Source: an uncultured virus (IMG/VR IMGVR_UViG_3300037657_000059) | Lineage: Duplodnaviria > Heunggongvirae > Uroviricota > Caudoviricetes | Virus record (IMG/VR): IMGVR_UViG_3300037657_000059 | DNA: 64,000 nt | Strand: one strand, 5' to 3' | Shown: positions 1 to 64,000 of the stretch, piece after piece | Layout of the letters: every line of letters starts with the position of its first letter | Position numbering within the stretch: position 1 is the stretch's first letter | The notes under the pieces: generated by a model | The model's input: the letters and a program-made list of their open reading frames with translations, nothing else | Told to the model about the DNA's origin: nothing | Databases searched by the model: none | Made by a program: the position numbers and the translations under genes

Positions 1-126
1 TTGCCTTCAATAATTTGTTTTAAGATGTATTCTCTTTTTAATTCGTTCATTGTTAATGTCACTTTTTCCATATGGTGACATTTTCCCTGAACACTATCAG
101 GGTGTCAAATTCGCTGAACAATCACA
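1..126 (-). mobile_element. Left end of a probable IS1202/ISNCY (IS481-related) insertion sequence with transposase N-terminus, truncated by the window
   Basis: Minus strand starts TGT at 126 with two related subterminal motifs (TGTTCAGCGAATTTGACACC and TGTTCAGGGAAAATGTCACC). ATG at 71 opens MEKVTLTMNELKREYILKQIIEG, resembling the N-terminus of these transposases. Confidence 0.65.
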
Positions 127-143
127 GCCGCCAGGTGGCGACC

Positions 144-171
144 TTGTAAAAACCGTGGTTTAGAGTATAAT
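144..171 (+). promoter_or_regulatory. Sigma70-type promoter for tRNA-Pro
   Basis: TTGTAA-16 nt-TATAAT ending 11 nt upstream of the tRNA. Confidence 0.6.
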
Positions 172-182
172 CCAAATGGCTT

Positions 183-256
183 CGGGGCGTGGCTCAGCCC
201 GGTAGAGTGCACGGTTCGGGTCCGTGAGGTCGGCGGTTCAAATCCGCCCGCCCCGA
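183..256 (+). tRNA. tRNA-Pro (anticodon CGG), CCA not encoded
   Basis: Cloverleaf: acceptor CGGGGCG/CGCCCCG, anticodon arm CACGG-TTCGGGT-CCGTG, T arm GGCGG-TTCAAAT-CCGCC. Confidence 0.97.
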
Positions 257-257
257 C
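213..257 (+). repeat. att core (left boundary of P1), 45 bp
   Basis: Identical to 39328-39372; corresponds to the 3' part of the tRNA from the anticodon arm. Confidence 0.95.
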
Positions 258-375
258 TAAGCGCTACCGAAGGCATCAAGGACAGGCGAAATACCTCTCC
301 GTGGTGCCAACGGTAGCAAGAATCACCACAATTTCCACCAGAACATTGAACAGTTTACCCCAAGGAACGTTTCCG

Positions 376-403
376 GCGAGGTCTACAGTACCCCGCTTTT
401 TTT
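376..403 (+). terminator. Putative intrinsic terminator limiting tRNA read-through into int
   Basis: GCGAGGT-loop-ACCCCGC followed by T7; conserved in P2 at about 39490-39517. Confidence 0.55.
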
Positions 404-416
404 CTTATCAGATTAT

Positions 417-443
417 AGAACATATTATCAGAATATTAATTCT
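417..443 (+). promoter_or_regulatory. Tandem SOS-box-like sites upstream of int
   Basis: AGAAC-ATAT-TATCA and AGAAT-ATTA-ATTCT resemble GAAC-N4-GTTC; conserved at 39531-39557. Confidence 0.45.
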
Positions 444-463
444 ACAACAGGAGGCACCACGGA

Positions 464-1390
464 ATGAAAAATCTAACTTTAGCTCAATCCATCGCCGGCT
501 ATCTCATCAACCTGTCAGCCCGCCACCTATCCCCAAACACGGTCAATGACTACACGAACACGCTCACCAAGCTCACCAGGCACCTGGGGAATGATATTCA
601 GGTATCCGACATCGGAAGTGATCAGATTAATGATTTTCTGGCCAGCTTCAAAGACCTAACCAATAAAACACTCAGCAACTACCATTCCACGCTTTCCGTC
701 TTTTTTGATTGGATGATTACCCAAAAAATCGTCATTGAAAATCCGGTTAATTTTGTACAACGCGCCAAACCCGAACGGCGCGTGATCGATTCGCTGCCGG
801 AAGAGGAGATCAAGAAACTACTCAAAGCAGTCGTTCATACCAATCCTTATTCACGGCCAGGAAAGAAGACCTGCAGCAACCGTTTGCCAGAAGCGGAGCG
901 TAATACCGCCATGATTCTTTTCTTCCTGGATAATGGCTGCCGCGTTTCCGAGCTCTGCAATCTGCAGCTCAAGGATCTGGACATGAAACAGCAACGCGCT
1001 TTTATTCTGGGAAAAGGATCCAAAGAGCGCTTTATTCCCTTCTCGGACCGCACCCGCCAGGCGATCTGGCAGTATCACACCAAACGTGGAGAGCTCTATC
1101 CGGATGATTATGTATTTGCCACAGAGCGCAATCGCCAGCTGGACCGTAATTCCATCCTGAAAATGCTCACCAGGGCATCCACGCGCGCCGGGATCTCACA
1201 CGTCCACCCACACAGATTACGCCATACCTTTGCAATAACCTATATCCGCGCAGGTGGTGGATTGTTTGAACTGCAAATGATCCTTGGCCATGAGACTCTT
1301 GAAATGGTCCGGAATTACTCCAGGCTGGCGCAGTCGGATATAAAAAGAGCACACAGGAGAGCAAGCCCGGTGGAGTTTTTAAGGTTGTAA
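464..1390 (+). CDS. int: Tyrosine integrase (P1)
   Basis: GCRVSEL, GKGSKER, HRLRH, LGH and catalytic Tyr (RNY); adjacent to att. Confidence 0.95.
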   Translation: MKNLTLAQSIAGYLINLSARHLSPNTVNDYTNTLTKLTRHLGNDIQVSDIGSDQINDFLASFKDLTNKTLSNYHSTLSVFFDWMITQKIVIENPVNFVQRAKPERRVIDSLPEEEIKKLLKAVVHTNPYSRPGKKTCSNRLPEAERNTAMILFFLDNGCRVSELCNLQLKDLDMKQQRAFILGKGSKERFIPFSDRTRQAIWQYHTKRGELYPDDYVFATERNRQLDRNSILKMLTRASTRAGISHVHPHRLRHTFAITYIRAGGGLFELQMILGHETLEMVRNYSRLAQSDIKRAHRRASPVEFLRL

Positions 1391-1422
1391 AAATAACTAA
1401 TGTAAAATTAAAATAAATTCTT

Positions 1423-2907
1423 TTGAAAATTCATTGGATCAAGATTATGGTTGGAAAAAAGATTAAACCGATAGTAATTATTTTATTCTTTATTTTTATT
1501 TTCTATCTTTTTTTTATTTTCCAATCCAGTTTTTTTATTAATAATACAAGATATTTCACATTAGTTGATGACGCAATGATTAGCATGAGATATGCTCGTA
1601 ATTTATCAGATGGTTATGGTCTTGTGTGGAATATTGGTGAAAAGCCTATTGAGGGTTTTACAAATCTTGGCTGGACATTAATAATGGTTATCATCCATTT
1701 ATTTCCCATTCCTGAAAATTATATTTCATTATTTGTTATGGTAATTGGAGCTTTAATTCTTATTCTGAATCTATTCATTTATAACCTAATTATTTTTCAC
1801 TTATTTCCAGATTCAAAGTATGTACACATAATTGCAACAATTTTGATAGCATTTTACTTTCCATTGATTTTTTGGACATTAAGGGGAATGGAAGTTGGAT
1901 TACTATGCCTAATTATTTCTACCACGTATCTTTTAATATTAAAAAATAATTCCAAGGCAGTTTACCTTTTTTTTATTGGTCCAATAATAAGATTTGATAT
2001 TGGTTCACAATTAATTTTATTATTTACTAAATCAAAAAAAGTAATTCATTTAATATCTCTACTATTAGGATATTTGGGATTAACACTATTCCGATATTTT
2101 TACTTTGGTTTTCCCCTTCCCAATACATATTATTTGAAGGTAGAAGGAGTAAGTCTTTTAGAAAGGGTTAGTGTAGGGTTTACAACACTAATTAATGTAG
2201 CCCTTTTAGATATTTGGTTTTTATTACTATTAACTATTATTTTGTTTTTTATCACAAAAGAAAAAATAAAGGTTCTATACTTATTTAGTTTATTTTTTAT
2301 TCAGGTTATCTATTCAGTATATGTTGGAGGAGATTATGTTGAGAATATTGTTGGAGGAGCGAATCGGTTTATTATCCAAGGAGTGCCTTATTTAATAATT
2401 ATTTCAGCATTCGCAATAGAACAAATTGGGGAAAAATTATTTAGAATTGAAAGATTAAAATTAATTTATATTATTTCTTTATTTTTATTGACATTAATCT
2501 TTTCTTCTGGATCTCATTGGATTAAGTGGATTTATCAAAACTCGCCAATGCTCAATTCCGATATAAGTAGAGTTGAAAAGGGTTTGTTGATTAAAAATTT
2601 AACAGAGGATGATGCGATTATTGCCGCCCATGCAGTAGGTCAAATCTCTTACTATTCACATAGAAATATTGTTGATCTTCTTGGTAAAAGCGACCAGGTA
2701 ATTGCTTTTGGAGATCCCGCCGCTCCATTTAGACCAGGACATAATAAATGGAATTATGATTACAGTATTTTACAAAAAAAACCGGATATCATTGCGGATA
2801 ATTGGGGAAATATCGAAGAATATTTAGATAACCATAAAAAGTTATATTCATTTCATCATTATGGGATTTGGATTAATCAATTTTCAGATAAAATCATCCT
2901 TCAATAA
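1423..2907 (+). CDS. Polytopic GT-C fold membrane glycosyltransferase (AftB/PMT-like), AT-rich cargo
   Basis: DDAMISMRYARNL-x-G-x-GLVWN..EGFT motif, GME, PNTYYLK, many TM segments. Confidence 0.75.
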   Translation: MKIHWIKIMVGKKIKPIVIILFFIFIFYLFFIFQSSFFINNTRYFTLVDDAMISMRYARNLSDGYGLVWNIGEKPIEGFTNLGWTLIMVIIHLFPIPENYISLFVMVIGALILILNLFIYNLIIFHLFPDSKYVHIIATILIAFYFPLIFWTLRGMEVGLLCLIISTTYLLILKNNSKAVYLFFIGPIIRFDIGSQLILLFTKSKKVIHLISLLLGYLGLTLFRYFYFGFPLPNTYYLKVEGVSLLERVSVGFTTLINVALLDIWFLLLLTIILFFITKEKIKVLYLFSLFFIQVIYSVYVGGDYVENIVGGANRFIIQGVPYLIIISAFAIEQIGEKLFRIERLKLIYIISLFLLTLIFSSGSHWIKWIYQNSPMLNSDISRVEKGLLIKNLTEDDAIIAAHAVGQISYYSHRNIVDLLGKSDQVIAFGDPAAPFRPGHNKWNYDYSILQKKPDIIADNWGNIEEYLDNHKKLYSFHHYGIWINQFSDKIILQ

Positions 2908-2962
2908 TCTTATTGTTTTTCTGAAAAAGAAACAGATAATAATTCAGAGGATTGGTTTCATA

Positions 2963-3706
2963 CTATGCCACTCTATAAATCCAGAAAGACGTTCCATTTG
3001 ATGATTCTCTAATATCCTTAGCTGAACCTTCGTTATGTTCAACTGTTAGTTCACAATACTGTGTCGATTCAAGATATACCAATCTTGCAAATGTTAAAGA
3101 AACGTAGGCATTAGCTCCAGTAGTTGAGGAAAAGACTCTACTTCTACCATCTCCACTGTTGTTTGTTCCACCTTTCCTGATTCTTAAAATACATGATTTC
3201 TGATCTGATAAAGATGCAAATTCAGCAGACCCTCCAACCAAATAATAACCGGTAGCCGGAGCAGTAAGCCTTGTTGTATTTGTTGTATTATCATGATAAT
3301 TGTCTGTATCAAATACCTCTCCATCAAAAGTAATCTCTGTTTCCGTGGCTGTATTCACGCTTTGAGGTGCACTTTTCGTCAACACACAACCGGAAAAAGC
3401 TGGATATGAAGCGGCCGCAGCCGCAGCCCACACAGGATCAGTTGCACCTTGTTTCAAATAATAATTTTCAGTACCTTTGGCCAATCTAGTTGGTGCTCCA
3501 CTCGCCCCACCATAAATAACATCTCCGGCTGTTGTCATGGGATTCGCCATTACAGCCACTTCCGTTCCGGCATCATCTTTAAAATACAGCTTCCCGTCTG
3601 ACTTGGCATAAACCTGAAAATACCCGCTAGCTGGAGTATCCGGAGCACTTGCTTGCTCTTTCAATCGAATTGAATTAATCTCTGCGTTAGTACTTATTTT
3701 AGCCAT
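2963..3706 (-). CDS. Tail fibre/receptor-binding protein with C1q-like C-terminal domain
   Basis: Fibre repeat PMTTAGDVIY..RLAKGT; F-D-x-E-x-FD..T-x-RLTAP-x-TGYY motif. Confidence 0.65.
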   Translation of the reverse strand: MAKISTNAEINSIRLKEQASAPDTPASGYFQVYAKSDGKLYFKDDAGTEVAVMANPMTTAGDVIYGGASGAPTRLAKGTENYYLKQGATDPVWAAAAAASYPAFSGCVLTKSAPQSVNTATETEITFDGEVFDTDNYHDNTTNTTRLTAPATGYYLVGGSAEFASLSDQKSCILRIRKGGTNNSGDGRSRVFSSTTGANAYVSLTFARLVYLESTQYCELTVEHNEGSAKDIRESSNGTSFWIYRVA

Positions 3707-3708
3707 TT

Positions 3709-3963
3709 TTACTCCTCGTAAACTAAGTCTCCGTTATCATCAAATAAAATGTTCATGCTATCATCAACAAGTAGTTCCCCAACAGATACTACACCTGAGC
3801 CACCAATCCATTCCCATAATCCGTTTGAATAAATACCGATCTCATTGGTATCAGTATCAGTAGCAAAAGCCAAAGCCCCCTCCTCTAAACTTGCTGTAAA
3901 GGCTTCAACCTGTGCTTTTGTACCTCTTTGTTGAATGATTCTGGTCTGGTTTTTTAATGCCAT
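3709..3963 (-). CDS. Small tail-fibre-associated protein
   Basis: QQRGT..LEEGALAFATDT motif like fibre N-termini; position among fibre genes. Confidence 0.5.
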   Translation of the reverse strand: MALKNQTRIIQQRGTKAQVEAFTASLEEGALAFATDTDTNEIGIYSNGLWEWIGGSGVVSVGELLVDDSMNILFDDNGDLVYEE

Positions 3964-6273
3964 CTATATGCCTCCAATGGTAATGTTGTATTGCTTCAAA
4001 TCAGCATCATTCTGAGTGCCTTGATAGCTAATAACAACGTACTCATTATTAACTGGATCATAAAGAATATCAGAGTAACCGGCATCTTCAATGGCAGCAT
4101 CCAGATAAAAAGGCCCACTCCATGTTTCACCCTGATCTTTACTTACCCAAACACAGTTCCTTCTTCCCTCAGATGTTCCGGGAACAGTTTGAATAAACCC
4201 AACCACAATAGTCACTCTGTCATTCCACCAGTTGTCCGAACCATGCAAATGAGACCTGGTATAGACCCTGTTTCTGCCCACGGTATTAAACGCAGTGGTT
4301 ATATCCTCTATCGTTTCCCAGGTTGCCCCAAAATCCAAAGAGACTCGTTTATAAGTTTTCTCAAGACCAACATCTCTCAAAATAGCGAGAATTTTATTGT
4401 TTCCAATATATTCCAATCCCACTTCCCAAGTAGGATAATTAACAAAATCTGTAATATCAGAAATATAATCCCAGGTAATTCCATTATCCTCAGATTTCAC
4501 AAATACAGATTTTGCATTTGTTTGTGCTGTACTTTCATGGATTCTAGCCCCTGCATAAATCACACCATCATAAACAAAATGGTCATCGGTCATAAAGACT
4601 AAACTATCACTGACAATCCCAATAAAGTTAATTTGTGCTGGTGTACTCCATGTTTTTCCACCATCTGTTGATCGACTTTGGTATGTGCCATTTGCGGTTA
4701 CCCCATAGTCAATATGCCACATATGGATTAACAAATCACCATTGTCGCAGAGTATTAACCACGGCTCACCGGCATCTTCCCCGGCATCGCAGTCAGGTGG
4801 GTTCATTGGGAATCCGCTTATAGCAGTCCCATCTAAATATTTATCTTCATCGCTCCAGGTTGCCCCATAATCATCCGAGAATTTCAAATGCAACTCACCA
4901 TCATTAGTGTAATGCTTTTCCGCTTCATAATATGCCAGAACCCAAATACCACTTGATAATTCAATCAATGACGCTCTTCCAAACCAGCGTCCTGATGCTG
5001 TTGCTAATGTTGCCGAACTCTCAACGGTGACAGTTGGTGTACTTTGATCCGCCTGAGATAATGTTGTTAACCACCACTGGCCACCAGAAGCAACCGCAAG
5101 ATATAAATTTGAGAAATTCCCATTGTCATTGATAACATAAGCATATTTCCCCAATTCGGTTGTAGGAGATCCGATAACAGAGATTAAATCAGCTTCACTG
5201 GGGGGATTACTCACATTGCCATCAATATGTTGAACTGGAATCAAAGAAATCTCTGAAAATTCACTGGCGTGTTTTCCATCAACCATATCTGCATTTAAGT
5301 TGATATTGAGCGTTGTACTATCGATCAAAAATGGAGATGTCCCGGTTGCGACTAAACTTTTTATTTGGTGGCTAAAAAGTTCATAGGTTGGATTTGGAAC
5401 TAATCTGATGCTTCCATTTCCACTAATTGTCCCTGATACCAAAATATTAGTCAGAATCCCATTATTTACAACATTTGAATTTAATATACTATTTTTACCC
5501 AGTCCAACTAATTCAACTCCTTCTGGAACAGTTATAGTATTGTAATTATTCACAGACACAATCCAACTCACTGAACATGCTCCTGGAGCTGATGCTTGAG
5601 AATCAAATTGATCAATACAGATAACATTTTCACTACCAAAATTAATAAACTCACTTATATCAACTTCTCTTGGAGGATGGTCGTCTCCAGATACGCCTGA
5701 CAGCCATTGATCAACCAGCACACCATTAACATATATTCCATTAGTCCAATCATCTGCGTCCCAAGTTAATATAGCTTGCGTTGCTCCAATTTCGGGTGTG
5801 AATTTATGCCTGAATATCAATCTGTAATTTTTTGGCACATCCATCCACAAAGCATCAGCAGGGGAAACTTTTACTGCTACATCTGTTTCTAATGTGGCAT
5901 AACCCCAACCAGTATCATCAAACCCAACCGCATTCCAGCCTATAGCAGGATCATTACCAGAGTTGCCTTCGCCTAATGAAAAGGCTTTTGTGTTATCAGA
6001 CAAGGAAGAGTAAATTGTATTACCTGATAACCCGTCTATTGTCCCTGCTGGAATCCAAACAGCATCACCATTACTAGCCGCCAATAATGCTGCAGTCAGT
6101 CCATCCGCGTTCATGGCATAATACTTGATCTTTTGTGCACTCTCATCATACAGAATGATCGCATACAGTTCATTATTGCCATCCCCGCTTTTACTATCCA
6201 GCATGGAATTCATATCCCGGATGGCGAACGGTTTGATTTCTTTCCAGACCTCACTGGCTCGATTCACGCTCAT
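3964..6273 (-). CDS. Tail spike/fibre with jelly-roll sugar-binding domain and BNR (Asp-box) sialidase-like beta-propeller
   Basis: Five S-x-D-x-G-x-TW Asp boxes (SDDYGATW, STDGGKTW, SEDNGITW, SLDFGATW, SKDQGETW). Confidence 0.75.
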   Translation of the reverse strand: MSVNRASEVWKEIKPFAIRDMNSMLDSKSGDGNNELYAIILYDESAQKIKYYAMNADGLTAALLAASNGDAVWIPAGTIDGLSGNTIYSSLSDNTKAFSLGEGNSGNDPAIGWNAVGFDDTGWGYATLETDVAVKVSPADALWMDVPKNYRLIFRHKFTPEIGATQAILTWDADDWTNGIYVNGVLVDQWLSGVSGDDHPPREVDISEFINFGSENVICIDQFDSQASAPGACSVSWIVSVNNYNTITVPEGVELVGLGKNSILNSNVVNNGILTNILVSGTISGNGSIRLVPNPTYELFSHQIKSLVATGTSPFLIDSTTLNINLNADMVDGKHASEFSEISLIPVQHIDGNVSNPPSEADLISVIGSPTTELGKYAYVINDNGNFSNLYLAVASGGQWWLTTLSQADQSTPTVTVESSATLATASGRWFGRASLIELSSGIWVLAYYEAEKHYTNDGELHLKFSDDYGATWSDEDKYLDGTAISGFPMNPPDCDAGEDAGEPWLILCDNGDLLIHMWHIDYGVTANGTYQSRSTDGGKTWSTPAQINFIGIVSDSLVFMTDDHFVYDGVIYAGARIHESTAQTNAKSVFVKSEDNGITWDYISDITDFVNYPTWEVGLEYIGNNKILAILRDVGLEKTYKRVSLDFGATWETIEDITTAFNTVGRNRVYTRSHLHGSDNWWNDRVTIVVGFIQTVPGTSEGRRNCVWVSKDQGETWSGPFYLDAAIEDAGYSDILYDPVNNEYVVISYQGTQNDADLKQYNITIGGI

Positions 6274-7127
6274 AAACTGGCCACCTTTTGTTCAATGGAT
6301 GCGGTTGCTGCCCGAATCGCTGCCAGCTCCGCGGAAACATCAATCCCAGGCGTAGGAGTAGGTGATTCTTCTCCATATTTATATTGGCCAAAGAATTCAT
6401 ATAATGCTGGTAGGTCCCGTTTTGCCTGAAACCATACCCAGAAATTCACACCTTCGAAACCAAATTCTTTACAGGTATTCAAAAACTCCTGAATCTGCGC
6501 AACGGTTGGTGCCCAATTATTTACCTTGTAAATAGGTCCGGTTGGAAAATAAGGTAGTTTCGGACTCATTCTTTGGTATTGCTCATACGATGAGACTAAA
6601 TTCATTTTCGCCAGGGTGGATTGCTCCCAATAGACCTGTGGCATATCAAAGTCACAATATTTTCTGAAAACTGCAAATGGAAGATCCCCGTGTAAATCTG
6701 GAAAGCGGTATGAACTCAATCCAATCGGGATATCCGGCATTTCTGCCCGAATCGTTTTCATAATATTTTCAGCTTCTGTGGGTGCACCTTTGATGGGTGC
6801 CTCAGCATCCAGACCATATCCAATTAACTCCGGATGTTTTTTAAATGCTTCAATCGCTCTCTTGGCTCCGCTCAGCCAGGTTGTTTTATAAACAGCACCC
6901 CATCCCCAACACTCCACACCAACATCATTAAGCGCTTTGATGTAAGGGGTAAGATCAGCACCATAGAAAACATTTTCCTCTCCCAAATATCCATCATGAA
7001 TATGTAAGAAAACATGACCTAATCCCAATCGTTTAGCTTCCTGGGCAAGTTTCTGAGGATCACCGCCCTCAGTTGTTTTAATACCCCAGATAAAAAATCC
7101 TTTTCCTTTTGGTAATCTGTTTCTCAT
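6270..7127 (-). CDS. Probable endolysin/glycoside hydrolase (TIM-barrel type)
   Basis: KGFFIW, LDAE and MPQVYW motifs; position analogous to the P2 GH25 lysin. Confidence 0.55.
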   Translation of the reverse strand: MRNRLPKGKGFFIWGIKTTEGGDPQKLAQEAKRLGLGHVFLHIHDGYLGEENVFYGADLTPYIKALNDVGVECWGWGAVYKTTWLSGAKRAIEAFKKHPELIGYGLDAEAPIKGAPTEAENIMKTIRAEMPDIPIGLSSYRFPDLHGDLPFAVFRKYCDFDMPQVYWEQSTLAKMNLVSSYEQYQRMSPKLPYFPTGPIYKVNNWAPTVAQIQEFLNTCKEFGFEGVNFWVWFQAKRDLPALYEFFGQYKYGEESPTPTPGIDVSAELAAIRAATASIEQKVASL

Positions 7128-7187
7128 TTTTTTCTCCTTATCACACCCTTTGGGTGTTCGCCTTTCGCCTAAATCCTAAAACCTAAA

Positions 7188-8738
7188 TCATCCCTGAATA
7201 ACCCCACCCAAATCCATCACATTCCCCTGATCTCTGGTTCTCACAATGTGATACCTTTGATTCATCGCGTCATACTCAGCTTCTTCAATCAAAAACAAAC
7301 TGGGATCCGCAATCATAGAGAGATCCACACTGGTGGGAATCACATCCTGCAGATGGCACCACACGGCAATCAGACAATGACTCTGATCCAGACTCGTGAG
7401 GTTCTTCATCAGCAATTCACCATTTTCTTTCAACGCATAACTGTTTCGGGTGGCTGCCGGCTTTGCGGGTTCCTCATAAATCCGCAACCAGCGATTTTGT
7501 GTCACCTCGCACAACAATCTCCGACTGTTGGAGGTGCCCGCCATTAATAATTTTTCCAGCTCATACAAAGCCGGACTGTCTCCATCCCGGTAAGGATTCG
7601 AATCCACCCCACTATCCACTTCCATGATCACACCCTGCAAGAACTCTCCACAGGTCGCAACCAGTGTGCTGATCTGCGATGTAGTCTCCTGGGAGCCAAC
7701 CACCATAAACAACAAATCGCCCTTATGACTCGCATCCACCCAGGCATTCACGTTCGTATTGTAGTATTTCGGATTTCCACGTGGATATCCCATATTCAGG
7801 TTGGTATCCACCATATAATAATCCGGTCCCTCAAAGACAACCGTTCCAGCTTTGGCAATATGAATCCAATAGGTTGTCCCCGGGTTCAATGTCACGGCCG
7901 TATTCAGCACAAATTCAACCCACTCCGCATTCGTTTCAATCTCACTGGGTGCCACTGACGCGCTCGCCAATGTGGCTCCCGGAATTCCACCGCTATCAGC
8001 TTTCAGAGAGACAACCAGGTTATCTTCGGTCGCTCCAACTTTCCAGACATGCAGCCAGATCGAGGTAGCAGCCCAGGCAACATCGGCACCAATTTGAATC
8101 GCTTGCGCAAAAATCGGCCTGTCATCTTCGCCAATCTCACGCCCGCCTTTTCCTGTGATATCATACGATTCTTTCCCGGATAAATTCTCGTAATAACGCC
8201 AATCCAGTGTGAAAATCCACCCAAGGCATATAATCCTTGCCGAGCCTGTCATCTCATCACCAAAGCTCAAGGTCGGCACCGGGTATTTCGATCCAGCCAG
8301 GTAGGTATCCCTCTGCTGCAGCGCTTCTGTCTCGGTCGTGTCCGATCGGGAAAGCAGGATCTCTTTCTGGCCATACTCGGCAATCGATTCAGCATCTCCG
8401 GACCATTGGGTCGTGTACCGTATATTCTGATCGGTATAAGCAACTGCCACATTGTTAAACATGGTTTCCAGATCGACCCCAAAAGTGATCGCATCCCAAT
8501 TGATCTGGATGTTGGATAAAAAGCCCCACCAGACCACGTCACCCTTTTCGGTCACAATCTCCACCGGCGATCGCATGTGATTCACCAGCTCAAACAAATC
8601 TGATCGACTGCCAGTTGCTATCACACTCGCTATTTTCGGACCGCCAAAAGTAAACCAGGAATATCGCTCCACTTCAAATTCAAGATTCAGTGGAATGATC
8701 AGATCATCAAAATCCCTGCGCTTCATCAAAAACTTCAT
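7188..8738 (-). CDS. Minor tail/baseplate hub protein
   Basis: ESIAEYGQKE motif; second gene after the tape measure. Confidence 0.6.
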   Translation of the reverse strand: MKFLMKRRDFDDLIIPLNLEFEVERYSWFTFGGPKIASVIATGSRSDLFELVNHMRSPVEIVTEKGDVVWWGFLSNIQINWDAITFGVDLETMFNNVAVAYTDQNIRYTTQWSGDAESIAEYGQKEILLSRSDTTETEALQQRDTYLAGSKYPVPTLSFGDEMTGSARIICLGWIFTLDWRYYENLSGKESYDITGKGGREIGEDDRPIFAQAIQIGADVAWAATSIWLHVWKVGATEDNLVVSLKADSGGIPGATLASASVAPSEIETNAEWVEFVLNTAVTLNPGTTYWIHIAKAGTVVFEGPDYYMVDTNLNMGYPRGNPKYYNTNVNAWVDASHKGDLLFMVVGSQETTSQISTLVATCGEFLQGVIMEVDSGVDSNPYRDGDSPALYELEKLLMAGTSNSRRLLCEVTQNRWLRIYEEPAKPAATRNSYALKENGELLMKNLTSLDQSHCLIAVWCHLQDVIPTSVDLSMIADPSLFLIEEAEYDAMNQRYHIVRTRDQGNVMDLGGVIQG

Positions 8739-10057
8739 ACCGATAACCTCCGTGGATGGTACTTGACCGCAACGTTGGCAGTTCTGGCAATCGCAGCACT
8801 TCCATCATCGCAATCATGCAGAAAGTAAAGTACATTTTTAACACCTGGTTGCAACATCACGGGATTGCCCTCATCCAGCATGTGTGTAACTTTGAAAGCT
8901 TCACCAGCTGCCGTCACCAATGTTTCTGTCACAGGGTTATCCATCAATGTTTCGTTATACGCCAGCCCGGAAATGGCTTTGAATTTTCTCCAGCTGTCCT
9001 GGGGAATCATCGCCAGAAAATCAAGATTCGCAGTTCCGGCACCACCAGCCCGTTTCTCATACAGCCCAATGGTCAAATTTCCAATATCAATATAATTTCC
9101 ATGCCGGAATGGTGGAATCTGAATCGATCCGATCACCTGCAGACTCCTGGATGCTTCCATCAGCGCCCAGCGTGTTTCAGCCAGGATATCAGACCCGGAA
9201 AGCAGTTTAATCTTCATCCACAGATCGCTGTAGGCAAAAGTTGCCTGAAATCTTGCCACAAATTTGTAGCTGCGCTGCCTGAAAGCCAACGTAGCAACGC
9301 TCCAGTTGGCTGCCTGGCTCTCATTTTCATCGCTCCAGGAAAGGCCGAGATAAGCACCCCCAGAACAGTTCGCATCATTACTTCCGGTCCCTTCCAAAAT
9401 CAAACTGGTCGCCACTGGTGGGTTATGCGGAGCACTGGCAGCAAAATGGCCAACCAATAAATTATTAACCGTTCTGGCGGTGTTGGTAGTATTTTTATAT
9501 TCAATGATGGCAGGGGCAGGCAAACCGCCAATAATATCATCACCTTCAATCTCAACAAAGAAATCATCCCCGGCACCAGCATCCTCATGATTCACAATGT
9601 TGGCAGATGTTCCTGGATCCCCGCCGCCATTATCCACCGTCAAAGTAACCGGATCGACCGTCTCCCAATAACCACGCCTTTCGACAACAACCTCAACTTT
9701 CGCTTTTGTTTCCTTCCAGCGCCTTGCCAATTTACTGTCATGCAGAACCACCCCGCCACTCACCCGCGATTGCCATTCATCCAGAACGCCAGAGTGCGGA
9801 GAGAAAAGCAGCCAGACTCCATCCGGCCCGTGTTGGTGATCCCTGGCATACGACAACGCCAGTTCCACCGCCCTGATTTTCGATTCCAGATCAGCTTCCG
9901 TTGTACCGGTCACCATCAGGTCAAACGAATCAGTGACCATGCTTTCATTGCCTGTTTCCGGGAAATAACCATTCAAAACACGATATCCGGCAGCATTCAG
10001 GTCAATTACTACCCGATCGCTTTCTCCAGCCCGCATTTCCAGGATTAGATCAATCAT
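8735..10057 (-). CDS. Distal tail protein-like
   Basis: Follows the tape measure; C-terminal LQPGVKN..YHPRRL; start refined to ATG 10057. Confidence 0.55.
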   Translation of the reverse strand: MIDLILEMRAGESDRVVIDLNAAGYRVLNGYFPETGNESMVTDSFDLMVTGTTEADLESKIRAVELALSYARDHQHGPDGVWLLFSPHSGVLDEWQSRVSGGVVLHDSKLARRWKETKAKVEVVVERRGYWETVDPVTLTVDNGGGDPGTSANIVNHEDAGAGDDFFVEIEGDDIIGGLPAPAIIEYKNTTNTARTVNNLLVGHFAASAPHNPPVATSLILEGTGSNDANCSGGAYLGLSWSDENESQAANWSVATLAFRQRSYKFVARFQATFAYSDLWMKIKLLSGSDILAETRWALMEASRSLQVIGSIQIPPFRHGNYIDIGNLTIGLYEKRAGGAGTANLDFLAMIPQDSWRKFKAISGLAYNETLMDNPVTETLVTAAGEAFKVTHMLDEGNPVMLQPGVKNVLYFLHDCDDGSAAIARTANVAVKYHPRRLSV

Positions 10058-10058
10058 T

Positions 10059-12308
10059 CTATTTACCTTTCTTGATTTCGGCTGCCACTCGCCGGGCAAG
10101 TTTGTACATATCAATCTCATTGGAAACATTTGCTTTGATGTTGATATTTGGCATATACCCTCCCCCGTTTTGGCCGGCATATCCTCCACCAACCATCACC
10201 GGGGATAGGTTTGGAGTTAATCCGGCAATCGCACTGTTTACATTTCGCTCAATCTCCCCAAATGCTCCAGAGAAACCTTTGCCCAATCCCAACGCCAGAT
10301 TTTCACCGATCCCGGCAAATACTGTGGAGGGTGATTTGATTCCAAGGGCTGTTTTGATCCCTTTTACAATATTGGAGAAGAAAGCAAAGACCTGATCCCG
10401 GAACCATGTTTGTTTATCTTTTATTCCTTGCCAGACTCCACTTACAATATTCTTTCCAACTTCAAGAATTTTAGAGCGTAAATTTCCAATACCCTGTCCC
10501 AGAACGACAATCAGCTTCCCTGCAGCTTCACCAATCTTTGGCATCATTTTTGATATCCCTTCAATCAATGCCAGGACAAGTTTCACGGCAGCATCGCCAA
10601 TCAATGGCAAAGCCACGATCAGAGCATCAAAAATAGCCTGAACAATTTCAGGGATATACTCAATCAAAATCGGTAAAGCAACAATCAGACCATCCACCAA
10701 AGCAAGGATCAGCTGTAAGGCTGCATCAATCAGCAATGGCAGGTTTTCAATTAAGGTAAGGATGACCTGAGGAATGATCTCCGCAATCATTGGCAGTAAA
10801 GTTGGAATCGCTTCTGTGATTCCATTGGCCAATGTAACAATCATTTTAAGTGCCGTATCAATCAGCATCGGCAGTTGTGGCAGGATCCCATCGATCAAAG
10901 CCATCAATATATCAATCCCCGCTTTCAACAGCAGCGGCAGATTTTGCACCAGGAACTGCACTAGACTGGTGATGATCGTGATAACCCCCGGGATCATGAT
11001 AGGCAGGTTGGTGGTAATCGCCGTGATAATTCCCTGGATAATACCAAGGCCGGCATTCATCAGCTCAGGAGTCTTTCCGGCAATGTCATTCACAATCTTG
11101 CCAATCAGCCCGCCGATTCCCTCAGCCATTTTGCCAAGGTCACCATCCGACCCGCTCACGATTCCGGCAAACTCTTCCATATAGCCTTTGGCAGCTCCGG
11201 TAATTTTTTGAAATCCAGGCAGGAATGCAGCTGCAATTGTTCCCATAGTTCCCTGTAATCCCGCTTTCAGGCTCGCCAGCTCATCCCCAAACGCTTCCAA
11301 TCCCATGACCGCTTCCTCATCCATGACCGCCCCCATTTTATGGGCTTCTTCTGTCATGGCTGCCAGCTCCTCAGCGCCGGTTTTGATCAATGGATTCAGG
11401 TCCATTGCACTTTTGCCAAAAATAGCCATTGCTGCGGCGTCTCTTTCGGTTTCATTGGTCATTTTGCCCAAAGCGTCCAATGCCTCGCCCATTACGGTTT
11501 GAGAATCCCGCAGCTCACCGCTGGAATCGGTTACAGAAATACCAAGCATTGCAAAGGCAACAGTTGCATCACCAGTTCCCTTTTTGGCCATTGCCATTGA
11601 TTTAATCATTTTTGCCTGGGCACCGGTCATGGTATCGAGTGAAACACCCACCTGATCCCCGACATATTTCATTTCCTGTAACTCTTCAACGGAGATCCCG
11701 GTTTGGTTGGAAAGATCCACCAGCTCACCGGCAGCATCAGAGGCTTTCACCACCATGCCGGTAATTGCTCCCCCCACAACTGCCACACTGGCAGCCAGGC
11801 CGGCAATCACTTTTCCGGATGTTTTCAAAGCCGTTCCCAAACCTTTCATTACATCCTTGAATTTCGATGTTGATTTGGTTGCCTTATCCTCTTTTTCTGC
11901 AAGGTCGTCCACACTTCGGCCAGCCTGATCACTTTCATCACCCATCTTATCAAGAGCATCAACAGATTCTTTCAGCTCTGTTTTCATCTTGTTAAGCGTT
12001 TCAGTTTCTTTGTTTAGCTTAATCTCAAATTCCTTGGCAGCAGTGGAGGATCTTCCTTTTTGCTCTGCCAGGCGCTCATATTCCTTGCGTGTCTCTTCCA
12101 CCTTGCTTTGCTGAATATCCAACTGACTGCCCAGAGATTTGATCCGGGTTTCCAATCCCTCAGTGCTGTTACCCCAATCCCCAAGCGCTGCAGCAGATGC
12201 CCTGAATTCACTTTCCAGAAGGCGTATATCACGATTCATGGCTCGGATTTCAGTTTTGAAATCAGATGCATCCAGTCCTACTTTTCCGGTTAGGTCCTCA
12301 ACGCTCAT
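10059..12308 (-). CDS. Tape measure protein (P1)
   Basis: Coiled-coil N-terminus, 11-residue amphipathic repeats, LGIKSPS motif. Confidence 0.9.
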   Translation of the reverse strand: MSVEDLTGKVGLDASDFKTEIRAMNRDIRLLESEFRASAAALGDWGNSTEGLETRIKSLGSQLDIQQSKVEETRKEYERLAEQKGRSSTAAKEFEIKLNKETETLNKMKTELKESVDALDKMGDESDQAGRSVDDLAEKEDKATKSTSKFKDVMKGLGTALKTSGKVIAGLAASVAVVGGAITGMVVKASDAAGELVDLSNQTGISVEELQEMKYVGDQVGVSLDTMTGAQAKMIKSMAMAKKGTGDATVAFAMLGISVTDSSGELRDSQTVMGEALDALGKMTNETERDAAAMAIFGKSAMDLNPLIKTGAEELAAMTEEAHKMGAVMDEEAVMGLEAFGDELASLKAGLQGTMGTIAAAFLPGFQKITGAAKGYMEEFAGIVSGSDGDLGKMAEGIGGLIGKIVNDIAGKTPELMNAGLGIIQGIITAITTNLPIMIPGVITIITSLVQFLVQNLPLLLKAGIDILMALIDGILPQLPMLIDTALKMIVTLANGITEAIPTLLPMIAEIIPQVILTLIENLPLLIDAALQLILALVDGLIVALPILIEYIPEIVQAIFDALIVALPLIGDAAVKLVLALIEGISKMMPKIGEAAGKLIVVLGQGIGNLRSKILEVGKNIVSGVWQGIKDKQTWFRDQVFAFFSNIVKGIKTALGIKSPSTVFAGIGENLALGLGKGFSGAFGEIERNVNSAIAGLTPNLSPVMVGGGYAGQNGGGYMPNINIKANVSNEIDMYKLARRVAAEIKKGK

Positions 12309-12331
12309 GGGTCAATCCTTTCGATTCAAGA

Positions 12332-12739
12332 TCACATCATCACTTCGTCTGCAAATAAACTGGCTTTTATCGCATTCATAATTTTGCGTTTGTCGCCTGT
12401 CATCGTGGGTCGGATAAAAGGATGTGCGGGCATGCTGCTGGTCCCATATTCCTGTGCATTGCCATATCGGGCAGTATTGGCATCCGTGAATTCTTTTTTA
12501 TTAATGATCCCAACTTCAACAAATGAATAATTGCCATCCTGATGGGGACCATCAATCTGGATGTGATCCTGTAAATTCATGGTATCTTTTGCCACCCGCA
12601 CAACCATTCCTTTTCTGGCAACCTCAGCACCAGCCTGCAATGCATTCAGAGCAGCGGCATCAATATCCTTTCCCGCAGCAACGATCCGTTCCAGATATTC
12701 TTCAAATCCTTTTGTACTGATATATGTTTTTGTCGCCAT
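12332..12739 (-). CDS. HK97 gp10-like tail completion protein
   Basis: QEYGTSSMPAHPFIRP motif. Confidence 0.8.
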   Translation of the reverse strand: MATKTYISTKGFEEYLERIVAAGKDIDAAALNALQAGAEVARKGMVVRVAKDTMNLQDHIQIDGPHQDGNYSFVEVGIINKKEFTDANTARYGNAQEYGTSSMPAHPFIRPTMTGDKRKIMNAIKASLFADEVMM

Positions 12740-12782
12740 CTTTTTCTCTTTCTTTCTCTTTTTCTTTGCTTTGAGCTTTGAG

Positions 12783-13294
12783 CTAAAGAAACTCCACCTC
12801 ATCACAATAAGTCCTGCTTTGCTTTTTTTTCGTGCTATTCGTCAACCTGTAAACAAATGGCAGCAATGATTCAATCGAGGTTTCATCTATCTCATACAAA
12901 CTCCAATGAAAGAGCTTCACCAAAGAAATTTCCAGGTCGATCAGCCAATCAATATCATCCGTTTCCACACTCGTAATTCCGGGTTTTACCCCGGAAGTGT
13001 AGGGTTTGAACCGGTCGCCTTGCTCACGATCGTTTGCAGAACACTGATCATGTCCGAAATATCGGCCTTTTCGTTAAGATCCTCAATCGTGAACTGATTT
13101 CCAAACACTTCAACCACCAGCGATGCCAACGCATCAGCATCCTCTTCCGAAATATTATCCGGATCCAGTGTCAGCTCTTTCGATAATCGAACTGCAACTT
13201 TGAGCAGCTTCCAGGGCACAAATAACCTGGTGAATTCTTCATACTCGTTTTCTACATCATATAAACGGATCACCATCGGGGTAGGAACTGCCAT
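12783..13294 (-). CDS. Tail assembly chaperone G (12986-13294) and -1 frameshift product GT (to 12783)
   Basis: FGNQFT motif; A-AAC-CCT slippery heptamer at 13001-13007, downstream hairpin, open -1 frame. Confidence 0.75.
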
Positions 13295-13354
13295 ATTTAC
13301 ACCTCATATTTTTTCCTCCTGATGTTTCCATCAGGAGGAATCTATTTGTTTTTT

Positions 13355-14263
13355 TTACGCAGTAGCAAAGTTGATGGCATCATTGAGTGTCTGACCATAG
13401 ATATCAGTTACACCTACTGCTACGATGTATGTGGAGCTGGCATCCAGACTCGCATTCGGATTAACCGTCAATATCTTGTGGGTAGCATCCAACGAGTTGG
13501 TACAGGCAACCACTGTCCCGTCCGCCTTTACAACCACCACATTGGCAATTGCATCAGTCTGCAGGGCGTTATTGAAAGTTAATACGATAGTCTTGGTAAC
13601 AGCCACACCAGAAGCACCATCTGCAGGATCAGCATCTGATAATGCCAAAGCAGAAACTGAGGCCACACCAGGAACCTGAACGGTTGTGAACCAGTTCGTG
13701 GCAGAGAAGTTGGTCGTATCTTCATCACCCCAAACGCGCTTCACAGAATCGTTGATGTCGCCCAAATCGAACTCGTAAACCGTCTTGATGGCAGTGATCA
13801 ACAATTCCCTGGTCTTGAATTCGGGAGAATCAGCCTTGGTGCTTTGCTCTTCTTTGGGAAGAGAGAATTTCACCTTTGGAAACCAGTAATAGCGGTATTT
13901 TCCGTTACTTTTCAGTGATCGGAAACCAAAAGCAAAATAAGGGGCAGCACCTTCATTCTCATACACTCGCCCGGTTGTGGCATCAAACACCTGGCCTGTG
14001 ATTTTTGCATACACCTCCGCTGGGATGTTGGTAATCACAGCTGTGATCTCCGTCTCCCCAACTGAGCTCATGGTGTCATAAGCCTGATTGTCAGCATATT
14101 GCGTCTCACTATTAACGGCAGGCTCTGCACTCAATTCTGCGACTGGTGCCAGATATTCCGGCGTTCCAGCCACATAACCGGCTGCATTATCCTGAGTGAC
14201 TTCCGCAATATAGAGGCTGTCAACACCAACAACACTCTTATATTCATCATTTGAAATGGACAT
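13355..14263 (-). CDS. Major tail protein (phi13 family) with C-terminal Ig-like (Big_5) domain
   Basis: YADN, APYFAFGFRSLKSNGKYRY; C-terminal P-x-DGA..I-x-LTFN. Confidence 0.88.
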   Translation of the reverse strand: MSISNDEYKSVVGVDSLYIAEVTQDNAAGYVAGTPEYLAPVAELSAEPAVNSETQYADNQAYDTMSSVGETEITAVITNIPAEVYAKITGQVFDATTGRVYENEGAAPYFAFGFRSLKSNGKYRYYWFPKVKFSLPKEEQSTKADSPEFKTRELLITAIKTVYEFDLGDINDSVKRVWGDEDTTNFSATNWFTTVQVPGVASVSALALSDADPADGASGVAVTKTIVLTFNNALQTDAIANVVVVKADGTVVACTNSLDATHKILTVNPNASLDASSTYIVAVGVTDIYGQTLNDAINFATA

Positions 14264-14272
14264 TAAGTCCTC

Positions 14273-14611
14273 CTATTCAACATAAACAAAATCCAGCGCA
14301 TACCCGAAATGGCGTGTTTGCTGGTTGTATGGCAATTCCCGCTGTGAACTGGGCATAAATCCAGCAGCAGCCATCGCTCCGGAGATATTCGGCATTCCTG
14401 CCAGACCGGATCGGTTGTAATAACTAATTTGAACGGTCCAGCTGCGGCCTTTTTCCAGGTTATCGGCAAATAGTTCTGCAGGGCTGGTGACCACAGAATA
14501 AATCAGATACTCATCTGGTCTTTCAGCTTCACTGGCCACAATCAAAACATTGGCAGCCATAGTCTTGCCAAGTCCGGTCAGAGCGCTCACGATTCTTTCC
14601 CAAATAGTCAT
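14273..14611 (-). CDS. Tail terminator-like protein
   Basis: Position before the major tail gene; M-x-AAGF motif. Confidence 0.6.
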   Translation of the reverse strand: MTIWERIVSALTGLGKTMAANVLIVASEAERPDEYLIYSVVTSPAELFADNLEKGRSWTVQISYYNRSGLAGMPNISGAMAAAGFMPSSQRELPYNQQTRHFGYALDFVYVE

Positions 14612-14615
14612 GAGA

Positions 14616-14960
14616 TTATCCGCTCCTCATCCTGCGAACCTTCAATTCAATCAGCTCGTTTTTCTCGCGGATATTATCCATTGAGACAATCTCCCACAGC
14701 TCTCCACCTTTTTCAACCGCATAAGTCGGGTCCACATCGCTTCGGTATCGGATCGTGACAGTGGCTGGCGCTTCCGCCCCGGCCATGTTTGCGGTCAATA
14801 CTTCAGATCCATGCGCATTCACCCATTTGCAAAATACAGTCGCCAGGGTGGACCATCCAGGAAACTGAAAACCACCTGTTCCTGTCGTTACTGTTCGGGT
14901 TTTGAGGATGATCGAAGTCCTTAGCTCACCCGGGTTAAAAGGCTTTTCGCTGATTCTCAT
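14616..14960 (-). CDS. Head closure (head-tail joining) protein
   Basis: NPGELRT..W..TIRYR motif. Confidence 0.85.
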   Translation of the reverse strand: MRISEKPFNPGELRTSIILKTRTVTTGTGGFQFPGWSTLATVFCKWVNAHGSEVLTANMAGAEAPATVTIRYRSDVDPTYAVEKGGELWEIVSMDNIREKNELIELKVRRMRSG

Positions 14961-15463
14961 AGATCTCCTGGAGTTTTGATGTACACCCTGAACCACTTAT
15001 CCGATAAATCCGATTCGGAAAGTTGCCGAAGGTACCCGCTCTGCGAGATGACAGTTTCAAAGCTGGCTGATTGATTTCCACTAATACCAATGATTCCAAC
15101 CAGGCTGGAAACTGAATCACCTTCCGACACACCTGGCAGGCTGATATAACCAGCTGAGCTGATTCCCTCAAATTCCACATACCGCAAAGCAATCGCTTCC
15201 AACTGCACCAATGCAGCACTCAGCCCAAAATTCAACGAGCTGATTCCACCGGCAATCATGGCAGGGTTTTCATACCACATCACCAGCAACATCTGCGCAG
15301 CAGCCTTTGCCTCAGGCAAAATGGAAGTATCGCTCGCCCAGTCATGCCCTGTGGCATTCTGGATGTATTTATCGATCATCGGGAGCAGTTGGAGCATGGT
15401 AGCGTCCGTGCTCGCACATCTCAAAACATTCGCGCCCTCAGCTGCAGTCAGGATATTTGCCAT
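14957..15463 (-). CDS. Head-tail connector (gp6-like) with C-terminal extension
   Basis: YIQNATG..AKAAAQMLLVMWYENP. Confidence 0.8.
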   Translation of the reverse strand: MANILTAAEGANVLRCASTDATMLQLLPMIDKYIQNATGHDWASDTSILPEAKAAAQMLLVMWYENPAMIAGGISSLNFGLSAALVQLEAIALRYVEFEGISSAGYISLPGVSEGDSVSSLVGIIGISGNQSASFETVISQSGYLRQLSESDLSDKWFRVYIKTPGDL

Positions 15464-15531
15464 AACGTTCTCCTATCCTCTTATGCGCAGAACTGCGTAG
15501 ATTGTCCTGCGCAATAAGAGGATCCAAAAAT

Positions 15532-15837
15532 TTACTTTTTAATCTTTTCTTCAGGCTTCACTTCGGCCTTCACTTCGGCCTTCACTTCCGGAACAATCAC
15601 TTCCGGAAATTCATCAAACTTAGGCATCACCTTAAGAAAATGATCAGATGTTTCGATGGTATGTGCTGGTGTTTCAATGATTTTTCCAGTGACACTTACC
15701 ATTTTTCCATCAGCATCCACCTCGGCTGTCCCAATTACATTCCAGCCATCCAACAAGTGCGCCGAAACTTCAGACGGAGCCACTGCTTTTTCTTCAATGT
15801 CTTTTTTCATTAATGCAAATTCAGGTTGCTTTTCCAT
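15532..15837 (-). CDS. Hypothetical head-associated protein with EVK(A/P) tandem repeats
   Basis: ORF directly after the capsid gene with an SD; 12-bp repeats. Confidence 0.55.
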   Translation of the reverse strand: MEKQPEFALMKKDIEEKAVAPSEVSAHLLDGWNVIGTAEVDADGKMVSVTGKIIETPAHTIETSDHFLKVMPKFDEFPEVIVPEVKAEVKAEVKPEEKIKK

Positions 15838-15898
15838 TTTTTTTCACCTTTTCTCATAACTTCATAACTTCATAAACAATTGAGCGCTGTATCGCTTC

Positions 15899-17053
15899 TT
15901 ATCCGAGCAGGATCGCAATCCCCTCAGGTTTGACAGCTTTCACACCCCAGGCCAGACCGACTTCAAAAGTAACTCGGCGGTATTGGCGATACATCGCGAC
16001 CTGGAAACTGATTCCAGTCTGCGGATCGGTAATCACGGTCACGTCATCAGCAGCATCGCCACCTTCCGGCATCGCTGGCACCCGTAGCATCAAATTGATT
16101 GCGGATTTGCTGAATGCCAGGTTGGCAGTGTAATTTCCACCAACTCCAATCGGGTCATTGTTCACCCAGGCAACCTGGTTGCCAGGGTTAGCCAGCACGA
16201 TATCAACATCCAATCCGGTTCCACCGGTCGCCCCAGTCTTTACAACGTATTTATTGGTGTCCCGAGAGGTTTTGTTGTTGGTGAGAATATCGCCTGCCAA
16301 AATGGTGCCGAGACCGGTATCAGCATGGATGGTTTTTGATCCTACAGCATATCCAGCTGTCAGGTCAACCAAAAATCCTGTGCCGGTTCCTTTGGTGTGT
16401 GTTTTCACCTGAGCGCTCTCGCGGATCGCAAATCCCATCACGTCAGACAAAACGCCTTGACGTAATAGTGCATCGCTCCCAGCCTGGTTGGCAAAGGATA
16501 ATGGGGTCAAACTGCGCATTTTAGCGCCTGCAGCGGTGTTAATCACCATTTGCAGATCACTCATCGAGGCGCCGTTATCTGCCAGGATCTTACGGATCTG
16601 GGCAATATCGGTGAGATCGGAGGCAAACGGGAGTTGTCCCGCAGTGCCATACGCCCGGCTGGCATGGACATATAGCGCGGCCAGATCAGCATCCACCTCA
16701 TTTACCAGTATTCGCATCGCCTGCGCAAATTGATCCTGTAAAATCTTGTCATACAGGCCACCAAGCCCCAGCTGCTCTTCTCCAGTCCAGTAAAACGGAA
16801 CGCCTTTGGATTTGCTGATTGTCATGGTGTCATTTCCAAACGCGGTATCAGCTACGGTTGGTCCATACGCTGCCGGGGCAATGTCCGCAGCTTCTCCTGC
16901 TGGCACAACTGGCCAGGCAATAGTTTGGTTTTTCGCAACGCCTTCACCGCTCGCATCGAATGTTGAAGCCGAGATGAACCCGGTCAGTTCACGCAAAACG
17001 ACATCCAGCGCTTTGTAAATAGTAGGTATTAAATTTGTTAAAGTGTTAGCCAT
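15899..17053 (-). CDS. Major capsid protein, P22-coat-like family
   Basis: MANTLTNLIPTIYKALDVVLRELTGF..DPQTGISF..AWGVKAVKPE; no N-terminal delta domain. Confidence 0.8.
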   Translation of the reverse strand: MANTLTNLIPTIYKALDVVLRELTGFISASTFDASGEGVAKNQTIAWPVVPAGEAADIAPAAYGPTVADTAFGNDTMTISKSKGVPFYWTGEEQLGLGGLYDKILQDQFAQAMRILVNEVDADLAALYVHASRAYGTAGQLPFASDLTDIAQIRKILADNGASMSDLQMVINTAAGAKMRSLTPLSFANQAGSDALLRQGVLSDVMGFAIRESAQVKTHTKGTGTGFLVDLTAGYAVGSKTIHADTGLGTILAGDILTNNKTSRDTNKYVVKTGATGGTGLDVDIVLANPGNQVAWVNNDPIGVGGNYTANLAFSKSAINLMLRVPAMPEGGDAADDVTVITDPQTGISFQVAMYRQYRRVTFEVGLAWGVKAVKPEGIAILLG

Positions 17054-17078
17054 TTCAAAATTCTCCTTCTTCTAATTT

Positions 17079-17444
17079 TCAGTCTTCGATAGTTCCGCCA
17101 GAGCGGATGAACTTTGCGCGATCGTTAAGCGACATTTGGTCGTAAGAATCGCGTTTAATAACAGTTGGCTGCACGTCCACAGCATCTTCAGCTTTTGTTT
17201 CGGAAACCGGAATAAAGTTTTTAGCAATGTCATTGGGGCGTGTGGTTTTTTGCATCGATTCATACAAACTCACTGCCTCAGCGTGTTTGTTCTGTGCATC
17301 GTCCAGCGCGGGGCGCAGAGCAAGCGCGTCCAATTTGCTTTCTTCGGTTCCCTCTCGGAATTTCATATCGATCTCATTTGCGATCTTCTGAACTTCCGCA
17401 TCAGCTGTTACAACAGCGTCAAAATAGGGTTTTAGATCAAGCAT
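17079..17444 (-). CDS. Probable scaffolding protein
   Basis: Helical N-terminus plus C-terminal R-x-x-YDQMS-x-x-DRAKFIRSGG motif, directly upstream of the coat gene. Confidence 0.6.
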   Translation of the reverse strand: MLDLKPYFDAVVTADAEVQKIANEIDMKFREGTEESKLDALALRPALDDAQNKHAEAVSLYESMQKTTRPNDIAKNFIPVSETKAEDAVDVQPTVIKRDSYDQMSLNDRAKFIRSGGTIED

Positions 17445-18255
17445 TTTCTTCTTCCTTTCTTAGGATTTGATTGATTCTTTCGCGCAGGGATTGCGCCTCG
17501 CGTTCGTCTTCCTCATTAAACAGAGGGTCGCTGGCTTCCTCTTCTTCCTGAGGGATGACGTCCTGTATCGCCCGTAAAATATCAGGCGGAACATTTGAAA
17601 ATTGGTAAATTCCATTGATCATGGCTGCGTTTTCGGGAATGAATAACTTTTTCTCCGTATCCTCAACGATTCGATCCACAAAACCAAGGTCAACAGCTTT
17701 ATTGGCATCCATCCAGGTTTCATCGGTCATCAATTTCGATAACCTGGTGCGGGATAACCCTGTTTTGCGTTCATACGCATTCAAAATGCCTTCTTTGGCA
17801 GCCTGTAAGCTATCTGCCAGGCGGGTCATTTCATCCAGATTGATCTGGGCAAGGAAGATAACGATCGAAGGATCATGGACCATAAAATATCCTTGATTCC
17901 GGATCTCCACCTCATCCCCCGCAACGGCCACAATCGTGGCGGCGCTGGCAGCTACTCCCTCAATCTGTACGGACACTTTCCCGGGATAATCCCGGATAAT
18001 GGAATGCATCAGGCTGGCGGCAATCAGATCACCACCATAGGAATTGATTTTGACCCTGATATCCTTCCCCTTGCCCACATCGTACAGATCCTTTTTGAAT
18101 AACGCGGGCGTAATGTCGTCTTCAAACCATGAGTATTCGGATATATACCCAAACAACTCCAGAGTCGGATCACCTCCTTCATCAGCATTTCTGAAAGTCC
18201 AGAATGGCTCATGAGGTTTTGTATTACCCTCAAAACAACGGATTGGATTATTCAT
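17437..18255 (-). CDS. ClpP-like (S14) head maturation protease
   Basis: INSYGG, AASAA, FMVHDP, ETWMDA motifs. Confidence 0.92.
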   Translation of the reverse strand: MNNPIRCFEGNTKPHEPFWTFRNADEGGDPTLELFGYISEYSWFEDDITPALFKKDLYDVGKGKDIRVKINSYGGDLIAASLMHSIIRDYPGKVSVQIEGVAASAATIVAVAGDEVEIRNQGYFMVHDPSIVIFLAQINLDEMTRLADSLQAAKEGILNAYERKTGLSRTRLSKLMTDETWMDANKAVDLGFVDRIVEDTEKKLFIPENAAMINGIYQFSNVPPDILRAIQDVIPQEEEEASDPLFNEEDEREAQSLRERINQILRKEEENA

Positions 18256-19465
18256 TCATTACTCCTTTTTCAATAGGCAGGATATTCCCTGCCATATAAT
18301 GCACATCCCCATCCGGGTATGCGCTCATGTCATCTTTTTCGCGCCCTTCATTCGGGGTCATCATGCCGTTCTGAATGCGGATCGCCATTGATTCCGCTCT
18401 GGCTTTGCTATCCATCCTGAGCAATGCTTCCCGAATGAATTTGAAATACTGCGTTCTTTGCTCATCCCGTGATAACCACCGGATTCTGGCAGCCTCTTCC
18501 CAGGGCACCAGGTAAGAATCCAGTGTTCCCTGCAGATATTCCAGATATTTCTGTTCATTGCTGTTATAGGCTTCTTTGCCCCGATTCAGCATGTGCTCGG
18601 AAAGCCCAAAGAAGTTACAAATATCACGATCATTAGCATCAATGCTTTCCAGGAACTGGGCGTCTTTCATATTCATATTGATCGGCTCAAATTTGGTGAT
18701 CTTGTCATCAAATACGGCCAATCGGTAAGCGTTTTCCGAACCCGCCATTTGTTCTTCATAAGAAGTACGAACTTTTTTTCTGGCTTCCGCATTCAGATCA
18801 CCAGACATTTGAATGTACGCAGCTGGCATCATTCCCTGGGAATACAATCGGCTCTGTGTTTTATTTGCTGCCAATTGCCTTCCAAAAGTTTCTCTGGCAA
18901 ATGTGATCACGCCACGGCCAATAAACCCGGTCGAGTCTGGATTAATCAATTGGTGCAAAATTTCAACAGCGGGAATATAAGCCACCTGGTTATTGCTGAA
19001 TGTATGCCGATACCAGAGATTCCCATCCAGATCAAAAACAGGATAAGTACGATTGGCAGGCAAGATCAATAATTGTCTCGGCCCAACACTAGGGTTCCAG
19101 ATATAGTTATTGCCATAAAACAACTGCCATTCGATCGATGCTTTCTTAAATTGAAATGGCGTCCATCCCCAGATATTCGGGCTGACGGATAATAAATACG
19201 CCATGTTCCGGGTGATCGGGTCCGCTTCCACCTGTTTGATCGAGCGACCAATTTTCTGCATCACCTGAAATGGGATTTTCGCAACATCATCAGAAATAAT
19301 ATTCTTTGCCCGATGAGCGGTTGCAATCGACTGTGATTTTTCAATCGTTACCAGTTCGCCAGCCTGTGATCGATACCCAAACGAAGGCGCATAATCTGGT
19401 CTCGGGCTGGCATTTGTATCTTCCGTAATTTTTCGATTCGAGCTCAATAATTCACTTATTAACAT
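18248..19465 (-). CDS. Portal protein, HK97 family
   Basis: DAQFLES, SNEQ, LLRMD, MTPNEGR motifs. Confidence 0.92.
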   Translation of the reverse strand: MLISELLSSNRKITEDTNASPRPDYAPSFGYRSQAGELVTIEKSQSIATAHRAKNIISDDVAKIPFQVMQKIGRSIKQVEADPITRNMAYLLSVSPNIWGWTPFQFKKASIEWQLFYGNNYIWNPSVGPRQLLILPANRTYPVFDLDGNLWYRHTFSNNQVAYIPAVEILHQLINPDSTGFIGRGVITFARETFGRQLAANKTQSRLYSQGMMPAAYIQMSGDLNAEARKKVRTSYEEQMAGSENAYRLAVFDDKITKFEPINMNMKDAQFLESIDANDRDICNFFGLSEHMLNRGKEAYNSNEQKYLEYLQGTLDSYLVPWEEAARIRWLSRDEQRTQYFKFIREALLRMDSKARAESMAIRIQNGMMTPNEGREKDDMSAYPDGDVHYMAGNILPIEKGVMNE

Positions 19466-19625
19466 GGCTCTTAACCTTTCCGATCAGCACACCCCAGCCG
19501 ATCAACATCAAACCAGCTACCACCCAGGTGACAACCAGATTCCATTGGGCCAGCCCTACCAGGATACAAATACACCCGGCCACCAGTAAAATGTCATCCA
19601 TAAAACGATTAATGAATTGGATCAT
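19452..19625 (-). CDS. Small two-TM protein upstream of the portal gene (not in ORF track)
   Basis: Translated by eye: MIQFINRFMDDILLVAGCICILVGLAQWNLVVTWVVAGLMLIGWGVLIGK... Confidence 0.65.
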   Translation of the reverse strand: MIQFINRFMDDILLVAGCICILVGLAQWNLVVTWVVAGLMLIGWGVLIGKVKSHVNK

Positions 19626-20212
19626 TGCGCCCCCTTGTACATCCCAAACAATTCAACCAACGGACCGGAGGCAGCCCGTAGTCTCTCAGGATTTATGCAG
19701 GATGCCCTGCATTCTTCAATCCACGGCCGCAAATGGTGATCCAGTGGGTAATGGAAACAGGGCACATCATGCTGATAATCGTGGAAGTATTTTCTTTCTC
19801 CCTGGTATAAATCATGGCCACACAAAATCACAGGGTCACAACCCAGCCACAATGCAAACCAGGCAGCGGTATTGGAGCTGTAAAACCCGGTCCACACCTG
19901 CACGTTGAAAACAACATCAGAAGAAGGATGAGAACTTACCCGCGTTCCAGGGAATGATTCCACTGCCTCAAACAGAATCGGGTCTGATTCGGGAAAATCG
20001 TTATAAACCATAAAATCAGGTTTACAGATCTTCATCGCGTGATAATTAACTGCAATCAAAATACAATCTTTCGGCAGCTTCTTCATATCCTCCGGAAGAC
20101 TCGGACCACCGCCCAAAATTGCAGCTGGTTTGCCCTGGTATAAATTGCGTAAGTCGCTCATCAATCTACGCATGATCAGGCCTTTTTTCCAATATGACAT
20201 TGACATTTCCAT
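19622..20212 (-). CDS. Maf/DUF115 (MptE-like, Cst-II-like fold) putative glycosyltransferase; start uncertain
   Basis: AAILGGGPSL, IAVN, PDF-x-V-x-x-D, SS..A..LGCDPVILCGHD motifs. Confidence 0.7.
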   Translation of the reverse strand: MEMSMSYWKKGLIMRRLMSDLRNLYQGKPAAILGGGPSLPEDMKKLPKDCILIAVNYHAMKICKPDFMVYNDFPESDPILFEAVESFPGTRVSSHPSSDVVFNVQVWTGFYSSNTAAWFALWLGCDPVILCGHDLYQGERKYFHDYQHDVPCFHYPLDHHLRPWIEECRASCINPERLRAASGPLVELFGMYKGAQ

Positions 20213-20248
20213 CCCTGGTAAACTGCAAAGAAATAATCTTCTTTCATT

Positions 20249-21886
20249 TCACATACCCCAATCGCCTGAGAGAATCTCTTCACTCAGATCCACATTACCT
20301 TTGTAATTCAACGCCCGGCTCATCGCATTGGCCAATGCCACAATTGGATCGATACGTTTTGTCCGAACCACAGAGTTTCCTTTGTGTTCCTTCACGAATT
20401 TCATATTGCCATTTCCATTTTTCGCGATCGATGCATTTCCAAATGTCCACCTGGCAACCTTGTCATCCAAATGACTGATCTTTCCATCCCGGAAGAGCTT
20501 TTCCAGTGCATCAATCGGGGTGGTCATATTCAAAAATGTTTGAGGAATATCTACAATTTCAAGATCCTTTTTTGCCAGCCTTTGCATCAACATAGCTGCA
20601 AAATGCATGTCTGCATCCACTTCTTTAATCTTGTATGTTCTGGATATTTCCAGGATTTTCTCCTCAAGCACCATATAATCGACTGTATTCCCCTCCGTTA
20701 CATTAATCCACCCTTCGCGTTCATATTGGTCATATGGCAAATGGTCTCGCTCGATTCTTTCCTGCATTCCTTCCCTGGGAATGTAGGACCACCACAACAC
20801 GCGCCATTCAAGCATGGTGCCCTGTGGTGGAAATAGAAGCGCTAACGAGGTCAGGTCGGTCGTGGAAGAGAGATCAACACCCATATAACAATCCAGACCC
20901 ACCAGATCCATCTGATTCCACTGCCCAATGGTCTTATCAAATAAATCCACCGGTAACCAGGTTGTCAGTTTAGTCGTGATCCATTGATTCAAGCGCAACC
21001 AGCGGAATAGTCTTTCATCTGCAGGTTTTACCCTGGCTTTCTCCGCTGCCTCTTGCACTGATTCGACAGAGATAGTCACACCCAGTGAAGGGTTGGCTTT
21101 CGCCCAATTCTCTTCGTTATAAATATCGTCTCCATCGTAGGAGAAAATAACCGGGTACCAGGTAGGATCCTTTTCACCGGCAAGAATACGCATGGCATAA
21201 TCATGCTGTTCCCAGCCAATACTGACACGATCCGGATCATCCCCGGCAGTCGTGATAATCCACCAGATCGGTTGCGCGCGCGCATCACCAGCGCCAAAGG
21301 TCATCACGTCCCACAGTTCGCGATTCGGTTGGGCGTGTAATTCATCAAAAATAACTGCAGACACATTCAAACCATGTTTGGTGAATGCCTCAGCGGAAAG
21401 CACCTGATAAAAGGATCCTGAGACTTTATCAATAATCCTTTTCTTACTGGCAACAATCTTGGCTCGTTTCTGCATGGCTGGCAGCTGATCGATCATATCA
21501 ACCGCTACATCAAAAACAATCGATGCCTGGCCACGATCGGCAGCACAACCATACACCTCACCGTTTTTCTCGCCATCGGCAAACAGATGGTAAAGCGCAG
21601 CACCGGCCGCCATTTCAGACTTGCCATTCTTCTTGGGTACTTCCAGATATACGTACTTATATTGACGGTTGCCATCCGGTTTGATGGTCCCGTACACATC
21701 CTGAATAATATTCTTCTGCCAGTCGAGCAGCTCAAAAGACTTCGCATAAAACTTGCCTTTTGTGTGTTTCAGATTCTCAAAGAACCAGACAGCCCGATCT
21801 GCGCGTTTATGATCAAACATGGCTGCAGCTCCTGCCAGGTTCAGCACCAAAACGATGATCAGAATAACAAATATAAATCTCTTCAT
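20249..21886 (-). CDS. terL: Terminase large subunit with 22-aa signal-peptide-like extension
   Basis: Walker A PKKNGKS, Walker B FDELH, ITTAG, GVDLS, RIDPIVA. Confidence 0.95.
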   Translation of the reverse strand: MKRFIFVILIIVLVLNLAGAAAMFDHKRADRAVWFFENLKHTKGKFYAKSFELLDWQKNIIQDVYGTIKPDGNRQYKYVYLEVPKKNGKSEMAAGAALYHLFADGEKNGEVYGCAADRGQASIVFDVAVDMIDQLPAMQKRAKIVASKKRIIDKVSGSFYQVLSAEAFTKHGLNVSAVIFDELHAQPNRELWDVMTFGAGDARAQPIWWIITTAGDDPDRVSIGWEQHDYAMRILAGEKDPTWYPVIFSYDGDDIYNEENWAKANPSLGVTISVESVQEAAEKARVKPADERLFRWLRLNQWITTKLTTWLPVDLFDKTIGQWNQMDLVGLDCYMGVDLSSTTDLTSLALLFPPQGTMLEWRVLWWSYIPREGMQERIERDHLPYDQYEREGWINVTEGNTVDYMVLEEKILEISRTYKIKEVDADMHFAAMLMQRLAKKDLEIVDIPQTFLNMTTPIDALEKLFRDGKISHLDDKVARWTFGNASIAKNGNGNMKFVKEHKGNSVVRTKRIDPIVALANAMSRALNYKGNVDLSEEILSGDWGM

Positions 21887-22473
21887 TTTTCATTCGGTCC
21901 ATCGTTCACATAATCGGTCACCTCATTGAGAAAGGCTTCCAAAGGATCTTCTTCTTTTTCACGCTCTTTTTGGTTTGGAGCGACTCCAGCTCGTGATCGA
22001 GGAGTGAGATATAAATGCTGTCGCATCTTGAACATCAGATCGCGTTTCCGGTCCACTCTGCCATCCAGTTTCACAATCGCATCAAAAGAAGAGGTAACTT
22101 TATTGGCCATCATGAAGGCTTCGGTCTCCTGCCCGTTCTTCAGAAACTGGCTATACTGCTTCGAGAGAAACTTGTAGATCTCCCTGGAGGTTGCCCGCAT
22201 GCCATCCAGCTCAGATACCTGCTCAGCCAGCACACAATAATCCATCAGCAAATCGAGATCCAGCCTGGTGACAATCTCGCCTTCCACGCTGCGATATTCC
22301 CGCATGACTCTGCGCCATGTTTCGGCTGCCACTTTCATATCTTTCAGCTGGGCAGGAGCATTGACCGGCAATTGACGCGATGGTCTCAATCGCGCCTCCG
22401 ATTCTTCCCGTGCCTGGCTCTCGGCGGCCGTTTCATGTCTCACAATCAGGGCTTTTGGTTTTCGGGCTGGCAT
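21883..22473 (-). CDS. terS: Terminase small subunit (P27-like)
   Basis: LYLTPRSR motif; overlaps the terL start (ATGA). Confidence 0.85.
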   Translation of the reverse strand: MPARKPKALIVRHETAAESQAREESEARLRPSRQLPVNAPAQLKDMKVAAETWRRVMREYRSVEGEIVTRLDLDLLMDYCVLAEQVSELDGMRATSREIYKFLSKQYSQFLKNGQETEAFMMANKVTSSFDAIVKLDGRVDRKRDLMFKMRQHLYLTPRSRAGVAPNQKEREKEEDPLEAFLNEVTDYVNDGPNEK

Positions 22474-22474
22474 A

Positions 22475-22891
22475 TTAACTGGATTCTCCACATTGGGAAA
22501 TTAATTCACACGGCTCTACCCCCGCGCTTGACGTCCCCTCGAGCCAAACTTTTGAACCCCCCCTCCCCTCAGACGCAGTGACCCGCGAGTGACAGGAATG
22601 ACACAGAGACTCCAGCGGACTGGACCAGAAGAGATTTACATTTCCTTTATGGGCTATGGTGTGGTGAACATCAGTGGCAGCTTCGTATCGTTCCGCTGCC
22701 ATACAAGCCTCACACCAGGGATGCTTTGACAGATGATTGATCCTGCGTTTTTGCCAGGCGCGACCATACAACCGCTGCCGTACTGGATCACGATCCACAA
22801 TCCGTGGACGCTCATGAGCAGCACAATATCCGGATGCAACCAGCTCGGGGCATCCAGGGTACTTGCAGGGTTTCTTTGGTTTATTCGGCAT
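22475..22891 (-). CDS. Packaging-associated HNH endonuclease
   Basis: CKYPGC..C-x-x-H, C-x-x-C, VHH, LCHSCHS; upstream of terS. Confidence 0.88.
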   Translation of the reverse strand: MPNKPKKPCKYPGCPELVASGYCAAHERPRIVDRDPVRQRLYGRAWQKRRINHLSKHPWCEACMAAERYEAATDVHHTIAHKGNVNLFWSSPLESLCHSCHSRVTASEGRGGSKVWLEGTSSAGVEPCELISQCGESS

Positions 22892-22892
22892 A

Positions 22893-23198
22893 TTACTTCT
22901 CCCCCATGATCAGAATATATGGTTCATACGTATTACCACCAGCAACAAACTTGACCTCAATCCTATATAAATGATTGGCAGTCAACCCTTGCACGGCTGG
23001 CAGTGTAATCACATTGTTGGCAGCCGTAGCTGAACCACTCAATACAGTGGAGCTAACATCAGTCAACCCTCCATTGATCACATCATACGCCTTGACCACT
23101 ATGCCTGTCGGATCACTACCCCAGGGAATTGTGGAGAAATTATAAACAATCGACTCATCCTCACCCTGTATGAGCTCTGAAATCTTCCTCTCTATCAA
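22893..23198 (-). CDS. Hypothetical beta-rich protein (possible fibre adaptor)
   Basis: Coupled ORF in the accessory block. Confidence 0.5.
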   Translation of the reverse strand: MIERKISELIQGEDESIVYNFSTIPWGSDPTGIVVKAYDVINGGLTDVSSTVLSGSATAANNVITLPAVQGLTANHLYRIEVKFVAGGNTYEPYILIMGEK

Positions 23199-24772
23199 TT
23201 CAATCTCCTTTCCCGCGTAGGCAATTCCAATATGTTCTCTCTTGACTGCTTCAATTCCAATCGCCTTGATCTGGCTGGTAAACTCAATGTCACAGCCACA
23301 CGCAAAAATGAGCTCATTACAGCCTCATCTATTTCAGGAACTCCGGTTAATAATCCAACTGCATTCAACTCATGCACTTGATTCAATACAGGAAAAACAA
23401 ACTTTACTGCACCGGTTGTTAAACCTTCTGTTTCCAACACATGGTTCTGGCTGATACTTGGTTCTCCAAAAGTTGGAGCGCTGGTTGTTATACTTTCTGC
23501 ATATAAACTATCTCCATCAAATATCTCACTCAATTCCGGAGTATCAAAAACAGGTATTCCTGCATTGAAACCTGTAGCAGTAAAGGCATGGATCTGATTA
23601 ATTTCAGGCACTCCTAATTCCGGTGCCCAGGTTGTGATGCCAATCGCTTCAAGATAATCAACATCCTCAGACGCTTCTTCTAATGCTGGTTCCCCGAGAG
23701 TAGGCGCCCCGGTTGTGACGCCAACCCCATTCAACACATGAATTTGACTGATGCCCGGTTCTCCAACAGTGGGAGATCCGCAATTCAAACCAATACCACT
23801 GAGACTATGTATCTGTGATATTCCAGGAGTACCCACAACAGGATTTCCAGTATCAATTCCGGTTGCTGTGCTGATGTGAACCTGCCCAATGGCCGGTGAT
23901 CCAATTGTAGGATTTCCAGCTGCGATACCATCACAGGTCAAATTATGATTTTGACTGATGGACGGTACGCCGAGTGTTGGATTACCTGTTGCAATACCAA
24001 CCGCTTCAAGATTATCTTCTGTGTCGCCTGCATGGTCTTCCAGTGTTGGAGTACCAAAATCAGGCGTTCCTGCTGTTAGCCCTGTGGCGGTTAGAATATG
24101 AGATTGTGTCAGTGTTGGTACACCTAACGTAGGATTTCCGGTTGTTATCGCTGATGGTGTCAATCCGTGAATTTGTGCAATTGCCGGACTTCCAGCGGTT
24201 GGATTTCCTGTGGCAATACCAACAGCTGTTAAATCATCTGGTACGGCTTCTATAACCGTTATTGTTGGAGTCTGACTGTATCCACCAGCCAAAACAGTAG
24301 TATCTGCTAATGTTACACGCAGGGCAATCGTATCATTATTAGCTACCGAACCGCTGGCAATGGATAACACCCATTCCATTTCGGTTACTTCGTTTGACAT
24401 TGTACCCAAAGCTGTATGAGTACCGTTTTCGTCAATACGACCAACCTCAAACGTACCACTACTTATCTGTTGGGTTGTGTTTTCGTTATCCGTGACATTA
24501 TCACTTCCAACGTAAAGAACAGCCGTTCCAGATGTAGCAGCGCTTACATATCCAGCGCCGTTCAGATTATATTGAATGATAAATTGTGGCGTGTTGTTCT
24601 GGTTTGCACCAGCCGACTCAGTAATAGCAAAACGAACCCGAAAGATTTCATCAACATTCTGTGACCAGTTCGTATTTAGATTTGCTTTCCAGGTTGCAGT
24701 CGTTTGATTGCCATTATCGTTTCTGGCTCGAAATAACGTCTGCGTCCAGGTAGGGTTTACCTTTGCTGTCAT
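23195..24772 (-). CDS. Repeat-rich fibre-like protein
   Basis: More than a dozen ~19-aa repeats L-x-A-x-GI-x-TG-x-PT-x-G-x-P-x-I-x-Q-x-H. Confidence 0.65.
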   Translation of the reverse strand: MTAKVNPTWTQTLFRARNDNGNQTTATWKANLNTNWSQNVDEIFRVRFAITESAGANQNNTPQFIIQYNLNGAGYVSAATSGTAVLYVGSDNVTDNENTTQQISSGTFEVGRIDENGTHTALGTMSNEVTEMEWVLSIASGSVANNDTIALRVTLADTTVLAGGYSQTPTITVIEAVPDDLTAVGIATGNPTAGSPAIAQIHGLTPSAITTGNPTLGVPTLTQSHILTATGLTAGTPDFGTPTLEDHAGDTEDNLEAVGIATGNPTLGVPSISQNHNLTCDGIAAGNPTIGSPAIGQVHISTATGIDTGNPVVGTPGISQIHSLSGIGLNCGSPTVGEPGISQIHVLNGVGVTTGAPTLGEPALEEASEDVDYLEAIGITTWAPELGVPEINQIHAFTATGFNAGIPVFDTPELSEIFDGDSLYAESITTSAPTFGEPSISQNHVLETEGLTTGAVKFVFPVLNQVHELNAVGLLTGVPEIDEAVMSSFLRVAVTLSLPARSRRLELKQSRENILELPTRERRLN

Positions 24773-25113
24773 GGTTTACGTTCCCATTCTCTACGTGCTG
24801 ATTTTCTCGGTAAGTATTCACTACCTGCTAACGCTCGATTATAGATTGTCTGATATTCGTTGTTTGTTACAGTTCTACCAAACAACACAACCTTATAGCC
24901 TGGATCAATCAGATAATCATATAATCCAAACAAGTCTCCACCTTCCCAATGTATACCATTCCACCAGTAATAATCGTTTGACCTCAAAAAGTGTTGACCA
25001 CAATCAGCATCTTCCTGCGCGATTACCTGAACATTGCGTTTTGGTACATCCGCTGGCAATAACTGACCATCGTTTACGGTTGTATCATCACCGTAATAGA
25101 TTACCCATTTCAT
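24769..25113 (-). CDS. Hypothetical protein
   Basis: Coupled ORF in the accessory block. Confidence 0.55.
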   Translation of the reverse strand: MKWVIYYGDDTTVNDGQLLPADVPKRNVQVIAQEDADCGQHFLRSNDYYWWNGIHWEGGDLFGLYDYLIDPGYKVVLFGRTVTNNEYQTIYNRALAGSEYLPRKSARREWERKP

Positions 25114-25490
25114 TATGCTACTGTGGGGATCCCAATATCAAAGGCAGCTAAAGTGAAGGTATTTCCATCCGTGACAACCTGCCCTGAAGATAGCGCTCCC
25201 GTTGCAAGCAATCTTGAGTTTACCGTGTCGCTGATAGCCCAATGAGATGCAGTTCCAGTTTCTGTGACTGTCCCGTCTGTAATTGCCGCTACTGTGACTT
25301 TACGACCTCCACCTGCTTTAGCACCAGGTGCGCCAATACTCAACGAGGTTTTATAGCCTGCTGATTTATTGCCATCGGTTGTTGCTTCACCAAATGTGGT
25401 AGCTTCCCCAATGGTTATGTCAAGCCGATTGGCTTCAGTGTCTAAAACATTTAACCCTAAGTCTAATACTAGATCATTTAGATATGCCAT
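25113..25490 (-). CDS. Small virion structural protein (fibre-module type)
   Basis: TGTASHWAI-x-D..LLATG-x-L..VT-x-GNTFTL motif. Confidence 0.55.
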   Translation of the reverse strand: MAYLNDLVLDLGLNVLDTEANRLDITIGEATTFGEATTDGNKSAGYKTSLSIGAPGAKAGGGRKVTVAAITDGTVTETGTASHWAISDTVNSRLLATGALSSGQVVTDGNTFTLAAFDIGIPTVA

Positions 25491-25651
25491 TATTTATTTC
25501 CTTTCATCCTGATCAACTTGGTCTCCAACTCTTCAATTCTTTCCCGGTAAAATGCCAACGCTCGGTCGTTCTTTTCATAGTCCTCTTCCAGTATCGAAAG
25601 CATCATGCGGGCATACTCCAGCTCGATCTCTAGATCCAGCTTATTCGGCAT
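25490..25651 (-). CDS. Small coiled-coil protein (MPNKLDLEIEL...)
   Basis: Homologue at 62961-63167. Confidence 0.65.
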   Translation of the reverse strand: MPNKLDLEIELEYARMMLSILEEDYEKNDRALAFYRERIEELETKLIRMKGNK

Positions 25652-26090
25652 ACTTATCCTGCGGATCTTCCTTTTTCTTTCGCAGGATCTCCACCCCATC
25701 TTTCCACTTGCTGATCTCAATGATTGATTTCTCAGCAAAACTATGGTGATGATTGATCCTTTCCAATACCAGATCCTGTTTGCTGGATATCAGCTGCATC
25801 GATTGATTCAGCAGGAATATTGATTTCTGCTGCTCTTCCTGCAATCCCTTGATAAATCGATTGGTATGCGATATCAGCTCACGTTGAAAAGAGTCCCGCT
25901 TCTCCCCTTGCGCTTCATTCCATTGACGCTGCTTCTCAGATTCTGCAGCCTGGAATATACGTTCTTTCTCCCGTGTCTCTTCCCGGACCTTCGCCAATGC
26001 ATCCTCCCGCCTGAGCAGGAAGATCACAACAACAAAAATCAAAACAGCCATTGGCCATTGATTTGCAATGCTTGCCAGAATGGTTTCCAT
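25641..26090 (-). CDS. Single-TM holin-like protein (BhlA/UviB-like)
   Basis: N-terminal TM then coiled coil; near-identical copy at 63169-63606. Confidence 0.55.
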   Translation of the reverse strand: METILASIANQWPMAVLIFVVVIFLLRREDALAKVREETREKERIFQAAESEKQRQWNEAQGEKRDSFQRELISHTNRFIKGLQEEQQKSIFLLNQSMQLISSKQDLVLERINHHHSFAEKSIIEISKWKDGVEILRKKKEDPQDKYAE

Positions 26091-26473
26091 CAATACTCTC
26101 CCCCAATATTCCCTCTGTATGTTTGATTAACTGCCCTGGCAACCAGTTGGGTGATCAAACCCTTGATTAGATCATATAAACCGGAGGCAACCAGACCGAT
26201 CGCTAAACCATAAACGCCAACGCCAAACCAGTACACAAATAGAACATACCAATCCAGGGATAGAGGCGGCCGCTCTGACATGACCATAAAGCCACTACCA
26301 AAGAACAGCCCCAAAAACAATGAAAGCACCAGCAACCCATTCCCCGTGATCAGCTGGCTACCATCCTTCTTAGTAAGGCGTTTCGCCCACTCCACCAGAC
26401 CAAAAACAACAAACAATAATGGCACACCTTTGACCGCTGCCTGCAAAAATGATGTAAAGTCCAACTCCGCCAT
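26090..26473 (-). CDS. Holin (three TM)
   Basis: GLVEWAK..GLAIGLVASGLYD motif; first gene of the late operon. Confidence 0.7.
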   Translation of the reverse strand: MAELDFTSFLQAAVKGVPLLFVVFGLVEWAKRLTKKDGSQLITGNGLLVLSLFLGLFFGSGFMVMSERPPLSLDWYVLFVYWFGVGVYGLAIGLVASGLYDLIKGLITQLVARAVNQTYRGNIGGEY

Positions 26474-26496
26474 TCCATGCTCCTTCCCCATTACAC

Positions 26497-26534
26497 AAAA
26501 AAAGACCGTCAGAAAACTAAGCTCCTGACGGTCT
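26497..26534 (-). terminator. Intrinsic terminator in the late leader
   Basis: AGACCGTCAG-loop-CTGACGGTCT plus U-tract, between promoter and holin. Confidence 0.85.
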
Positions 26535-26609
26535 ATTGCCGCTCTATGGAATTACAACGATCTATTCAATTGGATAAACCAAATCACGCGGTCAATTGCC
26601 GCTACCTGT

Positions 26610-26638
26610 ATTATACATTTTTTCTAACCGTGATGCAA
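26610..26638 (-). promoter_or_regulatory. Late promoter (sigma70-like)
   Basis: TTGCAT-17 nt-TATAAT on the minus strand. Confidence 0.8.
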
Positions 26639-26642
26639 GCGG

Positions 26643-26849
26643 TTAACATTCCCCTTTCCCCTCACTAAACACCACCGGCTTTCCCTCCACTACATGTGAG
26701 ATGCGATACACCAACCAGCGTTTCACATCGATCCTCAGGGACCCAAACCCCCCAGCATCCTTTTTCAGGATCTCCAACCGGTTCTTCAACTCCAAAGCCT
26801 GCTCTGTAGTCATTCCCAACCAATCCGCCACAATCTGCGCTTCATCCAT
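26643..26849 (-). CDS. Small protein, DUF2292/YezD-like, candidate late regulator
   Basis: Helix followed by GFGSLRIDVK..VYRI; last early gene, directly before the late promoter. Confidence 0.5.
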   Translation of the reverse strand: MDEAQIVADWLGMTTEQALELKNRLEILKKDAGGFGSLRIDVKRWLVYRISHVVEGKPVVFSEGKGEC

Positions 26850-27039
26850 TCTGATCCCCCAGCCACAACTTATTAGCTTGAATCTCAAAGCTCTTGCATA
26901 CTTCATTCTCTAAATACTTAATAAACCCTTCAATGTCATTGGGGAGACCATCAGGAAATTTAATCAGAATATTTATCTTTTCAGGGTCATCAGACTCTAC
27001 CTGCTTGATCTCAAATTTAATATTTCCAAAGTCAACCAT
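26842..27039 (-). CDS. Hypothetical protein
   Basis: AGGAG SD; coupled to the next gene. Confidence 0.5.
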   Translation of the reverse strand: MVDFGNIKFEIKQVESDDPEKINILIKFPDGLPNDIEGFIKYLENEVCKSFEIQANKLWLGDQNG

Positions 27040-27086
27040 TTTTTCTCCTATGAGCTATATCATGCCCTTTGGGTACGAGCTATCAG

Positions 27087-27347
27087 CTATGAGCTAATTT
27101 TTTCATTCAGACAAACAAACAATCCCAGCTTCGCCAAAACTTCCAATCCATCTTCATATTCGATTTTTGCTTTAGGATTGGCATAGCGCATCCGTTTAAT
27201 AATCAGAGTACAGGCTTTATCAATCAATAAATAATCTCCATCTTCCGCTTTATCCAGGGTAGACACATAAGCTGCAGCCTGCTCCTTTAACGAAGAAATT
27301 TCAAATAACTCAAGATCCTTGAGAATCTTCTGCTTTTTCTCGTTCAT
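27087..27347 (-). CDS. Hypothetical protein
   Basis: ORF in the early operon; start refined. Confidence 0.5.
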   Translation of the reverse strand: MNEKKQKILKDLELFEISSLKEQAAAYVSTLDKAEDGDYLLIDKACTLIIKRMRYANPKAKIEYEDGLEVLAKLGLFVCLNEKISS

Positions 27348-27483
27348 AGCGCTCCAATGCCATCTTCTCAATCCTACGATCCGCAGACGCGGCCACCTGG
27401 CACATCGCAATAATTAAAATTCCTACAAACGCACCAACCATACAACCAAGCACAAAAATCAAAAGACCATTCCAGAAATTCAT
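27310..27483 (-). CDS. Small membrane protein (DUF3789-like; not in ORF track)
   Basis: FVLGCMVGAFVGILIIAMCQVAASAD; GGAGG SD. Confidence 0.55.
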   Translation of the reverse strand: MNFWNGLLIFVLGCMVGAFVGILIIAMCQVAASADRRIEKMALERYEREKAEDSQGS

Positions 27484-27664
27484 TTTTCCTCCCTCTCACT
27501 TGATTTCTTATTTAATTTTTCGATTCTTTTTAGATGTTTTTTAATTGTATGATGCATTACAAGATAATTTATAAATCCCAAAATTATAAAAAAGAGACCA
27601 AAGGCATACATCATAAATACAATTAATTCCTTATCAATCATCATTTTTTCATTTCGCCTATAAC

Positions 27665-28060
27665 CTAATCCCTATTTTCTAACCCCAACTTTTCCCAGCT
27701 GATCCCTTCATAATCTGCGATCAATCGAGCAGCATCACGCCAGGAATAACAGATCCCTGTTCTCCAACCATTCAGCTGCAGCATTCCCAACCACCATTCC
27801 TGTTCTGGTGTGGTCTTATTTTTTCCAAACTTCATTTCGATGGCCAAACCAGCATAACCAACTTCACCAATCCTCCTGGGTACCGGATACAAAACATCTG
27901 GCACACCGGCTTTCACACCTTCCGCTTTCAGATCCCTGGCCGTTTTCAATTTACGAAAGCCGCCATTCGGGACCGCAAACAACATTTTCAACTGTGGAAA
28001 GCGCTCTTCATAGATCTTCGCCCAAATGAATAATGCTTTTTGCTGTTCATGCTCTGAGAT
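27665..28060 (-). CDS. VRR-NUC domain nuclease; start possibly ATC at 28060
   Basis: LFAVPNGG, GVKAGVPD, IEMK, TPEQ motifs. Confidence 0.85.
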   Translation of the reverse strand: MSEHEQQKALFIWAKIYEERFPQLKMLFAVPNGGFRKLKTARDLKAEGVKAGVPDVLYPVPRRIGEVGYAGLAIEMKFGKNKTTPEQEWWLGMLQLNGWRTGICYSWRDAARLIADYEGISWEKLGLENRD

Positions 28061-28664
28061 GGCACACCTCCTTCCACTCCTCTGGTAAGTAATTTCCTTT
28101 ACTCCAATTACATCTTGGACAAGATAAAACTAAGTTTTCTATATCATTAGTTCCACCTCTGGTTATTGGAATAACATGATCAATATGTCTAGCTAAATTC
28201 AGCTTTTGATTACACCAATAACATCTTCCAAATTGTTTTTGCAATAAAAATTCGACCAATTTTTTCTTAGCTTTAGAGTTTAGATTCAATCCAATCTTGT
28301 ACTTAAAACGGCTCCAATTTTTATAATATCCAGGATTTCTATCTCTATATTTTTTTATCTGAGCTAACCGTTTTTCCCGATTTTCACGGTAATATATTCT
28401 TGAATGAGCTAATATCTTTTCTCGGTTTCTCCAATATGATGCACGATTATTTTCTCTTACCAGTTCCCTATTGAGATTTCTATAATTTTCTTGTCTTTTT
28501 CGAATTTTGCTTTTTTCATCTTTATAATATTGATCTGTCCGCTTTTTTCTACAATCAGAGCACCAAGGATGTTTTCCATTTGGTCTAGAAGAGTCCTTAC
28601 AAAAAGATGATAGAGTTTTGAATTCCTTACATTTGGAACACTGTTTTTTTTCTTCCATCTTCAT
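28047..28664 (-). CDS. HNH homing-type endonuclease, AT-rich
   Basis: C-x-x-C pairs; HIDHVIPITRGGTNDIENLVLSCPRCNWSK. Confidence 0.88.
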   Translation of the reverse strand: MKMEEKKQCSKCKEFKTLSSFCKDSSRPNGKHPWCSDCRKKRTDQYYKDEKSKIRKRQENYRNLNRELVRENNRASYWRNREKILAHSRIYYRENREKRLAQIKKYRDRNPGYYKNWSRFKYKIGLNLNSKAKKKLVEFLLQKQFGRCYWCNQKLNLARHIDHVIPITRGGTNDIENLVLSCPRCNWSKGNYLPEEWKEVCHLRA

Positions 28665-28682
28665 ACTTCCGCCTTTCAACTT

Positions 28683-29108
28683 TCAACTCTCAACTGTGAA
28701 CATAAACTTCTCATAATTTTCCCGTTCCTTCTCCAATATTCGATCCTTCACAGCCTGAGCTTCTGGATCCGACTTACCTTCAAAATAATCAGAATTATTC
28801 TTGATCTCATCCTCAAGAAACTGATCAGCAAACAATGGATATTTATTCTCAATCCGGCTTTGCAATCTCTTTCTCCGGATCGATTTCAAAGTTTTCTCAG
28901 GTAATTGTTTGGATGGTGCCATCACAGCCGACCAGTAAGCCGTATAACCAGGCGTTTTATCAGCCTCAAATTCTGGTGGAATATGGTTATAAAAAGGATC
29001 TCCATATTTCACCAATTTTTCAGCAATCACCCTTGCCATCCCTTCTGGTGGATTGGTATAAGGATTCGACCACTGCAGAGTCCAGATCGCCCCAACCGGC
29101 TTCGCCAT
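28683..29108 (-). CDS. Hypothetical phage protein
   Basis: GGAG SD; coupled ORF. Confidence 0.55.
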   Translation of the reverse strand: MAKPVGAIWTLQWSNPYTNPPEGMARVIAEKLVKYGDPFYNHIPPEFEADKTPGYTAYWSAVMAPSKQLPEKTLKSIRRKRLQSRIENKYPLFADQFLEDEIKNNSDYFEGKSDPEAQAVKDRILEKERENYEKFMFTVES

Positions 29109-29408
29109 TTACTCCTCAGTCTCCTGAATTAAGCTCAATTGGCCAGAATTTTGTTCTGTTTTAATCATCAATTTTGGTAAAACTGATAGTAATAACCACC
29201 CATCGGGTTCGCATTTTTGAGGAACATCATTTATTGAACGCGGTAGATATATATACCAACCTAGATAATATTCAGAAAAAGCATAATATCCAGTGAAAAC
29301 TACACCATCTACCAAAAGAAGAACGTCATTACTATAAAATTTTCCAATAATTTGTTTTGGTTTAATACTAATCGGTATCCATTGTACAAATGCCATTTTT
29401 ATCCTCAA
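29109..29408 (-). CDS. DUF551-like hypothetical protein
   Basis: WIPISIKP..VLL..W motif. Confidence 0.45.
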   Translation of the reverse strand: MRIKMAFVQWIPISIKPKQIIGKFYSNDVLLLVDGVVFTGYYAFSEYYLGWYIYLPRSINDVPQKCEPDGWLLLSVLPKLMIKTEQNSGQLSLIQETEE

Positions 29409-29426
29409 TCCTCAAACCTGAATCCT

Positions 29427-29882
29427 TTAGCCTACCGCCTTTAGCCCTTCCACTGTCAACTCCCGACTGTCAACTGTCGCCTGCTCTTTCCATCTCCTCT
29501 CCAACTCCCGCAAATACTCCGCCTTCGCCCAATACCCACACTCCCGCAGCTCCTGATACAAAGCATCCAGCGCGGAGTGATCGAGCTCCCGTGTGCGATA
29601 AAAACGATCCTTGATAACCTTCACCTTGCGTTGATGGTCCAGCATCAAACTTTGATTCAGGTTGCGATCCGGAATCAAATTCACAACCTTCAAAATCTCA
29701 GCCACCCTGGGGAAGTACAGACTCTCGCGCACAATCTTCTCCGCAGCAGCCTGCAGTTTGATCATGTTCACAGATCCAAGGGATCGCACATAAACCTTGA
29801 ACTGCTCATCAGCCAGTTTGGTGCCAAAGGCAGATTGAAGATAAATGATTACATTTGCAATTTCAGTATCGAATTGAGGCAT
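29427..29882 (-). CDS. Replicative helicase loader/inhibitor-like protein
   Basis: YFPRVAEI motif downstream of the initiator. Confidence 0.6.
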   Translation of the reverse strand: MPQFDTEIANVIIYLQSAFGTKLADEQFKVYVRSLGSVNMIKLQAAAEKIVRESLYFPRVAEILKVVNLIPDRNLNQSLMLDHQRKVKVIKDRFYRTRELDHSALDALYQELRECGYWAKAEYLRELERRWKEQATVDSRELTVEGLKAVG

Positions 29883-30702
29883 TATATTTCTCCGTTTCCT
29901 GTTCAATAAATCTTTCAGCAGCAGATTTGCCATTCTTCCCGGATATCTCCTGCGTAGGAGATCGCGCCTGCTGTTTGCGCTTCATCACCGCCGTTCTCAC
30001 AGGTCCAATCAAAGACCTGGCAGAGTGAATCGTCTTCCCGTTCGACCGGTACCAATCGGCCGCCTCCCGAATATCGCACACCTCCGCGCCAATACTCAAA
30101 AACTCCTGGATAGCTTTCACCGCATCCGCTCCCTGTGGCAATCCAATCACACCCTCAATTTCAGCCTGCAGGAGATCAAAAGGATCTGGATCATTCGTGC
30201 CCAACATTTCTTGAAGAGGTTTTAATGTTCCGGATAAAAATTCAATTGGCTCTTGCGCGCGCGCGGAATCTCTCTCTGTCTCTGACTCTGACTCTGTTTC
30301 TGATTCTGTCTCTTTATCTGTATCTTTATCTGGTGCGTTACATTGCGTTACATTGCGTTTCATTTGTCTAAAGTGTGCTACACGTTCCGAACTATCATCT
30401 TCCCGCTTTGGTTGGCGTTTCTCCCAGTTGTAAAATTTTCCATCAACAATCATTTCTTTATCTTCCATAGCAGAAATAACGGATTCAATTTCTTTTTCCT
30501 CAAACCCGGAATAAACAGAATAAGTTTCAACATCAAAACCTTTGATGGATCCACGATCTTTATTCTGGCTGGCATAATCCATCAATGCCCACGCAATAGC
30601 CGAAACAATCCCAACCTTTACGCCTGACCTCTTTGCAATAACAGCCCATTTATGGTCAGTGGGTGCACCGTTCCATGATCTCCACCAGGATAAACTACTC
30701 AT
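29863..30702 (-). CDS. Phage replication initiator
   Basis: W-x-RSW-x-GAPTD-x-KW, NWEKRQ, low-complexity linker containing iterons. Confidence 0.7.
   Translation of the reverse strand: MSSLSWWRSWNGAPTDHKWAVIAKRSGVKVGIVSAIAWALMDYASQNKDRGSIKGFDVETYSVYSGFEEKEIESVISAMEDKEMIVDGKFYNWEKRQPKREDDSSERVAHFRQMKRNVTQCNAPDKDTDKETESETESESETERDSARAQEPIEFLSGTLKPLQEMLGTNDPDPFDLLQAEIEGVIGLPQGADAVKAIQEFLSIGAEVCDIREAADWYRSNGKTIHSARSLIGPVRTAVMKRKQQARSPTQEISGKNGKSAAERFIEQETEKYNASIRY
30334..30363. repeat. Three tandem 10-bp iterons (probable replication origin) inside the initiator gene
   Basis: TGCGTTACAT x2 plus TGCGTTTCAT, beside 6-bp repeats. Confidence 0.55.
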
Positions 30703-31174
30703 TACTTTCCTCCAGACAAAGTACATTAATCTGCGGCAATGCTCCAATAATTCCATCAACATCCAATTCACTGGCAGTGGATGGAATACCACCATACCCG
30801 GCACCAGGCAATTCAAGAAATCCAAACAAAGCTGCGGGATCAGCCTCAGCAGCGGTTAATATAGCCTTTACAAAATACAGCGCAATTCTCCCCATCTGAA
30901 ACCGGCTCTGTTCGTCTGCAGTACGTTTCTTACCACCAAAGGAATAAATCTTTTGTGGATGTTTACAGCTCAAAGGTTTGAATGCAAATCGATAAGACCG
31001 GTCATTCCATTGAAAACGAACTAACCAGGCATATTTGCCAGCAGATTGGCCACTCATAACCATAATTGCCTGAGCACCAAAAGCATCCAATAATTTAGTA
31101 ATCTCACCCTGGCTAATGGCTGGATGAACTGTAGTGTCCCAATAATTAGCATCTTCCGCGAATCTAATTTTCAC
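30695..31174 (-). CDS. Hypothetical phage protein
   Basis: GTG start after a GGAGG SD; coupled ORF. Confidence 0.55.
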   Translation of the reverse strand: MKIRFAEDANYWDTTVHPAISQGEITKLLDAFGAQAIMVMSGQSAGKYAWLVRFQWNDRSYRFAFKPLSCKHPQKIYSFGGKKRTADEQSRFQMGRIALYFVKAILTAAEADPAALFGFLELPGAGYGGIPSTASELDVDGIIGALPQINVLCLEESNE

Positions 31175-32031
31175 TATACAACCTCCGGAAACTGATTCCA
31201 TTCCACACCATCCAACAACCGGCCAGCGTTTTTCTTACCGACCCTTTCCGGATACCAACCAGCTATTTCTTTTGGCATATCAAAATAATTGTGAATCCAC
31301 TCTCCCCACTGCTTAAAGAAAAAAGACACCCCAGCATCAACACACTGATTCCGGATCGATCTCGCCCAATCCGGATGCATAGGACGTGCACCGGGACCAC
31401 TCTCCCCGCCAACAATCACCCAATCAATACCCTCATGATATTTAATAGGTTCAGGAGGTAACCCTGGATAAAATCCATAAGATCCGCGATGATCAAACAT
31501 CGATCCAAAAGTTTCTTCCCTGGTGGCAAATTTCCAAAAATCCACCGGACCCAATAACGGTTCACAACTCACAAATCTTACAGCAGCTGGCGTGTTCAAA
31601 AGAAGAGGAATTCTTTCATCAGCAGATTTCTGATCTTCCACACTCACCCCCAACCAAACGTTTGGTAAGTATCTTTCAGCATTCATTAAGTTAAACCAAT
31701 ACAGCATTTCTTTTGGCCTTTTTGTAAGGATCAAATAAGTGTGCTGAGGAGTCTTTTCCATCACCCGGAATACATCACCAATAAAATCATGATCAACATC
31801 CGGATGAAACAAATCACTCATCGAATTTACAAAAACGCGTGAAGGCTTTTTCCAACTTAAAGGCTGAGATAATCTCTCCGGGTGCATCCTCACTTCCGTA
31901 AACTTACGGTCCTTCCAAAACCGGCCGGCCAATCGTTCCGCATAACAATTCCGGCATCCTTCACTCACCTTCGTGCAACCGGTAATCGGATTCCAAACCC
32001 GATCCGCCCATTCAATTTTTGTTTTTGTCAT
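31174..32031 (-). CDS. DUF5131 (gp37/gp68) radical-SAM-like protein
   Basis: TKIEW..GCTKVSEGCRNCYA, FVNSMSDLFH, WVIVGGESG, FFFKQWG. Confidence 0.92.
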   Translation of the reverse strand: MTKTKIEWADRVWNPITGCTKVSEGCRNCYAERLAGRFWKDRKFTEVRMHPERLSQPLSWKKPSRVFVNSMSDLFHPDVDHDFIGDVFRVMEKTPQHTYLILTKRPKEMLYWFNLMNAERYLPNVWLGVSVEDQKSADERIPLLLNTPAAVRFVSCEPLLGPVDFWKFATREETFGSMFDHRGSYGFYPGLPPEPIKYHEGIDWVIVGGESGPGARPMHPDWARSIRNQCVDAGVSFFFKQWGEWIHNYFDMPKEIAGWYPERVGKKNAGRLLDGVEWNQFPEVV

Positions 32032-32258
32032 TCGTTCTTCCTTTCGCTTTTAGACTTTAGACTTTCAACTGTAACAATCGGACACCAATCCGGCTTATCC
32101 CTGGGAAAATCAATTCTCTTTCCTGTAAGAGCGCAAAACCATTCTCGAAAACAACTTTGATCAACCAACCGGCAAGCCTGGCAACACGAAGGAATCTCCT
32201 CTTCACTGGAGACAATAATCTTGATAATTCCTTCTAATCTTGGCAAAACATCAGGCAT
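32028..32258 (-). CDS. Small Cys-rich hypothetical protein
   Basis: C-x-x-C..C..PDWCP motif. Confidence 0.55.
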   Translation of the reverse strand: MPDVLPRLEGIIKIIVSSEEEIPSCCQACRLVDQSCFREWFCALTGKRIDFPRDKPDWCPIVTVESLKSKSERKNE

Positions 32259-33063
32259 CTTTTCCTCTATGAGCTTTCAACTTATCCAACCTGTAACTCA
32301 CCATTTTTTTATTCCAGGAATGCCCCATGCGTACGGCAATCTCTTCATACGTCATACCAAGTTCATACCTGGCATACTCCATCCAATCATCGGCTCTGGT
32401 TCGCTCTTTTGATTTCGCCCTTTGCTGAGCAGCGCTGCTCGGAAAAAACTTGATCGTTTTAACCACGCTCTCGCGTACATACCAATTTCCATTCTGAATC
32501 GCTCCAGGAACTTTCCCTCTCCGAATCCTGGTATTCAATGTATTGGATACTTTATATCCAATCATCTCAGCCGCCTCCCCAATCGTAAGCCAGCGATCTC
32601 CCCAATTCTCCTGGGCACGCATCACCAACCGTTTAAGGTGAAAATCCTTCATATTTTCTACCTTGAAAAATACCCAGTGATTCGGTCTGGTGGCCCAGAT
32701 ATATAATGTAATTTTCCGGATATTCAGAATCCCCATTTCTCCAGGAATAATGAAAAAAGGCATCAACCCGGATTGAGACCACCTCATCACAGCATGGATA
32801 TCAACGCCCAGATACCTGGAAACATCATTTCCGGTCAACCATCCATTACGCTTGCTGGGTGGAGCGATTCCCTTGCGTGTGTGATGAATTTTTATTGCAC
32901 TTGGACTTCTTCCCAAAATTTCAGCCACACCTTCATAACCAAGAACACCCAGGTTTTCACTCAAAAATTTATCTTCTTCAAGTGACCATCGTTTTCGGAA
33001 ACAACCGGCTCTTTTTGGCGTTTCCTCCGCGATCATCATATTGATCATAAAATCAAGATTCAT
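32251..33063 (-). CDS. Multi-HTH (Myb-like plus excisionase-like) DNA-binding protein
   Basis: WSLEEDKFL; WLT-x-x-(D/E)-x-x repeats; TYEEIA. Confidence 0.6.
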   Translation of the reverse strand: MNLDFMINMMIAEETPKRAGCFRKRWSLEEDKFLSENLGVLGYEGVAEILGRSPSAIKIHHTRKGIAPPSKRNGWLTGNDVSRYLGVDIHAVMRWSQSGLMPFFIIPGEMGILNIRKITLYIWATRPNHWVFFKVENMKDFHLKRLVMRAQENWGDRWLTIGEAAEMIGYKVSNTLNTRIRRGKVPGAIQNGNWYVRESVVKTIKFFPSSAAQQRAKSKERTRADDWMEYARYELGMTYEEIAVRMGHSWNKKMVSYRLDKLKAHRGKDA

Positions 33064-33923
33064 TCAGTACCCCTCAATAAGCGGGAAACAAAAAACACAG
33101 CCGGACACTCTTTGCAAACTGTCTCGCTGGCCATATCTCGCAATGCACAATCATTACAAGTATTTTCAGCTGCAGCTTCCACCATCTCCCAGGGAGGGAC
33201 CTTGCCAACCAGTTGCAAAACATTCCAGCGTTTTGGATCGAAAGCGATTTCTTCCGTAGCTAATTTGATTGATGAAACCTTGGATCCAGCTCGAACCCTG
33301 TTATCAGATTGATTAGGAATTGAGCCTTTCACCTTATCAATAATTTTCAACATCTGTTTGATGCTCAAATTCGTTTTAGTAAACCGTTCAACCAGTTTCA
33401 ATCTGGTGTTAATCGGCAATGAAATCAAAGCCCAGCATAATCGCCGATCATGGGGCAATAACCTTTTTTCAATAAGCTCCTGGGTTTTTTCATCCAGATC
33501 CATCAAATCAATTCTGGAATTGATCGTCACAATATTCTTTCCGGTCATAATCGCAATCTGGTTTACCGAAAATCCATGCTCCATCGCCATTTTTTTATAA
33601 GCTCTGGCTTCTTCCATTGGGTTCAAATCCTCGCGTTGTACATTTGCCACAACAGCCTGAGTCAACCTATCCTTATCGCCCTCCGGAAGAGGATCCCGGA
33701 TAACAACCTCAATCGAATTCAAACCGGGAATCATCTGGCAGGCACGGAAGCGCCGTTCACCATCGATAATGAAATATTTCCCCGGCTTGATCTCCTCCAC
33801 CACCACCGGCTGGATCAATCCAACAGACTTGATCGATTCTGCCAGCTCAGTAAGAGCAGCCTTATCAAAATCTCGCCGTGGCTGTTGTGGATTTGGTTTA
33901 ATGTCTCGCAATGAAACTTTCAT
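33060..33923 (-). CDS. ParB/RepB/Spo0J-family protein
   Basis: PNPQQPR, GLIQP, DGERRFRA, REDLNPMEEA; Cys-rich C-terminus. Confidence 0.9.
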   Translation of the reverse strand: MKVSLRDIKPNPQQPRRDFDKAALTELAESIKSVGLIQPVVVEEIKPGKYFIIDGERRFRACQMIPGLNSIEVVIRDPLPEGDKDRLTQAVVANVQREDLNPMEEARAYKKMAMEHGFSVNQIAIMTGKNIVTINSRIDLMDLDEKTQELIEKRLLPHDRRLCWALISLPINTRLKLVERFTKTNLSIKQMLKIIDKVKGSIPNQSDNRVRAGSKVSSIKLATEEIAFDPKRWNVLQLVGKVPPWEMVEAAAENTCNDCALRDMASETVCKECPAVFFVSRLLRGTE

Positions 33924-33942
33924 AATTTATCCTTCTGTAATA

Positions 33943-34110
33943 AAGCGCCTGACTGCATCCGATGTGTGACTTCCAAGGGGTTAACTCGATCGAACAATTA
34001 AACCTTTCTGTGCCGATAATCCAGCAGCCAGGCGCTTGGCACCTAAGCAGCCTCCCCTCTTTGGCCAGCGTCAGCTTCACAGCGACACTGGCCTGTAAGG
34101 AGGTCAGATG
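33943..34110 (-). ncRNA. Candidate structured RNA upstream of parB
   Basis: 14-bp stem 33943-33956/34024-34037 and a long nested stem 34040-34110 capped by a GUGA tetraloop. Confidence 0.45.
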
Positions 34111-34118
34111 ATGGCTAT

Positions 34119-34292
34119 TTATGATCTTTCTCCGCCACAAGCTAAACAATTTCCTTTACTGTCATCAATAGTGATTCCATGACAATATTTGCAAAATGAT
34201 TTTTGATGCTTATTAGAATCTCTTTTAATAAGATGGTTTCCCATTCTTAATTCCGTTAAATCGCTTTTCAATGCTTTTGAAATATTTGCCAT
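34119..34292 (-). CDS. 57-aa zinc-ribbon protein (not in ORF track)
   Basis: Translated by eye, ending FCKYCHGITIDDSKGNCLACGGERS. Confidence 0.6.
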   Translation of the reverse strand: MANISKALKSDLTELRMGNHLIKRDSNKHQKSFCKYCHGITIDDSKGNCLACGGERS

Positions 34293-34321
34293 CTTTCCCT
34301 TTCAACTTTCGACTTTCACCT

Positions 34322-34717
34322 TTAACCTATTAGGCTCAACTGTGTCGGCTTCTTCACGCCAAACGTTCTATACGCAGTCTCGCGCATCTTCTTCGATTTC
34401 TCAATCACCGTATAAGCCCGTTGTGTGTAATCTTTTTCAAATGCCTCAAACTCATCCATATTCGTGACCAAAAAATAACCTTCTCCGGAGTGAGACATTC
34501 CAATCATCCAGTTTTTATCCCGCAGCTGGCTGATCGCCAAACGGATCGCCCGGTCAATGTCCTTGATTCGGTGATACTTGCTCGCAAACATCCCCACCAG
34601 CTGAGTGCGCGGAATTGCCATCTCACCACCACGATGTTGCAATAAAACCAATCCCACATCCTTGATCAGACTGTCAGGAAGGTTCATTAAGAAACTTCGA
34701 TAAAAATCATTATTCAT
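34322..34717 (-). CDS. Hypothetical winged-helix-like protein
   Basis: DRAIRLAISQLR..GYFL motif. Confidence 0.55.
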   Translation of the reverse strand: MNNDFYRSFLMNLPDSLIKDVGLVLLQHRGGEMAIPRTQLVGMFASKYHRIKDIDRAIRLAISQLRDKNWMIGMSHSGEGYFLVTNMDEFEAFEKDYTQRAYTVIEKSKKMRETAYRTFGVKKPTQLSLIG

Positions 34718-34937
34718 TTTTCAAAACCTCCAAAACCTTTGGATCAAACGACCAGACCAGCAGCGGATTCGTCCCCTTTTCGAAAACAGCAACCGGCTTC
34801 TCATCCAGGCTGACCACATGCTCTAATTTTTTCAAATCCCCTTTTTTTCGTAAAACACTGCCAATAACCTCCCCTTTACCCATCGGGGTTTTTACCCGCG
34901 TGCCATCCATAATCTCAAGGGTCTTTTCATCCATCAT
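34710..34937 (-). CDS. Hypothetical protein
   Basis: Coupled ORF. Confidence 0.5.
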   Translation of the reverse strand: MMDEKTLEIMDGTRVKTPMGKGEVIGSVLRKKGDLKKLEHVVSLDEKPVAVFEKGTNPLLVWSFDPKVLEVLKNE

Positions 34938-34948
34938 TCACCCTCACT

Positions 34949-34971
34949 TCTGATAACAGGTAGTTATCAGA
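34949..34971. other. Putative tyrosine-recombinase core site
   Basis: TCTGATAA-CAGGTAG-TTATCAGA overlapping the recombinase stop codon. Confidence 0.6.
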
Positions 34972-35929
34972 CAAAGCTTCTCAATAAATTCGAACACACT
35001 TCCTCAGCCCGTTTGTCCGAATTCCTCTCCATTTTATGGAGGTAAATTTGCGTAATCGCAAGGGAGGAATGATTCAGAAAATCGCGAATCTCCTCCACAT
35101 CAGCCCCCGCTTCCCGCCTTAAAAATGCAGCGGTATGCCGGAGGTCGTGCACCCTCACCCGGCCAGTTATCCCAGCCTCTTTAGCTCGATCCTTAACGAT
35201 CCTGGTAACATTCCGATCCGAGATAGGACCACCACCAGCGCGATTCCAAAATATATAATCGGTATACAACCGGCCACCGGTCGCAGCCACATACCGCGAA
35301 AGCAAATTCCAGAACTGATATGGGACATGAATCACATCGCTCTTGCCTTTACCCGTCCAGCGGAAGTAATAATCACCCTCGCGCAATTCGAAATCAACGA
35401 TCCTTGCAGATCTCCACTCCGTATTTCTGCGGCCAAGGATCAGGTAACCCGAGAGCAACACAAAATCACGCAGCCCAACCAGAGTTAAAAGATCACACGC
35501 ACCCAAAAGCTTCTTCGATTCTGCCGTGCTCAATGCCCGTGATCCGGCATAATGTTCCACCCTCGGCCGGATCGATTTCATCTCAGCCGGGTTATGGTCC
35601 ATCAATTGATACTCACTGATCGCGAAGGAATAAAAGGAGCTGATCGCACCCAGCCTGGCGCTGATCGTGGCCGGCTTCAATCCCTGCTGCTGTAATGCCT
35701 TTGCCCAGGTGCGCACATCCTCGCGCGTCATTGCTCCGGGGATTTTCCAAAAATGCTCCAGGAAAGCTTTCAGAGCATATTCATACGATCGGCGCGTGTT
35801 TTCAGATCTCCGGCTCTCCAACCAGGCTTTTTGGCAGTGCTCCCATTTGTTTCTCAGTGATTCATCCATTCGTATTGACCTTGTAGGGGCAATGGCTTGT
35901 CCTTGCCCGCGTGTGATATAATCAATCAA
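34967..35929 (-). CDS. Second tyrosine recombinase (XerC/D-like); likely start 35869
   Basis: SAM-like N-domain; GRR, GKGK, HDLRH, LNH, TQIY. Confidence 0.9.
   Translation of the reverse strand: MIDYITRGQGQAIAPTRSIRMDESLRNKWEHCQKAWLESRRSENTRRSYEYALKAFLEHFWKIPGAMTREDVRTWAKALQQQGLKPATISARLGAISSFYSFAISEYQLMDHNPAEMKSIRPRVEHYAGSRALSTAESKKLLGACDLLTLVGLRDFVLLSGYLILGRRNTEWRSARIVDFELREGDYYFRWTGKGKSDVIHVPYQFWNLLSRYVAATGGRLYTDYIFWNRAGGGPISDRNVTRIVKDRAKEAGITGRVRVHDLRHTAAFLRREAGADVEEIRDFLNHSSLAITQIYLHKMERNSDKRAEEVCSNLLRSFV
35883..35908 (+). repeat. GTAG-family REP-like palindrome
   Basis: GTAG-GGGCAA-N10-TTGCCC. Confidence 0.45.
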
Positions 35930-35959
35930 CCGTGTGAGCTGTTTGGTCCTTCCCCAGGA

Positions 35960-36346
35960 TCAGGCAGCTTCCTTTTTAAATTTAGCTTTGCGAGTGGATA
36001 CAAAATTCACCATGTTCTGGTGCAAATCAATGTCGCAAGTATCACAAACCTTAAAATCTCCCCGGATCATCTCATTGCAACCGCATCCACACTGGCACTT
36101 GTGTTCCCCAACCGCGTAGATCTCTTTACCACCCATCCATTCCAACAGTGCGCGCATATAGTCTTCACACTTGCTTTTGGATCCTTCGCAGGTCGTGAAT
36201 GTATCCGCGTCTCCATCAGCCGGATATAACTTAACTTTACATTCATTATTGGAGCCATTGATCTTGGTCAAATCCATAATTTCAACACTTGCAATATGGT
36301 CCAGATTCACCAACACTCCATCTTCCAATTTCAACCAGCTCATCAT
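35960..36346 (-). CDS. Hypothetical protein with Cys motifs
   Basis: LVNLDHI; CQCGC..CDTC; GGAGG SD. Confidence 0.55.
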   Translation of the reverse strand: MMSWLKLEDGVLVNLDHIASVEIMDLTKINGSNNECKVKLYPADGDADTFTTCEGSKSKCEDYMRALLEWMGGKEIYAVGEHKCQCGCGCNEMIRGDFKVCDTCDIDLHQNMVNFVSTRKAKFKKEAA

Positions 36347-36632
36347 CTCCTCCATCTTCGCTTTCTGGCCAATCGTTTCTCTACCCAATCGCACAACGCG
36401 GCCAACACCGCAAAAGTGCCAAAAAATACAATAAACGAAACAATCACAAAAGTTACATCATCCATTATTTTTTCTCCCATCGCATCGCCAAAACCCGGTC
36501 AATCTCCTGCTGGATGTCTCGGCCCTCGATCTTGAGCTGATCCGTCATCATCCACCACTGCACCAACCGGTAAAAAACAAAAAGTCCTAAGATAATGAGA
36601 AAGCCGTAAATCAAAATCATTGGTTATATCCT

Positions 36633-36842
36633 TTAGCCTTTCGCCTTTCGCCTTTCAGCTATCGCCTTTTTTTCTTCCAACCTTGCCAACTTCGCCCGCT
36701 TTCGGCGCTCATGCCGATTTACCAAAATCACCACCGGCTCTTCCAAATCCTGTTTTTCATCCTGTTCAGCCTTTGCAATTACCTCAAATAATTCTTTATA
36801 GCCATCTTCATCAATCCGATAAATATTTCCTTTGTCATCCAT
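36633..36842 (-). CDS. Hypothetical protein
   Basis: NRHERRKRAK motif; SD. Confidence 0.5.
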   Translation of the reverse strand: MDDKGNIYRIDEDGYKELFEVIAKAEQDEKQDLEEPVVILVNRHERRKRAKLARLEEKKAIAERRKAKG

Positions 36843-36885
36843 ATTTTTTCCTTTCGCCTTTAGCCTTTCAACTGTCAACTGTCCC

Positions 36886-37101
36886 CTATTCCGGTCTCGT
36901 ACACGCACCCACATTTTCCAAATGCCTGGAGATCAAATTAAAAGCATCCAGCGCAATCGCAATCCGGCGGATCTGCTCCGTCTCCGTCATATCCTTCAAC
37001 AGCATCGGCCGGATCGCAAAATAACCGCGATTCGCCTCCTCAGCTGCCCGATCACGTGCTTCCCTGGCCACATTCGGCCATTCACGCGGTTTAGAGCTCA
37101 C
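36886..37101 (-). CDS. Hypothetical protein
   Basis: Coupled ORF in the early operon. Confidence 0.5.
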   Translation of the reverse strand: MSSKPREWPNVAREARDRAAEEANRGYFAIRPMLLKDMTETEQIRRIAIALDAFNLISRHLENVGACTRPE

Positions 37102-37426
37102 GATCCACCTTACTAATCAGGTCCAGCTGAGCCTGCTCTCGCCGGCGTGCATAACGGATAACCGACCCAAGGATCATCGGGATCCCGCTCGCAAAAAAAG
37201 CAACCAGCGCAATCAAAGCAGCCTGAATGCTCACAATCGCCACACCCAGCAGCGTAATCATCACACCACCGGCAACAATAAAGCCCATGTATCCTTCGGC
37301 AAACTTGCGCGCTTCCAGCCAGGCAACTACCTGGTTATAAATCGTCCCAAAAATAATAAGACCCAAAAACACAGCCAAAAGATGCCCGAAATCGAGCCTT
37401 ATTTCAAAAACCAGAACTTCCGCCAT
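37091..37426 (-). CDS. Early membrane protein (about three TM)
   Basis: Hydrophobic segments; FFASGIPM. Confidence 0.55.
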   Translation of the reverse strand: MAEVLVFEIRLDFGHLLAVFLGLIIFGTIYNQVVAWLEARKFAEGYMGFIVAGGVMITLLGVAIVSIQAALIALVAFFASGIPMILGSVIRYARRREQAQLDLISKVDREL

Positions 37427-37473
37427 ATCCTGAATATATGAAATCCCCAATTGATCCACCGTGTGATTCCTCC

Positions 37474-37671
37474 CTACTCAACGCCAGGGTAAGTTATCGA
37501 TACTGGCGATTTATTGATACTTGCTGCCAGTTGCCTTCGCTGCCACTCCAACCGGACCAACCGTCGCACAAAAGCGCTGCGATTGTCATAAGCATCTTCA
37601 ACCATCATCTGATCGATGATCTTTGCATCCTCTTCGCTCATGCTGATATTTACTTGAACAAGATCTGCCAT
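37474..37671 (-). CDS. Ribbon-helix-helix (CopG/Arc-like) regulator in the Cro position
   Basis: QVNISMS..IIDQM..NRSAFVR; divergent from the repressor. Confidence 0.75.
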   Translation of the reverse strand: MADLVQVNISMSEEDAKIIDQMMVEDAYDNRSAFVRRLVRLEWQRRQLAASINKSPVSITYPGVE

Positions 37672-37711
37672 TTACTTTTCTCCTACAAAGAATTTCTTAC
37701 AAGATATAAAT

Positions 37712-37729
37712 TGTTTCTTATAAGAAACA
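37712..37729. promoter_or_regulatory. Perfect 18-bp palindromic operator in the immunity switch
   Basis: TGTTTCTTA|TAAGAAACA; further AGAAACA half-sites nearby. Confidence 0.7.
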
Positions 37730-37804
37730 TTATAGACAATTATATAAAAATGTCAATAGCTAGAAACAAATTGGATTATTTAAAGAAACAGGATTAATGA
37801 GAAA

Positions 37805-38185
37805 ATGTTTCTAATGGAAAACAAATTTGGGTTGTGGTTGCAACAAATAAGAGAAACGAGAGGATTGACACAATCTGATCTCGCAAGAATGGCTCATTTA
37901 AATAGAGCTGTAATCAACAAAATTGAAAACAATGCCAGTTTTCCAACCCCAGATACGTTAAATTCAATAGCAGGTGCTTTGAACATTGCTCCGGAAACAA
38001 TTTTCCGGGCTGCTGGATTATTACCTTCCACACCAGCACATGATCAAAAAATTGAGGATATAAATCATCTGATGAGGGATCTTAATCCAGATGATCTCGA
38101 AGAAATAGAACAGATCATCAGATTGAAACTCAATCGAAAAGAAACATCAAAGAGGGGCCGCAGGAAAGCGGCTCACTCTCTTTAA
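37805..38185 (+). CDS. XRE-family prophage repressor (no S24 peptidase domain)
   Basis: GLTQSDLA..INKIEN..PTPDTL HTH. Confidence 0.88.
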   Translation: MFLMENKFGLWLQQIRETRGLTQSDLARMAHLNRAVINKIENNASFPTPDTLNSIAGALNIAPETIFRAAGLLPSTPAHDQKIEDINHLMRDLNPDDLEEIEQIIRLKLNRKETSKRGRRKAAHSL

Positions 38186-38190
38186 TAAGC

Positions 38191-38214
38191 ATTATAGAAC
38201 AGGAATTCTATAAT
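38191..38214. promoter_or_regulatory. Palindrome containing an SOS-box-like AGAAC-N4-ATTCT
   Basis: ATTATAGAA-CAGGAA-TTCTATAAT directly upstream of the exonuclease gene. Confidence 0.55.
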
Positions 38215-38219
38215 AGAAC

Positions 38220-39182
38220 ATGAGGGGACGCATGGAACCAATTGGTGAATTTCCATCACAAACTGAAACGCCTAAACGAAAATCGGCTAGAAAAAATAAT
38301 AAGCCATCTATAAATCAAAATAAATTTATTGCAATTGATTTTGAAACAGCAAATCATCGAAGAAATAGTATTTGCCAGATAGGAATGATTTGTTTTGAAA
38401 ATAATGAAGAAGGCTTTACACTAGATACCTTAATTGATCCAGAAGAGGAATTTCATGAGTTTATTATTAATATTCATAAAATTCAACCATCGATGGTAAT
38501 TGGAGCTCCTAAATTTTATGAAGTTTATGAAAATATTACAAATCAATGTGAAAACACAGTAATTGTTTCCTGGACTGATTTCGATAAACAATGTTTTGAA
38601 AAAGCAATGAAAAAATATAGTCTTCAAGCAAATAAAATTTACTGGTTAGATGCTACGTCAATTATCTGTAGCGTTTGGCCACAATATATCAATGGATACA
38701 AATTAAAAAATGTGGCAAAAGATTTTGGAATTTCATTTAAACACCATGTAGGAATTGAAGATGCAAAAGCATGTGGTCTATTAGTTCAAAAGGCATTGAT
38801 CGAATCCAATACAACCATTGATTATTGGTTTGATAAATATGGTGAAACCATTAATATTCGTCCACCTAAAGCGCCCATAAGAGAATTACAAAATCGAAAA
38901 GTTACCCCAATACCAGGTACCAATCTGCCAGTTGGACCAATCGGCGATATGATGCCAAAACCAGCTTTCAAAAATCCACTTGATATCAAAGAATGCGTTC
39001 AATGCAATGCAAAAATACACATTGATGCCATCACCTGCCCGAAATGTGGAAAGGATCTTAGCAAATCCGTTGCCATTGGAAATACGATTTTCAAAATCGG
39101 AATGATCCCAATCTACCTCATAATCCTGGCTGTTTCCGGCTGCTGTTTATGGTCCATCATTTCATCATGGATCGGATCATGA
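38220..39182 (+). CDS. DEDDh 3'-5' exonuclease (DnaQ-like) with zinc ribbon and C-terminal TM helix
   Basis: AIDFETAN, FD, HHVGIEDA; CVQC..CPKCG; hydrophobic C-terminus. Confidence 0.85.
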   Translation: MRGRMEPIGEFPSQTETPKRKSARKNNKPSINQNKFIAIDFETANHRRNSICQIGMICFENNEEGFTLDTLIDPEEEFHEFIINIHKIQPSMVIGAPKFYEVYENITNQCENTVIVSWTDFDKQCFEKAMKKYSLQANKIYWLDATSIICSVWPQYINGYKLKNVAKDFGISFKHHVGIEDAKACGLLVQKALIESNTTIDYWFDKYGETINIRPPKAPIRELQNRKVTPIPGTNLPVGPIGDMMPKPAFKNPLDIKECVQCNAKIHIDAITCPKCGKDLSKSVAIGNTIFKIGMIPIYLIILAVSGCCLWSIISSWIGS

Positions 39183-39327
39183 ATCTTTCGCCTTTCGCCT
39201 TTCGCCTTTCAACTAATTCCGCACCTTAAAAATCCAACCTCCGCACTCCCGGAACGATCTACCCCTTGCATCACGGACAGCCAAAACGCCACCAAATGAT
39301 GCAAACAGTAACAACCTTTGGCACCTT

Positions 39328-39372
39328 GGTTCGGGTCCGTGAGGTCGGCGGTTCAAATCCGCCCGCCCCGAC
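39328..39372 (+). repeat. att core at the P1/P2 junction, 45 bp
   Basis: Identical to 213-257 (tRNA 3' fragment). Confidence 0.95.
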
Positions 39373-39579
39373 AATCGCTACCGAAGGCATCACAGACAGG
39401 TATTTCCCCTCTCCGTGATGCCAAAGGTAACAACAATTACTAAAATTCACACCAGTACCTTCAACAAATTGCATCAAGGAACGTTTCCGGCGAGGTCATC
39501 AGTATCCCGCTTTTTTTATTATCAGATCATAGAACATATTATCAGAATATAAATTCTATTACGAAAGGACTCACGGTTA

Positions 39580-40509
39580 ATGAATACAAAAATCACCCTC
39601 TCTCAGGCAATTGCCGGCTATCTCATCAACCTCTCAGCCAGGCACCTCTCACAAAATACAGTAAATGACTATACGAACACACTCAATAAGCTCACAAAGC
39701 AGATCGGCAGTGACACACAGGTTTCCGATATCGGCATCGATCAGATCAATGCATTTCTGGCAGGCTTCACAGATCTATCCAACAAGACCCTCTCCAACTA
39801 CCACTCCACCCTTTCCACCTTTTTCGATTGGATGATAATCAACAAAATAATCACGGAGAATCCGGTCAATTTCGTACAGCGTGCCAAACCAGAAAGGCGC
39901 GTGATCGATCCCCTTCCGGAGCAGGAGATCAAATCGCTCCTGGATGCGGTCTACCATTCCAAATCCTACGCAAGACAGGGAAAAAAGACCTGCAAAAATT
40001 TACTTCACGACTCAGATCGCAACGTAGCAATCATTTTGTTTATCCTGGATAATGGTGTGCGCGTCTCGGAGCTTTGTGATTTACAAATCAAGGATCTTGA
40101 TCTCAAGCAGCTACGTGCTTTCATTCTGGGAAAGGGATCCAAAGAGCGCTTTGTCCCATTCAGTCCGCGCACCAGCCAGGCGATCTGGCGCTATCATTCC
40201 AGCCGCGGTGAGCTCTATCCGGATGATTTTGTTTTCGTCACGGACCATAACCGGCAGCTCAGGCGGGGTTACATTCTCAAGATGCTGACCAGGGCATCCC
40301 TGCGCGCCGGGATCTCGCACGTCCACCCACACAGACTCCGCCACACTTTCTCGGTCAATTATCTCAGAGCCGGCGGGGATATTTTCACCCTGCAGATGAT
40401 CCTCGGTCATGAGCATCTGGAGATGGTAAGGCATTACTCCAGGTTGGCGCAGTCGGATATTAAAAGAGCGCACAGGAGAGCAAGTCCTGTGGAGTTTTTG
40501 AGACTATAA
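39580..40509 (+). CDS. int: Tyrosine integrase (P2), close homologue of P1 int
   Basis: Same catalytic motifs; collinear with 464-1390. Confidence 0.95.
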   Translation: MNTKITLSQAIAGYLINLSARHLSQNTVNDYTNTLNKLTKQIGSDTQVSDIGIDQINAFLAGFTDLSNKTLSNYHSTLSTFFDWMIINKIITENPVNFVQRAKPERRVIDPLPEQEIKSLLDAVYHSKSYARQGKKTCKNLLHDSDRNVAIILFILDNGVRVSELCDLQIKDLDLKQLRAFILGKGSKERFVPFSPRTSQAIWRYHSSRGELYPDDFVFVTDHNRQLRRGYILKMLTRASLRAGISHVHPHRLRHTFSVNYLRAGGDIFTLQMILGHEHLEMVRHYSRLAQSDIKRAHRRASPVEFLRL

Positions 40510-40544
40510 TTGCAAGTAAATGTCTTTATTTATCTAGGGGAACT

Positions 40545-41405
40545 ATGAAACTGTTGAATCTTACTGAACCTATCACTGTTCGCTGGTCGTTTATATTTAC
40601 ATGTTCAGCTATTCTCTTGGTGCTGCTTATTTTTTCATTCCTTTTGCCTGTCAATGCCGACTTTCATCAGGCTTACCGTCCGGCTGCGCTTGAACTACTG
40701 GCAGGACGATCCCCATACACCGTAGATGCCTTTTTCAATCCACCTTGGGCGCTCATCCCAATGATACCATTATCACTTCTTTCAGAACGCTTCGGTAATG
40801 CGCTTCTGTTAACTGCTAATTTTATTATTTATGTCTTCATTGCCTTTCATCTCAAAGTAAAACCACTGACCTTTGTCCTTTTTCTCTCGCTTCCCTATGT
40901 CTGGTTTTCTGCAAACGTTGACGCCTGGGTAGCGCTCGGTTTTCTGCTTCCTCCACAAATCGGATTATTTCTGGTCCTTCTCAAGCCGCAAATTGGATTT
41001 CCTGTTGCATTCTTCTGGTTGATTCAGTCATGGAGCTCTGGTGGTCTGCGTGAGGTTGTGAGAGTATTCTCACCTGTTTCAGTTTCTTTTTTGGCCTCAT
41101 TAATTCTATTTGGTCCTTGGCTTTTGCGCGGTTCTGATCTTCTCAAGCGTGACTACAATATAGCCTTATTCCCCTACCTAGTTCCTCTCGGTCTTGTGAT
41201 GTTGTATTGGTCTACCCGTGGTCGAAACAAACGGCTCGCAGTGCTTTCTGCTCCGTTTCTCGCTCCTTATATAGGTTTCTATTCGCTTCCCGCCTTAATC
41301 CTGCATTTGCCTGATCGGGCGCTACTGCTCACTTGTGCAATCTTGTGGATATACGATTTATTCGTTGGTAAATTTTTTTGGTTCGCGTATTACAACTTTG
41401 GTTAG
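40545..41405 (+). CDS. Polytopic membrane protein, GT87/DUF2029-like GT-C glycosyltransferase
   Basis: D..Y..A..LLAGRSPY..FFNPPW, NVD, LKPQ motifs. Confidence 0.7.
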   Translation: MKLLNLTEPITVRWSFIFTCSAILLVLLIFSFLLPVNADFHQAYRPAALELLAGRSPYTVDAFFNPPWALIPMIPLSLLSERFGNALLLTANFIIYVFIAFHLKVKPLTFVLFLSLPYVWFSANVDAWVALGFLLPPQIGLFLVLLKPQIGFPVAFFWLIQSWSSGGLREVVRVFSPVSVSFLASLILFGPWLLRGSDLLKRDYNIALFPYLVPLGLVMLYWSTRGRNKRLAVLSAPFLAPYIGFYSLPALILHLPDRALLLTCAILWIYDLFVGKFFWFAYYNFG

Positions 41406-41454
41406 CCAGCTTATTTTGTGTGAGAAGGAAGATACGGGTGATGGGTTTCATAAT

Positions 41455-43923
41455 TTATGCTTGTTTCCAATGTAATAAGTGCATGCCAACCTCTCTGGAA
41501 TTATTTCCACCAATAAAAAAGCCAACCTCATCAGCTGTTAAATAATCTGTTCGCCCAACGGAATGAAAAGTTGCCCAATGTTGTCCATCGAAAGAGGATG
41601 AACATATTCTGTTTGTCCCATCATCAGCGATTCGAAGCCAAATTACAGGCCCTAAAGCTAACGGGTTTGCATTAACACTATGATAGTGAGCCACGCCTCC
41701 TCCTACGTTGTTATGTTTTGTTGAGCATAAACTTAAAGTTCCATTATATATATCTACTCTTAAAACGTGTGTTATTCCATCTGCACTCTGGCGAAAACAT
41801 AGTCCTACTTCACCATAATCACTTCCCCCAGGAGGGCCATATAGAAGAAAGGCAATACTTATCGTATATGGGGTTGCTGGAGCAGACTTCTTTAAATTAC
41901 TGTGCAATTCAGAACCTCCATTGGTAACTTTAAGAAATATACCTCCTTTTTCTTGTGTTGCAGTTGCTGTACCTTGATTAACCCACGCAAAATCTGTCAA
42001 AACTGGTGGTGTAAAAGGAAATATAGGCCCCCACGGTGACCACATAGCGCCATCATCCCTATCAATTGTCATTCCATCGGTAGGAAGATACAGTAAGCCA
42101 TCCATTCCTGCCGCTGGTCTGCTTGCAAATACACCTGATTCTGACCCACCTCCACCTCCACCACTTGGAAGATTAGCTATATCTACTGATTTTTTAGTGT
42201 ACCCGTCCTCACTATCTTCAATAATAATTAAATCACCAGCAACAGGTGCTTCTTTCTCTGTAATCGCCGAAATTTCATTAGCTTCATTATTATGAATAGC
42301 TGATCCGTCAGTTGCAGCACTCCCAAAATCAATCGTAATCTCCCCACCACCCTCATCGGTCAATGTACCATTTGTGATATTGATTACAGATACATTAGCA
42401 ACACTTGGAGTCGTGTCTATTTCCTGAACCGTCAAAGATGATCCGCTTGCAGGTGTTTCTGGTAACCAATCGCCAGATGCTTCATCATAGATTAGCACAT
42501 CACCATCAGTTAATCCTGTTAAGTCTACGTCTGTTAAGTCGGCAAGAGAAGAAGCTCCACCAGTATTATCTACCCAAGCAGGAACACCACTATCAACAAC
42601 CAAATGTTGTCCTTCTGTTCCGATTGGTAATGTTCTTGGTTCTACTGCTTCCAAATAATCACTGGTGACTGAAAATTCTCTTATATCAGAATATACAGCA
42701 CTTGCACAAACAGTTTGAACGGTCAGAACATACTTATAAGTTGTTGGACTGGTATCTTCATAACTGGTTGTATATTGTTTATTGTGTCCAGCAGAACTAT
42801 CATCTGTCATGCCCTGTGTATCATTCCAGATAATGTCACCAGAAATATCATCTCTACGTATTCTTAATGTAATATTCTTCGCACAACCAAGTTGATTTTG
42901 AGATACCCACACATTAACATCTATTGTGGGATTTCCCTGCCCCGTTGCTGGTATTTCCAAAGTGCAATCTAAAATTACCTGTTCAGCAGTCCATGAAACA
43001 GTGTTTACAGTAATTGTCTTGTTTCCTGTCCTGTCAACATTTTCTACAACATAATCCTCGTAGAATAGGGTGTTATAAACCAGTAAATCACCAACATTCT
43101 CAAAAGGTGAAATTATATATTGATCATGGGTGTGAGGATCGGGTGGAAAAGTATCTGGTAAATCTACAATATCTCCATAATCAGGGGCTCTCCACATCGG
43201 GAATCTTAAATCTACAATATCAACACCCTCTCTATTTACAATTATTTCTTCCTGCTCGTTATATCGTCTAACCCCAGCAAGTTTATATTTTATTGTGTCT
43301 GTTGGCAAAGGAATATCAGTAAGGGCTATTGTGCCTTTATCTACTTCGTTCCCCCCAATAAGCTCAATATCCCCATTATCATCAATTCCTACCAAAACAT
43401 ATAATTCTTTATTGGTAGAAGGTGCATAGGATTGCAGATTTATTATCTGTGGAATAGGTTTGCCATAAGAATTAACATCGGCAATCAACTTATATCCGCC
43501 GGCAGTCCACACTATGCCTGGATAGACCATCACCTGAAAACCAGAATAAGGCATAACCATCAATGGTAAAAACTGTTGAAGATGTACTTTCAATACATCC
43601 GTTCCACCTGTTACACCAGCACCCATCCACTCATGTTGATTGGCATGTTTTCCTATCCCCTCAACGTATTCCTGATTTATTCTTTGTCCAAGAATAATAA
43701 AATCATTCGGAATATCTACGGAATAGCCAACCCAGACTTCAAGATTATTCACATAGGGAGTGCCTGAACAATAAGCGGTATTGACTGTATTACTGATCCT
43801 GACATAAACCTTCCCATTCCCAGCGTCCACCAGACCATAGCCATTACCCAATATTCCTGGATATTTACGCAACACATCTTGTTTATTATTGAATTTATTC
43901 TTAAAAGTTCTTCGTAGGTTCAT
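41455..43923 (-). CDS. Mosaic tail fibre/receptor-binding protein with lectin-like C-terminus
   Basis: DLTDVD repeat, Gly linker, C-terminal WLRI..SFDGQHW. Confidence 0.7.
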   Translation of the reverse strand: MNLRRTFKNKFNNKQDVLRKYPGILGNGYGLVDAGNGKVYVRISNTVNTAYCSGTPYVNNLEVWVGYSVDIPNDFIILGQRINQEYVEGIGKHANQHEWMGAGVTGGTDVLKVHLQQFLPLMVMPYSGFQVMVYPGIVWTAGGYKLIADVNSYGKPIPQIINLQSYAPSTNKELYVLVGIDDNGDIELIGGNEVDKGTIALTDIPLPTDTIKYKLAGVRRYNEQEEIIVNREGVDIVDLRFPMWRAPDYGDIVDLPDTFPPDPHTHDQYIISPFENVGDLLVYNTLFYEDYVVENVDRTGNKTITVNTVSWTAEQVILDCTLEIPATGQGNPTIDVNVWVSQNQLGCAKNITLRIRRDDISGDIIWNDTQGMTDDSSAGHNKQYTTSYEDTSPTTYKYVLTVQTVCASAVYSDIREFSVTSDYLEAVEPRTLPIGTEGQHLVVDSGVPAWVDNTGGASSLADLTDVDLTGLTDGDVLIYDEASGDWLPETPASGSSLTVQEIDTTPSVANVSVINITNGTLTDEGGGEITIDFGSAATDGSAIHNNEANEISAITEKEAPVAGDLIIIEDSEDGYTKKSVDIANLPSGGGGGGSESGVFASRPAAGMDGLLYLPTDGMTIDRDDGAMWSPWGPIFPFTPPVLTDFAWVNQGTATATQEKGGIFLKVTNGGSELHSNLKKSAPATPYTISIAFLLYGPPGGSDYGEVGLCFRQSADGITHVLRVDIYNGTLSLCSTKHNNVGGGVAHYHSVNANPLALGPVIWLRIADDGTNRICSSSFDGQHWATFHSVGRTDYLTADEVGFFIGGNNSREVGMHLLHWKQA

Positions 43924-46865
43924 AGTGGCCCCGGAGGACAAACATTATATAAATTGACTTGATTAACACTAATTTTATAAGGCGATGGTAACCACATATA
44001 GGTTAATACTTCTGGAATTTCAATAACTATGAAGTTTCCATCGGGGGAAGAACCTCCCCCTCTAACTAAATTAACAAATCTTGGGGTTGGATTTGCTGGG
44101 GTGATGGTTGCTTCAAATGATTGAATTCCACTATGAATTAATCCCGTTGGAACTGGAAGGTTTGGTTCATAATCCACTGTCCAAAGGGTTTCCCAACCTA
44201 TTTGGCTGGAATAATGATCGGAATAAATTTTATCTAGAACAGCTTGGGCTTGTGCTAGGTATTCAAATGAAACCCTTGTCCAAATTTGGCATGTTCCTAT
44301 GAGTTTAGTTCCATATTCAAAACCCATCTCTTCCCCATTTTTCATCAAAGTAAAATCACTTTTAATAATAATTGCAGAAGGAACTGGTAAAATTACTTTT
44401 TTTCCTACAATGCCTAAATGCTGAACCCAAATACCTGAACCATATAATCCCCATTTCATCACACCTTCTTCAACAATTGTTCCATCACCCCCAGCAAAAA
44501 TATCTATATCATCTGGACGTAAAAGTTCTGCACTTTCCAGTGTTAGTTTTACCCTCGTTATCTCGCTTGCAGATATAGCATTGAATGTCCCAGTTCTAAC
44601 TTTCGGATCAGTAACAGCATCATGAACACCAGTAGCGATCACAGTGCCTGCCCCATTAATAGCTCGAATAGTCCAGAAATCATTATCCATTATTTCTTCA
44701 TACTCTGTTGCTGATCCTTCTTTTAGTTTCATAAATGTGCCCTGAACAGAGTACTTTGTCTGGTGATCGTGGGCACTCGTTCTGATAATACAACGTATCG
44801 TTCCGTCAATCTCTATTTTTCCATCAACTAACGCTCCAGTTATCCCAGATAAAACGCCAGAAATGCCAACACTATAAGGGCCGTTAGGTGGTGCATCTGT
44901 GGGACAATCTCCTGTGCTTGGTGGTAGATATGGGCCTGGTGGAACATAAGGAGGATTCCAGCCCCAATCACCCGGTTCTAATCCAGGCCACACTGGCTCT
45001 TCAAAGCCCGGCAGTTCAATTCCCGGCTCTCCCGGCATCCACGGAATGGGAATCTCGATGGTCACACCAGTGGATCTGTTTCTCACACTCAGATCAGTCT
45101 CCGCCTCCGATTCAAACTGTGTATAAATCGCACCGCGCTTATATTCCAGGGTAATTCTTTTGATGATCAGCTTTTTATTGGTCCATTCAATCTCCCTGGG
45201 AGTGTCAGCAGCTGCTACGGTCAGAGTAATATACTGATTCGGACACAGATCAGCCATGCGATTATTCTGTTTCAATGGCATATCTACCCAGGGAAATGGA
45301 TTATTCAACCAGGCATAATACAAAGCCGAAAGCGTGTTGGCATGCGTCTGGTTATCAAATACCAGGTTATCAAAACTCTCTACCTTTCCAAAGTTAGCGA
45401 TCGCATTGCCAGGTGCTCTGCTCATAATTCTTTGTTCAGGTGTATCATCCACAATTCCGGATAATTCCACCATACCCACTTCCGGGAATTTCCGATCAAT
45501 ATCTATCTGATCGCCCCAATCATCTTTGGTGATTGCCATCACAACAGGAATACTGCTCCGGTTCGCAACTGCCACCAGCTGCGCGGGGATTTCTACAAAT
45601 AAACGATCATACCGATCGCAACATGGACGTGCCAGCATTCTCTGCTCTGCGATCTTCTCAATCTGGCTCCAGATTTTATCAATACTCAATTCTATTTCCG
45701 GCATTCGTCTGGTATCGCCACTCAGAAAAACATCCATCACCATCGTGGCAGTTGATCTCCAATACAGGAGATCAAATAAGGCTTTGTCCACAGTAGGAGA
45801 GGAAAATTCATCCCAATCAGCTGGCGTTTCTGCGTTCGTATAATAAGCAGGATCCGTGCTGATGTGTTTCATCAATTCATTGGATCCAAGGACCTTGAAA
45901 TTTACGGTCCCTTTTTCTCCATCATATTCAATCGATTCTCCGTCAATTCTTCCCAGTGTAATGACGTTCTCATAGCCAGCCAGGTATCCCAGGCTTTGCT
46001 GCGTGGATCCATACCAATCCTCTGCAAATAAAACCACCAGCGCATTTTCAACCACATCCGCTTCTTCCGCTTCATCTCTCAATGCGATCTCAAATTGCCA
46101 ACCGCCGTTATCCACATCCCCGTGGCAACTTATTAATTCAAAATCCTCAGCTGGGAGATGTTCATCATCATACACATAGACTCTGCGGTATCCTGTGGAT
46201 GATTTTCCATTCCCAGCGGTCACTGTACAGGAAATCCTCTTCCATCCTGGCGAATTATATGTAATTGTTGGTGAATTTGTATTCAGATCGGCTGTAGCGC
46301 TCGCTCCAGGAGCTGCCCAGGCGTAAGAACTGATCGTAGACCCCAAAACCCACGATCCGGACCCATCAGGTTCAAAATCTACACTACCATCAATAAGTTT
46401 TAAAACTGCATGCGGACCCATCACGGGTACAGGAGCAAAATTAGCATGCTGATCAACGTATGTAACATCCCAATCAACATAGATCTGATCTGATAAAACC
46501 TGTGGCAGTTTCGCTCGCAATTCAAAATCATCAATCACGGTTAAATAAAGATCATTTGCCCACTCAACCTCACTGGTAGCTCCAATATAAAACGTACTCG
46601 CACCAGGTGTTTTTCTGATCCTCACCGTGCCTTTATCTCTGGAACCTGCACTTGTCCCCACCAACAAGGTCATTCCCACCAGCACATTTCCCAAAGTTCC
46701 AGATCCGCCATCAAACGTGATCTCGGTCACAGGGTCTCCAAACGTGCTCTGGTTGACTCTGGCCGTGTACACCGTGGATGGCTTAAATATCGCCAGGAAT
46801 AACCTGGACCGCTGGTGATCCGATCTTAACAATGTCAGTTCGTCATTCGTTACCGCTCGCGCCAT
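43920..46865 (-). CDS. Large minor tail protein (PKD-like segment, Pro-rich linker)
   Basis: DGSGS..ISSYAW..TY-x-x-PG; position in the tail module. Confidence 0.65.
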   Translation of the reverse strand: MARAVTNDELTLLRSDHQRSRLFLAIFKPSTVYTARVNQSTFGDPVTEITFDGGSGTLGNVLVGMTLLVGTSAGSRDKGTVRIRKTPGASTFYIGATSEVEWANDLYLTVIDDFELRAKLPQVLSDQIYVDWDVTYVDQHANFAPVPVMGPHAVLKLIDGSVDFEPDGSGSWVLGSTISSYAWAAPGASATADLNTNSPTITYNSPGWKRISCTVTAGNGKSSTGYRRVYVYDDEHLPAEDFELISCHGDVDNGGWQFEIALRDEAEEADVVENALVVLFAEDWYGSTQQSLGYLAGYENVITLGRIDGESIEYDGEKGTVNFKVLGSNELMKHISTDPAYYTNAETPADWDEFSSPTVDKALFDLLYWRSTATMVMDVFLSGDTRRMPEIELSIDKIWSQIEKIAEQRMLARPCCDRYDRLFVEIPAQLVAVANRSSIPVVMAITKDDWGDQIDIDRKFPEVGMVELSGIVDDTPEQRIMSRAPGNAIANFGKVESFDNLVFDNQTHANTLSALYYAWLNNPFPWVDMPLKQNNRMADLCPNQYITLTVAAADTPREIEWTNKKLIIKRITLEYKRGAIYTQFESEAETDLSVRNRSTGVTIEIPIPWMPGEPGIELPGFEEPVWPGLEPGDWGWNPPYVPPGPYLPPSTGDCPTDAPPNGPYSVGISGVLSGITGALVDGKIEIDGTIRCIIRTSAHDHQTKYSVQGTFMKLKEGSATEYEEIMDNDFWTIRAINGAGTVIATGVHDAVTDPKVRTGTFNAISASEITRVKLTLESAELLRPDDIDIFAGGDGTIVEEGVMKWGLYGSGIWVQHLGIVGKKVILPVPSAIIIKSDFTLMKNGEEMGFEYGTKLIGTCQIWTRVSFEYLAQAQAVLDKIYSDHYSSQIGWETLWTVDYEPNLPVPTGLIHSGIQSFEATITPANPTPRFVNLVRGGGSSPDGNFIVIEIPEVLTYMWLPSPYKISVNQVNLYNVCPPGPL

Positions 46866-46877
46866 TTATCCAACCTT

Positions 46878-47819
46878 CTACTCCATATACTTGATGCCAG
46901 CATGAACAATAGCTGACCATCCAAAAGCATCCTTCACCCAAACGCTGGATGCTGAACTAACGTAAATATCAAGAATTTCTACCTCTGATCCTGCTGATCG
47001 CATGCCCAAACTTGTTGAACTTGTATTCGGTTCTTTTCTGATTGTTACTACTCGTAGTGTCTTTAGGATTGCAGGAGTTGGTTGTGGAACCCATCCTTCT
47101 CGTGGAGCACCACACTTCCCACAATGACCACGAGAATCATTTTCCGTATATTGTCCGCAATACTCACACCAGAATTTTCCTATCGGAATTGTTGGTGGAA
47201 GATCATCTACAATCTTGAAATGCTCGTTGTATTCTTGGTCTGTCCCATTGAATTTGTTCCCATCAACGCCGGAATAATACCAATCAACTTTTAGATTATC
47301 GGTATGTTGCCAAATTACCCATTTCTTCCAAGACGAGTATCTTGGTAGAGAGGGAACAATCACACCGTAATGAGCAATCCACAAATCACGATCTGCAAAC
47401 ATGGTGCTCTTACTTCCCATAATCTCGAACCAGGCATATACACCAGTGTAAATTCCAACTTTCTTTCCGTAGAGCTTCTCGATCTCATTATGATATTGAA
47501 TCACCACGTCACTGGTCAAACCAGTTACAGGTCGTCTATCTTCAACATCATTCCACAATCCAAGTCGAAGCTTCTTTCCTTTTATAGCTTCATAGAAAAT
47601 AGCTGCCTGTTGTTTTCCAGTGTAATTTCCAATGACATAATGATAGACGCCGATAGGAACATTCCTCTTCAATAATTCCTCATAGTGCTTTTCGAATTGA
47701 GTGTCTACCCAAATACCATAAGCACCACGCAGAATTACACCACTGACTGACTCTGCTAACTTATCATAGTCAATGGTTGATGCTGGTTGCCAAAACGAGA
47801 TATCTACTATTGGCTTCAA
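46878..47819 (-). CDS. Endolysin: GH25 muramidase, zinc ribbon, SH3-like domain
   Basis: DISFWQ, DVE, IYTG, LWIAHY, WQH..VDGN; CEYC..CGKC. Confidence 0.88.
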   Translation of the reverse strand: MKPIVDISFWQPASTIDYDKLAESVSGVILRGAYGIWVDTQFEKHYEELLKRNVPIGVYHYVIGNYTGKQQAAIFYEAIKGKKLRLGLWNDVEDRRPVTGLTSDVVIQYHNEIEKLYGKKVGIYTGVYAWFEIMGSKSTMFADRDLWIAHYGVIVPSLPRYSSWKKWVIWQHTDNLKVDWYYSGVDGNKFNGTDQEYNEHFKIVDDLPPTIPIGKFWCEYCGQYTENDSRGHCGKCGAPREGWVPQPTPAILKTLRVVTIRKEPNTSSTSLGMRSAGSEVEILDIYVSSASSVWVKDAFGWSAIVHAGIKYME

Positions 47820-47896
47820 AATAATCCTTTATTTAATAGTCTGTTTCTCATCTTTTCACCTTTTCCTGAATCCTCAATCCTCAAACCTGAATCCTA

Positions 47897-48292
47897 TTAA
47901 CTAATCTCTTCCTGCTCAATCAAATACTGAAACTTAATCATCAAATTGAACACCAACTCAGCACGGATATCTTCCTCCTCCGGCCAAACCATCACAGCCC
48001 GGAATGTCTTGAATTCCAGATCGTCTCCATCGGTCGGAGTACAGATATAAACAATCTCACTGGTACCCGAGCAAAACTCCCTCAAAAAATCCCGCTGCGT
48101 AAGATCCAGCATCGGAAAATTCCAGCTTGCCTGTGGCCAGCCAAAATCACGCACCTTGCCGCTCGCCAGAGTAACCCGCTCCGATCCAGCCCGAAAAGTT
48201 GCCTGGGGAGTTGGAAGATCATTGTAAAGATTATTCAGCTCCTCCATCCCTTCCAGCGTGGCACCGATCATGTAATCCAATGTCTGTGTCAA
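47897..48292 (-). CDS. Distal-tail-like protein
   Basis: Follows the tape measure. Confidence 0.5.
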   Translation of the reverse strand: MTQTLDYMIGATLEGMEELNNLYNDLPTPQATFRAGSERVTLASGKVRDFGWPQASWNFPMLDLTQRDFLREFCSGTSEIVYICTPTDGDDLEFKTFRAVMVWPEEEDIRAELVFNLMIKFQYLIEQEEIS

Positions 48293-50067
48293 TTAATCAC
48301 CGCCTTAAATTTTGTGTCAAACATTTTACTAAATTCAAGTCTAAGATTTCTCTTTGCGCTTTCAGAAATATCCCCATAGAACACAAATTTATTATCATTT
48401 GTAATTCCATAGGATGGTTTGAAGTTCGAGGAAATTTGTTCCCGAACAACACCATTAATTTTTATTGGTTCACGTGGATAAGAATTGTCAAAAGGTTTTA
48501 CAACTTTGGAGTAGTAATTGATATAACTTTGAGCAGTTTGAGAAAATCCTTTCTCAAGTCCTTCTTGATAATTTGTAAATACTTCTTTGAAATTCTTCAA
48601 AATGTAGCGTAATCTCGCAACAACTTTGTCCATTGAATTTCCTAAGACACCTTCTTCAAATCCTTTCATCATATTTTTTCCCACATCAAAGAAAACTTTT
48701 GAAGGAGAATGCATTCCTAAAATTCTTTTTACTACTTCAATAATGTTTTTTACAGGGTTTACAACGGACAAAATGAATGAATTAGCCATTGATTGAATGC
48801 CGTTGATCATTCCCGCCATTATTTGTCGACCAATATTATTGAAGGACGGCAACATTTTTCTTAAATTGTCAAACAACTTTTTTAGTATGATTTTTTCAAG
48901 TTCTAATATTGCCTTAAAATTTGCCCACGCCTCAGGACCTGCCTCTTTGATTAAAATTATCAAGGCTGCAATCGCTATTCCAAGTGCCAGAGCCGGGCCG
49001 ATTGCTGCACCTAATGCGCCTCCGACTGCAACTAATGTTCCTTTCATTCCGGCCAAAGCCCCTCCTGTCAGTCCAATTTTGGCAGCCAACCCGGCAAACG
49101 AAAACCCTAATTTCCCGGTGGCAGCAGCTGCTGTACTGGCAGCAACAGTTTTGGCACCAAAAGCCTTGGTAATCCAACCCAGTACCTTGGCAACATTTCC
49201 ACCCACAGTCAGAATGGGACCCAAAGCCGCAGCAACCATCAGCAACTGAACAATTGCTTTTTTAAGTGCAGGGTCCATATTATTAAATTTTTGTAGTAAT
49301 GGAATCAATATATTGATCAAATCCGTTACCGCTGGAACCAACTCAGCGCCAAAACTTGTTAATAATTCTTGTGACAATGCACCAAGTATTTTTGTTGAAT
49401 TTGCCAATCCACCAGATGTGTTGATGAAGTCTCCCATTTCATCCTTGGATTGTTCCAGCAATGTTCCATACCTGGCCAGCGCTAGCTCTGCATTTGTCAT
49501 AGCGTCAATAGATGCCGCAATTCCATTCGCCATCGCATATGATTGAACAGCGGAAACACTCAAATCTTTTCCAAGCGCCCTTAATGGTTCTGATGAACCA
49601 ACTAATCCAGCTTTGATTTTTTCAAACGCTTCCTCAGCTGAGAGATTATGAAAACTGCCATAGTCAGATGTAAGTTGAACAAGAGCCTTACTCATTTTTG
49701 CTACTTCGGCTTCTCCAAGCCCCATATTTTTTAGAATTGCGCCATATGTACTTGCAAATCCTAACGCCTCATTTTGTGTCATACCCAAATCAGTTGCTGC
49801 TGTGCTTGCAAACTTATGAATATCTTTTGCCATATCCCCAAAAACAACATTTGCCTTATTTCTTGATTCCTCTAAATCGGATGCCATCTTTACTGCAGCA
49901 GTTCCAGCAGCCACCAAAGGCAATGTCAAACCAACAGTCATCTTATTGCCAACATTGATCATGCTATCACCCACCTTGGTGAGCTTTTTTGATGCTGAGT
50001 CCAATCCTGAGGTGAATTCACTCACATCTGTGACCAGTTTCACTACCAGTTTTGCTAGAGTCGCCAT
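48289..50067 (-). CDS. Tape measure protein (P2)
   Basis: MATLAKLVVKL, GLTLPL, LGMHSPS. Confidence 0.9.
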   Translation of the reverse strand: MATLAKLVVKLVTDVSEFTSGLDSASKKLTKVGDSMINVGNKMTVGLTLPLVAAGTAAVKMASDLEESRNKANVVFGDMAKDIHKFASTAATDLGMTQNEALGFASTYGAILKNMGLGEAEVAKMSKALVQLTSDYGSFHNLSAEEAFEKIKAGLVGSSEPLRALGKDLSVSAVQSYAMANGIAASIDAMTNAELALARYGTLLEQSKDEMGDFINTSGGLANSTKILGALSQELLTSFGAELVPAVTDLINILIPLLQKFNNMDPALKKAIVQLLMVAAALGPILTVGGNVAKVLGWITKAFGAKTVAASTAAAATGKLGFSFAGLAAKIGLTGGALAGMKGTLVAVGGALGAAIGPALALGIAIAALIILIKEAGPEAWANFKAILELEKIILKKLFDNLRKMLPSFNNIGRQIMAGMINGIQSMANSFILSVVNPVKNIIEVVKRILGMHSPSKVFFDVGKNMMKGFEEGVLGNSMDKVVARLRYILKNFKEVFTNYQEGLEKGFSQTAQSYINYYSKVVKPFDNSYPREPIKINGVVREQISSNFKPSYGITNDNKFVFYGDISESAKRNLRLEFSKMFDTKFKAVIN

Positions 50068-50070
50068 AGA

Positions 50071-50999
50071 TCAGGTCCCCGGCAATCGTTTTGCACCAAA
50101 ACCCGAGAAAATATTGCTCAATTTCTGCATCACTTCCTCAGGAGATTTTTCAACTTCATTTGTGAATACTTCACGCATAAAATCTGTTGGTTGGTATGGT
50201 TTCGGTTTTTCTTTGTCATCCCTCGCAGTGTTGGCAATCATACTGGTGACAGTGGCCATGCGATATTCATCCTGAAAAGCCCCAAAGGGTTCCAGGCTGA
50301 AAAATGCAATCCACTCATCCAATAATCTTGACGGCATATTCTCCATCATTCCATCCACATCCCATTCACCAACAGCCAGCGCCAGCCGGAAAGCAAATCG
50401 CCTTCGCTGGCGCTCCTTTAGTTTTTTGTGATCTCTTCCAGATCATTCTCGGTGATGCCGGATAACCGGGCAGCCACATCATAAATACGATCGATTACCG
50501 CAGCACTCTGCCCGCCGATCGCCAGCACATCCTCATCCGTGAAAACCAATTCACCAGAATCAGGATCGATCACAGAAGCAGCAACCAAACGCGCCCTGGC
50601 ATTCTGCAGCCTGAGTTTCATCTGGCCTTTGCCAGCATCCTGCAGGTTGGATTGCTCCCACTTGTCACGCGCTGAGGACATCAATTCCTTCACGCGCACC
50701 TTCGCATCCCATTCCGGAATCTCCACATCCTCAAACCGCACCGGTCTCTTTTTCAGAAACTCTTCCTTCGTCAAATATTTACTCATAGCCACCTCTTCAA
50801 CTGCTCCAACTAGATTTTTGTAATACTCATTTTCTTTCTCAATGAGTTCTTCCCTGCTTTTCTCAAATTTCTCAATTGCATTCAATTCGTTATCAAGCTT
50901 TACGAATACATCTTCTAAATATTCAGCCAATTCTTCACCAGTTGGTGATATTTCTTTGGACACTTTTTCGGACACTTCTTTGGACATTTTCCTGGACAT
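50071..50999 (-). CDS. Tail assembly chaperone G (stop 50418; starts 50999 or 50786) and -1 frameshift product GT (to 50071)
   Basis: A-AAA-AAC slippery site at 50421-50427 just before the stop; open -1 frame LKERQRRRFAFRLALA..EPFG. Confidence 0.8.
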
Positions 51000-51058
51000 T
51001 TTTTCCTTTCGCCTTATCACCCCCTTTGGGGGTTCGCCTTTAGCCTTTAGCCTACGAG

Positions 51059-52006
51059 CTACGAGCTAGCATACTTCTCCACCAGCTCCACAAACCTTCC
51101 CGCGTTAAAAGCATCCCCAATCATCCTCTCCTTCCAGCTCTTCCCGACATTCCTTTTCATCACCCGTTCCAGCATGAGTCGCAAGGCTGGTCCATCCCCG
51201 GCATTCTCCGCTTCCATCGGATAGCGCAGCAGCTGCTGGTACTTGTCATAACTCTTCGCCCATTTCATCGTGGCAGCATGATTCCCGCTATGCGGGATAT
51301 TCTGATCACCGAACATGATCACCGGCTTTCCCATCGCTACCGCCATATAAGCCATTGTCTGATGACCAATCACAACATCAGCAGCTCTAATATCTTCCCA
51401 AACATCGCTGATTTGTGCTCTTCCCAGTTTGTACTTTGGACCCACCATCTTGCGAATCCCGCTCAAATCAATCCTCTTGATATGTCGTACGGTCAGATCG
51501 ATCCCTGGGGTATTCATCAACATCGAATAGATTCTGATATTGGTGTTTTTATCAATCTCATGCAGATACCCGTTCCCGTTCGGGTGGATCGGGCCAAACA
51601 GAACTTTGATCTTTCTCTTGATCTCCACCGGCTTCCAATCCAGGATCGGGCATAAACTCCAGCCAATCGGCTCGATCGGAAGGGGATATCCATACAACCT
51701 CATAATCTCCGCCTGCCCCTCACTCATCACAAACATGACTCTGGTATGCTTCCATAATGGATACATGCCATCCCACTGCAGGTTCGGCCGTGCCGCGTGA
51801 GGGTACATCAAAACCGGTACCTTCCTGCGATTCAGCTCATCCAGCGGAATACGAAAACCCATCCCGGCAGGTCCAACATCATGATCAAAGAGCGCAACCT
51901 TCACGCCATCTTCCATTGGATTCACAGCCTGACGCCATCCGGCAGCATTCATTGCCTGGCTATATGCCATACTTTTATTTTGATGATTGCTTATATAGTA
52001 GACCAA
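51059..52006 (-). CDS. GT-B-fold-like putative glycosyltransferase
   Basis: YPHA; IRAADVVIG..TMAYMAVAMGKPV motif. Confidence 0.55.
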   Translation of the reverse strand: MVYYISNHQNKSMAYSQAMNAAGWRQAVNPMEDGVKVALFDHDVGPAGMGFRIPLDELNRRKVPVLMYPHAARPNLQWDGMYPLWKHTRVMFVMSEGQAEIMRLYGYPLPIEPIGWSLCPILDWKPVEIKRKIKVLFGPIHPNGNGYLHEIDKNTNIRIYSMLMNTPGIDLTVRHIKRIDLSGIRKMVGPKYKLGRAQISDVWEDIRAADVVIGHQTMAYMAVAMGKPVIMFGDQNIPHSGNHAATMKWAKSYDKYQQLLRYPMEAENAGDGPALRLMLERVMKRNVGKSWKERMIGDAFNAGRFVELVEKYASS

Positions 52007-52785
52007 GGCATAATCTCCATCTTCTGCAATAACCCATTCGAATGATCCACCCAGCGCACACCTTCAGCTTCCAGGAAGGGGATAAAGCGCCGTAAATACT
52101 CAGCGGTATCAAACCATTGCCAGGTTGTCTGCGCGCCGCATACGTCAATAAATGATTTCTCATTGAAATAGCGTCCCGGTTCGTACGTCTTTGGATACTC
52201 ATACCAGTGCTGCGATTCTGCCAGCATCAAATCAAACCCGATCGTATGCACCTCAGCAACCCCAAGGATTCCGGCCAAATGCAAGCCCTGCAATCCTACG
52301 GTGCCAATCGTCAGCTCGGCAGCATCCACACCTTCACGCCCCACCGATGGACCCACCAGCAGACCCCTTCCATATTCACGCACACTGAATTCCTTTGGTA
52401 GATATTCCAGTTCCAGACCATACGCCCGCCTCACTTTGATCACATTGCTCTGATCTTTTAACAGGCGATAACTCTTATCATTCACCAGCCTGACCTTCGC
52501 GCCGGTGCGCAAAAACATTTCCATGATCGGAATGTATCGTTTGTTTTTATGTTTCTGTGCCTGGGAGAATGTATGCTGCATATTTTCAATGCACAGCCAA
52601 TAATCCAGCTGTGGGATCTGTCCATTCACACCATTTACGCCAATCACAAAATCAAACGCCAGCGAGCTGGCAAGTTTCTGCCAATTCACGCCGGAGGGAC
52701 CGCCCAAAACCAGCAGGGCACGCTCTCCGGCGTGTTTTCCGGTCAGTTGCATCATTGCGTTGGGATCATCATTTCTATCAGCCAT
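51991..52785 (-). CDS. Maf/DUF115-like putative glycosyltransferase
   Basis: GKHAGERALLVLGGPS, IGVN, TV..LHLAGILG..IGFD. Confidence 0.65.
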   Translation of the reverse strand: MADRNDDPNAMMQLTGKHAGERALLVLGGPSGVNWQKLASSLAFDFVIGVNGVNGQIPQLDYWLCIENMQHTFSQAQKHKNKRYIPIMEMFLRTGAKVRLVNDKSYRLLKDQSNVIKVRRAYGLELEYLPKEFSVREYGRGLLVGPSVGREGVDAAELTIGTVGLQGLHLAGILGVAEVHTIGFDLMLAESQHWYEYPKTYEPGRYFNEKSFIDVCGAQTTWQWFDTAEYLRRFIPFLEAEGVRWVDHSNGLLQKMEIMPWSTI

Positions 52786-52792
52786 AATCGAC

Positions 52793-53287
52793 TCAGACAG
52801 AGGTATCCTCGGTAAATTCGTACTCATCCAGATCCGCTGGTCCACTCAATTTGATCGAGACATCCTGGCGCACCAGATCATTCATCGGGTATTTCTGCCC
52901 CATCTTGGTGATGTGACCCTTGAACTCATACCCCCAGCGATACCCGGTTTGTCCGGGGATGGGAGGTAAGACTCGGAAGGTCGCATTTTCGCGATCATAA
53001 TAAGCCGCTTCAAGGCCAGTAGTAGCATCATGGCTCGGATCCCTTGGATCAAACTGGATCGTGAAATTGACCTCTCCGCCGTCCATCAATCCGGGCATGA
53101 ACTCTTTATGCTTGTTAGGGCTGCGTAGATGAGTCGCTTCAATCGAATCACGTGAGCGTGTCGGACCGTCCAGATCCTCAACCCGCGCAATGGTCGTGAA
53201 AATACTATCTATTGATCTTTTGATCTGCAAAGCAGTATCGTAAGCCCAGGTGGGCTCTGCAATTCCATCTGCAATTTGTTCACTCAT
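52793..53287 (-). CDS. Tail tube (major tail) protein, lambda-V-like
   Basis: IEATHL-x-SP..EF-x-PGL-x-DGGEV..KLSG. Confidence 0.85.
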   Translation of the reverse strand: MSEQIADGIAEPTWAYDTALQIKRSIDSIFTTIARVEDLDGPTRSRDSIEATHLRSPNKHKEFMPGLMDGGEVNFTIQFDPRDPSHDATTGLEAAYYDRENATFRVLPPIPGQTGYRWGYEFKGHITKMGQKYPMNDLVRQDVSIKLSGPADLDEYEFTEDTSV

Positions 53288-53292
53288 TTTTT

Positions 53293-53688
53293 TTACTCCT
53301 CGTAATATTCAATTCTGTAATCCTGGCGCACCGTAAAACTCTTAGTATCCAGGTTGAATCCGTCATACTCATTTTCAAGGTGCATGCTGGCGATTCTCAC
53401 GCCTCCTACACGCCCCTTGAATCCATCCAGTCTCAGGCGCAGCACATTGCCAACCACCAGCGCTTTGTCGTAACTGGCTGCTTTGATGGTGATCTGCATT
53501 CTGGCAGCTGGCGTTTTCGATGGTCCCTGATGCGAGCGTTTCCGCTGGGTAGTGATCGTCTGGTAACAGGCAGCTGGTAAGGCAGCATTCTGGGGAATCA
53601 TCAATGGATAGAACCGGTTTCCGATCTGTTCAAAACAGGAAGGATCCTCAGTCACAATCGCATACAAGGCTTCATCAATTCTGGCCAT
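53293..53688 (-). CDS. Tail terminator (DUF3168-like)
   Basis: RFYP..PQ..LPA..RMQI. Confidence 0.8.
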   Translation of the reverse strand: MARIDEALYAIVTEDPSCFEQIGNRFYPLMIPQNAALPAACYQTITTQRKRSHQGPSKTPAARMQITIKAASYDKALVVGNVLRLRLDGFKGRVGGVRIASMHLENEYDGFNLDTKSFTVRQDYRIEYYEE

Positions 53689-54235
53689 ATCGACTCTCCA
53701 CCAATTTATCAATCTCTTTCCGGAATACCTCTCCGGCCGCATCTCTGGCAGCGTCTTGCTTGCTGTCAGCTGCAGGTCTCAAAAACGGTTTGGCAGCCAT
53801 GCCAGGGTGCTCCACGCTTTTTGTAATAATCAACCCGTTTCTTCCTTCGAATGCCAGCGATCCAACAACTTTTCTTTGTTCTGGTGCCTGATTCTTTTTT
53901 GATTTTCGATGTTTGAAAGAAACATAATTTTCTTTTTTCCCTGTTACTTCGTGTGTTGATGAACCAAACTCAAAGAAGCGCAGATACCATTTTTCTTCAT
54001 CAAAGCCGATATCCACCTCAGCCGTACCACCATCGATCTTTTCATTGCCAATCAAAATTGGTTCTCCACCAGGAGAATTTATTTGCGCAGCACCACGAAT
54101 CGGATCAGCTCCGGCTTTGGCAGCTGTGAGCAAAGCAGCTCTGGCATATTTTCCCAGGCGATCCAGTTTCTCTTTCAATTCCTTATCGCCTTTCATTTTT
54201 AGCGAACTGGTTATTTTGTTAGACGCTTTCGCCAT
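53675..54235 (-). CDS. HK97 gp10-like protein
   Basis: RFFEFG..HPGMAAKPFLRPA. Confidence 0.8.
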   Translation of the reverse strand: MAKASNKITSSLKMKGDKELKEKLDRLGKYARAALLTAAKAGADPIRGAAQINSPGGEPILIGNEKIDGGTAEVDIGFDEEKWYLRFFEFGSSTHEVTGKKENYVSFKHRKSKKNQAPEQRKVVGSLAFEGRNGLIITKSVEHPGMAAKPFLRPAADSKQDAARDAAGEVFRKEIDKLVESRYGQN

Positions 54236-54578
54236 TGGTATCCTCAATCACTTCATCAAGCAGCTCGCTGCACATCAAATTGATCTCCGCGCCAATCTCG
54301 CGCACATTGATTACCGATTCGATCTCGAAATACCGTCCGTTATGGCTCACCCGCATTCTGGGGAGAATATCCTTTCCCGGTTGGTGTCTTAATCGCATCC
54401 TGGTATCAACATCCGCCTGTACCTGCCTGGCTTCCAGATATTCACGCCCGCGCAACGGCTCAATGCTCGCCCAGGCACGCAGAAAAACAAACCAGGCGAT
54501 CTTTTCCTCACCATTGGCAGCCCTGCTCACCTGCTTATCCAGCACCGCAATCCGTTTACGCAATTTTCCACTTTGCAT
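54219..54578 (-). CDS. Head closure protein
   Basis: GKLRKRI..WASIEPLRGRE. Confidence 0.88.
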   Translation of the reverse strand: MQSGKLRKRIAVLDKQVSRAANGEEKIAWFVFLRAWASIEPLRGREYLEARQVQADVDTRMRLRHQPGKDILPRMRVSHNGRYFEIESVINVREIGAEINLMCSELLDEVIEDTNGESV

Positions 54579-54595
54579 ATCATGCCCTTTGGGTA

Positions 54596-55198
54596 TCAGC
54601 TCACCCACTTCAGATCGTCAGCCAGTAAGGACCGTACACCCATCGGCAATATACTGGCATTGCCACCAGGTGCGGTATATACCGCCTCGCGATTCTCATA
54701 GTAATGGCCAATCATCAACAGCATTGCCTGGCGATAACGCATTGGCATTTCTTCCGATCCTGTGCATCCATCCATGTTGTAACCGGCAGTTAATGTGATC
54801 TGCACGCCATTCACCGGCCACAATTCCACACCAGGCCAGCTCGCATTTTTCGCCAGTACGATTCTTGCAGGTCGTGAGAAAGTATCCAGCAAATAATCAT
54901 CTTCATCAATCGGAGTGCTGGTGCCTTCCTCATCCAGATAGCTGATTCCATCCACCATGACCACCGGCCAGATCGGGAGTTTGATCTCTCGCCCCGGCCA
55001 GCGGTCGTAAGTTAGAATCCAGCTCTGTTCTGCCAGGCATAACCCGGTCAGGCGCTCGATCTCCTGGCGTGCCAGCGTGATAAGATTGCTGATGAGGGTA
55101 TTCTCGTCATCATGGTCAATCCTTAAATGCAGCTTTGCCTCTGCCAGGTCGATCGGTTCATCTTCCGGATTAACCGGATGTAGTATCCTCAGCGCCAT
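54596..55198 (-). CDS. Head-tail connector protein
   Basis: EAKLHLRID..LLMIGHYYENRE. Confidence 0.88.
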   Translation of the reverse strand: MALRILHPVNPEDEPIDLAEAKLHLRIDHDDENTLISNLITLARQEIERLTGLCLAEQSWILTYDRWPGREIKLPIWPVVMVDGISYLDEEGTSTPIDEDDYLLDTFSRPARIVLAKNASWPGVELWPVNGVQITLTAGYNMDGCTGSEEMPMRYRQAMLLMIGHYYENREAVYTAPGGNASILPMGVRSLLADDLKWVS

Positions 55199-55478
55199 CT
55201 TTTACCGCCTTCCCGGTACCTTTCTTCCCACCAGGTTTCTTTTCAGCTGGTTGCTTCACGGCTTTTTCAGGTGTTTCAATCACAGCCGTCTCAGCTGGTT
55301 GCTTCACGGCTTTTTCGGGTGCGACAATCGCAGCCGATTCTGGTGCACTTTTTCCAGCTGGTTTGGCTTTACCCATCGTCAGCAGGACCAGCGCATCCTG
55401 ATCACTGGCTTCAATCACTTCCCCGGCTGCCACCATCACGCCATCACACACAGTAGAGCGCAAGATCTCGATTTTCAT
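55170..55478 (-). CDS. Small head-associated protein with duplicated PEKAVKQPAE
   Basis: GEVIE..DA..L..GKA motif; internal tandem duplication. Confidence 0.55.
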   Translation of the reverse strand: MKIEILRSTVCDGVMVAAGEVIEASDQDALVLLTMGKAKPAGKSAPESAAIVAPEKAVKQPAETAVIETPEKAVKQPAEKKPGGKKGTGKAVKDGAEDTTSG

Positions 55479-55482
55479 CAGA

Positions 55483-55929
55483 TTACCCCGCCACAACTTC
55501 CACAGGAGAAACCAGACTCACTAATGTAGCATCGCCTGCATCAGCAGGTTTGTATTGCGAGTTATAGCGGATCGCCACACAGAAAATCGGAATGCCTGTC
55601 TGCACATTCGGGACCACAATCTTGGGTCTCAAGTAACGCTGTTGTGGGTTATGAACCTGCACAGCCACCACACCATCGGTGTACACATCGGCTTCAAAAT
55701 CAGTGTCAGAACCATCCAGCTCGATTTCATTGGCAAATGTTGGACCGGCAGCAGCAAAAACCTTGATATTGAATTCCAGCTCTGCTCCCTTCACACCACC
55801 GGCAGCGAATAGTACTGTATTGAAACTGCCATCCAGCATATCTACACCGGAACCGGTCAATGTTTCGTTATCGGCAGCTCCATCCAACGCCTGAATGCTG
55901 ATAACCCCATCTCTCAAAAGATCATACAT
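55483..55929 (-). CDS. Probable head decoration/cement protein
   Basis: Follows the capsid gene; GSGVD..RYLR motif. Confidence 0.5.
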   Translation of the reverse strand: MYDLLRDGVISIQALDGAADNETLTGSGVDMLDGSFNTVLFAAGGVKGAELEFNIKVFAAAGPTFANEIELDGSDTDFEADVYTDGVVAVQVHNPQQRYLRPKIVVPNVQTGIPIFCVAIRYNSQYKPADAGDATLVSLVSPVEVVAG

Positions 55930-56004
55930 CTTTCACCTCTTTTTCCATCCTTTTCATACGGGCGGGGCTTATCCCCGCCCATCAACAATCAATTGACTTT
56001 CCGA

Positions 56005-57300
56005 TTAAGTTAAAGCATCCAGCATCGCTGCAAAGCTCTCAGCATGCCGAACGGCAACATCAACATCCTGCAATGCAACCACGCGCACAGATCCACTGGT
56101 GGAATGGGTGTAAGGATCCACAAGGATATCCAGACCGCCCCATTGCCCGATGATCAGATCTGCCCAGTTCCCAAAGAAGATCGCTGAACAAACTGCGCCC
56201 GAGCTGTTCTTAACCAGATCGCTGGCAACCTGATTGGTAACAAAAGCCTTATACCCGTTCAATGGGGTATTGCTGTTCTCCCAAACCATTCTTTCACCAT
56301 AGGTCGCGGTGATCAATGTTTTCTTGAGTTTTCCGCGCACTTTTGCATTGGTGATGTAAGCCAACGCACCAACATCAGCATTATCAATGGCAACCTCACG
56401 TTCGAGATCGATAATATCTGCCCAATCCGGAGCTGCGCCATTGGTATCACCAAGGACTGACCCGATTCCAACGGTCGCGGCAACGCCACGTGGTTGGTTG
56501 TTATTGGCGGTCCCGTGCAATCCGGCTTTATCAATTGCCAGAGCAAGGATGGTGCTCAGATCACGCCGTACAAACATTTCAACATCCACGGAGGATTGTT
56601 TGAGCAGTTTGCGGGTGTAATCGGTAAAAGCACCAACAGTCTTGGGTGCCAAAGTCACCTGGCCAACAGTCTGATAACTCTGGGTCGGAGGATTTCCCTC
56701 AGCGATCCAGTAAGCAGTTGCTCCGCCTGTTTGCTTTGGAATCTGCACATCACCAACCAGCCCGCCCATAAATTGAGCACCGGCTTGCTGTAAAACCATG
56801 CGATTGCGCAGCATTTCGATGAAGGATTCTGGTCGGAAATCATTACCGATCAAATATCCTGCATAAGTGGCATCTGCTTTGGTTAATGGATTGGTACGTT
56901 TTTCCAGCCAGTCCTGAGGAACAAAAGCTCCACGAGGTTCAATACCCAATTTCTTGGATGTTGCATCACTGGCTTCGCGTTCCAATTCAGCACCACGCCA
57001 ATCACCATTGGCCATCGCATTGATCAATTTGCGCAGTGAATATTTTTGTAATTCACTATCGCTCATGCCAATATCGGCATTCTTTCCGGAATTGGCTGCC
57101 AGCTCTGCTTCCAGATTTATCAGCTTTTCACGTTTCTCGATATCCTTACCCAGTGAGTCAATCTGCTCCATGAATGATTGATAATCTTTCGATTCCCCTT
57201 CATTCATTGCGCGTTTTTGCTCATCGACAATGTCAACCAGGTGTCGAGCTTTTTCCACCAGTTCAGCCCGTTCGGCTCGTATTTCACGAATTTGTTTCAT
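56005..57300 (-). CDS. Major capsid protein, HK97 family (with delta domain)
   Basis: IPKQTGG..W-x-AEG, FFGNW, DPYT, VRHAESF. Confidence 0.93.
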   Translation of the reverse strand: MKQIREIRAERAELVEKARHLVDIVDEQKRAMNEGESKDYQSFMEQIDSLGKDIEKREKLINLEAELAANSGKNADIGMSDSELQKYSLRKLINAMANGDWRGAELEREASDATSKKLGIEPRGAFVPQDWLEKRTNPLTKADATYAGYLIGNDFRPESFIEMLRNRMVLQQAGAQFMGGLVGDVQIPKQTGGATAYWIAEGNPPTQSYQTVGQVTLAPKTVGAFTDYTRKLLKQSSVDVEMFVRRDLSTILALAIDKAGLHGTANNNQPRGVAATVGIGSVLGDTNGAAPDWADIIDLEREVAIDNADVGALAYITNAKVRGKLKKTLITATYGERMVWENSNTPLNGYKAFVTNQVASDLVKNSSGAVCSAIFFGNWADLIIGQWGGLDILVDPYTHSTSGSVRVVALQDVDVAVRHAESFAAMLDALT

Positions 57301-57323
57301 TTTCTTTTCCTCTTTCTATTTGG

Positions 57324-57983
57324 TTAGTTTTTAGTTAGTTCTTTTAACAAATCCAGGCGTTTCTTTTCCAGATCCAGTTTGCGAGATCGCTCCTGCGATT
57401 CTCCCTCCGTCTCCGATTCCTGCCCGCTATCAACTTCCTCCTGGCCTGAAGATAGCTCTGCCTGGTGAGCATTCAATAAATCCCTGGCGTGCACCACTGT
57501 TTGTGGGTACGCTGGATAAGTAACAATCGAAACATCATACAATTCAACTTCAATCAGTTCCCGGATCACTTCATCATTTTCTTTGTGCCAATCATCGCTG
57601 ATGGTCCGGAAACCAAAACTCATCTGATCGATATCTCCACGCTTAATACTTTCAACCAGATCCTTCGCCCATTGTGCGTTTGGAGGAGTGGTATCAATAA
57701 TCAAGCCGTGTTCATCCTCAGCCAGTTTCAATGTCCCGGAAACATTTCGCCCCAGCACATAATTGGCATCATGGTTAAAAAGTGCGCGCACATCATCCAC
57801 CCGAATCGTATTGGCAAATGCACCGGGACGAATACGCTCACGGAATCCACCCAGATCATGACTGAGCTGGTTGAATACCGCTGAATATCCATAAATCTTG
57901 GGTCCCGATTCCGGATCACCCTCCGAATCAGCCATCACCCGAATTTCTTTTAAAGTAAACGCCCTTCTCTCCAATTCCATCAT
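57324..57983 (-). CDS. HK97-family prohead protease
   Basis: ALFNHD, MSFGF, DVSIVTYPAY. Confidence 0.93.
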   Translation of the reverse strand: MMELERRAFTLKEIRVMADSEGDPESGPKIYGYSAVFNQLSHDLGGFRERIRPGAFANTIRVDDVRALFNHDANYVLGRNVSGTLKLAEDEHGLIIDTTPPNAQWAKDLVESIKRGDIDQMSFGFRTISDDWHKENDEVIRELIEVELYDVSIVTYPAYPQTVVHARDLLNAHQAELSSGQEEVDSGQESETEGESQERSRKLDLEKKRLDLLKELTKN

Positions 57984-58050
57984 CTTTTTCCTTTCTTTGC
58001 GCCTTATCACCCACTCGGGGGTTGCGCCTTTTTCTTTGCGTCTTTGCGTC

Positions 58051-60102
58051 CTAGCCTGCTGAAATCAAACAATCACAGCCACTATGCGCCGGTGGATGCC
58101 TCACATTCTGATAAACTTTCAACTCATCCGCACCTTCCGGTCGCAGAACATCCCCGACCTGTAAAAACCATTCCTGCATGCCAACCTTGCGGCCATCCAA
58201 TGATTTGCAATACGGGCAGCTTTCCCCGTAAGAATTCCAATACAGCGCGGCTACACCGGCAGCAGCATACACAAACACGGAAACAGCACCATTCAAACGC
58301 ACCGATTCCTCCTGGCCAAATGTCCCGGCCAACCTGTCCCAACCGCTCAGGTCGTTTTCCAATGTCTCATAAGTATCTGCTCCGGAGGAGAGCGCTTTCG
58401 CCAATAAATTATTCACACGGGTTTTCTGATCAAAAGCATGCCGATCAGCCAATGCTTCCAGATAGCGTTTCACAAATCGGCGTACCTGTTCAATATCCAG
58501 ATCACCCAGCAGCACTTCATCAGCTGCCTCTGCAGCCACCAGCTCCGCATAAGCGGTCATGGTCCCGCGCAAAGCACCCTGAATAAAATCTTTGTGCTCT
58601 TCGTAATATTCATCCAGCCAGATCTGCAATTCCTGCAGACTGCGTTTCCCCAGGATCTTCTTGGCAGTGGTAAGGATGTCACGCGCTTCCCGCTTCACGA
58701 TTCGCTCAGCCACTTCACTGATCACCGGTCGTTGACTCAACATCAAGCGCCGCCTGGTCCCGGCTGAGCGTGCCCGTTTTTCTCCAGGAGAATTGTTTTC
58801 TCTTTCAATCGGAGGAGCACTCAGAAATTGAATATCATCCACATTAAAGCGTTTTTCCAGATCCTTCATGCTGATATTGCTGCGAAAATCTTCCGCTTTA
58901 TCCGCTGGAATCATATTCAGCGGTACATAATGGGTATCACCGCCATCAATCGGGTTCAGGTTCTCTTTCTCCCGGATTTCATTCCACGTAAGCCATCCAT
59001 CCTGCCAGGCCTGATGATATGCCTGATATCGGCTTTGGGTATCACCACGCAGCATTGCATCCACGTTGAATTCGGCAAAATGTGTCTTTTTTTCCGTTTC
59101 TGTAAATAAACAGCGCAATAATTCCTGCTCCCAGCGAACCAGCCACGGTCGCAGGGTATAAATCACAAATTCAAGACTCATCTGCTCGATATTTGAGAAG
59201 GTAGCCCGTTCCAGATCAGCCAGGCGATGCGGAGGAATTAAGAAGATCCTCGCAATCTCACTCACCTGAAACTTTCTGGTCTGTAAGAACTGTGCATCTT
59301 CCGGAGGGATCCCGATCTGGTTATATTTCATGCCCTCTTCCAGAATCGCCACCCGGTGTGAATTATCCAGCCCCTGGTGCATCTCGTTCCAGCTGGATTT
59401 CAAGCGGGTATGTGCATCATCACTCAAAGAACCGGGATGTTCGAGCACACCGCCAGCCTTGGCACCATTTCCAAAAAAGCGCGAACCAAATTCCTCGGTA
59501 GCAGCTGCCAACCCAAGTGCATTTCGTGCCTCACGGATCGGAGAATAACCGAGCATGCCATCCGAGCTCAATCCGCGGATGTGTAAAACACGTTCAGCGG
59601 GTAAACCAACCCGTCCGCCGCCCTGGCTCTCCGGAAGTGTGGTCACATAGTAGAGTTTTCCATCCACCCAGCGCATTTCTGTCTGATCCGGTCGCAATGG
59701 CCAGAGTGCCTTGATTCTGCCAGCATTATCACTTTCAATCTCTGAGAAACAATTTCCCCAGGTGCAGCAATGCCCCATCATGGTTTCACGCCACATAAAA
59801 CTGGTCATCAATGGATTCGCCTGGTCATGCAGAACCCGGTACAGAGGATGATTGACGTCACGTTCCTTCCCGCGTGAGAGACGTTTATAAATTGGCAGTG
59901 GTAAACTGGCCAGTCCTTCTGAAAGGATCCGAACGGATGCCCAAACAGCAGTCAATTGGATCGATCGCTGCGGAGATACACTTAACCCGCTGGGTGTTTC
60001 CCAATTATTCATCCCGCGCATCTTCGTGATCAATCCCCAACCGGAATTCTCGTCCAGTGACCTTCTTTCGAATAAGCTCCGTAAAATACCGACTTCGCTC
60101 AT
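58051..60102 (-). CDS. HK97 portal fused to a Mu gpF/SPP1 gp7-like domain
   Basis: DAQFLQTR, FSNIEQ, NEIREKEN; C-terminal CPYC..HPPAHSGCDC. Confidence 0.88.
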   Translation of the reverse strand: MSEVGILRSLFERRSLDENSGWGLITKMRGMNNWETPSGLSVSPQRSIQLTAVWASVRILSEGLASLPLPIYKRLSRGKERDVNHPLYRVLHDQANPLMTSFMWRETMMGHCCTWGNCFSEIESDNAGRIKALWPLRPDQTEMRWVDGKLYYVTTLPESQGGGRVGLPAERVLHIRGLSSDGMLGYSPIREARNALGLAAATEEFGSRFFGNGAKAGGVLEHPGSLSDDAHTRLKSSWNEMHQGLDNSHRVAILEEGMKYNQIGIPPEDAQFLQTRKFQVSEIARIFLIPPHRLADLERATFSNIEQMSLEFVIYTLRPWLVRWEQELLRCLFTETEKKTHFAEFNVDAMLRGDTQSRYQAYHQAWQDGWLTWNEIREKENLNPIDGGDTHYVPLNMIPADKAEDFRSNISMKDLEKRFNVDDIQFLSAPPIERENNSPGEKRARSAGTRRRLMLSQRPVISEVAERIVKREARDILTTAKKILGKRSLQELQIWLDEYYEEHKDFIQGALRGTMTAYAELVAAEAADEVLLGDLDIEQVRRFVKRYLEALADRHAFDQKTRVNNLLAKALSSGADTYETLENDLSGWDRLAGTFGQEESVRLNGAVSVFVYAAAGVAALYWNSYGESCPYCKSLDGRKVGMQEWFLQVGDVLRPEGADELKVYQNVRHPPAHSGCDCLISAG

Positions 60103-60257
60103 ATTTTTCTACCTCCAAACAACAGCCCGGCGAGACTCACCAGCACAAGCACGATTCCAGCCGAAATCAAAGCGGCAGGAATGCTCAACATTCCGATGCC
60201 GGAAATCAAACATCCAAAACCAATCAGGAAAATGACATCATTGCGATCAATTTTCAT
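60099..60257 (-). CDS. Small two-TM protein upstream of the portal gene (not in ORF track)
   Basis: MKIDRNDVIFLIGFGCLISGIGMLSIPAALISAGIVLVLVSLAGLLFGGRKI; ATGA overlaps on both sides. Confidence 0.65.
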   Translation of the reverse strand: MKIDRNDVIFLIGFGCLISGIGMLSIPAALISAGIVLVLVSLAGLLFGGRKI

Positions 60258-61891
60258 AATGTCCTGATCCCCCGTTCGTTATAAACAGATCCGGAACTGG
60301 AATAATTCAACGCCCGGCTCATCGCATTCGCCAATGCCACAATCGGGTCGATCCGTTTGGTTCGCACAACGGACTTTCCCTTGTGTTCTTTCACAAATTT
60401 CATGTTTCCATTACCGTTTTTCGCAATGGATGCATTCCCAAACGCCCAACGCGCAACCTGGTCATTTAAATGACTGATTTTGCCATCCCGGAAGAGCTTT
60501 TCCATCGCATCAATCGGGGTGGTCATATTTAGAAATGTTTGTGGAATATCAACAATCTCAAATCCATGTTTTGACAGTCTTTGCATCAACATGGCTGCAA
60601 AATGCATATCCGGATCGATCTCTTTTATTTTGTAAATTTTCGATAATTCCAAAATCTTGTCCTCTACCACCGTATAATCGACCGTGTTCCCTTCGGTCAC
60701 AGTGATCCAGCCTTCCTTCTCCCACTTGTCATAAGGCACTTTGTCCCGCTCGATCCGTTCGGCCATGCTTTCCCTGGGAATATAGTTCCGCCAGATAATT
60801 CGCCAATCTGCAATGCCTGCCTGGGGAGGAAACAAAAACGATAAAGAAGTAAGATCGGTTGTGGAAGAGAGATCGACCCCCAGGAAACAATCCATTCCCA
60901 CCATATCCATCTCATTCCATTGGCCAATGGTCTTATCAAAAAGATCAATCGGCAACCAGGTCGTCAATTTGGTCGTGATCCACTGATTCAGTCTCAGCCA
61001 GCGGAATAATCGCTCATCTGCGGGCTTAATCATTGCTTTTGCAGCCGCTTCCCGAACTGATTCGATCTGGATTGTCACCCCAAGGGATGGATTAGCCTTA
61101 AACCAATTTTTTTCTTCATAAATATCTTTTTCTCCATCGTAGGAGAAAATCACAGGATACCAGGTAGGATCAATCCGATCTCCGGATAATAACTGCATGG
61201 CATAATCATGCTGCTCCCAACCAATCGAAACACGATCCGGATCATCACCGGCAGTGGTAATCACCCACCAGATCGGTTGCGCGCGCGCATCACCAGCCCC
61301 AAAAGTCATCACGTCCCACAATTCGCGATTCGGCTGGGCGTGTAATTCATCAAAAATAACGGCAGAAACATTCAAACCATGTTTGGTATATGCCTCAGCT
61401 GAAAGTACCTTATAAAATGAACCGGTAACCTTATCGAAAATCTGTTTTTTACTGGCTACAATTTTGGAACGTTTTTGCAAAGCTGGCAGCTGGTCGATCA
61501 TATCCACCGCTACATCAAAAACAAGAGATGCCTGCTCCCGATCAGCCGCGCATCCGTACACCTCGCCATTTTTCTCACCATCTGCAAACAAATGATAAAG
61601 AGCAGCACCGGCTGCCATTTCGCTTTTTCCGTTCTTCTTAGGCACTTCCAGATAAACATACTTAAATTGACGGTTACCGTCCGCTTTCACCGTCCCATAC
61701 ACATCCTGGACAATACTTTTTTGCCAGGATAACAGTTCAAAAGGCTTTCCGGAAAATTTGCCTTTGGTGTGTTTGAGGTGCTCAAAAAACCAGACAGCAC
61801 GGTCAGCGCGTTTTTGGTCAAACATTGCCGCAGCTCCTGCCAGGTTGATCACCAAAACGAAAATCAAAATGGAAAAAATAAATCTTTTCAT
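60254..61891 (-). CDS. terL: Terminase large subunit (P2) with signal-peptide-like extension
   Basis: Collinear homologue of 20249-21886. Confidence 0.95.
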   Translation of the reverse strand: MKRFIFSILIFVLVINLAGAAAMFDQKRADRAVWFFEHLKHTKGKFSGKPFELLSWQKSIVQDVYGTVKADGNRQFKYVYLEVPKKNGKSEMAAGAALYHLFADGEKNGEVYGCAADREQASLVFDVAVDMIDQLPALQKRSKIVASKKQIFDKVTGSFYKVLSAEAYTKHGLNVSAVIFDELHAQPNRELWDVMTFGAGDARAQPIWWVITTAGDDPDRVSIGWEQHDYAMQLLSGDRIDPTWYPVIFSYDGEKDIYEEKNWFKANPSLGVTIQIESVREAAAKAMIKPADERLFRWLRLNQWITTKLTTWLPIDLFDKTIGQWNEMDMVGMDCFLGVDLSSTTDLTSLSFLFPPQAGIADWRIIWRNYIPRESMAERIERDKVPYDKWEKEGWITVTEGNTVDYTVVEDKILELSKIYKIKEIDPDMHFAAMLMQRLSKHGFEIVDIPQTFLNMTTPIDAMEKLFRDGKISHLNDQVARWAFGNASIAKNGNGNMKFVKEHKGKSVVRTKRIDPIVALANAMSRALNYSSSGSVYNERGIRTL

Positions 61892-62499
61892 TTTTTATCA
61901 TGCCCACCGGGTACATCTTTTCCATCGTTTACATAATCTGTGACCTGATCGAAGAATTCACCCCACGGATCAGTCTTTTTATCTTCCGGCTCTTTTTGTT
62001 TTGGAGCGACTCCAGCTCGTGATCGCGGCGTGAGATACAAATGCTGTCGCATCTTGAACATAAGATCTCGTTTGCGGTCCACTCTGCCATCCAGCTTTAT
62101 AATCTGATCCATCGAGCCTTGAATCTTTTCCACCATCATCACGGCTTCAACAACATTTCCCTCATCAATAAACTTGCTGTGCGCTTCAATCAGCAGCTGG
62201 TATATCCTGCGTGTGTTGGAGCGCATATCATCCAGCTCACTTACCTGCTCAGCCAGCACACAATAATCAACCAGCAGGTCAAGATCAAAGCGGGTCACAA
62301 TCTCGCCCTCTGTGGAGCGATACTCGCGCATGACTCTGCGCCAGGTTTCCGCTGCAGTCTTCATCTCCCGGATCGCAGCTGGGGCATTGGTCGGCAATTG
62401 TCGCGCTGGTCTTAGCATAGACTCAGATTCCTCGCGTGCCTGGCTCTCGGCCGCCGTATTATGTCTCACAATCAGGGCTTTTGGTTTCCTAGCGGGCAT
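61888..62499 (-). CDS. terS: Terminase small subunit (P2)
   Basis: Homologue of 21883-22473. Confidence 0.85.
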   Translation of the reverse strand: MPARKPKALIVRHNTAAESQAREESESMLRPARQLPTNAPAAIREMKTAAETWRRVMREYRSTEGEIVTRFDLDLLVDYCVLAEQVSELDDMRSNTRRIYQLLIEAHSKFIDEGNVVEAVMMVEKIQGSMDQIIKLDGRVDRKRDLMFKMRQHLYLTPRSRAGVAPKQKEPEDKKTDPWGEFFDQVTDYVNDGKDVPGGHDKK

Positions 62500-62971
62500 T
62501 ATCGGGATTCTCCACATTGGGAAATTTTTTCGTACAGCACTTCCGCTGCGGTCTCGTGTGCGAACCTGGTAGAGATTTCGACCCCCCTATCCCCCCGGCC
62601 GTGGATGACCTACCGAATCCTGAATCAATAGCCGCGGTCTTTCGACTGTGACAACTCTTGCACAATGGCTGCAGATTATCCATCCGGTTGGTACCACCCT
62701 CGCTCAGTGGGACTATGTGGTCCACCTCCGTGGCTACAACTACCTCCCCAATCTCAGCGTGCACCCCCCATATATCAGAACATAGGGGTACTCTTGACAG
62801 CACCAACCCCCTCAGCTTACGCCAATTGGAACCATACCCCCTACTTGCAGCACTACCCCGCCTCAGATCATACCCCCTACTCTCAGACTTATGGGTACCA
62901 CAATATGCCCCATCGCTTACCAGCTCGGGGCATCCAGGGTACTTGCAGGGTTTCTTTGGTTTATTCGGCAT
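62489..62971 (-). CDS. Packaging-associated HNH endonuclease (P2)
   Basis: VDHIVPL..GGTN..NLQPLCKSCHS. Confidence 0.88.
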   Translation of the reverse strand: MPNKPKKPCKYPGCPELVSDGAYCGTHKSESRGYDLRRGSAASRGYGSNWRKLRGLVLSRVPLCSDIWGVHAEIGEVVVATEVDHIVPLSEGGTNRMDNLQPLCKSCHSRKTAAIDSGFGRSSTAGGIGGSKSLPGSHTRPQRKCCTKKFPNVENPDNAR

Positions 62972-63167
62972 ACTCATCCTGTGGATATTTATCCTGTTGA
63001 TACTTATCCTGTGGAACTTCCAAATCTTTCATTTCTTTTTCCAGTTCAGTGATCCGATCCCGGTAGTACTGCAATCCTCGATCATTCAGTTCATGATCAT
63101 CTTCGAGGATTGCCAGCATTAACCTGGCATAATCCAGCTCGATCTCCAGATCCAGCTTATTCGGCAT
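62961..63167 (-). CDS. Small coiled-coil protein
   Basis: Homologue of 25490-25651; C-terminal 5-aa repeats. Confidence 0.65.
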   Translation of the reverse strand: MPNKLDLEIELDYARLMLAILEDDHELNDRGLQYYRDRITELEKEMKDLEVPQDKYQQDKYPQDEYAE

Positions 63168-63168
63168 A

Positions 63169-63606
63169 CTAATCCTGCGGATCTTCCTTTTTCTTTCGCA
63201 GGATCTCCACCCCATCTTTCCACTTGCTGATCTCAACGATTGATTTCTCGGTAAAGATATGATGGTGATTGATCCTTTCCAATACCAGATCGGTCTTACT
63301 GGATACCAGCTGGATCGATTGGTTTAAAAGGGAAATGGATTTCTGTTGATCTTCCTGCAATCCCTTGATAAATCGGTTCGTGTGGGTTATTAACTCTCGC
63401 TGGAAATTATCCCGCTTCTCACCTTGCGCTTCATTCCACACACGCTGCTTCTCAGATTCTGCAGCCTGGAATATACGTTCTTTCTCCCTTGTTTCTTCCC
63501 GGACCTTTGCCAGCGCATCCTCCCGCCTGAGCAGGAAGATCACAACAACAAAAATTAAAACAGCCATTGGCCATTGATTTGCAATGCTTGCCAGAATGGT
63601 TTCCAT
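63169..63606 (-). CDS. Single-TM holin-like protein
   Basis: Homologue of 25641-26090. Confidence 0.55.
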   Translation of the reverse strand: METILASIANQWPMAVLIFVVVIFLLRREDALAKVREETREKERIFQAAESEKQRVWNEAQGEKRDNFQRELITHTNRFIKGLQEDQQKSISLLNQSIQLVSSKTDLVLERINHHHIFTEKSIVEISKWKDGVEILRKKKEDPQD

Positions 63607-63986
63607 CAATTCTCTCCCCCGATTCCTGTGAATGTCTTATTCACCGCTCTTGTAACCAACTGGGTGATCAAACCCTTGATCAGATCATATAATCCGGAGG
63701 CAACCAGACCAATCGCCAGACCATAAACACCAACGCCAAACCAGTACACAAATAGCACATACCAATCCAGGGATAGAGGCGGCCGCTCTGACATGACCAT
63801 AAAGCCACTGCCAAAGAACAGCCCCAAAACCAATGAGAGCACCAGCAACCCGTTCCCCGTGATCAGCTGGCTACCGTCCTTTTTAGTGAGGCGTTTCGCC
63901 CACTCCACCAGACCAAAAACAACAAACAATAATGGCACACCTTTGACCGCTGCCTGTAAAAATGACGTGAAGTCCATTCCTTCCAT
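63606..63986 (-). CDS. Holin (three TM)
   Basis: Homologue of 26090-26473. Confidence 0.7.
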   Translation of the reverse strand: MEGMDFTSFLQAAVKGVPLLFVVFGLVEWAKRLTKKDGSQLITGNGLLVLSLVLGLFFGSGFMVMSERPPLSLDWYVLFVYWFGVGVYGLAIGLVASGLYDLIKGLITQLVTRAVNKTFTGIGGEN

Positions 63987-64000
63987 TCCCAGCTCCTTCC

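Follow-up and report, generated by a model that had tools for sequence, protein, structure and literature searches.

A candidate dual-start large terminase gene with a hydrophobic, signal-peptide-like leader in an Anaerolineae-associated clade of tailed phages

Described systems closest to the locus

The large terminase (TerL) is the most conserved and best-studied protein of the tailed phages, and is regarded as a soluble cytoplasmic motor. To our knowledge, T4 gp17 has no hydrophobic leader. The window analysed here is a stretch of 64,000 nucleotides from an uncultured member of the Caudoviricetes (IMG/VR record IMGVR_UViG_3300037657_000059), and it holds two prophages, P1 and P2, which are ordinary siphovirus-like tailed phages with a portal and a TerL. 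Their gene order, HNH-terS-terL-portal, is that of the HK97-like cos phages. Residues 23-545 of the TerLs are likewise those of an ordinary enzyme of the Terminase_1 type (PF03354 plus PF20441), which in these phages also has an HNH gene beside it. Identity to the TerLs of Firmicutes phages and prophages is 45-50%, and these start exactly at the position of Met23. The TerLs of the clade described here depart from this in a hydrophobic N-terminal extension of 14-34 aa.

Pairs of nearby in-frame starts are familiar from the holin/antiholin genes of lambda (S105/S107) and phage 21 (S68/S71), whose products differ in their membrane-active N-termini; there, as in terL here, the extra residues begin Met-Lys. 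The holin and antiholin forms, however, differ by 2-3 residues and are both membrane proteins, whereas here the 22 extra residues are the only hydrophobic segment of a soluble enzyme. For E. coli, Meydan et al. (10.1101/520783) describe 5'-proximal in-frame starts in speA, bamA, ivy and yghG whose products either carry or lack a signal sequence; internal starts in their account have an SD-like sequence and local synonymous-site constraint, and the short product is expected to be cytoplasmic. As presented there, these genes share with terL a single open reading frame, two in-frame starts and a signal sequence on the longer product only. The exported form is taken as primary in E. coli, whereas here, with the starts read from sequence alone, the cytoplasmic enzyme is ancestral, and the leader is a later addition, coupled to terS and placed in a phage structural operon.

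Membrane-sited head assembly in a tailed phage is described for T4, where prohead initiation takes place at the inner membrane and involves the gp20 portal with gp40 and YidC, attachment being through small or accessory viral factors (PMC9958956). In that account it is the portal and not the terminase that is membrane-associated, and the T4 components have no homology to the leader or to the small two-TM protein described below. At the packaging vertex of PRD1, the ATPase P9 is found with the integral membrane proteins P20/P22 (PMC4267777), so that a packaging ATPase sits at a lipid bilayer with small transmembrane proteins, as is proposed below for the window prophages. In PRD1 the membrane lies inside the virion and the ATPase is of the FtsK/HerA type, whereas the window prophages are siphovirus-like, with portal and TerL. 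A full-text literature search, with subscription journals outside its coverage, found no account of a signal peptide or TM leader on any terminase.

The leader in the window and among its relatives

The relevant features of the two prophages are as follows.

P1, 22475..22891, minus strand: HNH endonuclease, upstream of terS (Pfam)
P1, 21883..22491, minus strand: small terminase (terS), Terminase_4-like by a weak Pfam match; its TGA stop and the leader ATG overlap
P1, 20249..21886, minus strand: large terminase gene (TerL); 545 aa in the long form, 523 aa when started at Met23
P1, 21886..21884, minus strand: long-form ATG, overlapping the terS TGA at 21885..21883 (ATGA)
P1, 21821..21886, minus strand: TerL leader MKRFIFVILIIVLVLNLAGAAA, 22 codons, with clade-wide homologues
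P1, 21829..21833, minus strand: AGGAG SD-like motif, with an 8-nt spacer to Met23, within leader codons A-G-A
P1, 21818..21820, minus strand: internal (ancestral) TerL start ATG, Met23; start position of leaderless relatives
P1, 19452..19625, minus strand: small two-TM protein, 57 aa, between terL and portal (hmmsearch)
P1, 18248..19465, minus strand: portal protein
P2, 62489..62977, minus strand: HNH endonuclease
P2, 61888..62517, minus strand: small terminase (terS)
P2, 60254..61891, minus strand: large terminase gene (TerL); long form 545 aa
P2, 61891..61889, minus strand: long-form ATG, overlapping the terS TGA at 61890..61888
P2, 61826..61891, minus strand: TerL leader MKRFIFSILIFVLVINLAGAAA, 22 codons (this and the next feature read from sequence)
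P2, 61823..61825, minus strand: internal (ancestral) TerL start ATG
P2, 61834..61838, minus strand: AGGAG motif, 8 nt ahead of the internal ATG
P2, 60099..60257, minus strand: small two-TM protein, 52 aa; its start overlaps the terL stop
P2, 58051..60102, minus strand: portal protein, 683 aa

From about residue 55 on, both TerLs match PF03354 (TerL_ATPase) and PF20441 (TerL_nuclease), with 81.3 and 130.4 bits in P1 and 90.3 and 129.3 bits in P2 against gathering cut-offs of 23.7 and 24. Both leaders consist of MKR followed by a hydrophobic, I/L/V/F-rich stretch, and end directly before the usual TerL Met. A sequence-only reading of the window had claimed a 22-residue extra N-terminus on both TerLs, a long start that overlaps the terS stop as ATGA, an AGGAG 8 nt upstream of Met23, and a small two-TM gene between terL and portal, and the coordinates above bear this out in both prophages. 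A codon-by-codon recount also reproduced its figure of 6 synonymous and 3 replacement codons (V/S, I/F and L/I) between the two leaders, with no indel; by the Nei-Gojobori method there are 7.5 synonymous and 4.5 non-synonymous nucleotide differences.

Among 331 unique related loci, the leader was found in 56, all within one Anaerolineae-associated TerL clade (a group of at least 59% identity). The criterion was a mean Kyte-Doolittle value of at least 2.5 over 10 residues, which is our own threshold on a simple scale. There are ten leader lengths, from 14 to 34 aa, every one in frame and with ATG as its first codon in all 56. The best 120 protein homologues include 95 with the leader and 2 more slightly below the hydrophobicity threshold; start calls differ among these database proteins, 95 being long and 21 short. 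Outside the clade, all 150 distant TerL representatives are without the leader. The search of the representative library supplied distant, leaderless controls only, the leader-bearing clade collapsing below 50% clustering. Three of the 150 passed the hydrophobicity filter and were rejected as N-terminally truncated fragments, in which the scored segment is an internal GKSELAAA region. None of the GenBank phage matches of TerL has a leader, and their alignments begin at residue 23. The expectation that model-phage TerLs have no such leader therefore holds for both sets, and the leaderless relatives, whose TerLs start exactly at the Met23 position and abut the terS stop, agree with the claim that the usual terminase sequence begins there.

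In the 22 leaderless clade members inspected, there were no leader remnants and no separate small ORF; the spacer is wholly missing, and terS ends at, or a few nt from, the TerL start in all 22. On the tree there are at least about 7 losses of the leader (8 changes in all), and it is kept in 53 of 71 clade rows. Given that it has been lost several times, the leader is accessory and any function that it has is dispensable. One leader-bearing prophage locus, L002, lies in a cultured host, Bellilinea caldifistulae GOMI-1. A scan of 401 genomes of the class of Bellilinea gave 4 TerL matches at E<=1e-100, the only close one being the L002/L242 locus, and the DNA evidence on the leader therefore comes mostly from viral and metagenome contigs.

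The two-TM ORFs of P1 and P2 belong to one family (hmmsearch E values 3.8e-21 and 1.4e-13). The gene follows terL in 38 of the 51 loci with a leader, in 15 of 23 close loci that lack one and in 10 of 215 distant loci. It was considered as a companion specific to the leader, and this was rejected on account of the 15 close leaderless loci; the two-TM gene is a feature of the wider clade and is not tied to the leader as such.

Selection on the leader, its membrane character and the internal start

Between the terS stop and the ancestral start lie 38 to 101 nt, a distance that is 2 mod 3 in all 53 leader-bearing loci with an identifiable terS, and the junction of terS and leader is ATGA in 51 of these 53. 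Given these two regularities, the leader pattern is judged to exceed chance. Stops or frameshifts in the leaders of homologues had been named beforehand as grounds for refutation, and none was found among the 56 leader-bearing loci. Differences between leaders fall on the three codon positions as 83/22/107, and pN/pS is 0.28, against 0.12 in the first 100 codons of mature TerL, which bears out the earlier suggestion of selection on the peptide. U occupies codon position 2 in 59% of leader codons compared with 26% in mature TerL, and the net charge on the N-side of the hydrophobic span is +2 in 52 of 56. Beyond charge and hydrophobicity the leader sequence is poorly conserved. Taken together, the comparative data indicate that the leader is a real, translated and selected feature, under purifying selection at the protein level and selected for hydrophobicity. 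An A-run precedes ATGA in P1 and P2, and a -1 frameshift there, fusing TerS to the leader, was also considered; it was rejected because the A-run is not conserved at the junctions of relatives.

A maximum 10-residue Kyte-Doolittle mean of at least 2.5 is found in all 56 leaders by the selection criterion. A Sec-type layout, with a charged n-region followed by a hydrophobic h-region, fits the leaders (+2 on the N-side in 52 of 56). The sequence-only reading had described a basic n-region, an h-region and an A-x-A ending; all three are present in both window copies, and it is the A-x-A that does not extend across the clade, small residues at -1 and -3 being found in 35 (strict) to 39 (loose) of the 56 leaders and the rule failing in 17-21. 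In both window leaders the A-x-A is the AAA before Met23, and it may be in part an RNA-level by-product, because the same codons form the G-rich SD of the internal start.

The uncharged span is 12-23 residues long by a simple charge-based measure (median 19; at least 18 in 38 of 56 and below 18 in 18 of 56), and 21 in both window leaders, counting the M-F past the leader end. To cross a bilayer, a hydrophobic helix would have about 18 or more residues, so that spans below this are rather short. In the AF2 model, residues 2-18 form a helix; a Hessa-type insertion energy, on a crude scale with no position weighting, was uninformative, ranging from -6.6 to +6.7 kcal/mol over the 56 leaders. The +2 charge on the N-side predicts an N-in orientation, which would mean exporting a 523-aa cytoplasmic enzyme, a point against a membrane-associating long form. 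Two other signal types were rejected. A lipoprotein signal has a lipobox ending in Cys at +1, whereas neither window leader contains a Cys and the Cys residues in the leaders of some relatives lie at no conserved position; a Tat motif has a twin arginine, a long n-region and a mildly hydrophobic h-region, whereas the window leaders pass from MKR directly into I/L/V/F-rich sequence.

The ancestral start codon is kept in all 56 leader-bearing loci, as ATG in 51, GTG in 4 and TTG in 1; the Val codons at this position are GTG in 4 of 4. Among the 95 leader-bearing proteins the residue is M in 82 and V in 12, with no I or L, and the one exception (P0114) is a misalignment in which the Met lies 4 residues upstream. 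Median anti-SD pairing is -7.2 kcal/mol before the internal start compared with -3.3 at controls, these being 1577 in-frame ATG/GTG codons inside the same TerL genes (MWU p 1.7e-22, not corrected for relatedness). Pairing at the internal start is -6 kcal/mol or stronger in 41 of 56 and weak (above -6) in 15 of 56; in P1 the duplex is -7.2 kcal/mol before Met23 and -3.0 before the long ATG. Within the P1 subclade, CTGGCAGGAGCT is invariant in 6 of 7 sequences, and the two Ala codons after it vary. From these comparisons the internal start codon and its SD are judged to be conserved in relatives, and a start kept with an SD-like sequence is to be expected of a gene with two isoforms. Structural reasons could also account for the retention of Met or Val here.

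A proposed dual-start terL and its alternatives

On balance we lean towards reading terL, in both prophages and in most of the Anaerolineae-associated clade, as a dual-start gene with a soluble form and a membrane-associating long form. It would have arisen when 14-34 codons were inserted in frame after the ancestral terS/terL junction (ATGA) and ahead of the ancestral TerL start. Ribosomes ending terS would begin again at the overlapping ATG and translate the inserted codons as well. The long TerL made in this way would start with a strongly hydrophobic helix, of charge +2 and similar to a signal peptide or signal anchor, and the amount of this form would be tied to translation of TerS. The short isoform would come from independent initiation at the kept ATG/GTG, through the SD-like sequence in the last leader codons, and would be the canonical soluble TerL of the packaging motor. 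Through the helix, some of the TerL would reach the cytoplasmic membrane. Since the helix is followed by positive charges, the body of the protein most likely remains on the cytoplasmic face, and part of terminase activity or assembly would then sit at the membrane. We infer the production of both isoforms, the membrane association of the long one and its role there from comparative data. More tentatively, packaging itself might be organised at the membrane, the anchored, terS-coupled TerL docking or nucleating the portal/procapsid-terminase complex with the two-TM protein, while the soluble isoform fills the pentameric motor; this is conceivable, with rather modest chances.

It is unlikely that the long product is instead a by-product or regulator, by which terS coupling and routing to SRP/Sec, aggregation or proteolysis limit or time active TerL, as in the titration of active terminase suggested by the sequence-only reading. 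The dispensability of the leader (at least about 7 losses), its poor conservation apart from charge and hydrophobicity, and the positive charges after the helix in 46 of 56 loci all suit such a role, but a pN/pS of 0.28 and upkeep in 53 of 71 clade rows imply a benefit, and simple down-regulation is possible without a hydrophobic peptide.

That the long form alone matters, as an anchored or signal-peptidase-cleaved TerL in membrane packaging with the internal ATG simply a conserved Met, we consider unlikely. In its favour, all 56 long starts are ATG, 51 of 53 preserve the ATGA coupling to terS, and 15 of 56 loci show weak anti-SD pairing ahead of the internal start; the two-TM family of the clade, together with the membrane-bound portal initiator described for T4 (PMC9958956), also makes membrane head assembly conceivable. 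However, the internal position holds start codons only (its Val codons are all GTG), no Ile or Leu occurs in the 95 proteins even though ATA is mutationally as close as GTG, and SD enrichment there is strong. Several sublineages have moreover cleanly dropped the leader and begin at the old ATG, and an unanchored TerL must therefore be fully functional.

True export, with a Sec signal peptide cleaved after A-x-A and TerL or its nuclease released outside the cell, is highly improbable. Both window copies have the n-, h- and c-regions of a signal peptide, with AAA ahead of Met23, and 35-39 of 56 leaders have small residues at -1/-3, which would favour export; that rule, however, fails in the other 17-21, and the SD codons confound it. 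Within 12 residues of the mature start, 46 of 56 leader-bearing loci have 2-3 K/R, in place of the low positive charge expected behind a Sec signal. Positive charges after a hydrophobic helix would hinder clean export, and these residues thus argue that the TerL body is not exported efficiently. Relatives with and without the leader show no difference in the mature N-terminus, and TerL needs ATP, DNA and procapsids, all of them cytoplasmic. Weakest of all, and very unlikely on the comparative data, is an annotation artefact, in which the 66 nt are an untranslated spacer open by chance and TerL is made from Met23 only: the good SD of P1 before Met23 beside the poor one before the long ATG, and the 21 of 120 database proteins called short, would fit it, but the in-frame gaps in 53 of 53 loci over ten leader lengths, the codon-position pattern, the U-rich second position, the +2 N-terminus and the kept ATGA junction go against it.

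For annotation, the practical consequence of the leader is that gene callers disagree on the TerL start in this clade. If the dual-start reading holds, the locus also offers a clean natural case of a dual-start gene arising from an in-frame insertion where two genes are translationally coupled, and Bellilinea caldifistulae GOMI-1, with its L002 prophage, makes the system experimentally reachable. A selected, signal-peptide-like N-terminus held for a long time in evolution, with the old start kept, would point to membrane-organised packaging or to two-isoform regulation of the terminase; if packaging is indeed organised in that way, the long form would be the first large terminase of a tailed phage to be anchored in a membrane.

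Packaging modules of the two prophages

The window looks like two tandem siphovirus-like prophages, P1 (about 0.4-39 kb) and P2 (39.6 kb to past the window end), with the late genes of both on the minus strand and head, tail and lysis genes assigned with Pfam. Three tyrosine integrase genes are found overall. Each prophage has the gene order HNH - terS - terL - (small two-TM ORF) - portal.

Integrase and large terminase (TerL) genes
464-1390, tyrosine integrase
34967-35929, tyrosine integrase
39580-40509, tyrosine integrase
20249..21886, minus strand, TerL of P1, 545 aa, PF03354 and PF20441 from near residue 55
60254..61891, minus strand, TerL of P2, 545 aa, PF03354 and PF20441 from near residue 55

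The terS, terL and HNH genes and the genes upstream of them are near-identical between P1 and P2, whereas the head modules differ (a ClpP-type protease and P22-coat-like capsid in P1, an S78 protease and HK97-type capsid in P2), so that the packaging module is flanked by mosaicism. The P2 portal (58051-60102, minus) has 683 aa against 405 in P1; its Pfam match is limited to residues 52-381, and an unassigned C-terminal extension of about 300 aa has a Cys/His-rich motif at its end. A pair of membrane-protein genes without a Pfam match (25641-26491 and 63169-63986, both minus) is conserved in the two prophages, upstream of the HNH/terS/terL block; one gene encodes an N-terminal TM and then a coiled-coil-like stretch, the other a holin-like protein with multiple TMs. 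The early region of P1 (31174-32031 and 33060-33923, both minus) encodes a DUF5131 protein (E 2.5e-101) and a ParB-like nuclease/HTH protein.

Both TerLs open with 22 leader codons (MKRFIFVILIIVLVLNLAGAAA in P1, MKRFIFSILIFVLVINLAGAAA in P2), exactly where the sequence-only reading had placed it. The other details of that reading also hold: the leader ATG overlaps the terS stop as ATGA in both prophages, the internal start (Met23) is preceded in both by AGGAG with 8-nt spacing, and the two leaders differ by six synonymous and three replacement codons with zero indels. AlphaFold2 models the leader as a helix over residues 2-18 (pLDDT 84 and 63 for the first and second ten-residue blocks). An A-run lies just before the ATGA junction (AAAAA in P1, 21883-21895, minus; AAAAAA in P2, 61888-61900, minus). 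A fusion of TerS to leader-TerL by a -1 slip at this run was considered and rejected; most relatives have no A-run at the junction, and it is therefore probably incidental.

A selected leader confined to one clade

From genome, viral and metagenome collections 428 related loci were gathered, giving 331 unique TerL 5' regions with the window's two copies included. For each, the codon aligned with Met23 was found and the in-frame sequence upstream was read back to the preceding stop, a leader being scored where mean Kyte-Doolittle hydrophobicity reached at least 2.5 over 10 residues, a threshold chosen for this analysis. By this measure 56 of the 331 loci have a hydrophobic in-frame leader, in ten distinct lengths of 14 to 34 residues (median 19.5). 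The long start is ATG in all 56. Where terS is recognisable, 53/53 leader loci have a spacing of 2 mod 3 between its stop and the ancestral start, and the junction is ATGA in 51 of these. Since in leaderless relatives the TerL start itself abuts or overlaps the terS stop (the commonest gap being -1, also ATGA), the leader is an in-frame insertion, with the old coupling junction to one side and the old start codon to the other.

The earlier suggestion that the leader peptide is under selection was borne out when conservation and pN/pS were followed among homologues. In seven P1-subclade sequences pN/pS is 0.28 for the leader, compared with 0.12 over mature codons 1-100 (from Met23 on), and leader differences at codon positions 1/2/3 number 83/22/107. 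Across all 56 leaders U occupies 59% of second codon positions, against 26% in the mature part, and in 52 of them the residues before the hydrophobic run carry a net charge of +2. The amino-acid sequence turns over nearly fully across the clade, while charge and hydrophobicity are kept, a pattern that marks a peptide for targeting or anchoring and not a folded domain.

Among the best 120 database homologues (61-100% identity), 95 have the leader, 2 more fall just below the threshold, 21 have their start at Met23 or close to it and 2 are truncated. One leader-bearing homologue (P0091, 895 aa) has intein/LAGLIDADG-type Pfam domains (PF14528, PF14890) and is an intein-containing member of the clade. 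The leader-bearing loci from named genomes are all Anaerolineae (5/5): Bellilinea caldifistulae GOMI-1, one Bellilinea MAG, two Anaerolineaceae MAGs and one Anaerolineae MAG. It had been stated that TerLs of model phages have no such leader, and this agrees with the wider search: none of 150 outside-clade representatives (at most 62% identity) has an N-terminal hydrophobic leader, three that passed the hydrophobicity filter being truncated fragments. A search of 50,697 GenBank phage records gave no match reaching 60% identity, and the 15 matches listed all align from query residue 23 onward.

A maximum-likelihood tree, rooted at the midpoint, was estimated in a quick search (LG+G4 with SH-aLRT support) from 99 rows: all 78 full-length loci with a leader or at least 64% identity over residues 23-140, together with one in six of the other loci at 59% or above; three leader-bearing loci lacking a complete ORF were excluded. 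All 53 leader rows fall inside one 71-row clade together with 18 leaderless rows, and the basal branches and a 24-row Firmicutes-type outgroup are leaderless. The leader state changes a minimum of 8 times, a value as low being reached in 0/500 label shuffles. The simplest history is a single gain followed by some seven clean losses; either state could also spread by recombination at the terS-terL junction.

The retained internal start

At the position of Met23, 51 of the 56 leader loci have ATG, 4 have GTG (all the Val codons there) and 1 has TTG, where the alignment is uncertain (L284). Two leader loci have an ATG one codon upstream, giving M-P-F. At the protein level, 82 of the 95 leader-bearing homologues have Met and 12 have Val, none has Ile or Leu, and the one remaining protein (P0114) is misaligned, a Met lying four residues upstream. 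ATA (Ile) is as near to ATG by mutation as GTG is, yet no Ile occurs; the pattern is therefore a better match to start-codon selection than to selection of a hydrophobic residue.

Pairing with the anti-SD, a motif chosen for this analysis, was calculated as predicted duplex energy over the 18 nt upstream.

Median predicted anti-SD duplex energy
Internal start, 56 loci: -7.2 kcal/mol
Control in-frame ATG/GTG inside the same terL genes, 1577 codons: -3.3 kcal/mol
Long start: -5.8 kcal/mol

Internal starts differ from controls (Mann-Whitney p 1.7e-22, which overstates independence as the loci are related), and 41/56 lie at -6 kcal/mol or lower. In the window the internal start has -7.2 in both prophages, and the long start -3.0 in P1 and -6.2 in P2. 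In the P1 subclade CTGGCAGGAGCT is identical in 6/7 sequences while the next two Ala codons vary freely, which is a synonymous-site constraint acting on the internal SD.

The A-x-A ending before Met23 is present in both window copies. It is unsafe as evidence for a signal-peptidase site because the Gly/Ala/Val-rich leader end (GGN, GCN, GTG codons) appears to be set at least partly by the overlapping SD; clade-wide, only 35-39/56 leaders have small residues at both -1 and -3.

Two putative isoforms and the membrane

Most likely, on these sequence patterns, terL is a two-isoform gene, making a terS-coupled long form and canonical TerL from the old start. Ribosomes finishing terS would re-initiate at the overlapping ATG and produce a long TerL whose hydrophobic N-terminal helix should carry it to the membrane, while free 30S subunits would initiate at the internal SD/ATG. 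The same logic is described, there experimentally and here as a prediction, for E. coli speA, bamA, ivy and yghG, whose 5'-proximal internal starts are reported to give forms without the signal sequence (10.1101/520783). The uncharged span of the leader is 12-23 residues (median 19; at least 18 in 38/56; 21 in P1 and P2), a length that should suffice for a signal anchor in the majority of loci, the shortest being nearer a signal-peptide h-region.

That the long form is a regulatory by-product is less likely, as purifying selection on the leader peptide fits this reading poorly. It is unlikely that the long form alone is functional, with packaging sited at the membrane, given the start-codon-only pattern at Met23, the SD enrichment before it and the clean leader losses. 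True secretion of the TerL body is also unlikely: positive charge directly after a signal sequence hinders Sec translocation, 2-3 Lys/Arg are found in the first 12 mature residues of 46/56 leader-bearing loci (close leaderless relatives are the same), and TerL substrates are cytoplasmic. An untranslated spacer is effectively excluded by the frame, codon-position and composition evidence for coding.

Membrane-sited head assembly, a proposal in this clade, has reported precedents in T4, whose portal initiator is described as membrane-bound and aided by gp40 and YidC (PMC9958956), and in PRD1, whose packaging ATPase is described as acting with small membrane proteins P20 and P22 (PMC4267777).

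The small two-TM gene noted between terL and portal is indeed there in both prophages, but does not stand as a companion of the leader. The family (49-91 aa, encoded directly after terL and often overlapping its stop) is present in 38/51 leader-bearing and 10/215 distant loci, and also in 15/23 close leaderless loci, which makes it a wider-clade trait, compatible with a membrane connection of the module. In P1 only, a 196-aa MptE-like (PF01973) gene (19622-20212, minus) lies between terL and the two-TM ORF and displaces it; in many relatives that ORF likewise lies 400-1200 nt after terL and does not overlap the terL stop, suggesting that insertions recur at this site.

Among the papers listed by full-text searches, which do not extend to subscription journals, none concerns terminases with signal peptides or TM leaders. 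What the clade presents is an otherwise ordinary TerL carrying a clade-wide, selected, signal-anchor-like extension together with its ancestral start, which is retained.

Follow-up and report, generated by a model that had tools for sequence, protein, structure and literature searches.

A conserved twin-motif leader fused to an intrinsic terminator ahead of prophage late genes: a possible RNA-level antitermination switch

Introduction

Textbook phage late switches rely on processive antitermination (N, Q), on an RNA acting in cis (put), or on late activators and sigma factors. Lambda N is a small, basic, arginine-rich phage protein that binds boxB, a hairpin of about 15 nt in nascent RNA, and overcomes terminators processively together with Nus factors; boxA is a further part of nut. 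HK022 put acts in cis through an RNA structure some 70 nt long, which binds RNA polymerase with no phage protein involved.

Other systems act from DNA or by refolding the transcript. As outlined in the sections of PMC7969949 and PMC9371919 used here, the DNA sites of lambda Q and Pseudomonas aeruginosa AlpA lie in the promoter or close to it; both proteins require a sigma-dependent pause and build a nozzle in the exit channel for RNA. Helices H1–H8 make up AlpA, which has an HTH at its C-terminus and, at its N-terminus, a segment that forms a ring (PMC9371919). ANTAR leaders are described as carrying two hairpins whose loops are six nucleotides long, with A as the first base and G as the fourth; binding excludes the terminator, and the first hairpin is also needed (PMC3369931, in the part covered). 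The RAT of BglG-type regulators is given as a single element of 29–30 nt (PMC3369931, PMC12591593).

The locus analysed here lies on the minus strand of a 64,000-nt stretch of DNA from an uncultured virus of the Caudoviricetes (IMG/VR IMGVR_UViG_3300037657_000059; hereafter the window), where an original prediction made from the letters had proposed a late-gene switch. It resembles lambda N/nut in having a small phage protein (here a candidate) and a small, predicted hairpin in nascent RNA. With lambda Q and AlpA it shares the arrangement of a regulator gene (again a candidate) just upstream, followed by a promoter, an intrinsic terminator, a holin-like gene and a long late operon (described in part in PMC7969949, PMC9371919 and PMC7547250), and the expectation that a short leader RNA is the default product (PMC7969949, PMC9371919). 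The likeness to ANTAR systems (EutV, NasR, AmiR) is in two short, putative hairpins with similar loops, the second overlapping an intrinsic terminator; in the account of PMC3369931, such merging of a motif with a terminator arm in the transcript is a hallmark of alternative-structure antiterminators, both ANTAR dual hairpins and RAT. BglG, LicT and SacY offer a last parallel, a small beta-rich RNA-binding module that stabilizes an antiterminator overlapping the terminator (PMC3369931, PMC12591593).

Anatomy of the leader

We compared six distinct leaders, those of the window and of the loci L001, L004, L005, L007 and L008 (the leader of a further locus, L009, is identical to that of L008). The loci were fetched by scans anchored on the 68-aa protein encoded upstream, and all five carry the leader.

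The promoter, TTGCAT-17-TATAAT, occupies 26610–26638 on the minus strand exactly as predicted: the −35 hexamer TTGCAT is at 26638–26633 and the −10 hexamer TATAAT at 26615–26610, with a 17-nt spacer and a TG immediately 5′ of the −10. It is absent from the output of a generic promoter scan because TTGCAT agrees with TTGACA at only three of six positions; given this low −35 score, the promoter call stands on conservation of the pattern TTGC[A/C]T-17-TGTATAAT, which is kept in all six leaders. Reading the sequence around the −35 reveals an inverted repeat, TAACCG-N9-CGGTTA (26625–26645, minus strand), whose first half-site begins with the TAA stop codon of the 68-aa ORF (26645–26643). Variants of this repeat are present in L001, L004 and L005; L007 and L008 instead have CAGAA-N6-TTCTG within the promoter spacer.

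Downstream of the promoter, the predicted 15-nt direct repeat AGCGGCAATWGACCG occurs twice on the minus strand, at 26603–26589 (copy 1, AGCGGCAATTGACCG) and 26543–26529 (copy 2, AGCGGCAATAGACCG), both copies being supported by the sequence and by the six-leader comparison. A search allowing up to two mismatches returns exactly these two sites in the 64 kb and none elsewhere, and none of 100 shuffled sequences contained two or more matches. Copy 1 starts 8–9 nt past the −10 hexamer, a position fixed in all leaders, and lies at or near the RNA 5′ end. In the window the copies are separated by a 45-nt linker, which holds a further loop-like element, CAATTGA, without a flanking stem (26566–26572, minus strand; seen by reading the sequence). 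The linker also contains an 11-codon ORF starting with GTG, which we considered as a leader peptide and rejected, the ORF being absent or truncated in L001, L005, L007 and L008.

A mini-hairpin fold of the motif copies is plausible from their sequence. The predicted form, with four base pairs and a 7-nt loop (CAAUUGA in copy 1, CAAUAGA in copy 2), can be drawn, but ViennaRNA favours a five-pair stem that has a bulged A and closes a loop of 4 nt (AAUU and AAUA). Folded as lone hairpins, copy 1 reaches −6.0 kcal/mol and copy 2 −3.9 kcal/mol.

The last six nucleotides of copy 2 (26534–26529) are also the first six of the 5′ arm of an intrinsic terminator (26497–26534, minus strand) with a 13-pair stem, a 6-nt loop and a run of seven T. 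Its folding energy of −19.4 kcal/mol (z −6.7) was equalled by none of 200 shuffled sequences, and it is the strongest terminator-like site on the minus strand of the prophage. The original claim of a strong terminator whose 5′ arm shares bases with the second repeat is thus borne out, with the 6-nt overlap present in all six leaders. Since the mini-hairpins fold at −6.0 and −3.9 kcal/mol against −19.4 kcal/mol for the terminator, termination would be the default outcome. Terminators of the relatives show one compensatory pair change and several exchanges between G-C and G-U.

The late operon and its single entry

The leader module sits at the boundary between early and late genes. Downstream of it, ORF and family scans delineate a late operon of about 23 kb (2963–26491), all on the minus strand, with lysis-like genes, an HNH gene, small and large terminase genes, and structural genes that reach down to about 2963. 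The first late gene (26090–26491, minus strand) encodes a membrane protein with three hydrophobic segments; the holin proposed for this position survives as a holin-like protein that matches PHROG holin families at E 0.004 only. Its start is more likely at 26473 than at 26491, judging from an in-frame ATG at 26473 that follows a strong ribosome-binding site, GGGGAAGGAG. Both L007 and L008 encode an unrelated membrane protein in place of the holin-like gene, and the holin-like gene of P2 runs past the end of the window at 63998, which would place any P2 leader beyond base 64000. The second late gene (25641–26093, minus strand; 150 aa) encodes an N-terminal membrane segment and a coiled coil; it has no family match in Pfam or PHROG, and is conserved in P2 and in L008 (58% identity to L008:5196–5630). 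Past it lie unassigned genes, including one for a 525-aa repeat protein, and then the HNH, small terminase, large terminase and structural genes.

The first late gene follows the terminator after a gap of just 24 nt. Because this gap fits no promoter, and because the genes of L008 are contiguous or overlapping from the leader through terL, the late genes must be read through the terminator, and there is no other route into the late operon. A terminator scan found no second strong minus-strand terminator inside the operon.

Upstream of the leader, also on the minus strand, is a replication-type module with ParB-like and DUF5131 genes, together with replication-initiator-like, phrog_27524, HNH and VRR-NUC genes, several small ORFs and a gene for a 270-aa HTH_17/sigma-70 region 4 protein (32251–33063). 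A Pfam scan of 42 distinct ORFs of the window gave no match to ANTAR, Q, RinA, ArpU or the CAT domain, in line with the first reading, which had recognized none of the first four.

Conservation of the leader

A repeat not kept in relatives had been named beforehand as a refuting outcome. The core CGGCAA-N3-ACCG is present twice in all six leaders, down to loci whose 68-aa protein is 59% identical to that of the window, and the three middle bases vary. Copy 2 is fused to the terminator arm identically in every case, and the outer stem and T run of the terminator are likewise invariant. The linker is divergent except for CAA-NN-GAATA. Spacing between the starts of the two copies takes values of 59, 60, 60, 62, 68 and 70 nt; such variability suits recognition of RNA better than of helically phased DNA sites.

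The most divergent leader is informative. Both copies of L008 have CAAAGAACCG in place of CAA-W-N-GACCG (A/T-N-G-ACCG becoming A-G-A-ACCG), a change that costs one G-C pair at the base of the terminator. Concerted alteration of both copies, at the price of a weaker terminator, is as predicted for a shared, sequence-specific reader. Variation among metagenome contigs spares the same elements: among 40 of the 59 differences, leader variants are confined to the linker, the variable loop position 26534 and a single base between the −10 and copy 1, and the motif cores are variant-free, with no variant in copy 1 and position 26534 the only variable one in copy 2.

Whether the copies fold is a question on which covariation is silent. 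No pair changed on both sides, all shuffles tie with the observed alignment and the CGG/CCG stems are invariant; stems that never vary argue neither for nor against hairpins. A single change is informative: the outer pair of copy 2, G-U in five leaders, has become A-U in L008, where the equivalent position of copy 1 is U-U and the copy 1 hairpin has three pairs only. With hairpins this marginal and covariation silent, a reader of the motif could alternatively recognize it in single-stranded RNA or in double-stranded DNA.

From a metatranscriptome library comes X23, a 270-nt contig about 88% alike that extends over 26319–26571 and so crosses the terminator; it may derive from library DNA, and a contig of this kind cannot show transcription.

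A candidate 68-aa protein

Just upstream of the promoter is a 68-aa ORF (26643–26849, minus strand), our candidate for a trans-acting factor on the basis of its position and its linkage to the leader. In the window its ATG shares bases with the stop codon of the ORF before it, and we place the start at 26849 because its homologues (20 close ones, 76–97% identical) mostly begin MDE. An AF2 model (pLDDT 84, pTM 0.65) predicts helices at residues 3–11 and 15–30 and a beta-hairpin at 36–54, in which K43, R44, W45, Y48, R49 and H52 are invariant; in sequence, an HTH-like signature (A..LGMT..Q..L) precedes the hairpin. The window protein has a pI of 5.75, with 10 K/R against 11 D/E and no arginine-rich stretch, and the pI is below 7 in 18 of 26 family members. 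A homodimer prediction scored 0.27 against a mark of 0.42, a value that weighs neither for nor against a dimer.

Database searches place the protein in no described family. The window protein matches nothing in Pfam, PHROG or NCBIfam and contains no recognized RNA-binding domain; ESM Atlas returned no usable match. Fold searches with the model were not significant: the best Foldseek hits were HU in the PDB (E about 1) and an entry of BFVD (E 0.12), and VIA gave Z of at most 2.9 (2.4 over residues 1–35); the nearest neighbours, HU and winged-helix proteins, stand at noise level. Two apparent assignments were discarded. A PDB sequence match to 8vd6_A (E 2.2e-10) arises artefactually from five weak repeat matches to the HTH-like stretch, each worth about 9 bits, and the JGI label 'Txe/YoeB toxin' on three cluster members is without Pfam or NCBIfam support.

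We also examined the proposed kinship with DUF2292 (YezD). The proteins are alike in size and in having a helix followed by a G-x-V-x-[IV] beta-hairpin, but the window protein is unmatched by PF10055 even at E up to 10, and the relatives that do match (two of 26 family members, E 0.01–0.16) score 12–16 bits, below the 22-bit Pfam gathering cut-off. A comparison of the family with three true DUF2292 proteins in hhalign gave a probability of 41.7% and a pairwise E of 2.7e-4 over 31 columns. The likeness is thus faint and falls short of the Pfam threshold. No function for DUF2292 is described in the portion of the literature that our searches covered, so membership would add no functional information.

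Linkage to the leader is consistent. The gene lies upstream of the leader in all six distinct leader-bearing loci, as the original prediction had suggested should be looked for, and is the only small gene within about 1 kb in all of them. All of these loci belong to related phages, so that the co-occurrence amounts to synteny and is not independent evidence; the gene for the 270-aa HTH_17/sigma-70 region 4 protein and other conserved early genes are linked to the leader equally well. In the relatives the 68-aa gene and the leader may abut or stand up to about 1 kb apart, with ORFs inserted between them: L001 and L007 each have one such ORF, L008 has a Cys-rich ORF in reverse orientation, and the insertion measures about 1 kb in L005 and 686 nt in metagenome contigs. 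The gene sits at the end of the replication/early module, and the end of the replication module is the usual slot of late regulators. Position and linkage make it the best candidate for the factor, an identification that we nevertheless rate as less likely than not.

Differences from known antitermination systems

The geometry had been likened to protein-dependent antitermination of the ANTAR kind. Promoter, twin motif and terminator fusion are all present and conserved, but of three ANTAR features just one is found here, the 6-nt overlap of the second motif with the terminator (26534–26529, six of six leaders). No three-helix domain (PF03861) was matched in the 42 window ORFs scanned, and the loops, of 7 nt or of 4 nt plus a bulged A, are not ANTAR hexaloops, as the first reading had noted for the 7-nt form. 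The candidate also differs in its modelled alpha-alpha-beta-beta fold, as against three helices, and the target is a phage late operon rather than a metabolic one.

Comparison with the remaining systems gives a similar picture. The order of promoter and intrinsic terminator ahead of lysis and late genes is that of Q and AlpA, but here the repeated element is in the transcribed leader and over the terminator, the candidate is a 68-aa protein with a beta-hairpin, and no Q/AlpA-type protein was matched by Pfam or PHROG among the scanned ORFs. Against lambda N, the 68-aa family is mostly acidic and folded, and each leader has two motif copies, one of them inside the terminator. The nearest Rfam entry of CAT–RAT type, bglG-cis-reg, scored 17.9 bits against a gathering score of 80 bits (E 0.57), and no CAT domain was matched; no Rfam family reached gathering level, and the best sub-threshold matches, this one included, are noise. 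Judged from sequence, the system is not a member of the ANTAR, Q/AlpA, N/nut or BglG families, and is best filed as a new form of protein-dependent antitermination whose candidate protein is without a family.

Alternative explanations

The conserved layout is open to other readings. In one, the twin motifs would load a factor on nascent RNA (nut/boxB-like) or on DNA, the factor would travel with polymerase as a processive antiterminator, and the terminator overlap would be secondary. The succession of promoter, leader terminator, holin-like gene and long late operon is that of lambda pR′–tR′ and of PalpB–tB–alpB as these are set out in parts of PMC7969949 and PMC9371919; the fixed position of copy 1, 8–9 nt past the −10 in all leaders, fits as well, and the inverted repeats, over the −35 in the window type or in the spacer in L007 and L008, lie where Q/AlpA binding elements lie. 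We nonetheless consider processive antitermination unlikely. The 42 distinct ORFs scanned yielded no Q or AlpA homologue, and AlpA, in the covered part of PMC9371919, is described through helix H8 with DNA contacts up to H142, whereas the 68-aa model comprises two helices and a beta-hairpin. By eye, the six leaders show no conserved −10-like pause element after the start site, there are no further strong terminators in the late operon that would call for processivity, and it would go unexplained why copy 2 is fused identically to the terminator in six of six leaders.

That fusion, found in every leader, is equally unaccounted for if the copies are double-stranded DNA operators, at which a repressor or the 68-aa protein as a DNA binder would block or road-block the late promoter from copy 1 (about +2 to +14) and copy 2 (60–70 bp downstream), the terminator serving to insulate the early operon. 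Overlap of copy 1 with the start site is a common operator position, invariant cores are expected of base-specific contacts, and the protein has an HTH-like signature ahead of its beta-hairpin, its weak, non-significant structural neighbours being HU and winged-helix DNA binders (Foldseek E 0.1–1, VIA Z 2.4). Yet the motif has no dyad, both copies point the same way, their spacing varies by 11 bp (59–70) so that helical phase is not kept, and a separate way through the terminator would still be needed, no promoter fitting in 24 nt; we regard operators as improbable. A third proposal dispenses with a dedicated factor altogether: the terminator would be a leaky attenuator or the terminator of the early operon, with copy 1 a 5′ stabilizing hairpin and copy 2 duplicated by descent, or else a host protein, such as an ANTAR regulator, would read the motif. 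Homology searches did yield no binding protein, the hairpins are weak, and the factor search covered the ORFs of the window, which leaves room for a host reader. We find this improbable as well, since the CGGCAA half of copy 2 is invariant although the terminator stem does not include it, both L008 copies changed together, and a −19 kcal/mol terminator with seven U ahead of all late genes is an unlikely default; a host ANTAR reader would in addition face loops that do not fit the hexaloop rule as stated in PMC3369931.

A possible RNA-level late switch

The reading we favour is factor-dependent antitermination at the RNA level, with an ANTAR-like logic, for which we judge the balance of evidence to be slightly positive. 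The locus would be the late switch of a temperate, siphovirus-like prophage. Its promoter would start a leader of about 105 nt whose default end is the intrinsic terminator, 24 nt upstream of the first late gene, so that without the factor only a short leader RNA would be made, as at lambda pR′–tR′. A phage-encoded factor would recognize both CGGCAA-N3-ACCG copies in nascent RNA, each presented as a weak mini-hairpin. Bound to copy 2, it would block pairing of the 5′ arm of the terminator and let polymerase enter the roughly 23-kb late operon; copy 1, which emerges first, would pre-load the factor such that copy 2 is caught before the terminator folds. As the late operon contains no other strong terminator, a local mechanism of this kind would be sufficient. 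The leading candidate for the factor would be the helix–helix–beta-hairpin protein of 68 aa encoded at the end of the early region (26849–26643). For this full account, an RNA-level late antitermination switch with the 68-aa protein as leading candidate, we see the chances as even.

A more specific version makes the 68-aa protein the first of a new family of antiterminators, distant kin of DUF2292/YezD, that bind RNA in a sequence-specific way, clamp the two mini-hairpins and act passively and on this terminator specifically; we think this rather doubtful. We found no phage late switch of this design in the literature searched, the coverage of which is incomplete.

If the favoured reading is true, the locus would represent a new solution to late control, in which a phage late switch is built like a bacterial attenuator from two RNA motifs, one of them fused to the terminator, and a very small protein. 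It would also provide a first handle on a family of about 65 aa that lacks annotation and counts 17 clusters in 1.84 billion representatives. In the more specific version, the whole late programme would hang on a passive, terminator-specific switch, where N, Q, AlpA and put act processively, and DUF2292-like small proteins would gain a first functional lead. At about 150 nt plus a gene of 207 nt, the module is small enough to be testable directly in a reporter and is a potential orthogonal genetic switch.

Distribution

The module was found in five further distinct phage or metagenome contigs, whose 68-aa proteins are 59–98% identical to that of the window (L001 98%; L004 and L005 79%; L007 63%; L008 59%). 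Scans of viral contigs by protein, by twin motif and by terminator converged on the same four contigs each time: the twin-core motif scan of IMG/VR returned 20 stretches, four of them true leaders, and a terminator-arm scan of IMG/VR that required neither CGGCAA nor copy 1 returned 60 loci, of which four have the twin motif. A profile search of 1.84 billion cluster representatives yielded 17 proteins at E ≤0.001. Two long repeat proteins (P0029 and P0033) were left out of further work, and an alignment (A2) was built from nine of the 20 close homologues and 14 remote ones.

No INPHARED phage record matched 26090–27100 by blastn, and a protein-alignment scan of genome contigs for the 68-aa family found nothing. 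A twin-motif scan of genome contigs returned at least 120 stretches, and among the matches screened none had the geometry of promoter, motif and terminator. Sub-alignments of the remote homologues (P0021–P0036), and P0022 alone, led to no new viral loci, and a 24-kb record, G001, had no match to the P1 leader, the P2 end or the motif. In a Chloroflexota sample, four of 401 genomes gave weak matches, which are DUF2292-like small ORFs without the leader.

The system is rare, and its hosts are probably of the Anaerolineae type, a poorly known group, living where the groundwater and coal metagenomes were sampled. One cluster relative of the 68-aa protein is encoded in an Anaerolineaceae genome, and the phage DNA is present in groundwater and coal metagenome runs.

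Gene junctions at the late promoter

Where the stop codon of the 68-aa gene meets the late promoter (window 26644/26645), there is an insertion hot spot. Unrelated small ORFs, taking up from 0 to about 1 kb, occupy this junction in relatives, the inserted segments lying at 240–480 in L001, 1470–2400 in L005, 4206–4421 in L007 and 4199–4450 (reverse) in L008, all of them related phage or metagenome loci with the same leader and a homologue of the gene. Two metagenome runs carry a 686-nt insertion exactly at window 26644/26645. On the upstream side, a homologue of the 107-aa ORF directly abuts the 68-aa gene in L001, L005, L007 and a further such locus, L004, and the overlapping junction of the two genes (ATGGATGA) is the same in all four; only in the window are the two separated, by a 65-aa ORF (26842–27039). 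The cluster of the homologue P0001 includes three almost identical copies of this 68-aa protein that JGI labels as ‘Txe/YoeB family toxin’, an identity that no HMM search in this analysis supported.

The late promoter itself contains inverted repeats of two types. The window type, TAACCG-N9-CGGTTA (26625–26645), lies over the −35 element, and CAGAA-N6-TTCTG lies in the promoter spacer of L007 (4455–4475) and L008 (4535–4556); these repeats are possible operators, or possibly Q/AlpA-like binding elements. Downstream, between motif copies 1 and 2 of the leader, the linker holds a third copy of the loop sequence, CAATTGA (window 26566–26572), which has no stem, and at the aligned linker positions of relatives CAA-NN-GAATA is conserved.

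Arrangement of the two prophages

The holin-like gene and the 146-aa membrane/coiled-coil gene of the second prophage, P2 (62400–63998), are nearly the same as those of P1 (25641–26491). In P2 this pair directly precedes the HNH and terminase genes, whereas in P1 about 2.7 kb of additional genes (25490–22893) intervene, among them one (23195–24772) whose 525-aa product contains GNPT-G-P-I-Q-H repeat units. A tRNA gene (183–256, 61 bits) adjoins the tyrosine integrase at the left end (464–1390), with another integrase (39580–40509) separating the two prophages; this arrangement suggests tandem integration at or near a tRNA site.

Other terminator regions in viral contigs

Among the IMG/VR viral loci matched by the terminator-arm pattern, eleven contigs (L165, L167, L177, L179, L180, L185, L186, L191, L199, L204 and L205) have in common an AT-rich region that is conserved and closes with a single long terminator (ACCGTCAGAGTGCC...GGCGTTCTGACGGTC); this region is unrelated to the late leader of the window. 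In seven others (L154, L159, L182, L193, L194, L202 and L212), a common promoter-like sequence precedes a short leader and terminator (ACCGTCA-N-TGACGGTC), an arrangement that may be another short-leader control region.
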